A stretch of DNA of 64,000 bases from Scenedesmus sp. PABB004 (lineage: Eukaryota): contig JABVCE010000019.1 in the NCBI GenBank assembly GCA_014905635.1, positions 186,001-250,000 of the forward strand, in the 5' to 3' direction. The position numbers and the translations under genes are program-made. Below the pieces are notes generated by a model that worked only from the letters and a program-made list of their open reading frames with translations, had not been told where the DNA came from and ran no database searches. The number at the start of each line of letters is the position of its first letter. The first letter of the stretch is position 1. This document shows, piece by piece, positions 1 to 64,000 of the stretch.

Positions 1-3000
1 TGGCGCAGGCCGCGCGCCCGCCGGCCCGAGAGCGCAGCGTCGCTGCACGCGGCGGCCGCGCCGCACCTCGTCCAGCTGCCTCGCCAGCCCCGCCGCGTCC
101 GCCTTGGAGGCGGCCAGCCGCTCGCAGAGGTCGGCCTCGGCCCCGTGCGCCGCCGCCAGCTGGCCGCCCAGGCCCGCCAGCTGCGCGGACAGCTCGGCCA
201 CCTCCGCCGCCAGGCCGCCCGCGCGCGCCGACTCTGCCGCCGCCTGCGCCTGCTCGCGGCCGGCGGGCGCGGCGGCGCACGCGCGCTCGGGCGCGGCACG
301 CCCGACAGCGGCGGCGCCGCGCGGCCCCGCCGGGCGCCCGGCGCACCTGCAGCGCGGTGGCCTCCTGCTGGTGCGCGAGCCGCGCCGCCCGCGCCGCCGC
401 GTCGGCCTCTTGCCGCGCGCCGAGAAGCCTCTTCTCCCCAGGAGCTGCTGCTCCCGCAGCTGCGCCTCCAGCGCCGACACCTGGCGGCCGCGGCGGCAGG
501 CGGGCGCTTAGAAAGCGAGCCACCGCGCGCTGCCCGCCCTCGCCGCAGACCGGCTGGCGCGGCGGCCCACCGCCCGCCGCACCCACCTTGGCCGCGCGCG
601 CCTCGCTCTCCACGCGCAGCCCCGCCAGCTCGTGCGACGCCTCCTTGAGCCGCCGCCGCAGCCCGTCTGCCTCGCCGCCCGCCGCGCCCGCCGACGCCTC
701 GGCCTGACAAGGCGGCGCAGGCACGCCGCGTCAGCCGTGCGCGGCGACACCGCGCGGGGGCGGGGCGGCGGCCGGCGGCGCTCCGAGCTGCCCAGCGCAG
801 CCACCGCACCTTGTCAGCGCGCTCACGCAGCGCCGCGGCCTGGCGCTGCGCCGCGCCGAGCGCCTCGGCCAGGCGCAGCACGTCAGAGCGCGCCTGCGAG
901 CGGCGGCAGCGGCCGCGACCGAGTGGCGCCAGTGCGCTCGCAGGCGTCGGCCGGCCGCGCCTGCGCGCGGCGCTGCACTGCACGGCGTGCGCACCTGCGT
1001 CTCCTGCCGCGCCAGCGCGTCGCGCACGGCCTGCACAGTGGCGGGCGCGCGCCGCGGGCGCGTGTCAGCGACCGTCAACCGGCCCCGCGCCAGCGCGCCG
1101 CGTAGCGCAGCTCGTCACCGCCGCGCCCCCCGTCCCGGCGCGCGGCTCGCCTGGCCGTAGGTCGTCTTCAGCCACGCAATGAGCTTGGGCCACTTGAGCG
1201 GCCCTCCTACTGACGCTGCATAGTCATCGAGAAACTGAGCCAGCGCCCCAACGCGGTGCGGCGGGTGGCGGCAGTCAGCGGCGGCGGCGTGCGTGGGGCG
1301 CGCGGTCGGCGGACGGGTCGCGCGGGCGGCGCCCCGCGCACGCAGCGCCCGAAGCCCCGGCGCGCGCGCCGCACCCGCGCCAGCGCGTCCGGCAGCGCGT
1401 CCGCCGGCGCGCCGCTAGAGGCTGCCGCGGACAGCCGCGCCGCGCCGGCGAGCAGCAGCTCGTTCGCGGCGGCCGCCGCCTCGGCCAGCCGGCGGCCGCG
1501 CACCTGCGCGAAGCTGCACGGCGCGGCGGTCGGTCGGGGCGGGGGCTTGCCCGGCCCCGCGGCTAGAGCAGCGCTCCGCTGCTAGCTCCCAGCTCGCCGC
1601 CTCCCCTATGCCCGGCCTCACCGCGCGGCGCAGGCGTCCGCATAGCGCCGGCGGTGCGCTGCAACGATGGCCGGCTCGCCGACCGCGACCGCGTCAAACG
1701 CGGCGCCCGCGGCGCCGAGGCAGCGCGCGTGCTCCGCCGCGAGCTCCGCATCCTCGGGCGGCACGTCCTGGCCGCCAGCCCCCCGCGGCGCCGCAGGGGT
1801 TGCGCGCGCGGCGGGGCGGGCGGCGTGAGGCGCGGCGCAGGGGCGGCGCGGCGCGCCCGACGCCGCGCGCGTGCGCCCCCGCGCCGGGGTCACCTCGCTG
1901 AATTCGCGCGCGTACGCCGCCTCCGCCGCGTCCGCCGCGCGCCGGCACTCCTGCTCCGCCACGCCCTGCGCCGCGCGCGGGCGGCGGCGGGCGCGCGCCC
2001 GTCCGTCACCGACTGCGGGACGCGCCGCCCGCGGCCGGCGAGGAGCCTGCTGCTGCGCTGCGCCGCGCCGCCGCGCCTGCCACGCGGTCGTGATGGTCGG
2101 CACCGCGCCGTCGTTGATGGCCGTCACGTACGCCTCCGCCAGCCCCGCCAGCAGCGGGCCGGTCAGCTCGAGCGCCCCCAGCCGCTTCGGCTGCGCCTGC
2201 GCGCGAGAGTGTGGCGCCGGTCGCGCGCGCGGGCGGCGCGCGGTGGGTGACCGGCCGGCGGCGCGGCGGGTGAGCACGGCCGCGACGCCCAAAGCCAAAG
2301 CCCACGGGCGCCGCAAGCAAAGGTGTGCAAACCTTTTCGAAGATGAGCTTGATCAGCGCGGCCACGCCCTCCCGAAACTCCGGGCGCAGCGCCTCGGGCG
2401 GCGTGGTGTCGAGGCTCACGAGTGCCTGCGGGCGCCGCGCGCGCGCGCGCGTGCACAGGGCAAGCCGTCGCGCAAAGCCTGCCGGGAGGGGCTCGGCGCA
2501 GCACGGGCGCGGCCTCAACCCTGCCTGCTCAACCCCCGCCGCCGCCGCCGCGCCTGCTCGTCGTGCATCGGCCGCACGAGCGTCGCGCAGTGGCGGTCGG
2601 GGAAGAGCGCCTTTATGCTCGCCCGCACCGCGTTCTTCGCGTCCGCCGCCGGCCCACCGCCGGGCGCGGGCGCGAGCGCGGCCTCGAGGTACGCCGACGG
2701 CGTGACCTGCGGCGGTGCGTTGCGCGGCGCGGCGCAGCGACACGGCGGCGTCGGCGCCCCGCGCGCCGCGGGAGGCGACGCGCCCGCCTGCGCGTGGCGG
2801 CGGCGTGCCCTCGCCCCGGCCGCGCAGCGCCGGCGCGCCCCGGCCGGCTGCGCCGCACCGCGCCGCCGGCCTCGTCCTCCAGGCGCAGGTAAAAGTCACG
2901 CAGCAGCCACAGGAACGCGGGCGTGTGCGCGCCGAGCTCGGCCGCGTCGGCGTCGGGTCCGCCGCCGCCGCCGGGTCCGCAGCCGCCGCCGCCGCTGGCG

Positions 3001-4005
3001 CGCACGCGCACGTGGCGCGTCATCTCAGTCACCAGCGCCAGCCTGCGCGCGGGTGCGCGCCGGGCCGGCGGCGCGGACGCCGTGGCGCGCGGTGGTCCGC
3101 GGCGCTGCGGGCCCGCCGCCGCAGGGCGCTCCCGCGGCCGCCCGCGCCCTCCCGCGCGCCGCCGCGCCCTGGCGTGCCCCCCGCCGCGCGCCTGTCGAGC
3201 GCGGCCTCGTCGATGCCACCAAACTGGTTGAACACAAAAAGGCTCGACAGCAGCACCGCGAGGCTGAAAACCTGCGTGCTGTACTGCGCCGTCTGCGGCA
3301 ACCACGGCGTGCCGCGGCGGCGGCGGCGACGGTGGCGCGCGCGGCGGGGGCCGGTCGGGGCCGGCGCGGTTGTCCCGCGGCGCCGCGGTGCCCTCGATCG
3401 GTCGCTGCTAGCCCCCGTCCCCTTTGTTGCAGGAAGGAGCCCCACGTCCTAAGTCCTAAACCCTAAACCCCACCTGGTCGTACGCGTCGATGCCCTCCGT
3501 GTCCAGCAGCACGACGTGGTACTCACGGCCCGCCGCGTCGACGCGGCGCTGCGGCGCCGACCACATCCACAGGCCCTGCGGGAGGCGCCGGCGGGGCGGC
3601 GTCGCGGCGCGGCGCGCTCGCGCGGGCGGGCCGCGGGCCGCGCGCGCGCGCCGCCGACCTTGGTGCAGGGGCGGTGCGTCGAGCCGATCTGGAAGCCGCC
3701 CGTCACTGGGCGCCGCGGCGGCGGCGGCGGCGGCGGAAAGGGCTCGGCGCGGGCTCGCACAGGCGCGCACGCCGCCGCGCGCTGGCCGCCGTTGCCCGCT
3801 GAGCACAGCCGTGCTGTGCCGTGCGGCGCGGCGCACCCTGGAGGAGCTGGTTGAGGATGAAGCTCTTGCCTTGCCGCGCGCGGCCGCACACAGCGACCAC
3901 CGAGACCGGGCCCGCCAGGCGCCGCAGCGCGTCCGCGGCGCGGTCGCCGACCGCGAACTTGCCGCTGGCCGCGTCCCAGCGGATCAGCTCCAGCGGCTCG
4001 CCCAT
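1..4005 (-). CDS. Guanylate-binding protein (GBP/atlastin-like large GTPase), multi-exon, 3' end runs off the window start
   Basis: Spliced exons give MGEPLELIRWD...VVAVCGRARQGKSFILNQLL (G1), GSTHRPCTK/GLWMW (G2), VLLDTEGIDAYDQ (G3), TQVFSLAVLLSS, FLWLLRDFY (G4), AEAYVTAINDGAVPTITTAWQ, then helical/coiled-coil exons. ATG at 4005. Confidence 0.9.
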
Positions 4006-4439
4006 GGTGCGGGGCCGCGGGGCCGGGCGCTGGCGCGCGGCGGCAAGCAGTGCTGCTGCGCCGCGCGGCGCTGCTGCTCGCGGCGCGTGGCGGGGGGCGT
4101 GGCAGCCTCCGGCTGTCTGAGGGTGACGGAGGGGCAGAGGGACTCGGTAGCGCTGGCGGAGGGCGGCCCGGGGTCTACAGCGATCGCGGGGCGGCGCCGA
4201 CGCACGAAACCGGTCTCCGGCTGTCGGCCGTCAGCGAGGTTCAGGGGGCCGGCCCCGCGCATGCCACGCCCGCTCGGCACCGCGCCCGGTTCATCCCCGC
4301 CCCCGCACAGCGTGCCGCGTCGCCCCGGGCCGCCTGCGTCCGCGCCCCGGCGCCGGATGTCAGCGCCGCCGCTGCGGTCGCTGCGGGCGCGCGCCAGCTG
4401 AGGCTGACGGAGCGGCCCCAGCTGCGCCTGAGGATTGCG

Positions 4440-7400
4440 ATGACGTACGTCTTCCGGCTCACCGTGCTTGAGGGGCGCGGCTTCGGGGAGGCGGCGCAGA
4501 CGCTGCTGTGTTCCGCCGCGTTCGCGGGCGAGGCCAAGGCCACGCAGTACAGCGTCGGCGCCGACGCGCACGCCTGGCGCTGCACGCTGTCCTGGTCGCT
4601 GTCGCGGGAGGAGCTGCGGCGCGCGAGCGCGGCGGGCGCGAGCCACTGCAAGGTGACGGTGCTCCGAGCCGACGGCGCGCGCCTGGGCTGGGCGGTCGTG
4701 AGCCTGCGCTCCGCCAAGCTGCAGGGGCAGTACAAGTCCGACCCACAGGGTGCGGCGCGGCGCCCCCCGCGGCGGCGGGGCGTGCGGGGCGGGCGGCGCG
4801 GGCGCCGGCGCGGGCCGCGCACGACAACGGCGCCCAACCGCCAACTCCCCCGCACCGCGCCGTGCCGCGCCGCCGCGCCGCGCGGCAGGCAAGTGGCTGC
4901 AGCTCAACGCCTCCAAGCAGGCAGAGCCGCCGCAGCTGCGCGTTGCGTACGAGCTGTGCGAGGAGCGCAGCCTCGAGACGGGCGCCGGCGCGGCGGCCGC
5001 CGACGCCGAGGCGGCCACGCCGCCGCCGCGCCGGGGCGGCGGCGCCGGCGCCGCCAGCCTGCGGCCGTCAAAGTCGGCGTCGCGGCGGGCGTCGCAGTCA
5101 CCCGCCGCCGAGACCGCAGACCCTGCGCCCGCAGCGGCGGCACTCGCGCCCGCAGCGGAGGCACCGCTGGCGCCCGCGGACGAGGCAGCGACTGCAGGGG
5201 AGGCGCCGTCTGCGGACGAGGCGCTGGCAGGGGGCGCAGCAGAGGGCGAGCACGCTGCCGCAGCGTTGCCGGCCGACGCGGAAGCGGCGGCGCCGCTGGA
5301 CGGCGCGGCGGACGCAGACGCAGCGCTGGCGGCCGCAGCAGAGGCGGTGGCCGCGGTGACGGCAGCAGCCGCGCTGCCGCCCGTCCCAGCCGCCGACGCG
5401 CCAGCCGATGAGGCGGCGACAGTGCCGGCTGGGGCGGCCGCGCCTGGCTCGCTCGAGCCCGTCAGCAGCAGCTCTGCGCAGCAGGAGGGGGCCCCCGCGC
5501 CACCTGCAGCAGCAGCAGCGGCAGCAGCGGCGGCTGTGGCGGAGGCGGCGGACGCGGCGGCAGCAGCAGATTCGGCACCAGATGCCGCAGCTGCTGAGAG
5601 GGCCGCGGCGGCGGCCGCAGACCATCAGGCCGACCGGCTGCGGCGGCTGCTGGGCTTGCGCGGGGCGGCGGCCAGCGGCAGCGCGGAGCAGCAGCCGCCG
5701 CGCTCGCCGGATGCGGGCGCCGGCGCTGCGCCGCTCGGCGAGGCCGCTGCCGCGCCGCCGCCGCCGGCCGAGCAGGCGCTGGAGGCCGCGGAGGCGCGCC
5801 TGCCCAGCTTTTCGGAGCGCGCGCGGCAGGCGCCGGGCGACGCGCCGGCCAGCCCGGGCGCCGGGGCCGGCGCTGCGGCGCCGCCGCCGCCGCCGCCAGA
5901 CCCGGTGCGGCGCTTCACGCTCAGCCTGGACCTCCGCAGCTTCCAGGCGGGCCGGCGGCTGCCGCTCGCGCTGGCGAGCACATACGTGCAGGCCTATCTC
6001 CCGCAGGAGCTGCTGGGTGCGGCGGCGCACGGCGGCACGCGGCGGCTGCGCTGCCTGTGCCTGCCCGGCGGCGCGCGCCGCCCGCCTGACCCGCCCTGCC
6101 CCCCCCCTCCCCCCCCCCCCCGCCCCGCCCCGCACGCCCGCACAGCGTTTCTGACCGGCACCTGCGGCGCCAAGCTGCCGCCGCGGCTGTGCCCGCTGCG
6201 CACGCTGCCGGCGGTGGACGTGCCGCGCGGCGCCGAGGCGGCGCTGCCCAACGGCCACGGCGCCGTCGACTTCACCGCCGGCGTGGTCGCGCTCGCGGGG
6301 CTGCTCGCGGCCGAGCCGCGGCTCACGCTGGAGGTGTGGCACAAGGAGAAGTGAGTGCGGCGCCGCCGCGTGCCGCCTGGGCCAGGCGGCCCTCACGCCG
6401 GCGCCGCGGCGCGACCGACCCGCTTCCGCCGCCGCTGCGCAGGCTGCGCGCCGACACGCTGCTCGGCGTCGGCAGCGTGTCGCTCGCGGCGCTGCTGGAG
6501 GAGAGCTGGGTGGACGGCCTGGCGCCGGTGTACGCGCTGATGTCCAAGGCTGGCCCCGCCGGCGACGAGGCAGAGGAGCGCGTTCAGGTGCGCGGCCGCG
6601 CGGCGCAGTGGCGCCGCGGGGAGGGGTGCGCGGGGCTGCGCGGCGACCGCGCCGCGGCGCACGCGCCCGCAGGTTGGCCTGCTGCGCGTGGTGCTGGCGC
6701 TGGAGGACCGGGGCGCCGCGCCGCCGCTGGCATCGGGCGCGATGGCAGCGCCAGCGTCGCCGCTGCGCGCTGCGCAGTTGCCGCTCGGCAGCGCGGGCAG
6801 CCCGCCGCCGCGCACGCCGCCTCGGCGCGCGGCGGCCGGCGCGGCGCCGCGCGCCGCGCCGCGGCCGCAGCCGGCTGCGGCTGCCCTGCCAGAGGGCGGG
6901 CCGCCGCTGCCGCCGCCAGCTGCGGCCGCACCGCCGGAGTACCAGGCGGCCTGGGAGCTGGAGGTCTGGAAGCGGGTGAGCCCCCAGCTGCCCGCCCGCC
7001 GAGCGGCGCGGCCCTGCAGGTGCCCGCCGCGCCGCCGCGCCGGCGCCGCGCCGACGCTGCCCGGCCGCCGCGCAGGCGGAGGAGGCGCGCTTCCGCGCGG
7101 CGCTGCAGGAGCTGGAGCAGCAGCGCATGTCCACGATCGAGGCGGCCTGGGCGCGGCGCGAGCGCGGGCGCGAAGCCGAGATCGCGGCGCTGCGCGCGTC
7201 GTTCGGCCAGCTGGAGGACCAGACGCGGGGGCTGCTTGCGCAGCTGCAGGTGCGGCAAGGGAGGGGGGGGTGCGAGCGCGGGGCGCTGCGCGCGGCGCCA
7301 GGGTCGGCGCGGGCGCCCGCTGACTGACCGGGGGCGCCGCGCTGCCGCCGCCGCATCGTGTCGCGCGGCGCCAGGCGCGCGAGGCCAAGCTGGTCGCGGC

Positions 7401-9043
7401 CGAGGCGGAGCTCGCCCGGCGTGGCGCCGACCTGGAGCGCGCCGCGGCCGGGCGCATGGCCGAGGCCGAGGCGGCGGTGCGCCGGCTGCAGGTGGAGTGC
7501 GAGCACCAGCTGGCGCTCGAGCGGGACCGCACGGCGGCCGCGGCGCGCGGCCGCGACGACGCGGAGGCGCGGCTGCTCGCCGCAGAGGCGCGCGCGGCGG
7601 CGCTCGAGGTGCGGCGCGCCGCGCCGCGCTGCTAGCACGCCGCCGCGGCGGGCGGAGCGCGACGGCCCGCCGGGCCGTCGCTGAGAGAGCCGCCGCCCCC
7701 TCTAACGCTCCCCACTGCCGTGCACCCCACAGGTGCAATTTGCTGAGTTCCGTGCCGCGCAGCGCGACACGCCGGAGGCGCAGCTCGCGGCGCGGCTCGT
7801 GGCGGCCGAGTCTGCCGCGGCGGCGGCGACGGCGCGCGCGGAGCGGGCGCTGGCGGTCAAGCACCGATACAAGCAGCAGGTGTGTGGGCATGAGAGAGCG
7901 GCGGCGCCCGGGCCCTGCCCGCCCCGCACGCCCGAGGCCCTTCGGTGGCAGACCTGCGCGCGGCGGCCGAGGACCAGCGCTGAGGCGCGCCCGTGTGCGG
8001 CGACCGGGCGGTCCGCGCCGCCGCAGGTGGTGCAGCTGGCGCGCGAGCTCGCGGAGCTGCACCAGGCGCGCCAGGCGGAGGCGGCCAGCCGGCTGCAGGC
8101 GGCGGCGGCCGCCGCCAGTGCCAAGGAGGCGAGCTGGTGCGGCGCAGCGAAAGAAGGGGGGGAGAGGGGACGGCAGCCCGCAGCCGAGCCCGCGCGCCGA
8201 CACCGCGCACCGCCCGCCCCGCCGCCGCCGTGCAGCGCCGCCGCCGCGCAGCAGGCGGAGCTGTCCGGCCTGCGGGAGCAGCTGGCGGAGCTCAAGGCCG
8301 CCACGCTCGCTGCTGCGGCCGCCGCCGCCGCCGGCAGCGAGGGCCCGCCCTCGCCCGGCAGCGCACTGCTGGCCCGCCAGCGCCAGCGCTGGCAGCAGCG
8401 CCGCCGTGCGGGGGGCAAGGAGAACGCACAGGCGACGCAGGGCCAGCGGACGGGCGCCAAGTCGCACGCGACGCAGCAGCAGCGCCGCCGCGGCTGGGAG
8501 GAGGAGGAGGAGCGCACGTGGGAGGAGCCGCGCGCGATGGCGGCCAGCTGCGGCAGCGAGTCCGGCGGCGGCAGCAGCAGCGACGAGGAGCGCGCCGGCG
8601 GCTGGGCCCGCGGCGGGCGGCGCAGCCGCGCCGAGCGCAGGGACGGCAGCCGCAGCCGCAGCGCGAGCAGCGACAGCGAGGGCGAGGCGTCGCGCCGCGC
8701 GGCGGCGCGCGGCGGCGGCTTCGGCTCGGCCGACGCGGCCGACGCGGCGCTCGCAGAGGTCGCCGCCCTGGCCGCCATCCTCAACCAGTCGCGCGGCTCG
8801 GCGGCGGCCGCGGCCGCTGCGGCGCGCGCGGGCGGCGCGGCGGCGCGCCCCGCCGGCGGCAGCCCGCGCACGCCGCGCGCGACGCCCACCGCCGCGGCCG
8901 CGCCGGCGCTGGGCGAGGTGCGGCGGCTGCTGCTGGAGCGCGCGGAGCTGCTGGGCAGCGGTCTGTACAGCGCCGACGACCCAGTGGTGCGCCAGATCGA
9001 CGCGCGCGTGTCGGCCCTCGCCGGCGCGCTGCCGGCGGCGTGA
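4440..9043 (+). CDS. CEP120: CEP120/UNI2-like centriolar protein (C2 domains plus coiled coil), multi-exon
   Basis: N-terminal C2-like MTYVFRLTVLEGRGF...LGWAVVSLRS; second C2 RRFTLSLDLRS...LTLEVWHKEK/DTLLGVGSVSL; EYQAAWELEVWKR then coiled coil; C-terminal LLERAELLGSGLYSADDPVVRQID resembles the conserved CEP120 tail. Confidence 0.8.
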
Positions 9044-9414
9044 GGGGCGCGTTCGCGCTGGGGTTGGGGCGCGGGGCCTTGGGTTGAAACCGCCTGGGCC
9101 AGTCCCCCGGCCAGCTCGGCGCCCGGCAACCGCTGCACGCCCGAGCAGCGACCGGCCGCGCAGCGATCGGCCGCAAGCAGCAGAAGCCGTCGCGTCGCCA
9201 CGCCGGGCAGCCGTCGCCGCCGCGCCGCCCCAGCAGCGCATGTCCAAGCGTCCCGCGGACGCCGTGAGCGCCGCCCCCGACCCCGGGTGCGTGCGGGGCG
9301 CTGTGGCTGGGCGGCGGCGTGCGGCAGCAGTCGCGGGCGCCGGGGCGTCGGAGAGCGCAGGCCTGAAGGAAGCCCGCCTCTCCGTGCTCCTGCTCCCCGC
9401 AGTCCCGCCCGTGG

Positions 9415-11600
9415 ATGCTGCGCGCAGCCCTGATGCGCGCCAGCAGCCACGCAGCGCGGCGCGCGGCGAGCGGCAGCAGCGGCGCTCGGCCGCCGCTGCC
9501 CGCGCCGCCGCGCAGCCCCCGCCCGCAGCCCGCCCAGGCCAGCCCACGGCGCCCCAGCGCAGCCGGTCTCACCTCGCTCGCCGCGCCGCTGCCGCCGCCG
9601 CCGCCCGGCAGGGAGCGGGCGGTGCGCGCGCGCGCGAGCGGCGGCAGCGGCAGCGGCGGCAGCGATGCGGCGGCGGCGGCCGCCGCCGCGGCGGCCGAGG
9701 CGGGGGACCTGCTAGACGCGCTGTACGGCGCCGACGAGCCCCCGCCGGCGCCGGCGCCCGCGGCCGCGCCGGCAGCAGCTGCGGCGGACGCCGCGGAGCT
9801 GCTCGATCAGCTCTATGGCAGCGACGAGCAGCAGGGCCCAGCACCGGCAGCGCCAGCAGCAGCGGCAGGGCCAGCAGCAGCGGCAGCAGCGGCAGCAGCG
9901 CCGTCGCGCGCCGCCGCCGAGCCGGGGCAGCCGCAGGCGCGCGCACCGGCGGTCGTCGCGGCCGCGTCGGCCGCCGCCGCCGCCGCCGGCGACGCGCCCG
10001 CGGAGCCGCCGCCGCAGCCCTCCGCGCAGCAGCCGGGCAGTCCCGCCGCCGGCGGGCGCGCGCCGCCGACGCGCGTCGTCGCGCCGCACCTGCCGGCCGA
10101 CCTGGCGGGCACGTTTGCCAACGCCGTGCTGCTGGTCGACAAGCCCAAGGGCTGGACCAGCTTTGACGCCTGCAACGCGCTCAAAAAGGCGATCCAGCGC
10201 CTCGGCGTGAAGAAGGTGAGAGACCGGCACCGCCGGGCCGGGCCGCGCGGGGGAAGGGGACGGCGCGCGGCGCGCGCCACGTGGCGCGCCGCGCAGCGCC
10301 CGGCCGCGCGGCCGGCCGGCGCCGAGGCCGCCGCCCGCCTGCGCCGGCGCCGCGGCGGCGCGCGCAGGTGGGCCACGCGGGCACGCTCGACCCGGCTGCC
10401 ACGGGTCTGCTGATCATCTGCACCGGCGCGGGCACCAAGTCGATCGAGGGGTTCATGGCCGCACACAAGGCGCGGCGGCGGCTGTCGTGTGCCGGGGGCT
10501 GCGCCGGCGGGACGGCGCGCCCGCGGCGGCCGCGGCCCCCACGCTCACGCACGCACACACGTTCCAGTCTCGCACACAAACTGAACACACGCGCAAATGC
10601 GCACGGCCGCGCAGGAGTACAGCGGCACGCTGAAGCTCGGCGAGGCCACGCCCAGCCTGGACGCCGAGACGCCGGTCGAGACGCGCCTGCCCTGGGACCA
10701 CATCACCGGTGCGCCGCGTCCGCCGCGCCCGCCGCCGCCGCCGCTCTTGGCTTCTTGCTGCCGCCGACGCGGCCCCTAGCTAAATCCCCTAACCCCAACG
10801 CCGCGTGGTCAACCCCGCAGACGACGCGCTCGCCGCGGCGGCGGCCAAGCTGACGGGCGACATCGAGCAGGTGCCGCCGATGTTCAGCGCGCTGCACCAC
10901 CAGGTGGGCGGTCGCCTGACGATGCAGGCCCGGCCTGCGCGCGCGCGCGCGCGGCCGCCCGATGCGCCACGGGGCCTGGAGGTCCCCCCCCCTTCACGTT
11001 GCCGCCGCGCACCGCCGCGCGCCGCAGGGCCAGCGCCTGCACGAGCTCGCGCGCGCCGGCGTCACCGTCGAGCGCGCGGCGCGGCCGGTCACGGTCACGC
11101 GCTTCGACGTGCACAGGCGCGCCGGGGGCGCTGCTGCGAGCGTCGGCGCCCCGGCGCGGCGGCGGGGCTGCGGGGAGGGGGCGCGCCACGCATGCCGCCG
11201 ATCTGCGCCGCGCCAACCGCCGCGCCGGCGCGCCGCGCCGCCGCAGGGACGCGTCCGATCCGCAGCTGGTGCACTTTTACGTCGGCTGCTCAAAGGGGAC
11301 CTACGTGCGCACGCTCGCAGCCGACCTTGGCGCCGCGCTCGGCTCGGCCGCGCACCTCGTGGCGCTGCGGCGCGAGGCGATCGGGGACGCGCGCGTCGGC
11401 GACGCGTGGGGCGCGGAGGCGCTCGTCGACGGGCTCTGGGCGGCGATGCGGTGCGCGCGCGCGCAGCGCGGGCGGCGGCTCGCCCGCACTCGGGCCGGGG
11501 GCCGGGCGGGGGCGGGGGGCCGCAGCCGCAGCCGCCGAGCCTCGCCGCCGCTCCCGCTGCCCGCCGCAGGGAGCAGGGCATCGCTGGGCCCGCGAGCAGC

Positions 11601-11650
<50 letters not shown>

Positions 11651-11771
11651 GCGGGGCCGGGCGCGCGGCGGCGGCAGGGGCAGGGCGCGTGGCGGCAGGA
11701 AGCAGCAGCAGCAGCCGGACGGCGGCGGCGGTGGCGGGGACGGTGGCGCCGAGCAGCCGGAGGCGGCGTAA
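9415..11771 (+). CDS. TRUB: tRNA pseudouridine synthase B (TruB family), probably organelle-targeted, multi-exon
   Basis: [36 protein letters not shown] (catalytic Asp), [43 protein letters not shown]. The Arg/Ala/Ser-rich N-terminus looks like a transit peptide. Start codon uncertain. Confidence 0.9.
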
Positions 11772-12144
11772 GGCAGGCTGTGGCGTCAGGGCCGGCGTCG
11801 GTAAGCTCGGCCTCCAGCTGACCCGACCGCGGGTCCGCGCCCGCCGCCGGCGGGCGGCGGCAGGTCCCGGGAGCTTTCGGGGGAGCAATTGGCGCTCGCA
11901 CGAGCCCGCGCCGCCGCTGTCGAGGCGCAGGCGCGCCAGTCTGGTCCAGTACTGCAGGCGCAACCGCCGCCGCTAACACCTCGCCCCCGCAGCAGCGCCC
12001 GCAGCGGCTGGAGACGCGGAAGAGCTCAAACTGCGCCACGACCTGCACCACGCGCCCCGAACGAGCCGGCGCGCCCGCCACCAACGCTGCTGCCGAGATG
12101 TTGGCCTGACCGCCCGCCACAGCCGCCGCGCGATCTCGCGCGCC

Positions 12145-15118
12145 ATGGATGAGCCCTCGAGCCCCATGGCGGGCCTGCTGGGCTTCGGGACGCTCGCGGG
12201 CACGCCGCGGCCCGCCGACCCGGGCGCGCTGGGGGCGAGCGCGGCCATCGACGAGCAGGAGGCCATCGCGGCATGCCTGGAGGAGTGGCAGGCCTCCAGC
12301 CGGCGCGTCGTGAAGCGCAAGGAGCGCCAGGACCTGGCCACGCGGTGCGGCGGGCCGCGCGGCGCGCACGCACGCGCCGCCGGCGCCGCGCGCAACCGCC
12401 GCAGCCGCTGCTGCTCGGCCGGCCAGCCGCGCCGCGGGCGCGCGCCGCAGGCTGCTCTCCGTGGGCGAGCGGCCGGGGCAGGACTTCTTCCGGCAGCTGG
12501 CGAAGAAGCTGCAGGAGTACCAGGCGCGCGGCGCCGCCGCCAGCCAGGGCTGGCCGCACGCAGCCAGCGCGCGCCAGCGCCGCCCCCGCCGCCCGCGCCG
12601 CCCGCGCCGCCGCCTGGGAGGCCTGAACCGCCCTCCCGGAGCCGCTCCCGAGCTCAGCGGCGCCCGCCGCGGCCGCGCAGGTGGCCACGCCGAGCGTTCA
12701 GATCGAGTACAAGAACCTCACCGTCAAGACGCGCGCGGCGGTCGGCGGCGCGGGCATCCCCACCGCCGGCAACTTTGCGCCGCGCCTTGTCGCGGTGCGC
12801 GCCGCGCGCGCACGGGGGCGCGCCGCGGCGCCGCCGGGCGGCGAGCGAGCGCGCCCCGGCCGCGGCGGCGGGCTCACGCGCGCGCCCGCCGGTTCGCGCC
12901 ACACCCACAGGCGGCGCTGGGCGCGGGGCACCGCAACACCCAGGAGCTGACGGTGCTGGACGGCCTCAATGGCGTGCTCAAGCCGGTGCGCCGATGCCTC
13001 GGAGCTCAGCTCGGCTCGAGCTGAGCTGCGCGCATGGCAGCGGCTGAGGCAGCGGCTGAGGCAGCTGCGGCAGCAGCGTCGGTGGCCTCACGCCGCGCCG
13101 TCGCGCCGCGCCGCGCGCAGGGCCGCTGCACGCTGCTGCTGGGGCCGCCGGGCGCGGGCAAGACGACGCTGCTGCGCGTCCTCGGCAACCGCCTGCGCGG
13201 CTGCAGCCGCCTGCAGGCGCGCGGGCGCGCGCGCACACCCTCCGGCGCCACCCATGCGCCGCGCGCGCTCCGGGCCCCGCCCAGTTTAACAACACAAAAC
13301 AACACTCGCACCGCCGCGCTGCAATGCCGCCAGGTGAGCGGCGAGGTGCTGTACAACGGGCACACCAAGGACGACTTTGTGGTCGAGCGCACGACCGCGT
13401 TTGTCAACCAGGTGCGCGGCTCATCAGGGTTTGGGTCTCATCAGGGGTTTGGGTTCAGCGCTCGGAATGAACAAGCTGCCGCGGCATCACCGCGCCCCCG
13501 GTGGCATCGCCGCGCCCCCACCGCCGCGCAGCGGCCGCCGCCGGGCCCCGCGACCGTTGCATCAACCCGCGCCGCCGCGCCGCGCCGCAGCACGACGACC
13601 ACATCCCCAACCTCAGCGTCGGCGAGACGGTCAAGTTTGCGCACACCTGCCACCGCGGCTACAAGGACCCCGAGTTCAGCCTCAGCGGCGAGCTCGGCCG
13701 CGCCAAGGTGTGCGAGGACGGGAGGGACAGGGAGAGGCAGAGAGGGGGGGGGGTGAGAGGGAGTGGGCTCTGCCAACACGCCGCGTCGCGCGCCGACGTC
13801 GCCGCGCGCAGGCCAAGAGCGTCGCGGGCAGCGCCGCGGCGCTCGGCGGCGCGCCGTCGCGGCACTACGGCCGCGGCGGCAGCGGCGGCGCCTCGCTGCC
13901 GCCAGGTGGCGGCCGGGCCGCGTCGGGCGGCGAGGGCGGCGAGGCGGTGGAGCGGCTGATGGTGATGGATGAGATTGAGCGGCTCATCACCGAGGCCTGG
14001 GGCACGGGGGTCAAGACCGAGGTCGTGCTGCGCCTGCTGGGCCTCGGGCACTGCAGGTGCGGCGGCGGCGCCAGCTGGCGCGCGGCCGCGCGGCCCGGGG
14101 CTCTGCAAAAGAAGCTGCGGGGGACGCGCCGCCCGCTGAGCCTTGGCTCCCGCGGGTGCATGCACGCCACCGGCCACCAGGGACACGCTCGTGGGCGACG
14201 GCGGGCTGATGCTGCGCGGCATCAGCGGCGGCGAGCGCAAGCGGCTCACCACGGCGGAGATGGTCGTCGGCCCGCAGCGCGTGCTGCTCATGGATGAAAT
14301 CAGGTGGGCCTTGAGACTCAGCAGGGTTTAGGGTTCAGGGTTTTGGTTGATCAGGTGGGGCTCCGAGCCTCAGCAGTGCACGGCAGAGGGACAAGAAAGG
14401 GTGCTGCTGGTTGCCGGCGGCCTCACGCTGCCGCCCTGAAACCCTCGCAGCACGGGGCTCGACTCGGCCACGCTGCACAGCGTCATCTCCTTCTTCACCT
14501 CGGTGCGGCCTCAAGCCTCAAACCCTGACCCTGCCAGGGTCCTATGACAGCCGGGCCTTGACGGACAGCTGGCAGCGTTGACCAGCAGCGACACACCTCT
14601 CGAGTCCGCCGCGCCCCGCTGACGCGCGGCCCGCGCGCCGCCGCCGCCGCCGCCCCGCCGCATCCGCCGCGCCGGCAGATGTCGCATGCGCTCAACCTCA
14701 CGACGCTCGTGAGCCTGCTGCAGCCGCCGCCCGAGGTGTTTGGCCTCTTTGACGATCTCCTGCTCCTCGCCGGCGGGCGCCTGATCTACCACGGTCCCCT
14801 CTCCGGCGCGCTGCCGCACTTCCGGGGGCTCGGCTTTGCCTGCCCCGTGCGCAAGGACGTCGCGTCGTTCCTGCTCGAGCTGACCACGCCCGCGGGTGCG
14901 GACCGCGCGCGCGCAGGGGCGGGGGGGGGGGGGCGGCGGCGGCGGGCGGGGGGGGGGGGGCGCGATGTGTGCGCCCCGGGCCCTCCCTCAGGCTGGGCTC
15001 GGAGCCGCGCGTGCCGTCGCGCGTGCGGCCCTCGAGACGCACCGCCGCCCGCCCGCCCGCCCGCCCGCCCGCCGCGCAGGCCAGCTGGAGTACGCCACGC
15101 CTGTGCTCGCGCACGCGC

Positions 15119-15162
<44 letters not shown>

Positions 15163-18100
15163 ATGCTCCTGAGCCTCGACGACATGGCGGCCGCGTTCTG
15201 GAGCGACAGCGCCGCGGGTGAGCGGCTTTAGGTCTAGGGTTGTTCATTTTGCTTCAGCGCCACAGGCGCCGTGGCCCTGCAGCCGCCGGGCGCCGACACC
15301 CCCGGCCCGCGCGCGCCGTGCCGCGCAGGCACCGCAATGCTGGCGCAGCTGCAGGAGCCGTTTGACCCCGCCGCGTCGCACCCGGCGGCGCTCGAGACGC
15401 GGCGGTACGCTCTCAACCCGCTACAGGTGCGTGGAACCTGGGCTGACTCGCGCCGTCACGTCGTTGCTTGCTTGTTATTGTTGTTTCTGCAGCAGGCTGG
15501 GGGCGGAGCGGCCGTGCGCCGCCGTGAATCAGGGCGGCGCCGCACCCCCGCTCGCGCGCGCGCCCGCAGGCCATCGCCGTGGCGACGCGGCGGCAGGTCA
15601 AGCTGGTGTGGCGGGACAAGGTGCTGCTGCGCGGCCGCATGCTGCAGGTGCGGGGGCGTGTGCGCGCCGCGCGGGCCGCGCGCGGGGGGCACGCAGGCGC
15701 TGCTGCGCGCAGCGCTGCGGGCGGGGGCCGCGGCGCACCCCCCGCGCGAGCGCCGCTCCGGCCGCGGCGGCGCCGACGCCGCTGGCGCTGCTGCGCCCCG
15801 CCGCTGGCGCCAGATCATCGCGGTGTCGCTCATGGTCGGCAGTCTCTTCTTCCGGCTCGGCCACGGCGTCAGCGACGCGCGCAGGTGCGCTGACCGCGCG
15901 CCGCGCCGGCGGCCCGCGCTGACCGCGCCTGCCGGCGGCCCGTGCACCCCATCCACCCACGCCAACCCGTCCACCCGCCCGCCTGCCCGCCTTCCGCCCC
16001 CGCGCCTGCCCAGCTTCTACGGCGCGGCCTTCATGGTCATCCTCTTCATGTCCATGGGCAGCATGCCGCAGGTGCGTTGTTGTTTTTACTGATATTGTTG
16101 TTATTGTTGTTATTACGAGTCAGCGGTCAACATCCCCAAGCCCTCCTAAGCCCTGTTGCACCCTCACAAAACCCTCACAAAGCCCCGCCGCCGCGCGCGC
16201 GGCGCGCCGCAGATCGGCGTCGTGCTCGCGCAGAAGGGCGTGAGCATGAAGCACCGCGACAGCCTGCTCTACCCCGGTTACGCCCACGGCGCGGTGCGGC
16301 GACGGCGGCCGTTACTTTTTGTGTTGTTTTGGTTACGTTTGTGTTATTTTGGTCACTCTGCTTGCCCGGCGCCGCCGCCCGCGCCGCCCACGCCCGCACG
16401 CGCACGCACGGGCGCCCCTCGTCCGCCCACCCACGCACCCGCACACCCGCACCCGCGCCCGCGCCGCAGGCGATGGCGCTGAGCCAGCTCCCCGTGAGCG
16501 TGCTCGAGGCGAGCCTCTTCGCGCTCGTGATATACCCCATGGTCGGCTTCGCCCCGGGCGCGTCCTGCTTCGCCGTGTTCTGGCTCGTCGTCGTCGCGGC
16601 CAACCTGTCGCTCACGTCGCTGTTCCGGCTGCTCGCGGTGCTCGCGCCAAACCCCACGCTCGCGGCCGCGTACGGCGGGCTCGCGCTGCTGCTGCTCATC
16701 CTCACCAGCGGCTTCGCGATCGTGCGCGGTGGGTTGTTACTATACTTGTTATACTTGTCAAAGCCGCGCCGCCGCGGCGCGCCGCCGCAGCCGCTCCCGC
16801 TGGCTGGGGCCGCGTGCCCGGGCGGGCCGCGCGGCCGTCGCGCGCACCCACGGCGCACGCCGCCCCTGCCGCCGCGTGCCCCCAGGGAGCATCCCCCTTT
16901 ACTGGATCTGGTCCTACTACTCCAGCCCGGTGCGCTCCCTACAAGCCCTTAACCCTAAAACCGCACCTGGGCAGGGCTCAGGGCTCAGCGCATGCAGGGC
17001 GCAGCAGTGCCGGGCCGCCGAGCTCGCCCCGCCCCCACCAAACCTCACCCCCCTGGCTCGCGCCCCTGCGCTCGCCTCACCCCCGCCCCCTGCCTCACGC
17101 CGCGCCTGCCTCGCGCCCGCAGTTTGCGTACGCGCTGCGCGCGCTGGTGATCAACGAGTTCACGTCCCCCGCCTGGGCGGGGCGCGTCGTCGGCGTGCCC
17201 GGCGCGGCCACGCTCGGCGAGGCGGCGCTGGTCAGCTTTGACTTTGCGACGGACGTCAAGTGGATCCCCATCGGCATCGCCTTCCTGTGAGTCTGTGTGT
17301 TTGTACAGACAGTGTGTTTGGAGCTGTGCGAAGCTGCTTTGACTCTGCGCCCGCCAACGCCCTTTGCCTGGGTTTTGGCGCAGCGTTTGGCTGCGTTTGG
17401 GCGCTTGCGATGAGCGCGCGCACTTTGCGCCTGGCTGTGGGGCGCGCCTCTGCTGACCCCGCCGACCCCGCTGACCCCGCTGACCCCGCTGACCCCGCCG
17501 CCCCCGCTGGCCCAGGTTTGGGTCGTACCTGCTGCTCAGCGTGGCCACGTGCGTCGCGCTCGACTGGGTCACCGGCCCGCAGCGCACCGCGACTGTGCCG
17601 GACGCGAAGCAGCTGGAGCTCGTGCGCGGCGCGGCCGAGGCGCGGCGCGCCGAGGCGGCCGCGCAGCTCGCGCGCCGCGGCACCGGCGGCGGCACGGCCG
17701 GGTGGCTGCGCGGCGGCGGCACGAGTGGCGGCGGCGGGCTGCGCAGCAGCGGCGGCGGCTACGGGCTCAGCCTCGGGCGGCTCGCGCGCGCGCGGCACGG
17801 CGCAAGCGCCGGCGGCGGCGGCGGCGCGCCGTGCCCCGCCGGCGCCGCCCTCGTTGGCGACTGCGGCGACCACCAGCAGGTGCGGCCGGTGCGCCCGGCA
17901 CGTGCCGCCACACTTGCTGCCTGCGCCGCCCCCGCTCACACCACCTCCCCCTCCCACGCACGCCGACCCCTGCCCCCGCCGCGCGCGCAGCACCACCACG
18001 CGGAGCAGCAGGGCGGCTCGGCGCTGTCGCCCAAGGCCGTGCGCATCACGCTTGGCGGCGCGCTCGACTTCACGCCCGTCACGCTCGTGTTCCAGAACCT

Positions 18101-21100
18101 GCGGTGCGCCGCGGGGCGCGCGGTTTAGGCTCTGCGGCCCCTAAACCCCACCGCGGCGCCGCGCAGCTCGCTCGCTCCCCGCAGCTCCCGCCCCCGGCCC
18201 GGCCGGCGGCCCGCTGCGCGCCGTGCCCCCCCCCCCCCCTGCCCCCCGGGTCCCAAACCACCAAAGCCCTCACGCCTGAACCGCCCCCGCCCCCCCCCCC
18301 CAAAAACCCTCTCGCAGATACTTTGTGCCAAACCCCGCTTACAAGCCCCGCACCTGGTGGGCGCGCGCCGGCGCGGCGCTCGGCCGCGCCGGCGGCGGCG
18401 GCGCGCCGCCCGCGATCGACCCGGGCATGTCTGCCGACGCCATCATGGCGGCCGGCGGCGGCGGCGGGGGCGACAAGGACGTGGACGGCGGCTGGGGCGC
18501 GCCGCCGTGCCACGGCTCGGCTGGGTCGGCGGCGGCGGCGCAGCCGCGCGAGCTGGAGCTGCTCAAGGGCGTGAGCGGCTTTGCCGCGCCGGGGAAGCTG
18601 GTCGCGCTCATGGGCGGCAGCGGCGCGGGTGCGCACGGGCGACCGCCTGGGGCTCAGGGCTTAGGGTTCAGGGGTCCGGAGGGGTTCAGAGTTTGGTGTC
18701 TCCGAGGGCCCGGGACGAGCGGCGGCGGTTGGCCCGGGCGCCCGCGCCGCGCGCGCGCCACGCGCGCCCTCCGACCCTAAACCCTTGCCCTGCTGGCTCG
18801 ACCCTTAAACCCTTAGGCAAGACCACGCTGCTGGACGTCATCTGCGGCCGCAAGACCGTCGGCCGCGTGAGCGGCGCGCTGCTGGTCAACGGCGCGCCGC
18901 TGCGCCAGGCGGCGTGGAGCCGCGTCGTCGGCTACGTCGAGCAGGCGCGGCGCGGCGGGGCTCATACAAACGGGGCTCGGGGACGGCGCCGCGCCGCAGC
19001 CAGGCGGGGGCACGCGCTGCTCAAAACCCCAAACACCCTGCTGGCCCCTGACCCCGCCCCGCCCCCGCCGCCGGCAATGCCACCGCAGATGGACGTGCAC
19101 ACCTCGGCCCAGACCGTGATTGAGGCCCTCTGGTTCAGCGGCCGGCTGCGCCTCGGGCCGGAGGTCTCCGACCTGCAGGCGCGCCGCCCAGCGCCGCCCA
19201 GCGCCGCCCAGGGCCGCCGCTCGGGCTCCGCCCGCCCCTGCCTCAACCTGCCCGCACTGTGTGTTAACAACAATGTCGCTGTCCTTCACCCGGCCCGCCC
19301 CGCCCCTAAACCCTAAACCCTGAACCCCAACCCCGCCAGGTGCGCGCGTACGTCGAGGCGGTGATCGACACCGTCGACCTCACCGACCTCTCCTTCTCCC
19401 TCGTCGGCGTGCCGGGCGGGCCCGGCGGGCTCACCACGGAGCAGCTCAAGCGGCTCACCATCGCGGTCGAGGTGCGGCGCCTGTGTGTGTGTGTGTGTGT
19501 GTGTGTGAGCGTGTGTGTCGGCGGCGCCGCGCCCATGCCCACGCCCGCGCGGCGCCTCGGCCCTGAGCCCTGAGCCCTCGCACGCCCCGCCCGACGCCCC
19601 GCCACGCCCGCGCCCCCCGTCCCCAGCTGGTGGCCAACCCCAGTGTGGTCTTCATGGACGAGCCCACCTCGGGTGCGCGCGCTGCGCACGCTGCGCGACG
19701 CGGCAGCACGCAGCAGCGCGTGGTAGCGCCGCCGGCTGGTCACCGGGCCCTCGGGCGGCGCCCTGCGCGTCTCACCGCGCCCGCGCGTCTCACCGCGCCC
19801 GCGCGGCCGCCGCCGCAGGCCTCGACGCGCGCGCGGCGGCGATCGTGATGCGCGCGGTGCGCAACGTCGCGCTGAGCGGCCGCACCGTCATGGTCACCAT
19901 CCACCAGCCCTCCATCGAGATCTTCGAGGCCTTTGACACGCTGCTGCTCCTCCAGGCACGCGCGCGGGGCCGCCGCACCGGGGCGCGGGGCGCGGCGCAG
20001 CTACAGGGCCGGAGCGCCCCTGGTCAGCGCACTCGCCGGTCGCTCGCAGCCCTCCCAGCCCGTGAGCTCACTCACGCCGCCCCGCCGCCGCACGCCGCCG
20101 CGCGCCGCCCGCCCCACCTCTGCCGCGCGCCGCCCCTCGCCGTCCGTCGTCGCCCCGCGCAGCGCGGCGGGCGGACGACCTACTTTGGCCCGCTGGGCCA
20201 CGAGAGCAGCGAGCTGATCGCTTACCTCTCAGCCGTCCCGGGTGGGGCCCGGGGGTTAAGCGGGGCCTGGTTGTTGCGGTTTAAGCAGCGCCCGCAGCGG
20301 TTTCAGTTCGGGGCTGCAGCGGGACGCGCGCCGGCGCGCCGGCGGCCGCCCCAAGAGCGTTCTGAGCCGCGCTGCACCCTGCCCCGCGCAGGCACGGCGC
20401 GCATCGCGCCGGGGCAGAACCCCGCGACCTGGATGCTCGAGGTCACCGGCGGCAGCATGGCCGTCGTCGCGCCCGCCAACGGCGGCGCCGACTGGCCCGC
20501 GATTTACGCGCGCAGCGCGCTCGCCGCGGCCAACGCGCGCGCGGCCGAGGCGCTGCTCGCAGACGCGCGGCGCGCGGGCGGCGGGCGCGGCGCGGGGCTG
20601 CGCGTGTCGAGCACCTACGCGCAGCCCTTCTCCATCCAGGCGCGCCGCACAGCGCGGGGCTACGCAGCGCAGCGCAGCGCAGCGCCCTGCGCCGCGGAGC
20701 AGTGCCTCGGGGCCCCCTGCCATGCCCCTGGCGGCCGCCTCCTCTCAATGCTGATGCCGCCGCATCCGCCGACCCCCCCCCCCCCCCCCCCACCACCACC
20801 ACCGCCGCCGCCGCCGTCGCCGCCACAATGACGCCCACAATAACATCAACATAACAACATAACACCAACATAACACCACCAGGTCCGCGAGCTGCTGCTC
20901 AAGTACTGGCTCGTCTACTGGCGCACGCCCGCCTACACGCTCGCGCGCTGCGCGCTCACGCTCTTCGTGGCCTTTGTCTACGGCTCCATGTGAGCCGCCG
21001 CGGGGCTCCAGCGGCTGGGGTTTAGGGCAGCACCCTCTCCAGGGTTTTGCGGGCCGCCCCGGGGGGTGTGCGGGCTGATTTCTGGGGGCTTCCGAGGGCG

Positions 21101-21414
21101 CGCCGAGAGGGCGCTCCGGCCCTGCGCCCCCGCCGCCCACCGCCCGCCCACACCGCGCCCGCCGCCCGGCGCCCGCGCCGCCCGCGCCCGCCCAGGTACT
21201 TTGGCCAAGGCCGGCTGCCGCTGCCGACGGCGAGCATGGGGAGCGTGCAGAACGTGATGGGCATCATGTTCAGCAGCACCAACTTCCTGGGCATGACCAA
21301 CCTCATGGCCGTCATGCCGCTCGTCGGTGCGGCGGGCGGGGCGCGGGGCGCGTTACGCTGGGGTGTTATTTTGTTGTCATGTGACAACACGTGTTTTTGG
21401 TTGCCGCCAGGCAC

Positions 21415-21491
<77 letters not shown>

Positions 21492-23072
21492 TCACTCACC
21501 CACACCCCCCCCCCCCGACACACACCAAACCCTGACGCGCGTCCACCCGCCCGCCCGCCCGCCCGCCCGGCAGGCATGGAGCGCGTCGTGTTTTACCGCG
21601 AGCGCGGCGCGCTGCCGTACGACCCGTTCGCCTACGGCGTGGCCATCGCGCTCGTGGAGATCCCCTACCTCCTCATCCAGGTGGGCCCCGGGGTTTTGGT
21701 GTGGGGCGTGCCAGGGTTTAGGGGGCGCCCGGGGGCTGTGGGTTTTTGGTGGGTCGCGCGCGGGGCTGGCTTGTGGAGGCGCGGCTCGGGCTGGCGCGCG
21801 GCGCGGCCGCGAGCCTCCTCCCCCCTCCTTCCCCACCCACGTGGCTCGCACACACTCACACACACGCACACAACCCCCCCCCCCACCTCACACACACACA
21901 CCTCACACGCCACACACGCACGCGCAGGCGCTGCTGTTTGTGCCCGTCATCTACGCCATGGTCGGCTTCGCGCCCACGGTGACGCCCGCGCCGCAGCAGC
22001 ACCGCTCCGACTCCGCCGCGCCGCGCTGCGCCGCGCCCGGCCAACCCTCGACACCACGCGTCGACCGCAACTCACACAATAACGCTCGCCCGCCCCGCCC
22101 CGCCCCTCTCTCTCCCTCTCGTTTCTCTGCCCCCCCCCACTCTCCCTCTCTTGCCCCTCCCTCTCTCTTGCCCCTCCCTCTCCCGACCGCCCTCTCTCTC
22201 TCTGCCCCTCTTTCACTAATGCCAGGCTGAGAAGGTGCTGTACTACTTTATGATGTTCCTGGCCAACATCTCCTTCTACACCATACTCGGGCAGTTCATG
22301 GTCTACATCACGCCCAACCAGCAGATCGCGCAGGCGCGCGCCTCGCGCGCGCACGCGCGGGGCCGCGGGCGGGGCGCCGAGGGGGGGGGGGGCGCCGAGG
22401 GGAGGCACACAGGGGGGGCGATCGGCCCCGCCTCCCGCCCCTCCCTCCACCCCCCGCCTCGCTCTCACCTCTGCCAAAACCTCCCTGCCGCATGACTTCC
22501 CGCCAAACCTCCCGCCAAACTTCTTCTCGCCAAACTTCTCACCAAAAGGTCGTGGGGTCTGGGCTGAACTTCATGTTCAACATCTTCAACGGCTTTGTCA
22601 TCGCCTACCCCGCGATGCCGACCTACTGGCGCTGGCTCAACCGCGCGGTGCCCACGACCTGGGTGCTCTACGGCCTCGGCGTGAGCCAGCTCGGCGACGT
22701 GACGGACCACCTCGTCGCGTTTGGCGGCCGCCGCGTGCCCGTCGCGGCGTTCACAAAGTGCGCGGCGCGCGCGGGCGCGCCGCGGCGCGCCGCGCCCCTC
22801 CTCCGCGGATGCGCACGCATCCCGCGCCCGCGGATGCACATTCAATGCACACACACCCCGCCGCGCCGCCGACCACCGACCATCGCCCCCCGCCCCGCCG
22901 CCGCCCCCGCCGCGCGCACACGCACACAAACACACACACACCGCGCAGGGCGCTGTTTGGGTTTGACTACGACATGCGCTGGTGGTGCCTGCTCATCGTG
23001 CTGGGCTGCGTCGTGTTCTTCCGGGTCACCTCGATCCTCGCGCTCAAGTACATCAACTTCCTGCGCCGCTAA
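12145..23072 (+). CDS. Full-size ABCG (pleiotropic drug resistance, PDR) transporter, NBD-TMD-NBD-TMD, many exons
   Basis: NBD1: [51 protein letters not shown]2: [67 protein letters not shown]. Ends [13 protein letters not shown]. Confidence 0.95.
19303..19332 (+). repeat. Interstitial telomere-like repeat (CCCTAAA)2 plus degenerate copies, intronic
   Basis: ccctaaaccctaaaccctgaacccc just upstream of the acceptor AG at 19338-19339. Confidence 0.8.
21421..21488 (+). repeat. (CA)n microsatellite in an ABCG intron
   Basis: Uninterrupted CA dinucleotide run. Confidence 0.95.
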
Positions 23073-23912
23073 ACCCCACCCGCGGTTTTGCGGCTGCGGG
23101 CGGGCGCCAAACCCCAGGGGCCGCGCCCGCCGGCGGCGCGCGCGGCCGCCGGGGGCGGCCGGGCCGCGGCGCGCGCGGGAGGCCAGGCAGGGCGCGCCGG
23201 CGCTCGCCGCGCGCGGGCGGGCGCGGGGGGCTCAGGGTTTAGGGGTGGCAGGGCCGGGGTCCGAGCGCCAGGGGCGTTGCGGCAGCTCAGGGCCGGCAGG
23301 GCCGTGCGGCGGCGCGGCGCCGCGGGCAGGCGTGGGGGGCGAGGGCGGCGGGGGCTAGGGGGCCGCTAGGGGCGGCCGGGCGCCGCGAGGCGCAGGCCTT
23401 GCTGCTGCAGGGTGGCGATTGATTCATTCCCCTGGGCTCCCAGCACCGCGCACTGCATTCCTGCTGCCGCTGCGGCTTCCTGCGGCGGCGCCAGGCTCGC
23501 CGGGGCGGCTGCGTTGGGGCGAGGGCAGGCCTAGGCCGGCGGCGGGCAGCGAGCCGTGTGCGAGGCGGCGCGCGGGTGCCGGGACGGGCGGGCACCTGAG
23601 CGAGCACGCGCTGCAACACACGGCGCCGCCAGGACGCGATCATCACTTGCGACGCCGGCGGCGGCGCGAGCGGCCGCGCTGTCCGCGTCAGCCACCCGGC
23701 GCAGGCGGCGGCGTGCGCCGCGTGTTGTCCCGCGTCGCGCCAACAAAACCGCCCGCTCGAGCCTTGCTGACGGCGACGGCAGCAGGCCCCTGCCGCCACT
23801 CCCGGCGCGCCGTCAGCGCCGCCGCCGCAGCCCGAGAGCGCCCACGCAGCCCCGGCGCCGCGCCCGCGCGCCGTCCGCTGCCGCTGCTCCCGCCGCTGCC
23901 GCCGCCGGCGCC

Positions 23913-24110
23913 ATGGCGGTCGACCCGCTGATCAAGCGCATCGTGGAGGCGCCGGGCGTCAAGGGCGTGCCCCCCAGCGGCCTCCGGCTGCTCAGCGTGC
24001 TCGGCTTTGTGGGCTTCGTGGGCAGCGTGATCTACGCCAAGCACGTCGCGCCGCTGGCCATCGAGGAGCGCATCAAGAAGGAGATGTTCACCGGCTCGGG
24101 CGGCCACTGA
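23913..24110 (+). CDS. 65-aa single-exon protein with one predicted transmembrane helix, function unknown
   Basis: gccATGg start context. MAVDPLIKRIVEAPGVKGVPPSGLRLLSVLGFVGFVGSVIYAKHVAPLAIEERIKKEMFTGSGGH has coding-like codon use (AAG, GAG, ATC) in a low-complexity background and a central hydrophobic stretch. Confidence 0.7.
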   Translation: MAVDPLIKRIVEAPGVKGVPPSGLRLLSVLGFVGFVGSVIYAKHVAPLAIEERIKKEMFTGSGGH

Positions 24111-25248
24111 GCCCAAATGGCCGCGGGCAGCGCTGGGGCCCTGGCGGGGGATGCGCCAGAGCAGCAGCCCGGCAGCGCCCGGCCGCCCGGGGACCCGGCG
24201 TCCGCGGCCCCGGGCGGCTGGCGCCGCTGCGGCACTGGCCGCCGCTCGGGCCGGCCGCGGCGGCGGCAGCGGCAGCAGCGGGCGGCCGCTGCTGCTGCTG
24301 CTCGCCGGCAGCCGCCAGTCGGCGCGCGCCGCGGCGGCGGCCGGTCGGTGTGCCATGCTGAGCGGCAGCACGGCCGCCGCCGCCAGGCGCCGCCGGCAGC
24401 AACAGCGTGCGGCGCGCGTCGCTGCGCAGCGCCCGCCGCCGCCCGTGCAGCGTGCGGCGCGCGCGCGCTGCACGGGCGGCGGCGCCGGCGGCACACGGGC
24501 TGCCGCGGCCGGAGCGCGCCGGAGCGCTGCTGGAGCCCCCGGCATGTCTGTTTGTAGACCTTTCTAGACCTGCAGCGGCGGCAGTAGCGCACGAACGGGG
24601 GCGGCAGGGGCGGGCCGCGGGCGGGCGGGCGGGCGCGCGAGCGGCGGGCGCCGAGCGCTGCGGGGCGGCCGCGGCCGCGGGTAACTGATCGGGCGTCACA
24701 CAACGCCAAAACCCCGCCGCAACTTGGGTCCTCCGCACGCTCACAAACAAACAAACAACCACCTCGGCCGCGCGACGCACGCGCAGGCGCTCGTTCGTTC
24801 GCGCGAGCAACGCGTGGCTCACGGGCTGCCGCGCGCGTGCGTGCGTGACGTGCCGCCGCGCACGCGCGTGCCAGCTCACGGGTGGCTGGCGCACGCGCCG
24901 CCGCCCTCGGACTAGGGCACAGACCATGATGATGACCCCGCACGCTCGATCATCGCGGCCGCCGCTAATCATGCATGCATCGTTCATTTTTTATCGTTCA
25001 CTCATGCCCGCGCGCGAGATGCAAGCCCGCCCGGGCGCTGCCCCGCCCCGGCGCGTGGTGGGCCGGCCACGTGATGGTGACGGCATGGTGGCACAGCCGC
25101 GTGAGCTCACGTGAGCGCGTGGTGCCGTTAGTTCAGTGTCGGCGCGCAGGCAGGCACGCGGCTGGGAATCCCTCGAGCCCCCGGGTCAAAACAAAACGGC
25201 CGCGCGCCCCGACCGGCCATCAGCCTCGCGGCGAGCGAAGCGCGCCGG

Positions 25249-28998
<3,750 letters not shown>

Positions 28999-29184
28999 CG
29001 CGGCGCCCGCGCGGCGGCGGCGACGTCGGCGCCGGCGGGCGGGCGGCCCCTGCCGATCGCGCGCCGGAGCGGGGCCTGCTGCGGGGGGCTGCGGCGGGGC
29101 TGCTGGCTGTGCGTATGGAGGAGGGGGGCGCGAGCTTGGGAGCGGCGGGCGCCGGCGGCCGAGCGGGCGGCGTTGCGCTTCTAC

Positions 29185-29964
29185 TCAGCTCGCGCCGCCA
29201 GTCCCACCCGCCGCCGCGGCTCGCTCGCGCTCGCGCGCGCGCCGCGCCTCCTCCTCGGGCGGCGGCTGCCACCGCCGCTCGCCGCCGCCGCGCGCCGCGG
29301 CCTCCTCGCGCGCCGCCGCCGCGACTGCTTCGCGCGCCGCCGCGTCGCCGCCCGCGCCGCCCGCCGCGCTGCTGCTGCTGCCGCCGCTGCGCCAGGCGTT
29401 CATTGCCCGGAAGAGCCACCCCAGCACCGGGTCCGCCTCCTGCGCGCGCCAGCGCTCCGCGCTCTTGGCCGCGTCCTGCGCGCGCGGCAGCGGCGGGGCT
29501 CCCTCTGCGTGGCGCTGCGGCGCGCTCCCGGCGCGGCGCCTGCCTGCCGCCCCTGCGCGGCGCCAGCGGTGCGGCGGCGGCGCAGCGCCCGCGGCGCCTC
29601 GCCTGCTCCGCGCGGCAGGCGTTGAAGGCGGCAAACGCCTCGGCGCAGGGCTCCTTCTCGTAGCCGTGCGCGTCCAGGCCTGCGCGCGCCGCACCGGCGG
29701 CCGGCGGCGGCGCAGTGCTCAGCGCTGAGCTGAGCGCGCCGGCGGCGCGCGCTCCGCGCCTGCTCGCCGCCGCGGCGGCCGCCGCGGCCGCCGCGCCGGC
29801 CCGGGAGCGTGAGCGGCCTCCTGCGCCGCCGCGCTCACACGTCAGCGCCGCGCGGTACGTGTGATAGCAGGGGTCCCGCTTCATCGCCACGCCCGCGCCG
29901 CGCACATAGCCCGGCGCCGTGGGGTCGGCCGTGAGCGCCTGCTGCGCCCGCGTCGTCGCGCGGC

Positions 29965-30017
<53 letters not shown>

Positions 30018-30085
30018 TGCTGCTGAGTCTGCTGCTGCTGCTGTTCCTGCTGCTGCTGATGCTGATGCGACTGCTGCTGCCCCAT
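29185..30085 (-). CDS. Twin CX9C (CHCH) protein, COX23/CHCHD7-like, 3 exons
   Basis: Spliced RDP-C-YHTYRAALT-C-LDAHGYEKEP-C-AEAFAAFNA-C: two exact CX9C motifs 10 residues apart. Gln/Pro-rich N-terminus starting MGQQQS. TGA at 29187-29185. Confidence 0.75.
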
Positions 30086-30589
30086 GGCGGGGCCGGGCGC
30101 GCTCCGGCGGCGCCGCCGCTGCTGCTGCCGCTGCCGCCGCTGCCACTGCCGCTGCCGCTGCCGCCGCTGCCGGCAGCTGTAGTAGCTAGGCGGCCGCAGG
30201 CCGGCTTGAGGTCGGGGGGAGGACTGCGGCGGCGGCGGCGGCGGCGGCGGACGGCGGCGCAAGGCCTCGGGCTCGTCGCGGCGCTTCAGCGGCCGATCGC
30301 CGCGCCGGGTGTTCCTTTGTTGCAGCGGCGCGCCCAGACCTCCGCTTACGGGCACTAGAGCCACGCCGATCGCCTGCACGCGCTTGTTCGCCTGCGCTCC
30401 GCGCACGAGCAGCAGCGGCGGCGACCGCTCCGCCAACCGCCGCCGCGGAGCCGCCAGGGCGCAGCGGCGCCCAGGGCGGCCGGCAGACCGCCCGCGTGGT
30501 CCGGCGCAGCCCCACCCCCACGCAGCGGCGCTGCGCGCTCGTCTCGCTGCGCGAGCGCGTGGCAGCAGCAGCGGCGGGCGCTGCTCACT

Positions 30590-31870
30590 ATGGACGGGCC
30601 GGCGCCTCCAGAGGCGCCCGCGCCGGCGCAGCAGCAGCAGCAGCAGCAGGAGCAGCAGGAGCAGCAGCAGGAGCAGCAGCAGCCGGCACCGCCCGCGCCC
30701 TCCGCAATCGCGCCGCCCTCGGCGAAGGAGCCGCCCGCTGCGCCGCAGCCGCCCGCGCCGCAGCCGCCCGCTGCGCCGCTGCCAGCCGGCGCGGGCGCGG
30801 GCGCGGGCGTGGGCGCGGCCGCGGCCAGCGGCGGGGACCCGCGCTTTGAAAAGTGCGGCTTTGCGAAGCTCGTGGGCGAGGGCGGGTTCGAGCACTATCT
30901 AAAGAAGTATGAAATCACGCTCGGCCGCCGCAGCAAGGTGCGCGCGCGGCGCTGCCGGCGGGGCCGCCGGCTGCGGTGCGCGCGGCCGCCCGCCGACACA
31001 CGCGCCGCGCACGCGGCGCGCAGGCCGGCGCCGTGGACGTCGCGCTCGGGGACTCGCCGCTGCTCAGCCGCAAGCACGCGCGCATCGCCTTCAACTTTGC
31101 CACGCAGCGCTGGGAGCTGCGCGTCGAGGTGCGCGCCCGGCGCGGCGCAGCCGCGGCGTGGGGCGCGGGTCGCACGCCGGCGGCGGCGGCACGGCGGGGC
31201 CGCGCTGCGCGCCCGACCTGGCGCTGACGCCCGGGCGTCGCGCCGCCCCGCCCTGTGCCAGGGCAAGAACGGGGTCTGCGTGAACGGCGCCCTCTTCACT
31301 CCCGGGAGCCCGCCCGCGGCGCTGCAGAGCCAGGACCTGCTGCAGGCGCGCCGCGCGGCCCCCGTGCCACCCCGCGCGGCGCCGCGCCGCGCCGCACCGC
31401 GCTGTGCTATGTGCTGCGCCGGCGGGCACGCGCGCGGGCCTCGCACGCGCCTGCTGTGCGCCTGCCGGCTCGCTCACGCTCCTGCCGCCCCGCTCCGGCG
31501 GGGCGCCCCGCGCGCGCAGGCCGGGGACGCGAGCCTTTACTTCCTGCTGCCGAAGCAGCCCCGCAAGCGCGCGGCGCCCAAGCCCAAGGCCGCCTCGCCG
31601 CCGCCCGGCGGCGCCCCGGCCGACGCCGGCGCGCCGGCGGCGGCGCTCGCGGCCGCGGCGGGCGGCGACGCCGCCGCGCCGCCGCCGCCGGGCGGCAGCC
31701 CGCGCCTGGGCGGCACGCCGCCGTCGGCGGCGGGCTTTGGCGCGCCGCTGCTGGCGGGCGCGTCGCCGCTGCTCGGCGGCGGCGGGGGCGGCGAGCTGGG
31801 CGCGCTTGCGCCGCTGGACGGCGCGCTGGGGCTCGCGGGGGAGGACGGCGTGGTGGGCATGGAGGAGTGA
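30590..31870 (+). CDS. FHA-domain protein, plant FHA2-like, 4 exons
   Basis: GFAKLVG...YEITLGRRSK/AGAVDVALG...SRKHARIAFNF...E/GKNGVCVNG...LQSQDLLQ/AGDASLYFLLP. The FHA GR, SRxH and NG motifs are present. Confidence 0.85.
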   Translation: MDGPAPPEAPAPAQQQQQQQEQQEQQQEQQQPAPPAPSAIAPPSAKEPPAAPQPPAPQPPAAPLPAGAGAGAGVGAAAASGGDPRFEKCGFAKLVGEGGFEHYLKKYEITLGRRSKVRARRCRRGRRLRCARPPADTRAAHAARRPAPWTSRSGTRRCSAASTRASPSTLPRSAGSCASRCAPGAAQPRRGARVARRRRRHGGAALRARPGADARASRRPALCQGKNGVCVNGALFTPGSPPAALQSQDLLQARRAAPVPPRAAPRRAAPRCAMCCAGGHARGPRTRLLCACRLAHAPAAPLRRGAPRAQAGDASLYFLLPKQPRKRAAPKPKAASPPPGGAPADAGAPAAALAAAAGGDAAAPPPPGGSPRLGGTPPSAAGFGAPLLAGASPLLGGGGGGELGALAPLDGALGLAGEDGVVGMEE

Positions 31871-32005
31871 GGAGCGGCGCGCGCGCCGTGACTGTTGTGT
31901 ATGAGCTCCACTGTTGTGACGCCCAGCAACGACGCGGCCGCCGCGGCCGGCGCGCAAGCACGAGGAGGCCGCAGCAGCGTAACACGCTGGGACGGCACCG
32001 CGCCC

Positions 32006-32049
32006 TCACTGCGGCGCGCCGCCCCCGCCCCCGCCGCCGCCGCCGCCGC

Positions 32050-32088
<39 letters not shown>

Positions 32089-32717
32089 GCCCCGCGAGGC
32101 CGGGCAGCTTCTTGTTGAACTTGATCTTCAGCCGCATCTTGCCCGGCCCGCCGGCTGCGGCGGCACGGCAAGAGGCGGCGGCGCGCGTGGGCGAGTGAGC
32201 GGCGCGGGCAGAGGGGGGCGGGGGGTGGCGCGCGCAGCGCACGTGCTGCCCGGCGCCCCCGCAGCCGCGCGGCGAGCGCACCCGTGGCGGCGGTGCCGCC
32301 CATGGACATGCTCGCGCCGCCCATGCTCGCGCTCGGCGCCGGCGCGGGGCAGCTCGCGGCTGGCCGCCCGCCGGCGCCGGCGCCGGCGCCGGCGCCGGCG
32401 CCGGGCGCGAGCGCGGGGTGCAGGTGCGGCGGCAGCGCGACGCCACCGCTGCCCTGGCTGGCCCCGCTGGCGGCGGGGCGCGCGCCCGCGGCCGGCGGCG
32501 GCGGCGAGGGGCCGCGCGGCCGCTTGGCCGCCTTGGCGCCGCCCGCGCTCGCGTCGCTGCCTGCCGGGCCGCCCGAGCTCGCCGGCTGCTGCTGGCGCTG
32601 CCGCTTCAGCGCCTGCCGCGCCGCGCCCAGGGCCGCCTCGGGGACCGGCTGCGCCGCGGCCGCCGCGCCGTCCTGCGCCGCGGCCGCCGCCGCCGCCGCA
32701 GCCGCGGCCTCGGCCGC

Positions 32718-32763
<46 letters not shown>

Positions 32764-34211
32764 TGCTGCTGCTTCTGCTGCGTGGCAGCGGCCGCGGCCG
32801 CCGCCGCTGCGGCCGCCTCTGCCTGCTGCCGCTCCCGCTCCAGCTCGGCTCTGCTCTTGGGCAGCCGCGCCTGAGGGTACCTGCGGCGGCGGCCGTGGGC
32901 GGACGCGCGCGAGCCGCCGCGCCGCGGCCGCGGGGTCGGCCGTGGCCGCGCCCCGGCGCGCGAGGCCCCGCGCACACAAGTACCTGCGCAGCACATGCAT
33001 GATGATGTTGTCGGTCTTCACCCAGCGCTCGTGCTCCGCGCCGCTGAGCACCTCCGGCACCGGGACCGGCCTGGGCGCGGACGGCGGCGCGCCCGGCGCG
33101 GCGGCGCCGGCCGCCGCCGCGGCGGCGCCGCCGAGCGCGAGCCCGCCGCCCGCCGGCGCCGCGTCGTCGTCCGCGTCCGCCGCCGCGACGCGGTCGAGCT
33201 GCGCCTGCTGCAGCGCCTCCTGCTCGCGCAGGTGCTCGCGCAGCACCTTGGGCAGCGGCGCGAGGTCGGCCTGGCGTGGCGGGGGGGGGGGGGGGGGGGC
33301 GGGCGGCGGCGGCGGCGGCAGGGCATGGGTGGTGGCGGTCCGCACGCGGCGCCCCCTCCTTGCCAGCCGCCCCTCCTGTGGCGGCCCCTGGCACGCAGGG
33401 CCGCGGCCGGCGGGGGAGGGCGCCGCGCACCTTGAAGCGCGCGAAGCCCTCGTGCACATGGTGCATCGCGCGGCGCAGCCGCGCCGACACAACCGCGTGC
33501 AGGCTGGGCGCCTGCGGCGGGCGGCGCGCGGCGGGGCGGCGTCGCTCGAGCCCGACGCCCGCGGCGCCGCGCCGCCCCACGCTCGCCAGGGACGGTGCGC
33601 ACACGCGCGTCTCGATTGACCGCGCGCCGGCGCGCAGCGCTGCTCCAGGGCCTCCCTGCCTCCCTCCCTCCCCCCGGCCGCGCGCAGCGCACCGCACCTG
33701 GTAGGTGAAGCGCTGCCCGCCCAGGATGTAGTAGTAGGCTTGCACCGCCGTGCGCACCGGGTGCGCCGACGTGCGCACCTGCCGGCGCACGACAAAGAGG
33801 TGCGGCTCGGCCGCCTGCGCGAGCGCAAACTCGGTCGTGTGCAGCGGCATCGCGCTGCGGCGGCGCGGCGGCGGCGCGCGCGTCAGCCGCGGCGGCGGCG
33901 GGCAGCGCGCTGCGCTGCGGCATCGGGCGGCTCCGGCCGGGCGCGGCGCGCGGGGGCGCGCGCGCGCGCGGCGCAGCGCGCCTCAGGTGTGCCTCATTGG
34001 AGGGGTCGAGCCGGCGCGCGCGCGCGGCGTGGTTGTTGGACGCGGGGTCGTAGAAGGGCGAGAATTCAAAGTACTGCAGCGCCGTGGCGCGGTCCAGGGG
34101 GTTGTAGGGGTAGGCCGGGTCGCTCCAGCGCTGGTGCGCGGCGCCGTCGCCGCCGTCGACGCGCACGGGCGGCGGCGCCGCCGGCGCCGGCGGCGCCGCC
34201 GGCGCGGCCAT
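32006..34211 (-). CDS. MED6: Mediator of RNA polymerase II transcription subunit 6, with a low-complexity C-terminal extension
   Basis: ALQYFEFSPFYDPASNN, EPHLFVVRRQVR, YYYILGG..TYQ/APSLHAVVSARLRRAMHH are MED6 family motifs. The last exon MRLKIKFNKK... ends at 32006. Confidence 0.85.
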
Positions 34212-35028
34212 CGCGCGGCGCGGCCTCTGGCGGGGCGCGACGGGGCCCAGGAGGAGGGGGGAGGGGGGCGTCGGCGGGGAGGGCCGCGGCACAGGCGTCG
34301 GCGCCCGGGCGCGGCGGTTGCCGCGCGGCCGCGCGAGGGCAGCGGCGGCGCGGAGCGCTCGTCGGGCGGCGCCGCGCGGCCCCGTGCGCGTGCCCGGTGT
34401 CAAGGGCGCAGATCGCGGCGCGGGGGCGCGGGCTGGCGCCGGGACAGGGCGGGGCGGCGGCGCAGGCGAGCGGAGCTACTGCTCCGCCGGCCCCGGCTCA
34501 CCGATGCTGCCCAGGCGGGCCCCGCTGCGCCTCGAGTCGGTAACCTGGACCCGGGAGAGCGCGGGGCGGAAGCGCAGGGGCGGCGCCGAGCGGCGGCGGC
34601 GGCGGTGCTGGGTGCGGCGCGGAGGGCGCAGCGGCGGCGGCGAAGCAGCGCGCCGGCGGCGCGGCGAGAAGCGAGGGTGCGGGGTGCGGGAACTGCGGTG
34701 GGAGTGCCGCGCTCTGGGCCCGCCCCTGCAACGCGTGCCGTCGATGAACCCTTGCTCGTGTGACAGCTCAAGCGACGCGCCGGAGGTCGCCGCGCCGCCG
34801 CCCCCTGTTGCTGCGCACACCCACGGCTCCCGCTCCCCAGCTCACGCGCCGCCGCCGTCCGTCCACGCCGACAGCCCCACCGCGCCGCGGCGCGCCTGCG
34901 ACCGGCGCAGCAGCAGCAGCGAGCGCCGCCGCTGCCGGCCGTCCGGGGGGCGCAGCGGGCGCTGGATCGCGGGAATCTGCGCAGCACGTGGTGGCGCACG
35001 GGGGACGCAGCGCGGACCGCGGGACGCC

Positions 35029-36578
35029 ATGCCGCGCGCCACGACGCTCGCCAAGACTGGGGCACATGAGGAGGGCGTCTGGGCTGTGGCGTGGCTGCCG
35101 GGCGCCCACTCCCTGCTCACGGGCAGCGTGGACGAGAGCGTGAAGCTGTGGAGCGCCGCCGACGACAAGCTGGCCTGCGGGCACACCTACACGGGGCAGG
35201 CGCTCGGCGTGATCTCGCTGGACGTCTCCGGCGGCCACGCGGTGTCCTCCTCCATCGACTCCACCATCCGGGTGTTCGGCGTCGACGGCGACAAGAGCGT
35301 GAAGCACATCATCGAGCGCCAGCCGACCGAGAGCTGGGGCGCCGCGTTCGGCACCGTCACCGAGAGCAGCACGCAGCTCGCGGTCGCGGGCGGCAGCAAG
35401 GGCCAGGCCCTCACCTACCGCGGCTCCGAGGAGGAGCCCGGCCTGGAGCTGGCCCTCGACCTGCCGGCGGTGCGCGGCGGCGCGCGCACGCGCGGGGCGC
35501 GTACGCGCGGCCGGCCGCGGCGGCCGCCGCGCGTCGCGACTCACGGCCCCGCCGCCCGCTGCACCCGCGGCCGCGCGCAGCCCGAGGGCGCCGGCGGCGC
35601 CAAGAAGGAGCGGTTCGTGCTGTGCGTGGCCTTCAGCCCAGGTGGGGCGGGCGGCCGGCCGGCGACAGCTCAGCGCCGGCCGTCGGCGGCGGCGCAAGTC
35701 CGCGGCGCAGGCCGCCGCCGACGCGCCGCGCCCGCCGTGTGCGCGCAGACAAGCGCCTGCTCGCCGCCGGCGCGATGGACGGCACGGTCGCGGTGTGGGA
35801 CCTCGGGTCGGGCGGGCAGCTGCTGCACATGGCCGGCCTGAAGGGCCACCACAAGCCTGTGCGCAAGCTCGCATTCACGCCCGGTGCGACGCTGACGTCC
35901 CGCGTCCCCGCGCCGCCCGCGTTGCCCGCGCGCGCCGCCGCGCGCCCGCTCGCGCCGTCGCGCCGCTGCGCCCCGCCGCACTGAGACCCATGCCGCCGCC
36001 GACGCCGCGCGCCGACACGGTCAGACTCGAAGCTGCTGCTGACGGCGTGCGATGACATGCACACCAACCTGTATGACGTTCACCAGGGCGCCCTGGTCGA
36101 CTCCTTCTCGGGTGCGCGGCGCGTCGCCGCGCGGCGGGCCAGCCGCGCCGCCGGCGTGCGCCGCCCTGCGCCGGGGCCCGGGCGCGGCGCGCGCGCGTCG
36201 TCGTGACGTCTCCGGCCGCCGCCGCCGCCGCCGCCACGGCCGCAGGCCACGAGTCGTGGGTGCTGGACGTCGCGGTGCACCCTGAGGGCGGCGTGTTTGC
36301 GACGGCGAGCAGCGACGCCAAGGTGCGCGGCGCGGCAGCCCCCCGCCCACCGCGCGGCGCAGCAGCGGCCGCCTGGCCCGCGCCCATGCCTTCGCTCCCG
36401 CGCCGCGCCGCCGCGCCGCGCGGCGCAGGTCCAGCTCTGGGAGCTGTCGAGCCGCAGCCTGGTGCAGACGATCGGCGAGCACAGCGACCAGGTGTGGGGC
36501 GTCGCGTTCAGCAGCGACGGCACGCGGCTCGCGAGCGTGGGTGACGACAAGCAGCTGGTGCTGTACAGCGTAGCGTGA
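35029..36578 (+). CDS. SKI8: WD40 protein SKI8/WDR61/VIP3
   Basis: AHEEGVWAVAW, LLTGSVDESVKLW, GQALGVISLD, SSSIDSTIRVF, GHHKPVRKLAF, LLTACDDMHTNLYDV, GHESWVLDVA, EHSDQVWGVAF, LASVGDDK. Confidence 0.88.
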
Positions 36579-36839
36579 ACCTGCCCGGCGTGCAGCGGGG
36601 CGCGCGCGCCGCGCGGCGGGGTGTGCGCGCCGGCGCGAGTTGAGAGAGCGAACCCTCGGCGTTGAACAGCAGAGCCTGTGTGGAGTCGCGGCCGCGGGCT
36701 GTGTGCAACCGTCTCCGCGTGTCGCGTGTCGCTGCCGCGCGTGGGCCGCGCGCCGGGGCAGCCGCCGCCCAGGGCTGTTACCAGCGGCGCGGGCCGCGCT
36801 GCGTCCGCCGCGCGGCTCCGCGGCGCCCGCCCCGCGCGC

Positions 36840-38892
36840 TCAGCAGCACGCCGTGGCCAGGAACTCGACCGCCGCCTCGACGTCGCAGTTGCACTCGCGC
36901 AGCGCGTCCAGCGCCTTGGCCCGGCTGTACCCCATCTCACCGAGCTGCGCGACGCCCGCCTCCAGCGCGACCTGCGCGCCGGCGGGGCGTGGACGCGCCG
37001 CGCGTGGACGCGCCGCGGGCGCGGCGCGGGCGCGGCACGGCACGGCGCGCTGAACGCGCCGCCGGGCGACGTGCAGCGCCGCACACACACCTGCATGAGC
37101 TCCTGCAGCATGCCGCCGCCGTCGCCGCCGCCGCGGTCGCCGCCGCGCCGGCCGCCGCCGCGCCGCGCCGCCGCGCGCTGCAGGAACGAGGCCTCGCTGT
37201 CCGGCGCGCCGTCGTCGTCGTCGCCGTCGTCCAACTGCGGGCCCCTGCCGCCGCGCGCGCGCTTCTTCGCTGCGCCGGGCGCCTTGCCGCCCGCGGACCT
37301 GCGAGGGGTGGCGCGGCGAGCGAGGGCGCGGCTCGCCGCCCGCCGCGCTGCCGGCGGGCGCGAGCCATCCCTCGCGACGCCGCACCTGCTGCCGGCCTTG
37401 CCGCTGCCCTTGCCGCCGCCGCCCTTGCCGACGCGGCCGCCCGGCCGCAGCAGCAGGTTGGCCCTGCCCGGCCGGTTCTCTCTGCGGGCCGGCCGGCGGC
37501 GGCGCGTGTCGCGTCAGGCGGCCCTGCCGCGGGCCGCGCGCCGGCGCCTCTCCCCCGGCCGCCCCCCGCCGGCCGGCGCGCACTTGGCGTCGCTGCCGTC
37601 CGAGTCGGCCACGCCCGCGGCGGCGCCCGCCGCCGCCGCCACCGCCGGCAGGCCTTGCAACACCCAGCTCGGCGGCTGCGCCTGCTGCGCCTGCTGCACG
37701 TACGTCGCCTGCGCCGCCAGCCCCGGCTGCGCCGCCGCGCGCGCCAGCAGCTGCGCCAGGCGCGCGTGCAGCGCGCACACCAGCAGCTGCTTCTGCTGCG
37801 TCGGCAGCTGATCGGCGTCGCACTCTGCGGCGCGGGGCGAGCGTGGGCAACCGGCAGCGGCGGCTGCAGCGCGGCACGGCCTTGCGAGCGCGCGCTCCCG
37901 CCCCGCAGCCTGCCCCGCTGCCGCCGCCGACCCTGCTGCCGCGCCGCGCGCGCGCACCCATGATGTCGAGGTCTGCCGGCAGCGGCTGCACCGCCGGCGG
38001 CGCGCCGGCCGCGGGCCGCGCCGCCTGCGCCGCCGCCGCCGCCAGCTCCTCCAGCGCCGCCTCGGCCTCGCGCTGCTGCTCCGCCGTCAGCTCATACCTT
38101 GGGCGCGGCGGGCGGGCGGCGGGCGCGCTCGCTGAGCGCCGAGGGGCGGGCTAGGCGTCGCATGCGCCGGCGCTGCTGCCTTTGCTGCCGCCCCGCCGTG
38201 AGGCGAGCCCACAGTCATGTCTCACTTGGCCTTGACCTCCTGGTGCCACTGCAGCCGCATCTCCTTCGTCGGGTTGGCTGCGGCGGCGCGGGCGCGGGCG
38301 CGCGGCGGTGGTGGGCGCGGCGCCGACGCGTCGCAGCGGCGGCGGCGGGCGGCGCGGTGCGCGCGCGCGCGTGCGCGCGCGCCGCTCACGGCCGCTCCAG
38401 ATGACGAGTCCGTTCTTCCGCACGGCGTCGGCCTTGGCGTCGTTGTCGGCGCGCACGCGGTCGACGTCGACACGCAGGCCGGAGAACGCTGCGGCGCGCG
38501 CGCCGTGTGCACCGCGTGCGGCGTGGGGCGGCGGCTCGCCTACGCGCGAGGGATGCCCGCGCGCCGCCCGCAGCGGCGCGCGCGCACGCGCACCCGCCAG
38601 GCTCTGCTGCCCCAGCAGGCGCTGCGTGGCGCCGTTGAGCTGCTGCACGAGCTTGCCCGGCAGCAGCCCGGTCGCCTGGATCGCCACCCACTGGCCCACG
38701 CCGTGCTTCATGATGCACAGCTTGAGGATGAGGCACTCCTCCTTGGTCCAGCCGGGGCTGGGCGTGAAGTTCCAGCTGGCGGCGGCGGCGCGGCGCGGTT
38801 GGTGCGGCGCCGCGCTGCTGCTGCGGCGCCGGCAGCGCGGCGGCGCCTCACAGCGACGCGGCGTCGCCGATCTTGGGGCCGCGCTTGTCCAT
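36840..38892 (-). CDS. Probable p1 (AMTP1)-like subunit of the MTA1c/AMT1 DNA N6-adenine methyltransferase complex, with a C-terminal UBA domain; 8 exons
   Basis: Spliced KIGDAASLWNFTPSPGWTKEECLILKLCIMKHGVGQWVAIQATGLLPGKLVQQLNGATQRLLGQQSLAAFSGLRVDVDRV...RKNGLVIWSGPNPT matches my recollection of the ciliate p1 Myb/HTH-like core. The last exon VAQLGEMGYSRAKALDALRECNCDVEAAVEFL is a UBA domain. Intron phases are consistent throughout. Confidence 0.72.
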
Positions 38893-39125
38893 GGTGCGCG
38901 AGCGAGCGCCGCGCGGGCGCCGGGCAGCAGCAGTGGCGGGCGCCGAGCAGCGGGCGGCGCGGCCGTGTCGAGCAGCGGCGGCGCCGTGCGTCGTCTGCGC
39001 GGGCGTCCGACGAGCGGTGTGGTGGCCACCGACGGGAGCGGAGAAGGGGCGGGGGCGCCTCACCAGCTGCGTCAGAATTCAAAGCGCCGCGTCTCAACTC
39101 GCTCAACCGCCCGCCGCCGCACGGC

Positions 39126-40158
39126 TCAGCCCCGCGCCGCGTTACCGCCACCGCCGCCGCCGCCGCGCGCCGCCGAGACCGCCGCCGCCAGCAGGACGCG
39201 CGCCTCGGCCGCGAGCGGCGCCAGCAGCGTGCCGCCCGCGCCCCAGGCCGCGCCCGCGCTGGTGCCAACGTCCTCCGCCAGCGCGGCGAGCGCGCCGCAG
39301 CTCGAGAGCGCGGCGAGCGCGTGCGGCCGCCACCGCGCCACCAGCTCCGCCTGCCACGGCTGTGCGGCGCGCAGCACGGCGCGGCGCGGGCGCGGTGCGG
39401 CGCTGTCAGCGCGGCCGCGCCCCGACGCGTGTGCGCACGCGTGCGCACGCGCGGCGGCGGACCCACCTGCAGGCGCACGTGCGGCAGCAGCGCCGACGCC
39501 AGCGAGCAGCTCAGCTCCAGGTGCGTAACGACCGGCTCGCCTGGCAGGCGCAGCGCAGCGCGGCGGGCAGACTGCCTCGGGCGTGTGCGCGGCAACCCGG
39601 GGGGGGCGCGGCGGTGGCCTCGCTCGCACCCGCGTCGCTCTTGCCGAGGCGCAGCCTGACCGTGGTGTGCACGCGGCCCTCGCACGGCGCCGGCAGCAGG
39701 TCCGCCGCCGCCGCGCGCAGCCCCGCCGGCAGCGCCGCGGCGACCGGCGCGAGGGCTGCGGGCCGCGTGCGGCGGCGCGTAGGCGCGGGGCTCTCGGCGC
39801 AGACCGCCGCGCCGCGCGCGCCGCTTGCACGGCCGCGGCCGCGGGCCGCGCGCGCGCGCACGCGCGCCAGGTGGCTGGGCACGTGCTGGTAGCCCGTGGC
39901 AAGCGCGGCGTCGCCGCCCGAGCTCAGGAGCACATCGTCGAGCGCGAGCGCGACGCCTGGCAGCAGCGCGCGCCACACAGCGAGCGCGGCCTCCAGCTCG
40001 GCCGCGCTGTGGGCCTCGCCCAGCGGGTGTACCGCGTCCACGCGCGGGTGGAGCCGCAGCGCCGGCCGCGGCGACGCGCCGCTCGGCGGCGCGGGCGGCG
40101 GCTCGACGCCCCACAGTGCGGACAGGCAGTCGCGCACGCCCTGCTCGCTCACGGCCAT
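39126..40158 (-). CDS. Uncharacterised protein, possible NTF2/SnoaL-like fold
   Basis: MAVSEQGVRDCLSALWG...LHPRVDAVHPLGEAHSAAELEAALAVWRALLPGVALALDDV..., then strand-like segments (GRVHTTVRLRL, VVTHLEL). Coding-like sequence with GT..AG introns. The fold call is inference. Confidence 0.55.
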
Positions 40159-40281
40159 GGTGGCTACTGTGGCGGGCATCGGCGGGCGCGCCAGCTCTCG
40201 TGCGTCGCGACGACGCCGTCACACGCCGCAGCGCCTGCCACAGCCCCCAGCCCGCCCGCCCCACACAAGCGCGCAGCAGCC

Positions 40282-41643
40282 ATGGAGGCGCTCGCCGCGC
40301 TCGTGGCGGGGCCGCTCGAGGCGATCGCGGCCGCGGTCGCCGCGGAGCCGGCGTCGCCGGCCGCGACGCAGGGCAACCAGACCTTCACCGAGGACGTGCT
40401 GCGCGCCCTCGTGGCCGACCTGGCCTCGGGGGACGCCCGGTGCGGCGGCGGCGGCGGCGGCGCGGCGCCGCGCGCTGTGCGGCGCGCCGCCGAGCGCGTG
40501 CGCCCCTCACACGCACTGCGCCCCCGGCCGCCCGCACGCTCGCAGGCGCCAGGCGCAGGCCCTGTCGCAGCGCTACGCCCCGACGCCGCCTTCGACCTCA
40601 ACGACGGCGGCCTCGCGCTGCGCGGCGCCGAGGCCTTTGGCGCGCTCCTCCGCGGCGCGCAGCTGCTCGCCGACGCGCGGCCGGAGGTGCTCGCGGTCGA
40701 GAGCGCGGCCGACCGGTGCGCCGCCGCGAGCGCTGCGGCTGCTGCCGCCGCCGGGGCGTCGTCCCGGCCGCTCGGGCGCCGCCGACCGACCGTCTCGCTG
40801 TTCACGCTGCAGGGCCGTCATCGTGCTGCGGCTCAATCTCGCGTACCGCCTGCTCCCCCTGACCTTCCTGTCGCGCCTGCCCGCGCCGACGACGCTCACG
40901 CTGCGCTTCGGCCGGCCGGCCGCGCCCGGCGGCGCCGCGGGCGCGCTGCTGCCGGGCGGCGTCATCCCCGGCGTGCTGGGCGAGGATGTGGTCGTCGAGC
41001 ACCGCCAGGTGACGCCGCTCGCTGGCGCGGTGCTGTGGAACCCTGTCGGCGCGTGGGCCGACCGCCGGCTGTGGGCGCCCGTGAGCGGGCGCGCGCTCGC
41101 GGCGCTCGCGGCCGCGCTCGCGAGGTGCGCGCCGCGCGTGCGCAGTGGCGGCGCGGGCGCTGCACGCCGGCGCGCGCGCCGCGCGGGCGGCGTCGACGCG
41201 CGCGCGCGCGCCTGCTCTGCTCCGCCGCGCAGCTACGAGCGGCACCTGCGCGCCGGCCGCGGCACGTGGCAGGCGGCGCTGGCGGTGCTCGAGGAGCAGG
41301 CGCAGGTGGGGCGCCGGCGCCCGGGCCCGCGTGGGTGGCGTGTGGGGGGCACAGAGAAGGGCGCGCGCCGCTGATCCGAGCGCGCCCCACGCGCGCCGCG
41401 CAGGCGCTCGGCATCGGCCGGCTGCCGTCGGCGGCGGCCGGCCTGGCACGGCCGCCCTCGCACGCGCCGCAGGTGCCCGAGGCGCCTCCGGAGGCGTGGG
41501 CTGAGGCGCAGCCGGCAGGAGAGGTGGCAGCGGTGGAGGCAGTGGGCACGGCGGTGGGGGAGCGGGGGCGGCGCGCGGGGGGCGAGCGGCGCGCGGCGGG
41601 GCGCGCGGCAGCGGAGCGGGCGCCCGCGGGCGCGGGGCTTTAG
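40282..41643 (+). CDS. Uncharacterised protein, possible NTF2/SnoaL-like fold (one apparent 1-nt frameshift near 40578)
   Basis: TEDVLRALVADLASGDA/RRQAQALSQRYA(P)DAAFDLNDGGLALRGAEAFGALL...AVIVLRLNLAYRLLP...TTLTLRFG...VVVEHRQV. The 'Y.PDA.F......RG' pattern is SnoaL-like. Confidence 0.6.
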   Translation: MEALAALVAGPLEAIAAAVAAEPASPAATQGNQTFTEDVLRALVADLASGDARCGGGGGGAAPRAVRRAAERVRPSHALRPRPPARSQAPGAGPVAALRPDAAFDLNDGGLALRGAEAFGALLRGAQLLADARPEVLAVESAADRCAAASAAAAAAAGASSRPLGRRRPTVSLFTLQGRHRAAAQSRVPPAPPDLPVAPARADDAHAALRPAGRARRRRGRAAAGRRHPRRAGRGCGRRAPPGDAARWRGAVEPCRRVGRPPAVGARERARARGARGRAREVRAARAQWRRGRCTPARAPRGRRRRARARLLCSAAQLRAAPARRPRHVAGGAGGARGAGAGGAPAPGPAWVACGGHREGRAPLIRARPTRAAQALGIGRLPSAAAGLARPPSHAPQVPEAPPEAWAEAQPAGEVAAVEAVGTAVGERGRRAGGERRAAGRAAAERAPAGAGL

Positions 41644-41874
41644 GGCGGGGGCTCGGCTGGGGCCGGGCGCCCCTGATGGAGAGCCCCGTGGCGGACCTGC
41701 CACAGGCAACCGCCGCCGCACAGCCGCCACTGCGCAGCCGCCGCACGCTCCCACAGCCACTCGCCGCCGCCGCTGCCGCTGCTCCGCTCGCTGCCGCCGC
41801 TCTGATCGACGGCGCTGCGCCTCAGGTCGGGCACAGGCCGCACCCCGCCGACAACGCGCGCGATCCCACCCGCC

Positions 41875-44362
41875 ATGGCGGCCCCCGAGAGCACCGGCAT
41901 CGCCCTCGCGGATGAGCTGGGCGTGAAGGCCTCAGTGAGCAAGTACTACGGCGAGGTGCGGCCACCGTGTGACTCCCGCACCGGCGGACGGCAGCCGGGA
42001 GCGAGCGGCGCGACGCGGCGCGCGCCAGGCGCCGGGCGCGCGCGGAGCAGCGGCGGCGGCCGGCGCTGCTGCCGGCGCGCCAGGCGCCGGGCGCCGCGCG
42101 GTCGCGGCCGCGCCGTGGCATGACGCTGCTGCCTCCCTCCCTCCCGCGGGACCGCGCGCAGACGCTGCAGTCGTCGTCCGACCTCAAGACGTCGGCCTGC
42201 TGCACCGCAAAGGCGCCGCCGCCGGCCGTGCGCGCGCTGCTGGCGCAGCTGCCGGCGGAGATCGTGTCGCGCTACTACGGCTGCGGCTCACCCTTCCCCG
42301 CGGGCCTGCAGGGCAGCGGCGCGCGCGTGCTCGACCTCGGCTGCGGCACGGGGCGCGACGCGTACGTCTGCGCGGCGCTCGTGGGCGCGTCGGGCTTCGT
42401 CACGGGTGCGGCGGCGCCGGCGCCGCCGCGACGGCGGCGGCGGCCACGCGCCCGCTCCCCGCGCTCCCACCGCGCGGCCGTCCTGCAAGGCGCCAACGCC
42501 GCCGACGTCGCGTCCGCCGCGTCGGCCGCCCTGTCCGCGGCCGGGCAGGCATCGACATGACGCCTGCGCAGCTCGAGGTCGCGCAGCGCCACGCCGCCGC
42601 GTGGACGGCGCACCTCGGCTACGCCCAGCCCAACATGCGCTTCGTGCAGGCGCGCGCGCGCGCGCGCGCCGCGCGCCGCCGCCGACGACACCCGCGCCTG
42701 CCCACACCTCAACACCCCGCCGCCCCAACACCCCGCGCCGCGCCGCGCCGCGCCGCGCCGCACCACACAGGGCGCGATCGAGTCGGTCGCGTCCGCGGGC
42801 GTGGCGCCGGGCAGCGTCGACGTCATCATTTCAAACTGCGTCATCAACCTCTCGGCCGACAAGGCCGCGGTGCTGCGCGGCGCGCACGCCGCGCTCGCGC
42901 CCGGCGGCGAGGTGTTCTTCTCGGGTGCGGCGGCGGCGGCGGCGCGGCGGCGGCGGCGGCGGCAGCGGGTGGTGGGGCCGTGGGTGCCTGGCGGGCCGCG
43001 GCCGCCGCCGCCGACGACGCTCGCGCCGCGGCCGCCGCTGCCGCGCGCCATCAGACGTGTACTGCAATCGCCGCCTGCCGGCCGCGGCGCGGAGCCACGA
43101 GGTCGCGCTCGGGGAGTGCCTCGGCGGCGCGCTGGCGGTCAACGACTTTGTGCGCCTCGCGCGCGAGGTGCGGCGGGCGGGCGGGGCTGTGGCGCGCGCG
43201 CGCGCGCGTGTCGGGTGTGTGTATGTGGGGTGGCGCGGGCCGAGGGCCCTGCTGCGGGGGCTCGAGGCCCGACGACGTGAGGCCGAGTGGGGGCCACACA
43301 CCCGCCGTCGCCGCGGCCGGCGCAGGTGGGCTTTGCCGACCCGCGCGTGCTCGAGGCGGCGCCGATCGCGGTGCACGACGCGGGCCTGCGGTCGCTGCTC
43401 GGCGACGCCGCGTTTTACAGCGTGACGTTCAGGCGAGCCAGGAGGGCTTAGGGGGCAGGGCTCAAGCGGCAGGGGCGCGGGGCGCGTGCACACGCGCACG
43501 CATGGCAGTGAGCACGCGGCGGCGCCCGCGCGCGCACACGCGCGCGCGCCCCATGGCACGCCCACGAACGCGCACGGCCCGCGCGCCGCAGGCTGTTCAA
43601 GCTGCCCGACGGCGCGCTCGAGGCGCCGCCGGCGGAGGACTACGGCCAGGCGGTGACCTACCGGGGGTCCATCCCCGGCGCGGCAGACTCCTACGTGCTT
43701 GACGCGGAGCACACCTTCCCTGCGGGTGCGGCGCGAGGGCTGCGGCCGCGCCGCGGTTGTGGACGCGGGGTTGCGGGCGTGCGGCCGCGGGCGCGCCGCG
43801 GGGCGCCCACGCGCGCCGCCGCGCCCGCCCGCGCGCCGCAGGCAAGGCGGTGCGCGTGTCGGGCAACACCGCCGCGATCTGCACGGGCAGCTGGCTGTCG
43901 CGCCACTTCGATGTCTCGCCGCGCGGCTCGCACGCGGGGCAGTTCCCCGAGTGGCCGACCGGCGGCGTGACGGCGGCGTCGGTCGAGGCGCTCGCGGCGA
44001 CCAGCAGCGCCGGCGTCAACGCGTGCTGCCCGCCCGAGCCCGCCGAGGCGCCGGCGGCGGCGCCCGCGGCGGGCGGCGGCTGCTGCCCGCCCAAGCCAGC
44101 GCCCGCGGCGGGCGGCGGCTGCTGCGCGCCCAATGCGGCGCCCGCGGCGGGCGGCGGCTGCTGCGCGCCCAAGGCGGCGCCCGCGGCGGGCGGCGGCTGC
44201 TGCGCGCCCAAGGCGGCGCCCGCGGCGGGCGGCGGCTGCTGCGCGCCCAAGGCGGCGCCCGCGGCGGGCGGCGGCTGCTACGCGCCCGCGGCGGCGCCAG
44301 CCGTGCCGGAGCCCTCGGCCGGCGGCGGCGGCTGCGGCGGTGGCGGGCGCAAGTGCTGCTGA
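41875..44362 (+). CDS. AS3MT: Arsenite S-adenosylmethionine methyltransferase (ArsM/AS3MT) with a Cys-Cys repeat tail
   Basis: VSKYYGE/TLQSSSDLKTSACC, RYYGCGSP, VLDLGCGTGRD, GIDMT, DVIISNCVINLS, DVYCNRR, LGECLGGAL, EDYGQAVTYRGSI. All four conserved Cys positions are present. Confidence 0.93.
44060..44290 (+). repeat. 39-nt coding tandem repeat, about 6 units, encoding APAAGGGCCAPKA
   Basis: Units start at 44060, 44099, 44138, 44177, 44216 and 44255; consensus gcgcccgcggcgggcggcggctgctgcgcgcccaaggcg. Confidence 0.95.
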
Positions 44363-44710
44363 GAGATGTGGTGACTCGGGTTGCTTTGCGGCGGCGGTGC
44401 TCGCTCGGCGATCGTTGAGCTCCCGGGACCCGAGCGGTCGAGCAGCGGCGGCGCAAGTGACGCCGCCGATGCCCGCCCGCCGGCGTCGCGTTCGGCCTCC
44501 GACAACGCCAGCCGTCGCTCCAGCCGGTTGGCAGGCGACGATCGCGTGCGCCCGGGCAGGCCCGCCCGCCCGCACCGGCAGCTCTCCTCAGCGATCCGTC
44601 TCCGCTCTCGCGAGCGCGTTCTCGAGACAGGCAGACGTGCAGCGTCTGCTCATGGCGAGCCGACAATCGCCGCGCGCGAAGTAGCGCCCGCCCGCGGGCA
44701 GGCTCCAGAG

Positions 44711-45183
44711 ATGCTCTCGTGGCGCGCAGGCGCGCAGGCGCGCGGCTGCGCGCTGCTCCTGCTGCTGGTGGGGTCCGTGAAAGGTACTAAAGCGGCCTGG
44801 AATGGGTACTGCGCGCCGCGGGCGGGCAGGGCAGCAGCGGCCGCTGCACCAGCGCCGCGCCGCCGCGCGAGCTCAGCCGCGGCACCGCCAGCGCGTGCGC
44901 CGCGGCGAAGTGGCTCACGCGTGCTGACCTTCAGCTCCTGCCGCGCCCGCAGGCGCCGCGGCTGCGGGCCCGCAACGCGGCCTCGCGCAGGCGCCGCCGC
45001 CGCCGCTGCCGCGGCCGGTGCTGGGTCTCATCGTGCTGGCGACCGGCCCGTGCGAGGCTGCTGTGTTCGAAGTGCTGCTGGACTCCGTGCGCGTGGAACT
45101 GTCCGCGCGGCTGGGCGCGGCCGAGCGCCCGCGCCTGCTAGTCGCGGCGGGGCGCTGCGCCCAGGTGCGCTGCCGCCGCCGCG

Positions 45184-45233
<50 letters not shown>

Positions 45234-46768
45234 GCGAGCGCGACCGCAGCGCCGCGCGCCGAGCGCCGAGCGCGCGCGCCCGCCGCCGCGCCGCCTGCAG
45301 GAGACGACGCGGGACCGGACGTCGGCCGAGTACGGCATCACCGCGCTGCCGGTGCACGGCACGTCGGACCGCGCGCAGCTGCTGCGCTTTGCAGACGTGT
45401 TTGCCAAGCTCGCGCGAGACATCAACGACCACTCCCTCGCCGCGGCGTCGCCAAACGCGCTCGCCGCGCTCGCGGCGGCGACCGGCGGCCGCGTGCTCGT
45501 CACCGGAGCGGGTGAGCCCCGGGGCCGGCCGGGCCGGCGGGGCGGCCAGGGCAGGGTGGGGCTGCCCGCCGCGGCGCGGCGCCGCCGCGGCCGCCCGCCG
45601 CGCTGCGCTGACTGAGCGCCGCGCGCCGCGCTGCCCGCCGCGCCCCGGCAGCCGCCAACGCGGTCGACACGAACAACCCGGAGCGAGCGATTCCGGTGCG
45701 CTCAGGCCTTCGCCGCGACGCAGCGAGCCCCCCGCCCAGCCCCCAGCCGCCGACCAGCCCCAGCCCCAGCCCCAGCGCCAGCCCCTCGCCCGCGCCTTCA
45801 GCGGCGGCGGCGGCGGCGGCGCGCCCGAATGCCAGCCTGCGCGTGACGACGCGCGGCGCCTGCGGCCCGGCCGCGGCGGCGGGCGACGTCGCGGGCGCGC
45901 TGCGCGCGCAGCTCGCGGACCGTCTGCCGGCGAGCAGCAGGGCGCAGCTCGTGGTGTCGGCGGGCGCGTGCGAGCCGGCGCAGCCGGCCGGTGGCGCGCG
46001 CGCGGGCGCGGCGCGGCGCCTGCTGCAGCAGCAGGCGGGCGCGGGCGCGGAGGACAAGGACGCAGACGCGAGCTACTCAGACGACGATTACGACGATCCT
46101 GCAGCGCCCAAGGGCGCCAACGCGACCGTGCCTGCCGGCGCGGCGGCGGCCGCTAACGGCACCGGCGGCGGCGGCAATGCCACGGCCGCGCCTGCCGGCG
46201 CGGCGGCCGCCGCCAACGGCACCGGCGGCGGCGGCAATGTCATGGTCGCGCCTGCTGGCGCGCCGGCGGCCGCCAACGGCAGTGGCAGCGCCGGCAATGC
46301 CACCGCCGTGCCTGCCGGCGCGGCGGCTGCCGCCAACGGCACCGCTCCTGCGACTGCCGCCAGCCCCGCGGCGCTTCCCTTCAATGCCAGCGCCGGCGCC
46401 GCCGGCGCGCTGCCCGCCGCGGCGCCCGGCCCGGCGCCGGCTGCCTGCGTGTGCGCGTTTGCGATCACAACCAACGCCACGGCAGCGGCGGAGCTGCAGC
46501 TGCTCGGTCGTGCCATCGACGAGCTCGTCGCTGCCATCAACGCGCGTGGCCTCGCGGCGGCGGCGCCGGCCGCGGCCGCGGCGGCGGCGGGGGCCCAGCC
46601 GCGGTCGTCAGCGCAGGTGCGCGCAGGCCGGGGAGTGGCGCCCGGCGCAGGCCGCGCGCCTGGCTGCCCCTGACCCTGCCGCCGCGCCCGCGGCGCCCGC
46701 GCAGTGGCCACGATGCAGAGCGAGCCGGCCGGACCGGCGCGTGCGGCCGCGGCGGCGGCGGTGCCAGC

Positions 46769-46805
<37 letters not shown>

Positions 46806-48112
46806 GCGCCGGCGCCGGCGCCGGCTGGCGCGGCCGCGGGGGCCCGTCCCCGGCACCCTCGCCCTCGCCGCCGGCGGGCGCCGCGAGCCCGTCCCCGGCG
46901 CCGTCCCCGGCGCCGGGCAGCAAGGCCGGCGGCGCCGGCTCGGACTATGACTACGACACAGAGGGCGTCTTTGGCGCGACGCGGTCCGCCAACTGCTCGC
47001 GCGGCTGCGCGCTGTGCACCGACGCCGCCGCCGCCAAGTGCCTGAGGTGTGCGGGGGGGGGGGGGGGGGCGGCGGCCAGGCGGGGGGAGGGGGTCCCGAG
47101 CCCGGCGTCCGGCCGCGCGACAGCGGCCGCCGCCGCCGTGCCGCCCGCAGGTGCGCCGCGCCGGCGCACGTGCTGCTGCCGGGCGGCGCATGCGGCTGTG
47201 CGCCCGGGCGCGGCGGCGCCGCGTGCGCGCTGTGCGCGGCCACCGCGTGGTCTCCGGGTGGCTCGCCCGATGCCCCGTTTGCCAACTGCAGCGCCTGCAC
47301 GGAGGGCTTCACGGCGGGGCGTGCCGGCTCCGCCAGCCCGGCGGCGTGCGCAGGTGCGGGGCGCGCCGGGGTGGCGCCGCGCGCGGGCTGGCCCGGCGCA
47401 CGTCACTGAGCTGCTGGGTGGCCGCCGCCCCGCCCTCCCCTTGCTGCCAACAGTGTGCGTGGCTGGCTACACGTGCAAGGAGTGCGTGCCGGTGCCAGTG
47501 CCCAGAGCTGCGGCCGCGGCGACGCCCACGCGACGGTCGCCGTCGCCGTCGCCGTCGCCGGCGCCGGCGACCGGGCGGCGGCTGCGCCAGGCCGCTGCGG
47601 GCGGCGACGGCGCGCCCGCGTGCCGGGCCTTTGCCAGGGCCGAGCCCGGACGCAACGAGACGTGCGAGGGCCTCGCGGCGCGGCACAGCCTCAGCCTGGC
47701 GCAGCTGCTGGCCCTGAACCCCAAGCTCAACTGCGCGACTGTCGGGGCCCGCGCGGCGACGTGTGCGTCAGCGCCGCCTGCCCGCCGGGGTGAGCGCCGC
47801 GAGCCCGCGCGGCGCCGGCGGCGCCCGCCGCCCGCCCGCCGGCTGGCGCCCCGAGGATCCGCGCCTGACGCCCGCGCCTCGCTGCTGCCGCGCCGCAGCT
47901 TCGGCGGCCCCGCGGCGCCGCGGTGCACGGTCTGCCCGCCGTCAACGTTTGCGGCCGGCACGTACGACCCGGCGCGGCCGCTCGGGGCGTCGTGCTCGCC
48001 CTGTCCCACTGGACGCAGCACGGCCCGCGCTGGCGCCGCGAGCGCGCGCGAGTGCAGCGTCTGCGCGGACGGCTTCTATTGCACCACCTGCGGGCCGGAC
48101 AAGGTCCGCTGA
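44711..48112 (+). CDS. Secreted/cell-wall glycoprotein with (SP)n tracts, Cys-rich repeats and a LysM domain (two apparent 1-nt frameshifts)
   Basis: Signal-like ALLLLLVGSVKG; SPSPSPSP tracts; CSRGCALCTD, CPPSTFAAG, CSPCPTG; LysM ETCEGLAARHSLSLAQLLALNPKLNC...VCV. Start and some exon edges are uncertain. Confidence 0.7.
46130..46345 (+). repeat. 60-nt coding tandem repeat (about 3.5 units) encoding [20 protein letters not shown]
   Basis: Recurring gcctgccggcgcggcggc..gccaacggcaccggcggcggcggcaatg at about 60-nt spacing. Confidence 0.85.
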
Positions 48113-48589
48113 TGGCGAGGTGGCGAGGTGGCGAGCTCAGCGCGTCTGGGCGGCGGCCGCAGCGGTCGCGGCGGCGGTCGGCAACAGCGCGAGCAGCTCA
48201 CGCCGCCGGCCCCGGCGCCCCCGGGATCCCGCTGCCGCTCCGGCTCGCTGTGTGCGCGCGCATTGGCACGAAAAGCAGACTTCACACCGACACACAGCGC
48301 GCGCCGTCGGAAGAGCGCGTCGGAATGAACCCGAGCGGCTCCGAGCTGGCGCGCTCCCGCCCCGCCTCAAGACTGCCCGGACGCCGCCGCCCAGCTCCAC
48401 ACGCCTCCCCCTCCCTTCACGCCCTCCCCTCCACGCCTCCCCGCCATCCCCGCGGCCCCCTCCGGAGCCACACGCTTCTCCCGCCATCCCTCCACGTCGC
48501 CTCCGCCACCTGACCTCCCCGCGCGTCCACACCCTCCACAACACTCCACACACACCCCTCCTACGCCGTCGCAAGCCTTTCGCGGCGCC

Positions 48590-50317
48590 ATGGCCCCCAC
48601 CGCCGCCGACGCCGCGCGCCCCGGCCAGCTGCCCGCCGCGGGCCGCCTCGCGGCCGGCGGCTTCGCGCTGTCGCCCAAGGAGGTTCACCCGTGGCACAAG
48701 TGCGGGCGCTGCGGATGTGGACGCCGCGGCAGCGCGCGGCGCGTGCCGGCGCTGACGCTGCTGCTCCCTCCGCCGCAGGCCGGCCGTGCCGTCGCGCGAG
48801 GCCATGCTGGCGTCGCCCACCTACCCCGTGGTGGTCACTCCCAACCCCATGGTCAAGACGCAGGTGCGCCGGGGCCGGGGCGCCCACGGTCGCGCGCGGC
48901 GCGGGGCGCGGCCTGCCACCAACCCCGCCGCCGCCGCCGTCGGCAGGTCATCAACGGCAGCACCGACCCGGCGCACGCGGTGCCCATCAACGGCGGCCCC
49001 GTGACCATCAGCTCGGGCTTTTTCGAGGGCGTGATGGAGATCCACCTGCGCGGCCTGCCCAACACGCAGCGCCACGTGTTTGAGGGCAAGAAGCGCTTCT
49101 TCCAGATCATGTGCCAGGTGCGCGCCCGGCGGCGGGCAGGCGGGCGCGACGGCCAAGCTCGCACGCCGCCTGGACCTTTCCGTGCTGACGCCGCCCCGGC
49201 CGCCGCTACCGCCTTGGCCGCCGCCGCCTCGGCCACCGCCGCGCAGGGCCGCTTCAAGCGCCCCGTCTCGGCCTCCAACTTCTGCATGGGCCAGGAGTTT
49301 GTCAAGCCCGGCGCGCTGCCCAAGTGGGGCGTCGAGATGCTTTTCAACACCGCGGCCAAGGTCTTTTCCAACTCCACCCAGGTCGACGCGTACGCCGGTG
49401 CGTGCTGCTGCCGCCGCCGCCGCCGCCGCCCTGGCTGCTACTGTCAACCTCTGTTTAGCGTGTGCACGGTCGGCTCAACGTCACCGCCGCCGCCGCCGCC
49501 GCCCCGGCAGAGCTGCCCTACTTCATGAACCCGCTGCTTGCCTCGTGCCAGCTGGTCAACGTGGCGCGGCCGGGCGAGGAGCCGGCGCTCGCGGAGGCGA
49601 CCGAGGACATGCGGCTGTTCAGCCCCGCGCTCGCGGACAAGCACGGTGCGGCGGCGGCGCGCAGCGACGCCGGGCCGCGCCGCCGCTTCCCCGCGCACGC
49701 GCCTGCCGTGGGCCCCTGCTGACCGCCCCCTCTGCCCCCTCTGCCCCCCACCGCCCCCCCCCCCCCCCCCCGCCGCGTCGGCGCGCAGGCAAGCCCCTGA
49801 GCAGCGACAAGCGCCGCAAGTGGTGCGACGCGCCGGCGCACCTCGAGGGCGCGGAGCTCGGCACTGAGCACGTGTACACCTTTCACATCTGGCAGCACCT
49901 CATCGACTTTTCGAGCTACAAGTTCAGCGTCGGCGGTCTGCTCAACGTGGACATGACGGCCGCGCTCAACTGCCAGCCGCTGCAGCTCACCGTGCACGAC
50001 ACCAAGGCGCGCCGCGCCGCGCGCATGGCCGGCGGGCGCGGCGGCGGCGCGCGCGCCCAGCTCGCCGCTCGCCACGCGGGTGCGCGCGCGCCCCCGCGGC
50101 TGACCTGCCTGCCTCCCCCCGCGCGCCCGCCGCGCCGGCGCCGCGGCCACAGGCCAAGGAGTATATGTTCAGCATGCTCGTGTGGCACGAGCGCCTGCTC
50201 TATTCTGACGCCGACGCCGCCGACGGCGCCGCGGCGGCGGGCCAGCTCAGCGAGCGGCTCGGCAAGCTCGGCAGCGGCCTCATGGGCGCGCTGTGGGGCG
50301 GGCGCAAGGCGGCGTGA
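48590..50317 (+). CDS. DUF1769-family protein, copy 1
   Basis: VPINGGPVTISSGFFEGVMEIHLRGLP...FEGKKRFFQIMCQ/GRFKRPV, PYFMNPLLASCQ, EDMRLF, KRRKWC, VYTFHIWQHLIDF. Confidence 0.75.
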
Positions 50318-50335
50318 GCGCCGCGCGGCGGCGGC

Positions 50336-50366
<31 letters not shown>

Positions 50367-51496
50367 CTGGCGCTGGCGCCGCGCCGCGCGCGGCCTGCTC
50401 AGCCTCGGAGCTGCCGGGCTGGGCCGCGCGGGCGCGGGCGCGGGCGGGGGCGGGGCGGGGCGGCGGCGCGTTTGGGGGACTCCACTGCAAGCGCTTGGGC
50501 TGCCGCTGGTGCTCGCGCCGGGATCACTGGAACGTGCTGCGGTGTCGCCGGCCACGACGACGTGTTGCGAGCGGCGGCCACGACGACGTGTGTTTGAACC
50601 TTGGGCTCGGCGCGCCCGCACCGTCAGCCGCGAAAGCGCTGCGGCGGCGCGGCCGGTGCGCGCGCTGGATGCGCGGGGGACGGGGGCGCAGTCGCCGCGC
50701 GGCGCGGGGCGCTGGAGCATGGGCGGGCGTGGGGCGGCCTTGCCGGAGCGCGCCCAGCCACGCGGTGTGTTGTGCGGGCTGGGCGCCCGTGCTTTTTTTT
50801 GCCAGCAGCATCGCGGCGCTGCGTCGCGGCGCCTCAGCGACACCAACAGACGAGCCAGCAGTCGAGTGCTTGTGGAACCGTCGACGCGGCACTGAACTGG
50901 TGGCGGGCGGGGGGAGGCTCGTGTGCCCGTGTGCGGCGTGTGTGGGGCGAGAGGTGGGATCGTAGCGCAGACGCCGTGTGTGTGTGAGAGCTGGGCGGCC
51001 GGCGCTTCCAGCCCGGCCAGCAGGCGGCCAGCACCGCCAGCGGGCGGCGGCCCGCGGCCGGCCGGGCGCGCCGCCGCTGCCGCGACAATTCGCCACGTCC
51101 AGCGGCTCGGCTGGCGCGATAAGCACACACGCGCGTGGCGCATTGCGCCACCCTCGGGAGCAGCAGCAGCTGCGCGGGCGCGGCCGTACGGGGAGTCCGG
51201 CACACCCAGGCCGCCCCGGCGCGCAGCGACCCGGCATCGCACTTACAGCTCAGCGTGAAAGCTCGTCGCCACCTCGCGCGCCTCTTCGCGCGCCCGCGCG
51301 GCCAGCAGCCTTGGCTTCCCGCGAGCGCTCGCCGCGCCGCGCTGCGGCCGCCCGGCAGCACGGCCGCAGGCGCGTCAGCTTTGTAAGCATCCTCTCCGTC
51401 TTTGAAGACCGGGCGCGCAGCGTCTGCGCCCGCGCGCGCTCGGGCAGGCAGCTCGGGCATCGGGCCTCGGCCACCACCCCCCGCGCCGCCTGCGCG

Positions 51497-53309
51497 ATGG
51501 TGTGCGAGCTGGCGCGCGCGGAGGGAGCTGCCAGCAGCGGCGGTAAGGCCGGGGAGCTGGTGGCGCCCGCGGCGGCGCCCGCGGCCGCGCGGGGCGCGTG
51601 CGTGGCGCCGCCGCTGCTGCGCAAGGCAGCGCCGGGCGGTGAGCTCTGCGCCGGCGGCTACCGTGTCGCGCACGGCGAGGTGCACCCCTACCACAAGTGC
51701 GGGCGGCGCCCCAGCGCCGCAGCGCGCAGCCGGCGGCAGCGCCGACAGCGCCTCGCGCGCGTTCGCTGCCGGCCGCGCGACGCGCCTGCGCGCCCGCCCG
51801 CCCGCAGGCCGGCCGTGCCGTCGCGCGAGGCCATGCTGGAGTCGCCCACCTACCCCGTGGTGGTCACTCCCAACCCCATGGTCAAGACGCAGGTGCGCCG
51901 GGGCCGGGCCGCCCGCGGTCGCACGCGGCGCGGGGCGCGGCCTGCCAGCAACCCCTCCGCCGCCGCGACGGCAGGTCATCAACGGCAGCACCGACCCGGC
52001 GCACGCGGTGCCCATCAACGGCGGCCCCGTGACCATCAGCTCGGGCTTTTTCGAGGGCGTGATGGAGATCCACCTGCGCGGCCTGCCCAACACGCAGCGC
52101 CACGTGTTTGAGGGCAAGAAGCGCTTCTTCCAGATCATGTGCCAGGTGCGCGCCCGGCGGCGGGCGGGCGGGCGCGACGGCCAAGCTCGCACGCCGCCTG
52201 GACCTTTTCGTGCTGACGCCGCCCCGGCCGCCGCTGCCGCCTTGGCCGCCGCCGCGCAGGGCCGCTTCAAGCGCCCTGTGTCCGCGGCAAGCCTGTGCAT
52301 GGGCCAGGAGTTTGTCAAGCCCGGCAACGCGCCGCCCTGGATTGGGGAGCTGGTGTTCACCGCGGCGGCCAAGGTCTTTTCCAACTCCACCCAGGTCGAC
52401 GCGTACGCCGGTGCGTGCTGCAGCCGCCGCCGCCGCCGCCCTGGCTGCTCCTGTGTACCTCTGTTCAGCGCGTGCGCGGTGGCCGCTCGACGCCTCTGCC
52501 GCCGCCGCCGCCGCCCCGGCAGAGCTGCCCTACTTTATGAACCCGCTGCTCGCCTCGTGCCAGCTGGTCAACGTGGCGCGGCCGGGCGAGGAGCCGGCGC
52601 TCGCGGAGGCGACCGAGGACATGCGGCTGTTCAGCCCCGCGCTCGCGGACAAGCACGGTGCGGCGGCGGCGGCGGCGCGCTGCAGCACGGCAGGCGGCGC
52701 CGGCGGCGGCGCGCGGAGCAGCGCCGCTGCGCCGCGGCGCGCGCACCTGCTCGCTGCGCCCGACTCGGCGCCTTGCCGGCGCGCAGGCGCGCCGCTCTGC
52801 CCGAGCCGGCGGCGCCGCTGGTGCGACGCGCCGGCGCACCTCGCGGGCCGCGTGCTGTGCACGGAGCACGTGTACACCTTTCACATCTGGCAGCACCTCA
52901 TCGACTTTTCGAGCTACAAGCTCAGCGTCGGTGGCTTTGTGAACGTCGACCTCGCCGCCGCGCTCAACGGGCAGCCGCTGCAGCTCACGGTCTCCGACAC
53001 CCAGGCGCGGCTGCGCGCGGCCGCGCGCGGCGAGGGAGGGAGGGGAGCTGCGCACACCACGCGGCGGCGCAGCAGGCTGGCGCCGGCGCGGGGCTTCAGA
53101 GGGCGAAGGAGACCTAAGCCCTGACCCCTCCCCTCCCCGCCCCACAGGCCAAGGAGCACCTGTTCAGCATGCTCGTGTGGCACGAGCGCCTGCTCTATGG
53201 TGAGGGCGAGGGCGGCGACGCGGGCGCGGGCCAGCTCGGCGAGCGGCTCGGCCGGCTCGGCGCGGGGCTCGCGAGCGCGCTCTGGGGCGGGCGCGGCAGG
53301 GCGGCGTGA
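51497..53309 (+). CDS. DUF1769-family protein, copy 2 (tandem paralogue)
   Basis: Same exon set and intron positions as 48590-50317, near-identical core, longer divergent N-terminus. Confidence 0.75.
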
Positions 53310-53863
53310 GCGCGCGCGCCGCGCATTGCGGCGGCGCTCGCCGGGCGCGCGCGACGCCGCCGACACTATTTTTGCACGTGCGGGCTGTGTAGCTGTCTCA
53401 GACTGTACAGCGGCTTGGAAGGGTCGTCGCGCGGCCGGCGCGGCTGCGGACGCCGCCGGCTGGCCGCGGCGTGCGCGCTACGGCGGCGGCGACGGCGATG
53501 CGGCGGCTGCCCGGCGCAGCGGCTTCCGGCGGAGGGGTGGTCGTTGGGAGGCCGTCCTGCGATCCACACGCACGCGTGACGCAGAACAGGCCCGCTGTCA
53601 TTTAACACAACTCAAACCTAGGCGCAGCATCCCCGCCGGGCTCCGGCACGCCCGACGAGCCACACGCACCGCCGACAGCGCTCGCACGCGAGCGCGGCCG
53701 CTGCAGAGCGCCCCAGCGCCCGCACCCGCCCCAGCCCGGCCGCCCCGGCACGCGCGGCCCCGATGCTGGCCCGCGCCTAGTCCGGCGGGTCGCTCGCACG
53801 CTCACTGCCTGCGGCTGAGCGCCGCGGGCGGCAAACGCGGGGCCGTGGCCATCGGTTGTTGCG

Positions 53864-55484
53864 ATGGCCTCCGGCCGCGCCCGGCGCAACACGGCGCCCG
53901 TGGACTACACCAAGACCAACTATGACACCGCCAACCCCGTCTGGCTGCAGGCGGAGAAGTCGGCGAGTGCCGCTGGCGGCGGCGCGGCGCGCGGCGCGGC
54001 GCGGCGGGGCCCCGCCGCTGCCGCTGCTCACCGCGCGAACGCCGCTGCCGCCGCCGGGGGCCAACGGCAGGGCCTCCTGGGGCGCCACGAGGACGACGTG
54101 GGCACGCCCGAGCTGAGCGCGCTGGGGCGGCCCAGCAGCGGCGCGGCCAAGCGCAGCAAGGCGCCGGCGCCGCGCCGCGACGACGAGCCGCGCGGCGCCC
54201 AGCACGCGCCCAGCCGGGCCAGCGGCGGCGCCAAGGCGGCCGCGTCGTCCGACGCGGAGCTGCCGCTGGCGCGGCGCCTCGAGGCGCACGCCCAGCCCGG
54301 CCACAAGCGGCCGCTGAGCGCCGCCGAGTCGGGCGACGCCGCGGCGCCCGGCGGCGCCGCCGACCAGGGCCCGCCCAAGAAGAAGCGCGGACGGCCGAGC
54401 AAGCAGGAGGCGGTGAACCGGGCCAACGGTGCGCCCCGCGCGCGTGCCCGCGCGGCGCCGGCGGTCCCCGCCGCCCGCTCACCAGCGCCGCCGCCGCCGC
54501 CGCCGGTGCTGCCCCGCCCCGCCCCGCAGCAGCGGCCGCCGAGGCGGCGGCGGCCGCCGCCACGCAGCGCAGCCGCGGCAGCTCCGGCGCGACAGCCCAC
54601 AGCGGTCGCGGCCTGCCCAGCAGCGCGGCGGCCGAGGAGGAGGAGGAGCCGGCGGTGCTGCCGCGCGCCGCGCCCGCCAAGGCCCGGCACGGCTCTGGCA
54701 GCGGCGCGAGCAGCAAGCACGGCGCGCGCGACGAGGAGCTGGCGACCACCGCCAAGCAGCACGGCGGCGCCAAGGCCGCCGCCGGCGGCGGCAAGAAGGC
54801 GGGCGGCAGCAAGAAGGCGGCGAGCGCACCCGCCGCGGCGGCCGCGGCCCGGGACGCCAGCCCCGGCAGCCGCGCGTCGGGCGGCGGCGAGGCGCGGCCC
54901 GCCGCGGACGCGGCGGCGCCCGCTGGCGGCAAGGCCCGCAAGGGCTCCGCCGCGAGCGCGGCCGGCAGCGGCGCCGCTGCCACCAAGAAGAAGGACCGCG
55001 CGGCGGCGGCCGAGCCGGAGCCCGCCGCGGCCGAGGAGGCCGCGGCAGGCCCGAGCAAGGCGGCCGCCGCCAAGAAGGGCCGCGCCGCGGCGCGCGGCGC
55101 GCCCGCCGCTGCGCCGCCCGCCACGCCCGACTCCGAGCCCGCGGCCGCCGGCGACGGGGGCGCCGCGGCCTCCCCGGCCGACGAGTATGCGACGCTGCAC
55201 GTGCGTGTTGCCTGTTCAGGGCGGTTGCGCGCCGCCCGTTCGCTCACAGCGAAAAGAACAAAACCGCAGGGCCGAACGAACACCAAACTAACACCACACT
55301 AACACACAACCCCGCCCGCGGGCGCAGGCCGAGTACCGGCGCCTGCACGGCATGTACGACGAGCTGAAGGCGCAGAAGATCGCCGAGATGGAGGGCCTGG
55401 TGGCGGAGCAGGACGCCTACATCCTGCGCATGGGCGAGGTGCGGCGGCGCCGGCGGTGGCGACGACTCCCAGTGACTGTTGGCA

Positions 55485-55556
<72 letters not shown>

Positions 55557-58517
55557 CCCGCGCAGCGTCGGCGCTGAGCCGGCGGCGGCGCGCGGCCGCG
55601 CCCCGCAGGAGGCGCGCGCGCTGGCCGAGCACTGGCGCAAGGAGGCGGAGGCGCAGCGCGCGGCGGCGGCGTCCGCGGGCGCGCCCGAGACGGCGCGCCA
55701 CATCAAGCAGCTGCAGGACAGCAACATCGCGGCCAACGCCGCGCTGCTCGAGAAAGACAAGGCCCTGCTGCAGGTGCGGCGCCAGCGGCCTGGCGCTGCG
55801 CCTGCCTCCTCGTGCGGGCAGGCGCGGCGCGCGCGGCGCACGCGGGCGGCCGCGCGGCGCGGCTGCCCACCCCCGGCCCTGCACCGCCGCCGCCGCCGCC
55901 GCGGGTTGCGCAGCTGCAGTCTGAGAGCGCTGCACAGATTGCCCAGCTGCAGTCGGAGAACGCCGAGCTCAAGCAGCGCCTGCTGGACGCGGGCGCGCGG
56001 CCGGAGGCCGCCAACGCGGGCATGCAGGCGCGCGGCGCGGGGCCGCTGCTCGGCGGCGCTGCGGCGCGGGCCGCGCGCGGCGCGCGCTCATGCGCGCCGC
56101 CCCGCCAACCCGCCCGCCCGCCGCCCGCCCGCCCGCCCGCCCCCGCCCGCCCGCCCGCCGCCCGCCCGCCCGCCCGCAGGCCGCGCCCAAGGCGGGCGAC
56201 GCGGCGCTGTCGCCGCTGACCGCTGGCGGCGCGGCGGCGCTCGCCGCCGCGCAGGCGGCCACGCCCGCGCCGCCGGGCTGCCAGTTCGCCGGCTCCCAGT
56301 TCCCCAGCCCGCCCGTGGCGCCCGTGCCGTCGCCGGGCGTCGCCTGCCAGTTCCCCACGCCCGGCGCGGGGCTCGTGGCTGGCGGCGCGGCCACGCCCGG
56401 CGCCGCGAGCGCCGCCGCGGCCGCGGCTGCCGCCGCGGCGGGCCAGGCGCCGCCGCCGGGGGCGGGCGACGCCGACAGCGTGCGCAAGCAGCTGCAGCTC
56501 TCCGGCGGCTCGTCGGCCGGCGGCGGCTCGTCGGCCGGCGGCGGCGCGTCGCGCGCGCGCAGCGCGGGCGGGTCGGGCAGCCCCGTCAAGGGTCTCATGC
56601 TTGCCGGCGGGGGCGGCGCGCCTCACGCGCCCTACAGCACGCCCGGCGGCATCAACGCCTTCATGTTTGCCGCGCCCTCCGCGCCCGGCGGCGCCGGCGC
56701 CGCGGCGGCGGCGGCCGCGACGCCCGGCGGGGGCAGCGGCGGCGAGTTTGCGTTCCGCTGCTCGCCCGCGGCCGCCGGCGGCGGCGGCCGCCGCAGCGCG
56801 CCGCCGCTGCCGCTCGCGGCCGCCGGCAGCGGCGGCAGCGCGGCGGGCAGCGGCGTCGGCGGCAGCGGTGGGCGCCCCGCGAGCGGCGACGTCGGCAGCT
56901 TTGTCGCGGGCCGCGGCACGCCCGCGGCGGCGGGCAGCGGCGCGCCGGCAGCGGCCGCCACGCCGCCCGGCCCCCGCGCGCCGCACTCGACGCCGGTCGG
57001 CGCGTTTGGCGCGCACAGCGACCCCAGCGGCGCGCTCACCGCGGCCGGCAGCTCGCGCCTCGCGGCGCTGCAGCTGCAGCAGGCCGGCGGCGCCAGCCCC
57101 GCGTCCGGCAGCCTGCTGCGCGCGCAGGCGCGCCACCGGCAGGTCGAGGAGCTGCGCGCGGCGATGCGGCAGGGCCTGGGGCCGATGATGGTCGCCGCGG
57201 GCGGCAGCGAGGCCACGGGCGCGGCCGGCGGCGTGTCGGCGGCCTCGCCGGCGCTCGTGCGCGGCCCGGGCGCGCTGCTGGCAGGTGCGCGGCTGGGCGG
57301 GCCCGCGCGCCACCGCGCTGGCCGAGCGCGCTGCGCAGCGCGCCCGCCGCGCGCACCTGGCTCACGTCCGCGTGCCTGCCCGCCCGCTGCGTGCCGCACC
57401 GCAGCCGTCGCGACGCCGCAGGCGCTCGTTGGCCGCACGCCGGCCTGCACGCCCGCGGCCGCCGGCGCGCCGCCGGCGAGCGTTGCGGGCGCCGCGGGCG
57501 CCGCCGCCCCGGGCAGCGCGGCGCGGCGGGGCGCCGCCGCCGCCGGCACGCCGGGCAGCGCCGCCGCGGCGCCCGCGTCGCGGCGCGCCACGCCGCGCAG
57601 CGCGCCGCGCAGCGCGACGCGCGGCCTCGTTCCGCTGACCTATCTGTGTGACTTTGCGCCGGAGGTGCTCGATGGCGGCGTCATCCAGTACCGCCACAGG
57701 TGCGTGGGGGGTGGGTGGTGCGGGCTGGGCCGGCGCTCGCGCCCCTGCCCGGCGGCTGCATTGCGTGCGCCCGACGCCGCTTGCTTGACCGCCCCGCCCC
57801 GCCCCGCCCCGCCCCGCCCCGCCCCGCTCCGCTCCGCTCCGCTCCGCTCCGCCCCGCCCCGCGTGCGCAGCGCGACTGGCTTCACTTTCCAGCTGGGGCC
57901 CGCGCAGTCGTCGCTGACCGCGGCCACGCCCGGCCGCAGCGCCGCCAGCGCCGCCGGCGGCAGCGACGACGAGGGCGACTGGGACGGCGAGACGGAGGGC
58001 GGGGAGGACTGGGACGAGGGCGAGGAGCTGAGCTTTGTCCCGGTCGCCATGGGCGCCGCCGAGGGCGCGCTGCCGGGTTTCCTCAAGGTCCGCCGCCGCC
58101 GCCGCCGCCGGCGCCGCCGCCGCCGCGGCCACCTTGCATGCGCGCGCGCTCGCGCGCCGCCGCCGCCGGCGCTGACCGCCGGCCGCCGCCCGCCCGCCTC
58201 CGCGCCGCCCGCGCCCGCGCGTCCCTGCCCTGCCTGCCCGCCCGCGCGTCCCGTCCCTGCAGGAGGCGATCACGTTTGCGCCGAGCCAGAAGCCTCAGTT
58301 CATGAAGCTGCTCTTCCAGGCCCTCGCCGACGCGACCAAGGCCGGCGGCGCCAGCGGCCGCGGCCGCGCGGGGCGCAGCCGCCGGCCCAGCCGCGCCGCG
58401 GCGGGCGGCGGCGGCGGCGACAAGGAAAACGCCGCCGCGGCGGCGGCGGCGGCGCCCGCCGGCGGCAAGGCGGGCGCCGAGGCGGCGCCGCGGGCGGCCA
58501 ACGCGCTGGGGCAGTGA
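53864..58517 (+). CDS. TITAN9/Csm1 (monopolin)-like protein with an AT-hook and long disordered regions
   Basis: AT-hook KKKRGRPSK; coiled coil EYRRLHGMYDELKAQKIAEMEGLVAEQ; C-terminal YRH/SATGFTFQL...ELSFVPVAMGAAEGALPGFLK/EAITFAPSQKPQFMKLL resembles the TITAN9/Csm1 RWD-type domain. Confidence 0.6.
55491..55550 (+). repeat. (TG)n microsatellite in an intron of the TITAN9-like gene
   Basis: Uninterrupted TG dinucleotide run. Confidence 0.95.
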
Positions 58518-58971
58518 GCCGGCGGCGGACGGCACTGGGCTGGGGCAATGGGCCGTTGCTGGCGGCGGCGCGGGGCAGGGCCAGGGGGAGGGAGTGGGCA
58601 GGGCGGCTGTGTGGGCTGACGCGACTGACGGGGGCGATGCGTGTGCACTGGCTGCGACGACGACGAGACGACGACGACGGCGCGGTGCGCGCGGCGACGG
58701 GGCACTGACGGCCTGCCAGCACCGATTGACGGCTCGATGACGCTGCGCGCACGGCTGCTGCCGCCTGTGTGCACGCGCACTCGCGCTCCCGCGGCGCCGG
58801 CGGGGGGCGGCCCAACGCACGCCGGGGCGCTCTGGCGTGCCTCTGGCTCGGCTCGGTTCGCCCGCGACTCGCGCAGCACTGCTGGCCGGCCGGGGCGCGT
58901 GGGAGAGAGTAAATCACCTCAAAAGGCTGGCCCGCAGCCGCGGGCGCTGCCACGCAGCCGCCCGCCGCGCG

Positions 58972-60720
58972 TCACGCCGCCGCCGGCGCGCGCGGCAGCT
59001 TGACTGCGTCGAAGCGCCGCCGCCGCCGCGCGCCGCCGCCGCCGGCGCGGCCCTGCGGCGCGAGCAGCTCCGCGGGCGAGAGCTCGCCGGCGTACAGGCG
59101 GAACAGCGGCAGCAGGTGCCGCGCCAGCTCGGCCGCGCTGAGGGACTTCAGGTCCACAAAGGGGATGCCGCGCGCCGCCGCGGCCGCGCGGTACTGCGCG
59201 CGCGCGCGCGCGGCGGCGGCGGGGCGGGGCGGCGGCAGCGGGCAGCGGCGGTGAGGCGGCGGCGACGCGGCGGCGGCCTGACAGTGCGAGCCGCACCGCG
59301 CGCGGGTGCACGGGCCTACTCGACCCCCGCAACCCCATGGCGCGCGCTGGGCCCTTAACCCGGGGCTCAGGGCGAGCCTACAAAACCCAAAACCGCAGCC
59401 CCCGCGCCGCCGCGCCCGCGCGCTCACGTCGTCATACTGGTAGTGACGCTCCCGGGGGCGGGGCTTGACGTGGAGCACCGCGTCCGCGTCGCCCGGCGCC
59501 GACGCAAACGCGAGCGCGCCGGGCGGCAGGCCGAGCTCCCACGCAAGCGCCAGCAGGCGGCGGCGGCTCACGCAGTAGAGGAAGAGGGAGAGACACAGCC
59601 CCCGGCTGGGGTCGCCGGGAGGGGGCGCGCCGGGAGCGCCGGGAGCGGCGGGAGCGCCGGCGCCGCCGATTCGCGCGTCGAGGCCGGGCAGCGCCTCCAG
59701 GCCGGGCAGCGCCGCGCCCGGCGGCGGCGGCTGCGGCGCCGGCTGCGGCTGCGGCTGCTGCTGCGCCGCCCCTGGCGCGGGCGCGGCGCCGCCGTCCGGC
59801 GGCGGCGCCGGCCGGCGCTTGGCGAGCGCGAACGAGGTCTGCGCGCGCGGGCTCACGAGGCGGGGAGGCGCGCCCGGCGCGGCCGCGCGCACGATGCGCC
59901 CCGCCGGCGAGAGCGTGAAGCTGTACAGCCCGCGCCGCTGCGCCGCGAGCAGCGCGCGGCGCGCGAGCACGCGCTGCCGCGGCGCGAGGCCCGCGCGCAG
60001 CGCCGCCGCGCTGCTGATGAAGGAGCCCCCGCCGGCGCCGCCGCCGGCGCCGTCGCATTCATCTGGCGCCGCCGGCTCTGCAGCAGCAGCAGCTGCTGCT
60101 GCTGCTGCTGCCGCTGCTGCTGCTGCTGCCGCTGCTGGCGCCGCCGCCGCGGCATGCCCGGCGCCGGGGTCGGGCGGCGGCTCCGGTGCGGCCGCCGCTG
60201 CTTCGGGCAGGTAGCCGCCGCCGCCGCCGGGGCGCCGCGGCGCCGGCGCGGCCGCAAACTGCTCCAGGAAAAGCTGCCGCTCCGCCGCCTGGATGTCCTC
60301 GTCGGCGGAGGCCGTCCAGCCGTCCTCCCCGGCGCAGGCAGCGGCGCCGGGCGCTGGCGCAGGCAGCAGCTGCGGCTTCGGCGCCGCACCCGCCGCGTCC
60401 GCGCCCGCGGCCGGGCCCTGGCCCGGGTGCTGCTGCTCCAGCAGATCCACCAACGGCTCCAGCAGCTCACCCGGCTCGCCGTCGTCGGGCGGCGGCGGCG
60501 CGGAGTCCGGCAGCGGCGGCGCGAGGCGGCGCAGCCGTGCGCCGCTCGCGGCGCCGCCCCGCGCCGCCGGCCGCGCCGCTGGCGCAGCGCTGCTGCTACT
60601 GTTGCGGTCCCGCTGCCGCGCGTGGCAGGGCCCGGGGAAAGAGCGACGGCCGCCGCCGAGCAGCGACACCAGCGGCGCCGCTGCTGCTGCTCGCGCACTG
60701 TTCACGGCGGAGACGCGCAT
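58972..60720 (-). CDS. Probable plastid-targeted protein containing a Ycf45 C-terminal-like subdomain, 2 exons
   Basis: Transit-peptide-like N-terminus; conserved-looking LFLYCVSRRRLLALAWELGLP...DADAVLHVK...AAARGIPFVDLKSLS. Intron 59427-59194 (GT..AG). Confidence 0.5.
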   Translation of the reverse strand: MRVSAVNSARAAAAAPLVSLLGGGRRSFPGPCHARQRDRNSSSSAAPAARPAARGGAASGARLRRLAPPLPDSAPPPPDDGEPGELLEPLVDLLEQQHPGQGPAAGADAAGAAPKPQLLPAPAPGAAACAGEDGWTASADEDIQAAERQLFLEQFAAAPAPRRPGGGGGYLPEAAAAAPEPPPDPGAGHAAAAAPAAAAAAAAAAAAAAAAAAAEPAAPDECDGAGGGAGGGSFISSAAALRAGLAPRQRVLARRALLAAQRRGLYSFTLSPAGRIVRAAAPGAPPRLVSPRAQTSFALAKRRPAPPPDGGAAPAPGAAQQQPQPQPAPQPPPPGAALPGLEALPGLDARIGGAGAPAAPGAPGAPPPGDPSRGLCLSLFLYCVSRRRLLALAWELGLPPGALAFASAPGDADAVLHVKPRPRERHYQYDDVSARARRRGGCGFGFCRLALSPGLRAQRAPWGCGGRVGPCTRARCGSHCQAAAASPPPHRRCPLPPPRPAAAARARAQYRAAAAARGIPFVDLKSLSAAELARHLLPLFRLYAGELSPAELLAPQGRAGGGGARRRRRFDAVKLPRAPAAA

Positions 60721-60996
60721 GCCCCGCGCATGCCCACCTGCGTAGAGGTCGACCGGCCAGAAGTGTGGGCGCGGCTGGGCAGCGAGCGCGGGCAGCTGCG
60801 CAGCTGGGAGTGGCAGCCGAAGAGGTGACCGGTCGCTTCGCCGCTTCTTCTGCGCTGGTCGTATGCGCCTGTGCGCTCGTTTCCTCGGCAGCGATCCACC
60901 CCAGCGACGGCATCACGCTTCCCCACCAGGGCGGCGTGCGGCGCCGCGGCGACGAGCGTCGCGCCGCGCGGCGAGCACCCGCACGGCGCAGCAGCC

Positions 60997-62758
60997 ATGC
61001 TGGGCGCGCGCCTGGGCCAGCTGCCAGCACGCCTGAGGTCGGGCGCGGCGGGTGCGCGCCCGGCGGGTGCGAGCGGCAGGGGCGCGGCGGGCGGCGCATG
61101 CATGCGGCGGCGGCGCCGGCTCGCCACGGAGCAAGCGCAAGAGCTCATGTCGCCCGCTGCTGCACCTCCCGCAGGCCTGCCGCGGCCCGCGGCGGCGGGG
61201 CGCCGACCGGCCGCCCCGCGCCGCGTGTTGCGGCAGCCCGCGCCACCGCCGCCGCCGCCCAGCCGCCGTCGTGCGCACGCAGCGCCGACGGCGCGCGCGC
61301 CGACGGCGCGTGCGGCGGCGTGCATGCGGCCAAGCGCGCGCGCCTGGAGCCGCCGCTGGCGCGCCTATACGCGCCGGGCGCGCCGCTCGGCCCGCCGCCG
61401 CCGCCGGGCGGCGGCGCAGAGGCGGGCCTGGCCGAGTTGGAGCACTTCCTGGGCCACCGCTTCGCCCGCCCGGAGCTGCTCGCGCAGGCGTGCACGTTTG
61501 TGCACAGCGCGGACAAGGCCACGGCCTCGTACCGCCAGCTCGCCTTCCTCGGCGACGCCGCGCTGTGGCTGGTCTTTGCGGAACACGCGGTGACGCGCGG
61601 CGCGCACGAGCACCCCGGCGCGTGGCCGGCGCGCCTGTCGGCGCTGCTGAGCCGCGCGAGCTGCGCCGCGACGGCGCGGGCGTGGGGCCTGCAGCGCCAC
61701 GCCCGCGCCGGGCGCGGCGGCGGCGGCAGCAGTGGTAGCAGCAGCGTCAGCTGCTGCAGCACCACCAGCAGCGGCAGCGGCAGCAGCAGCAGCGGCAGCG
61801 GCAGCAGCAGCAGCGGCAGCAGCAGCACCAGCAGCAGCAGCACCAGCAGCAGCGGCAGCAGCACCAGCGGCAGCGGCATGTACCGCGGCGCGTGGCGGAG
61901 CGACGTGCTGGCGGAGATGCTGGAGGCCGTGGCCGGCGCGCTGCTGCTGGACGCCGGGTTTGCCACGCTGCAGCGCGTGCTCGCGCCCTGGGTGGCCGCG
62001 TCGTTCGGCGCGCCGGCAGCAGAGGCTGTGGCAGACGCGGCGCCCCGCAGAGCAGCCGCCGATGCCAGCGCCGCGCTGGACCCAGACGGGCCCGCGCAGG
62101 CCGCGCTGGCGGAGGTGCTGCGCAGCGCGCTGGCGGCGCGGTGCGGGTACGAGTTTCGGGACGCTGCGCTACTGCGCCGCGTGGCCGGCCACGTGCTGCG
62201 CGTGCTCACGCACGGCGGCGCGGCCCGGACGACGCCGAGGAGGCGCGGCTCCACTTTCTCGGCTTCAGCGTGCTCCAGTTTGCCGCGGCCGCACGCGCGC
62301 ACGGCGGCGCGCCGCTGGACGGCTGGGGGCCGCTGGACGGCGCCGGCGCCGGCGCGAGCTGGCCGGCCGTCGCCGCGGCCGCGGCGGGCGGCGGCGGGAT
62401 GGCGCCGGACGGCGCCGGCGCCGGCGCCTGGGGCGCCTGGGACGACACGGCGGCGGCGGCGGCGGTGGAGGGCATGTGCCGGCGCAAGGTGTCGCTGTCG
62501 ACGGTGCGGCACCGAGCCAAGATGTGGCTGGGCCTGGGGCTGGACCCCGCGCCCTGGGTCGGCCCGGGCGCGCACGTCCTGCGCGTGCGCTGGAAGCACC
62601 AGAAGGGCTCCCTCGCGCGCTGCCTGGACCTGCTGGTCGCGGCGGTGTGGCTCGACGGCGGCGGCGGCGACGCGCGGCGCGTCGCGGCGCGCCTGCTCGC
62701 GGCCACGCCGCCGACGGGTGTGTGCAAGGCCTGGATACCGGGATGGGCGCTCAAGTGA
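60997..62758 (+). CDS. Protein with two degenerate RNase III domains (apparent 1-nt frameshift near 62220; start uncertain)
   Basis: Domain 1: LEHFLGHRFARPELLAQA...SYRQLAFLGDAAL...VLAEMLEAVAGALLLDAG. Domain 2: CGYEFRDAALL...LTH...ARLHFLGFSVL...LARCLDLLVAAVWLDGG. Confidence 0.75.
61727..61875 (+). repeat. (AGC)-rich coding microsatellite giving a poly-Ser insertion in RNase III domain 1
   Basis: agcagcagc/ggcagc runs encode SSGSSS...SSSTSSSSTSSSGSSTSGSG. Confidence 0.85.
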
Positions 62759-62770
62759 AGCAGTGAGTGA

Positions 62771-64000
<1,230 letters not shown>

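Follow-up and report, generated by a model that had tools for sequence, protein, structure and literature searches.

The window that we analyzed is a stretch of 64,000 nucleotides from Scenedesmus sp. PABB004 (contig JABVCE010000019.1, positions 186,001 to 250,000), and all positions given here are counted from its first letter. We found that the minus strand carries, from 38892 to 36840, a gene whose nine exons join in frame to encode a protein of 396 amino acids, with an ATG at 38892-38890 and a TGA at 36842-36840. Every intron has a GT donor and an AG acceptor, and the frame is kept throughout. The protein is identical, letter for letter, to residues 296 to 691 of a public database protein of 691 amino acids (P0001). 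A first-pass annotation of this DNA had quoted a series of motifs, all of which we located on the minus strand where it had placed them. It had counted eight exons rather than nine, and of the limits that it gave for the last exon (36840 to 36972), the end at 36840 stands but the exon begins at 36971, since 36973-36972 is the AG of the acceptor. The G+C content of the window is about 80%, and because of this there are open frames on every strand. We dismissed a chance open reading frame because the exons score E values of 8e-15 against solved p1 chains and 9.4e-9 against the Pfam model of the ubiquitin-associated (UBA) domain. In a Pfam scan of 28 neighboring frames, only a WD40 gene and a Med6-like frame were recognized, and MT-A70 was not found among these frames.

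The nine exons, all on the minus strand, divide the protein into a helical N-terminal region, a linker, and a C-terminal domain. Exon 1 (38852 to 38892) holds the start codon and an N-terminal tail in which the motif KRGPKxGDAASL is conserved across a 37-row orthologue alignment, and it ends in phase 2 at the donor GTGAGG. Exon 2 (38594 to 38775) encodes the homeobox-like/Myb-like DNA-binding domain of p1 (WNFTPSPGW ... LPGK ... TQRLLGQQSL). The helical region continues in exon 3 (38390 to 38488), which has a weak colinear p1 match, and in exon 4 (38226 to 38277), an NPTKEM segment with pLDDT above 90 in which lie the residues corresponding to K114 and R117, two contacts of Tetrahymena p1 with the DNA backbone. 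Exon 5 (37958 to 38097) completes the region with its final conserved helix (KY.LT.EQ ... LEEL) and begins the linker. Exon 6 (37584 to 37824) encodes a conserved amphipathic helix followed by Ala/Gln-rich linker, exon 7 (37386 to 37481) a Gly/Lys/Arg-rich disordered linker with pLDDT below 50, and exon 8 (37091 to 37298) more of the disordered linker, including the basic patch KKRAR (a putative NLS-like element), a run of acidic residues, and a stretch rich in Gly and Arg. Exon 9 (36840 to 36971) encodes a C-terminal UBA domain, with three helices and an MGY loop, and the stop codon.

p1 (AMTP1) is the DNA-binding subunit of MTA1c/AMT1, a complex that maintains N6-methyladenine (6mA) at ApT sites. 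The N-terminal domain had been annotated as p1, and phmmer searches, a profile of 37 orthologues, and structural Z scores all favored p1 over a generic Myb/SANT family. The p1 signature WN[FY]T.SPGW ... LPGK ... TQRLLGQQSL is present in the homeobox-like domain. Exon 2 matched the Tetrahymena p1 chains 7f4l_E, 7yi8_C, and 8xyl_C with an E value of 7.9e-15 (query residues 1 to 59 against p1 residues 17 to 75), and the next family was c-Myb (E, 8.2e-4). Exon 3 had three PDB matches at an E value of 10 or less, all of them p1 sequences; weak when taken alone (E, about 1), the exon is colinear with p1 (query residues 1 to 31 against p1 residues 78 to 108) with an offset of 2, as for exon 2. The profile of 37 p1-UBA orthologues matched p1 with an E value of 5.2e-54 and 187.7 bits. 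The homology is colinear to about residue 145 of p1, and the helical region beyond the Myb core is matched (p1 residues 1 to 150, seven helices).

The predicted structure gave the same answer. In the AlphaFold2 (AF2) model, pLDDT is above 90 for most of the N-terminal region and, in the part encoded by exon 5, lies between 83 and 98 up to P0001 residue 450. When we searched with this model using Foldseek, 2 of the 383 matches had an E value of 0.001 or less, and both were p1 chains (9u9e_C and 9o6k_C). VIA-align superposed the model on 9u9e_C with a Z score of 17.0 (162 of 178 residues aligned, model residues 316 to 497 against chain residues 23 to 185) and on 9o6k_C with a Z score of 14.3 (rmsd, 2.1 over 113 residues). 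In contrast, TRF and Myb domains reached Z scores of at most 7.3. It is very improbable that the domain is a generic Myb, SANT, or telomere-repeat-type DNA binder with no tie to adenine methylation: the sole Pfam model matched is Myb_DNA-binding (PF00249), below its cut-off of 24.4 bits both with exon 2 (22.9 bits) and with P0001 (17.8 bits), and TRF and Myb domains do superpose at a Z score of about 7, but c-Myb trails the p1 chains by 11 orders of magnitude in E value, and the likeness to Tetrahymena thermophila p1 (7f4l_E, 7yi8_C, 8xyl_C, 9u9e_C, and 9o6k_C) extends over about 130 residues around and beyond the Myb core, including the homeobox-like domain, with Z scores of 14 to 17. By sequence and by predicted fold, residues 15 to 155 (approximately) of the 396-residue protein are homologous to the DNA-clamping region of Tetrahymena p1. 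We concluded that the gene product is almost certainly the green-algal orthologue of p1 (AMTP1).

We also compared the residues that contact DNA in Tetrahymena p1, using the contact list given in PMC12485025 and mapping residues by hand from the pairwise and profile alignments. Eight of the 15 contacts are identical in the algal protein (W45, Q61, R68, Q73, S74, K101, K114, and R117), and six of these eight are invariant across the 37-sequence alignment. The other seven differ, including the base-touching Y63 and M64, which are N and G in the algal protein. Because of these changes, DNA recognition may differ in detail.

Beyond the N-terminal region, the amphipathic helix of exon 6 (residues 180 to 219, approximately) keeps the pattern L..EQ...LL..LR..L across orthologues; it corresponds to P0001 residues 475 to 514, with a pLDDT of about 66 to 81 in the AF2 model. 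Tetrahymena p1 likewise has a helix at a similar distance after its N-terminal region, followed by a long disordered tail. In Tetrahymena p1, a helix-turn-helix binds the N-terminal helix of MTA1, and the predicted algal helix is a candidate for its counterpart. The structural alignment reaches residue 185 of 9u9e_C, with an rmsd of 10.8 over two flexibly linked parts, and the HMMER alignment is unreliable across this stretch.

The middle helix and the UBA domain are separated by about 120 disordered residues, a linker that carries a basic patch. Both motifs that had been noted, KEN and KKRAR, are present, and the KEN triplet straddles the junction of exons 6 and 7. Of the 37 orthologues, 29 have a linker containing K[KR]x[KR]. 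Only 4 have KEN, and we rejected it as a conserved degron. A PIP box (PCNA-binding) was found in none of the 37 p1 orthologues. The protein ends in two cysteines, and 31 of 37 orthologues have a Cys among the last three residues, usually a single one at the second-last position (30 of 37). Such a single Cys is not known as a standard prenylation motif, and we did not take the terminal CC for a prenylation signal.

The claim that the protein ends in a UBA domain was borne out by Pfam score, pLDDT, fold, and loop, all of which are those of a canonical UBA. Exon 9 matched PF00627 with an E value of 9.4e-9 and 35.4 bits (cut-off, 22.4) and PF22562 with 34.0 bits (cut-off, 27). In the AF2 model, the domain has a pLDDT of about 95, with helices at P0001 residues 640 to 660, 665 to 674, and 679 to 690. 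The M, the G, and the F/Y of the MG[F/Y] loop, which we take to be the ubiquitin-contacting loop of UBA domains, are invariant in 37 of 37 orthologues. Among solved sequences, the closest to exon 9 is the UBA of Ede1 (2g3q; E, 1.1e-4). Superposition on solved UBAs gave Z scores of 6.6 to 7.3 and rmsd values of 0.7 to 1.8 over 38 to 44 residues; for 2oob_A, from the complex of the Cbl-b UBA with ubiquitin, the Z score was 7.3 and the rmsd 1.4 over 44 of 44 residues. Neither the UBA exon nor the UBA part of the profile matched Tetrahymena p1, at an E value of 10 or less for the exon.

We found p1 proteins that end in a UBA repeatedly across Chlorophyta. The UBA domain is present in 41 of the 120 homologues listed and in 40 of the 49 that have at least 280 amino acids; among representatives of at least 241 amino acids, 14 of 32 have a terminal UBA. 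In 37 aligned proteins from many genera, the p1 region comes first and the UBA forms the last 45 residues or so. Both domains occur in MMETSP transcripts (P0161) and in a Chloropicon record (P0082), and the UBA-bearing proteins form one clade in a tree made without the UBA columns. We did not detect a UBA in Tetrahymena p1 or in the named red-algal, fungal, amoebozoan, and other ciliate homologues. It is highly unlikely that the UBA exon comes from another transcript or was created by faulty gene prediction: linker exons 6 to 8 are low in complexity, and their exact splice sites are backed by frame and GT-AG alone, but the two-domain order recurs in the 37 aligned proteins and in transcriptome assemblies, and the UBA-bearing proteins group together even when the UBA is left out of the tree. 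The exon 8-9 junction is predicted from homology and gene models, and the earlier proposal that the UBA is on the same protein is matched by dozens of orthologues with the same order, some of them transcriptome-derived. We are nearly certain that the UBA sits on the same protein as the p1 region.

The start of the gene is a separate matter. In P0001, an intron of about 185 bases bridges the p1 exons and a frame upstream of them, and according to that model the true gene would encode 691 residues, with an extra N-terminal region of 295 residues upstream of p1 and the UBA. In contrast, nearly all orthologues in the 37-row alignment begin no more than about 26 residues before KRGPKxGDAASL, and the first 14 residues of the Tetradesmus protein P0007 are the same as those of our 396-residue model. 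Within the upstream frame, an in-frame TGA lies at 39127-39125, and the bridging intron passes over it. Pfam recognized nothing in the extra 295 residues, which are mostly at pLDDT below 50, although they were modeled without alignment depth. We consider the longer protein improbable and retain the 396-residue model.

Taken as a whole, the locus very probably encodes a p1 orthologue of MTA1c/AMT1 with a C-terminal UBA, a form common to green algae. By analogy with other green algae, from which the presence of MTA1 and MTA9 is assumed, the protein probably belongs to an MTA1/MTA9 complex in Scenedesmus. The orthologue in Chlamydomonas reinhardtii, Cre11.g467637 (P0190, 507 amino acids), likewise has an N-terminal p1 region and a C-terminal UBA, joined by a longer linker than in Scenedesmus; it is 78% identical to the Scenedesmus protein over a 60-amino-acid domain, and on the tree it groups most closely with other Volvocales, inside the same green clade. 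The first-pass annotation had supposed that the link between p1 and a UBA was undescribed. This holds in part: MTA1, MTA9, p1 (Cre11.g467637), and p2 of Chlamydomonas are all tabulated already (PMC12019607, supplementary file 4), but no text that we searched joins p1 and UBA. "UBA" occurs 0 times in the text and supplements of PMC12019607, and in the literature text that we searched, we found no mention of a UBA on the Chlamydomonas p1 orthologue. The literature searched also yielded no experiments on green-algal p1, and databases name these orthologues "UBA domain-containing protein." The novelty is real but moderate: the subunit itself is known, and green algae conserve a variant of it.

A p1 subunit with an acquired domain of the chromatin-reader type is also found in ichthyosporeans. 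There the domain is a PHD finger, in a different lineage, and in PMC12695648, where p1 architectures are drawn in Supplementary Fig. 5, the authors tie the PHD to the co-localization of 6mA and H3K4me3. We found PF00628 (PHD) in the ichthyosporean p1 P0304. The UBAs of Ede1 (2g3q), Cbl-b (2oob), Mud1 (1z96), RAD23A, and USP5/13, which bind ubiquitin, share the three-helix bundle and the MG[F/Y] loop with the algal domain but belong to endocytic, proteasome-shuttle, and ubiquitin-enzyme proteins, none of them a DNA methyltransferase subunit. The DNMT1-UHRF1 pathway reads ubiquitylated histone H3 or PAF15. In plants, the cytosine methyltransferase DRM2 has UBA domains and is a precedent for UBA-dependent DNA methylation (PMC2965745). 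Both systems serve cytosine methylation with unrelated enzyme families, and their likeness to p1-UBA is one of analogy alone.

The architecture, as read from sequence and model, suggests a possible link between ubiquitin signals and adenine methylation. The first-pass annotation had proposed that the UBA could let the 6mA writer read ubiquitin or could control its turnover. Not all UBA folds bind ubiquitin. From its loop and its modeled fold, we lean slightly toward the p1 UBA being a ubiquitin binder. In the mechanism that we propose, the N-terminal region would place the complex on DNA, and the middle helix would contact MTA1 at its N-terminal helix, in the manner of the helix-turn-helix of Tetrahymena p1. 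The flexibly tethered UBA might bind ubiquitin itself or a chromatin or replication protein that is ubiquitylated, and this binding could help to bring the writer to the right linker DNA or to keep it there. That ubiquitin binding serves targeting rather than stability is possible, but we regard it with some doubt. We propose only speculatively that the green-algal 6mA maintenance complex is a ubiquitin reader, whose UBA would dock at the 5' ends of transcribed genes, on H2B monoubiquitin, or at replication forks, on ubiquitylated PCNA or histone, and so decide where ApT 6mA is copied or kept.

Alternatively, the p1 UBA may not be a chromatin reader at all but a stabilizing cap in cis or a turnover handle, or it may make a non-ubiquitin contact such as dimerization or subunit docking; we give this, too, a minor chance of being correct. 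The UBA is always at the extreme C terminus, beyond a long disordered linker, which is the arrangement described for protective C-terminal UBA domains (PMC3105319). The tail of Tetrahymena p1 (residues 261 to 360) is acidic and unstructured (PMC12485025), with no UBA detected, in contrast to the Gly/Ala/Arg-rich linker and folded UBA of the alga; because the Tetrahymena tail is disordered and acidic, the algal tail, too, may serve regulation and not targeting. Speaking against this alternative, the invariant residues (M, G, and F/Y, 37 of 37) form the ubiquitin-contacting loop of UBA domains, and the solved relatives nearest to the UBA include ones crystallized with ubiquitin (2g3q and 2oob). 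The predicted domain, with its invariant loop and ubiquitin-bound relatives, fits ubiquitin binding; these features do not separate targeting from stability.

In Tetrahymena, 6mA recruitment involves AMT7 with H2A.Z/H3K4me3 pathways and a PCNA-binding motif in AMT6 (PMC11761967). The linker DNA at which the eukaryotic 6mA writer is aimed lies immediately downstream of active transcription start sites, and the UBA may bear on how this is achieved outside ciliates. Chlamydomonas, for which the orthologue (Cre11.g467637) is known and 6mA has already been mapped, is a system for testing the proposed role of the UBA. If the UBA were dispensable, the finding would shrink to the annotation of a hypothetical protein and the correction of a merged public gene model. 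As it stands, the folded reader-type domain that Chlorophyta conserve on a tether to the DNA-binding subunit offers a concrete candidate for a recruiting or regulating element. If the ubiquitin-reader proposal is true, the ubiquitin-dependent logic of DNMT1/UHRF1 would have been invented independently for adenine methylation, in parallel to the PHD finger of ichthyosporean p1.

The window has a G+C content of ~80% and open frames on all strands, so a lone open frame is uninformative there. On the minus strand, we found that nine in-frame exons (396 codons) run from an ATG at 38892 to a TGA at 36842-36840, one exon more than the eight counted in the first-pass annotation. The introns are 76 to 133 bases long, with a GT donor and an AG acceptor at every junction, and all of the motifs quoted in that annotation were found in the minus-strand sequence.

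The N-terminal domain had been assigned to p1 (AMTP1), the DNA-binding subunit of the MTA1c/AMT1 N6-methyladenine (6mA) writer. We found that exon 2 alone (60 aa) matched all three distinct p1 sequences that the PDB has for Tetrahymena (E, 7.9e-15 to 1.1e-14; query 1-59 versus p1 17-75). The next-best PDB match was c-Myb (E, 8.2e-4), TRF2 gave an E of 0.04, and the Pfam Myb model scored 22.9 bits, below its threshold of 24.4. Exon 3 alone matched only the three p1 sequences at E≤10; this match is weak (E, ~1) and colinear with that of exon 2 at the same offset (query 1-31 versus p1 78-108). A profile built from alignment A1, which holds 37 full-length relatives, matched p1 with an E of 5.2e-54 (187.7 bits); the match can be trusted as far as about p1 residue 145 but not in the low-complexity tail.

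We built an AlphaFold2 model, with 46 aligned sequences, for P0001, a public 691-aa protein ("hypothetical protein HT031_005082 [Scenedesmus sp. PABB004]") that is 100% identical to our spliced protein and contains it, letter for letter, as residues 296-691. The pLDDT was mostly >90 over P0001 residues 321-450 (26-155 of the spliced protein). Foldseek returned 383 matches, and the only two at E≤0.001 were p1 chains, 9u9e_C (E, 7.8e-9) and 9o6k_C (E, 2.4e-7). By VIA-align, 9u9e_C gave Z 17.0 (rmsd 10.8; 162/178 residues; 316..497 of the predicted structure versus 23..185 of the chain) and 9o6k_C gave Z 14.3 (rmsd 2.1; 113 residues; 43% identity), versus Z≤7.3 for TRF1, TRF2, and c-Myb domains. 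The assignment to p1 thus holds in both sequence and predicted structure. The refuting outcome named in the first-pass annotation, a better match to a generic Myb family than to p1, did not occur, and we reject a generic Myb identity on the exon 2, A1-profile, and structural matches.

PMC9852454 and PMC12485025 describe a seven-helix domain in Tetrahymena p1 (residues 1-150) that places a recognition helix in the major groove and, together with MTA1-MTA9, clamps DNA; the acidic tail (residues 261-360) is disordered. We mapped the 15 listed Tetrahymena DNA-contact residues through the exon 2, exon 3, and A1-profile alignments. Eight of the 15 are identical in the spliced protein (W45, Q61, R68, Q73, S74, K101, K114, and R117), and six of these eight are invariant across the 37 sequences of A1. 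The base-contacting Tetrahymena residues Y63 and M64 are replaced by N and G (residues 61-62; exon 2, window about 38632-38637), and the green-algal consensus there is QQLNGQTQRLLGQQSL. Y63 is described as touching the partner strand's methylated adenine; the N/G replacement hints that hemimethylated DNA may be read out differently. Farther along, a conserved amphipathic helix (L..EQ...LL..LR..L; about 180-219) lies at a distance from the DNA-binding region similar to that in Tetrahymena p1 and, in the predicted structure, falls within the 9u9e_C alignment. We infer that it is a candidate for binding MTA1. The linker that follows (about 225-340) is predicted by AlphaFold2 to be disordered; it carries a basic patch in 29/37 orthologues and a KEN triplet in 4/37.

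We also found that the last exon encodes a UBA domain, as had been proposed. Exon 9 matched Pfam PF00627 (E, 9.4e-9; 35.4 bits; cutoff, 22.4) and PF22562 (E, 2.8e-8), and the closest sequence of known structure was that of the Ede1 UBA in complex with ubiquitin (2g3q; E, 1.1e-4). AlphaFold2 predicts three helices with a pLDDT of ~95. The prediction aligned to two ubiquitin-bound UBAs, Cbl-b 2oob_A (Z 7.3; rmsd 1.4; 44/44 residues) and Mud1 1z96 (rmsd 0.7 over 38 residues). Small helical domains often reach such Z scores, and we therefore take the fold match as backing for the sequence evidence, not as proof by itself. The loop residues M, G, and F/Y are kept in 37/37 orthologues, and five more helix positions (A, L, E, A, and L) are kept in 33 to 37 of them. 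The second-last residue is Cys in 30/37 sequences of A1 (consensus, ...WL..NC[VAI]), and our protein (window 36843-36848) and the Tetradesmus protein both end in CC.

A scan of 1.84 billion proteins gave 457 matches at E≤0.001. Among the best 150 representatives, 32 had at least 241 aa, and Pfam placed a UBA-type domain in the last ~40 residues of 14 of these. In a word-indexed search, a precomputed UBA Pfam domain was present in 41 of the 120 homologues among the matches listed and in 40 of the 49 with at least 280 aa, the rest being mostly short fragments. Named carriers span Chlorophyta: Chlorophyceae (Tetradesmus, Chlamydomonas reinhardtii CHLRE_11g467637v5, Volvox, Gonium, Pleodorina, Astrephomene, and Edaphochlamys), Trebouxiophyceae (Coccomyxa, Trebouxia, Symbiochloris, Myrmecia, Apatococcus, Auxenochlorella, and Helicosporidium), Ulvophyceae (Bryopsis and Ostreobium), Chloropicophyceae (Chloropicon), and Mamiellophyceae (Ostreococcus tauri and Micromonas pusilla). 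Transcriptome assemblies back two such proteins: P0161, which is a complete ORF from MMETSP, and the Chloropicon record. A second search, with a profile of 14 non-green p1 proteins, gave 166 matches; a UBA was present in 32 of the 120 listed. Among the named proteins in that list, those from red algae, amoebozoans, fungi, labyrinthulids, heteroloboseans, and ciliates had no UBA Pfam domain, and one protein (P0304) had a PHD finger instead.

In a maximum-likelihood tree of 53 proteins (236 columns, UBA columns removed; midpoint rooted, from a short search, with many open forks), one clade (SH-aLRT, 93) held all 33 UBA-bearing rows plus the UBA-less transcript P0087. Two state changes suffice for UBA presence, versus a mean of ~16 in shuffles. 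The tree speaks for the fusion having arisen once but does not support an order of events. It is very unlikely that the UBA exon belongs to a transcript separate from p1, given UBA-bearing homologues in the protein scan, in the word-indexed search, and in transcriptome assemblies, the p1-then-UBA order across the 37 rows of A1, and the single clade. Comparative evidence thus points to p1 and UBA on one protein, and the gene is a p1 orthologue in the C-terminal-UBA form common to green algae.

Some relatives have other features. The haptophyte p1-UBA protein P0102 (Diacronema lutheri, 360 aa) nests in the green-algal clade (26-row clade; SH-aLRT, 95), which could mean that the gene came from a green alga by transfer or that the assembly has green contamination. 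P0304 (EukProt comp7598, 394 aa) has a PHD finger (PF00628) and no UBA and lies outside the UBA clade; this agrees with the remark in PMC12695648 that ichthyosporean p1 has a PHD domain and that p1 of most eukaryotes does not. P0180 (Coccomyxa elongata, 700 aa) and P0171 (EukProt, 1064 aa) join p1 to armadillo repeats or tRNA-synthetase domains and are probably further gene-model merges, not real architectures.

P0001 adds an upstream minus-strand frame (window 38995-39180, to about 40100) through a ~185-base intron that bypasses that frame's own TGA at 39127-39125. We consider it unlikely that this 691-aa form is the true gene: nearly every orthologue in A1 begins no more than ~26 residues from the conserved N-tail, the upstream frame carries a stop of its own, and the extra part has no Pfam match. 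Since orthologues lack that part, P0001 appears to merge two genes that lie only ~230 bases from each other. On the other side, a plus-strand WD40-repeat gene (about 34114-36575; THOC3/WDR3/Prp19-like propeller matches) converges on the p1 gene, with stop codons only ~265 bases apart. A minus-strand frame at 33021-34475 matches the Mediator subunit Med6 (E, 1.8e-6; 28.2 bits; cutoff, 27).

The p1-UBA link had been put forward as possibly undescribed, and this stands in part. Full-text literature searches found no text joining p1 and UBA, and Supplementary Fig. 5 of PMC12695648 ("Domain architecture of p1 orthologues") may draw the UBA. Already known are p1 orthology in green algae and the UBA annotation in databases: PMC12019607 (supplementary file 4) tabulates Chlamydomonas MTA1, MTA9, p1, and p2, giving Cre11.g467637.t1.1 for p1, a locus name shared by UBA-bearing P0190.

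Because its contacts, helix, and disordered linker compare so with Tetrahymena p1, the protein may be read as an N-terminal DNA clamp and putative MTA1 dock homologous to ciliate p1, followed by a flexible tether that would present a ubiquitin-binding-type module where ciliate p1 has its acidic tail. In Tetrahymena, recruitment is by protein contacts, AMT7 with H2A.Z/H3K4me3 pathways and AMT6 with PCNA via a PIP box (PMC11761967). We found a PIP box in 0/37 green-algal p1 orthologues. A stability module, or a contact module for something other than ubiquitin, is a real though less probable alternative role for the UBA. As a putative recruiting or regulating contact of green-algal p1, the UBA is the obvious candidate. 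The p1-UBA protein is a specific, testable lead on how algal 6mA writers are aimed or regulated.
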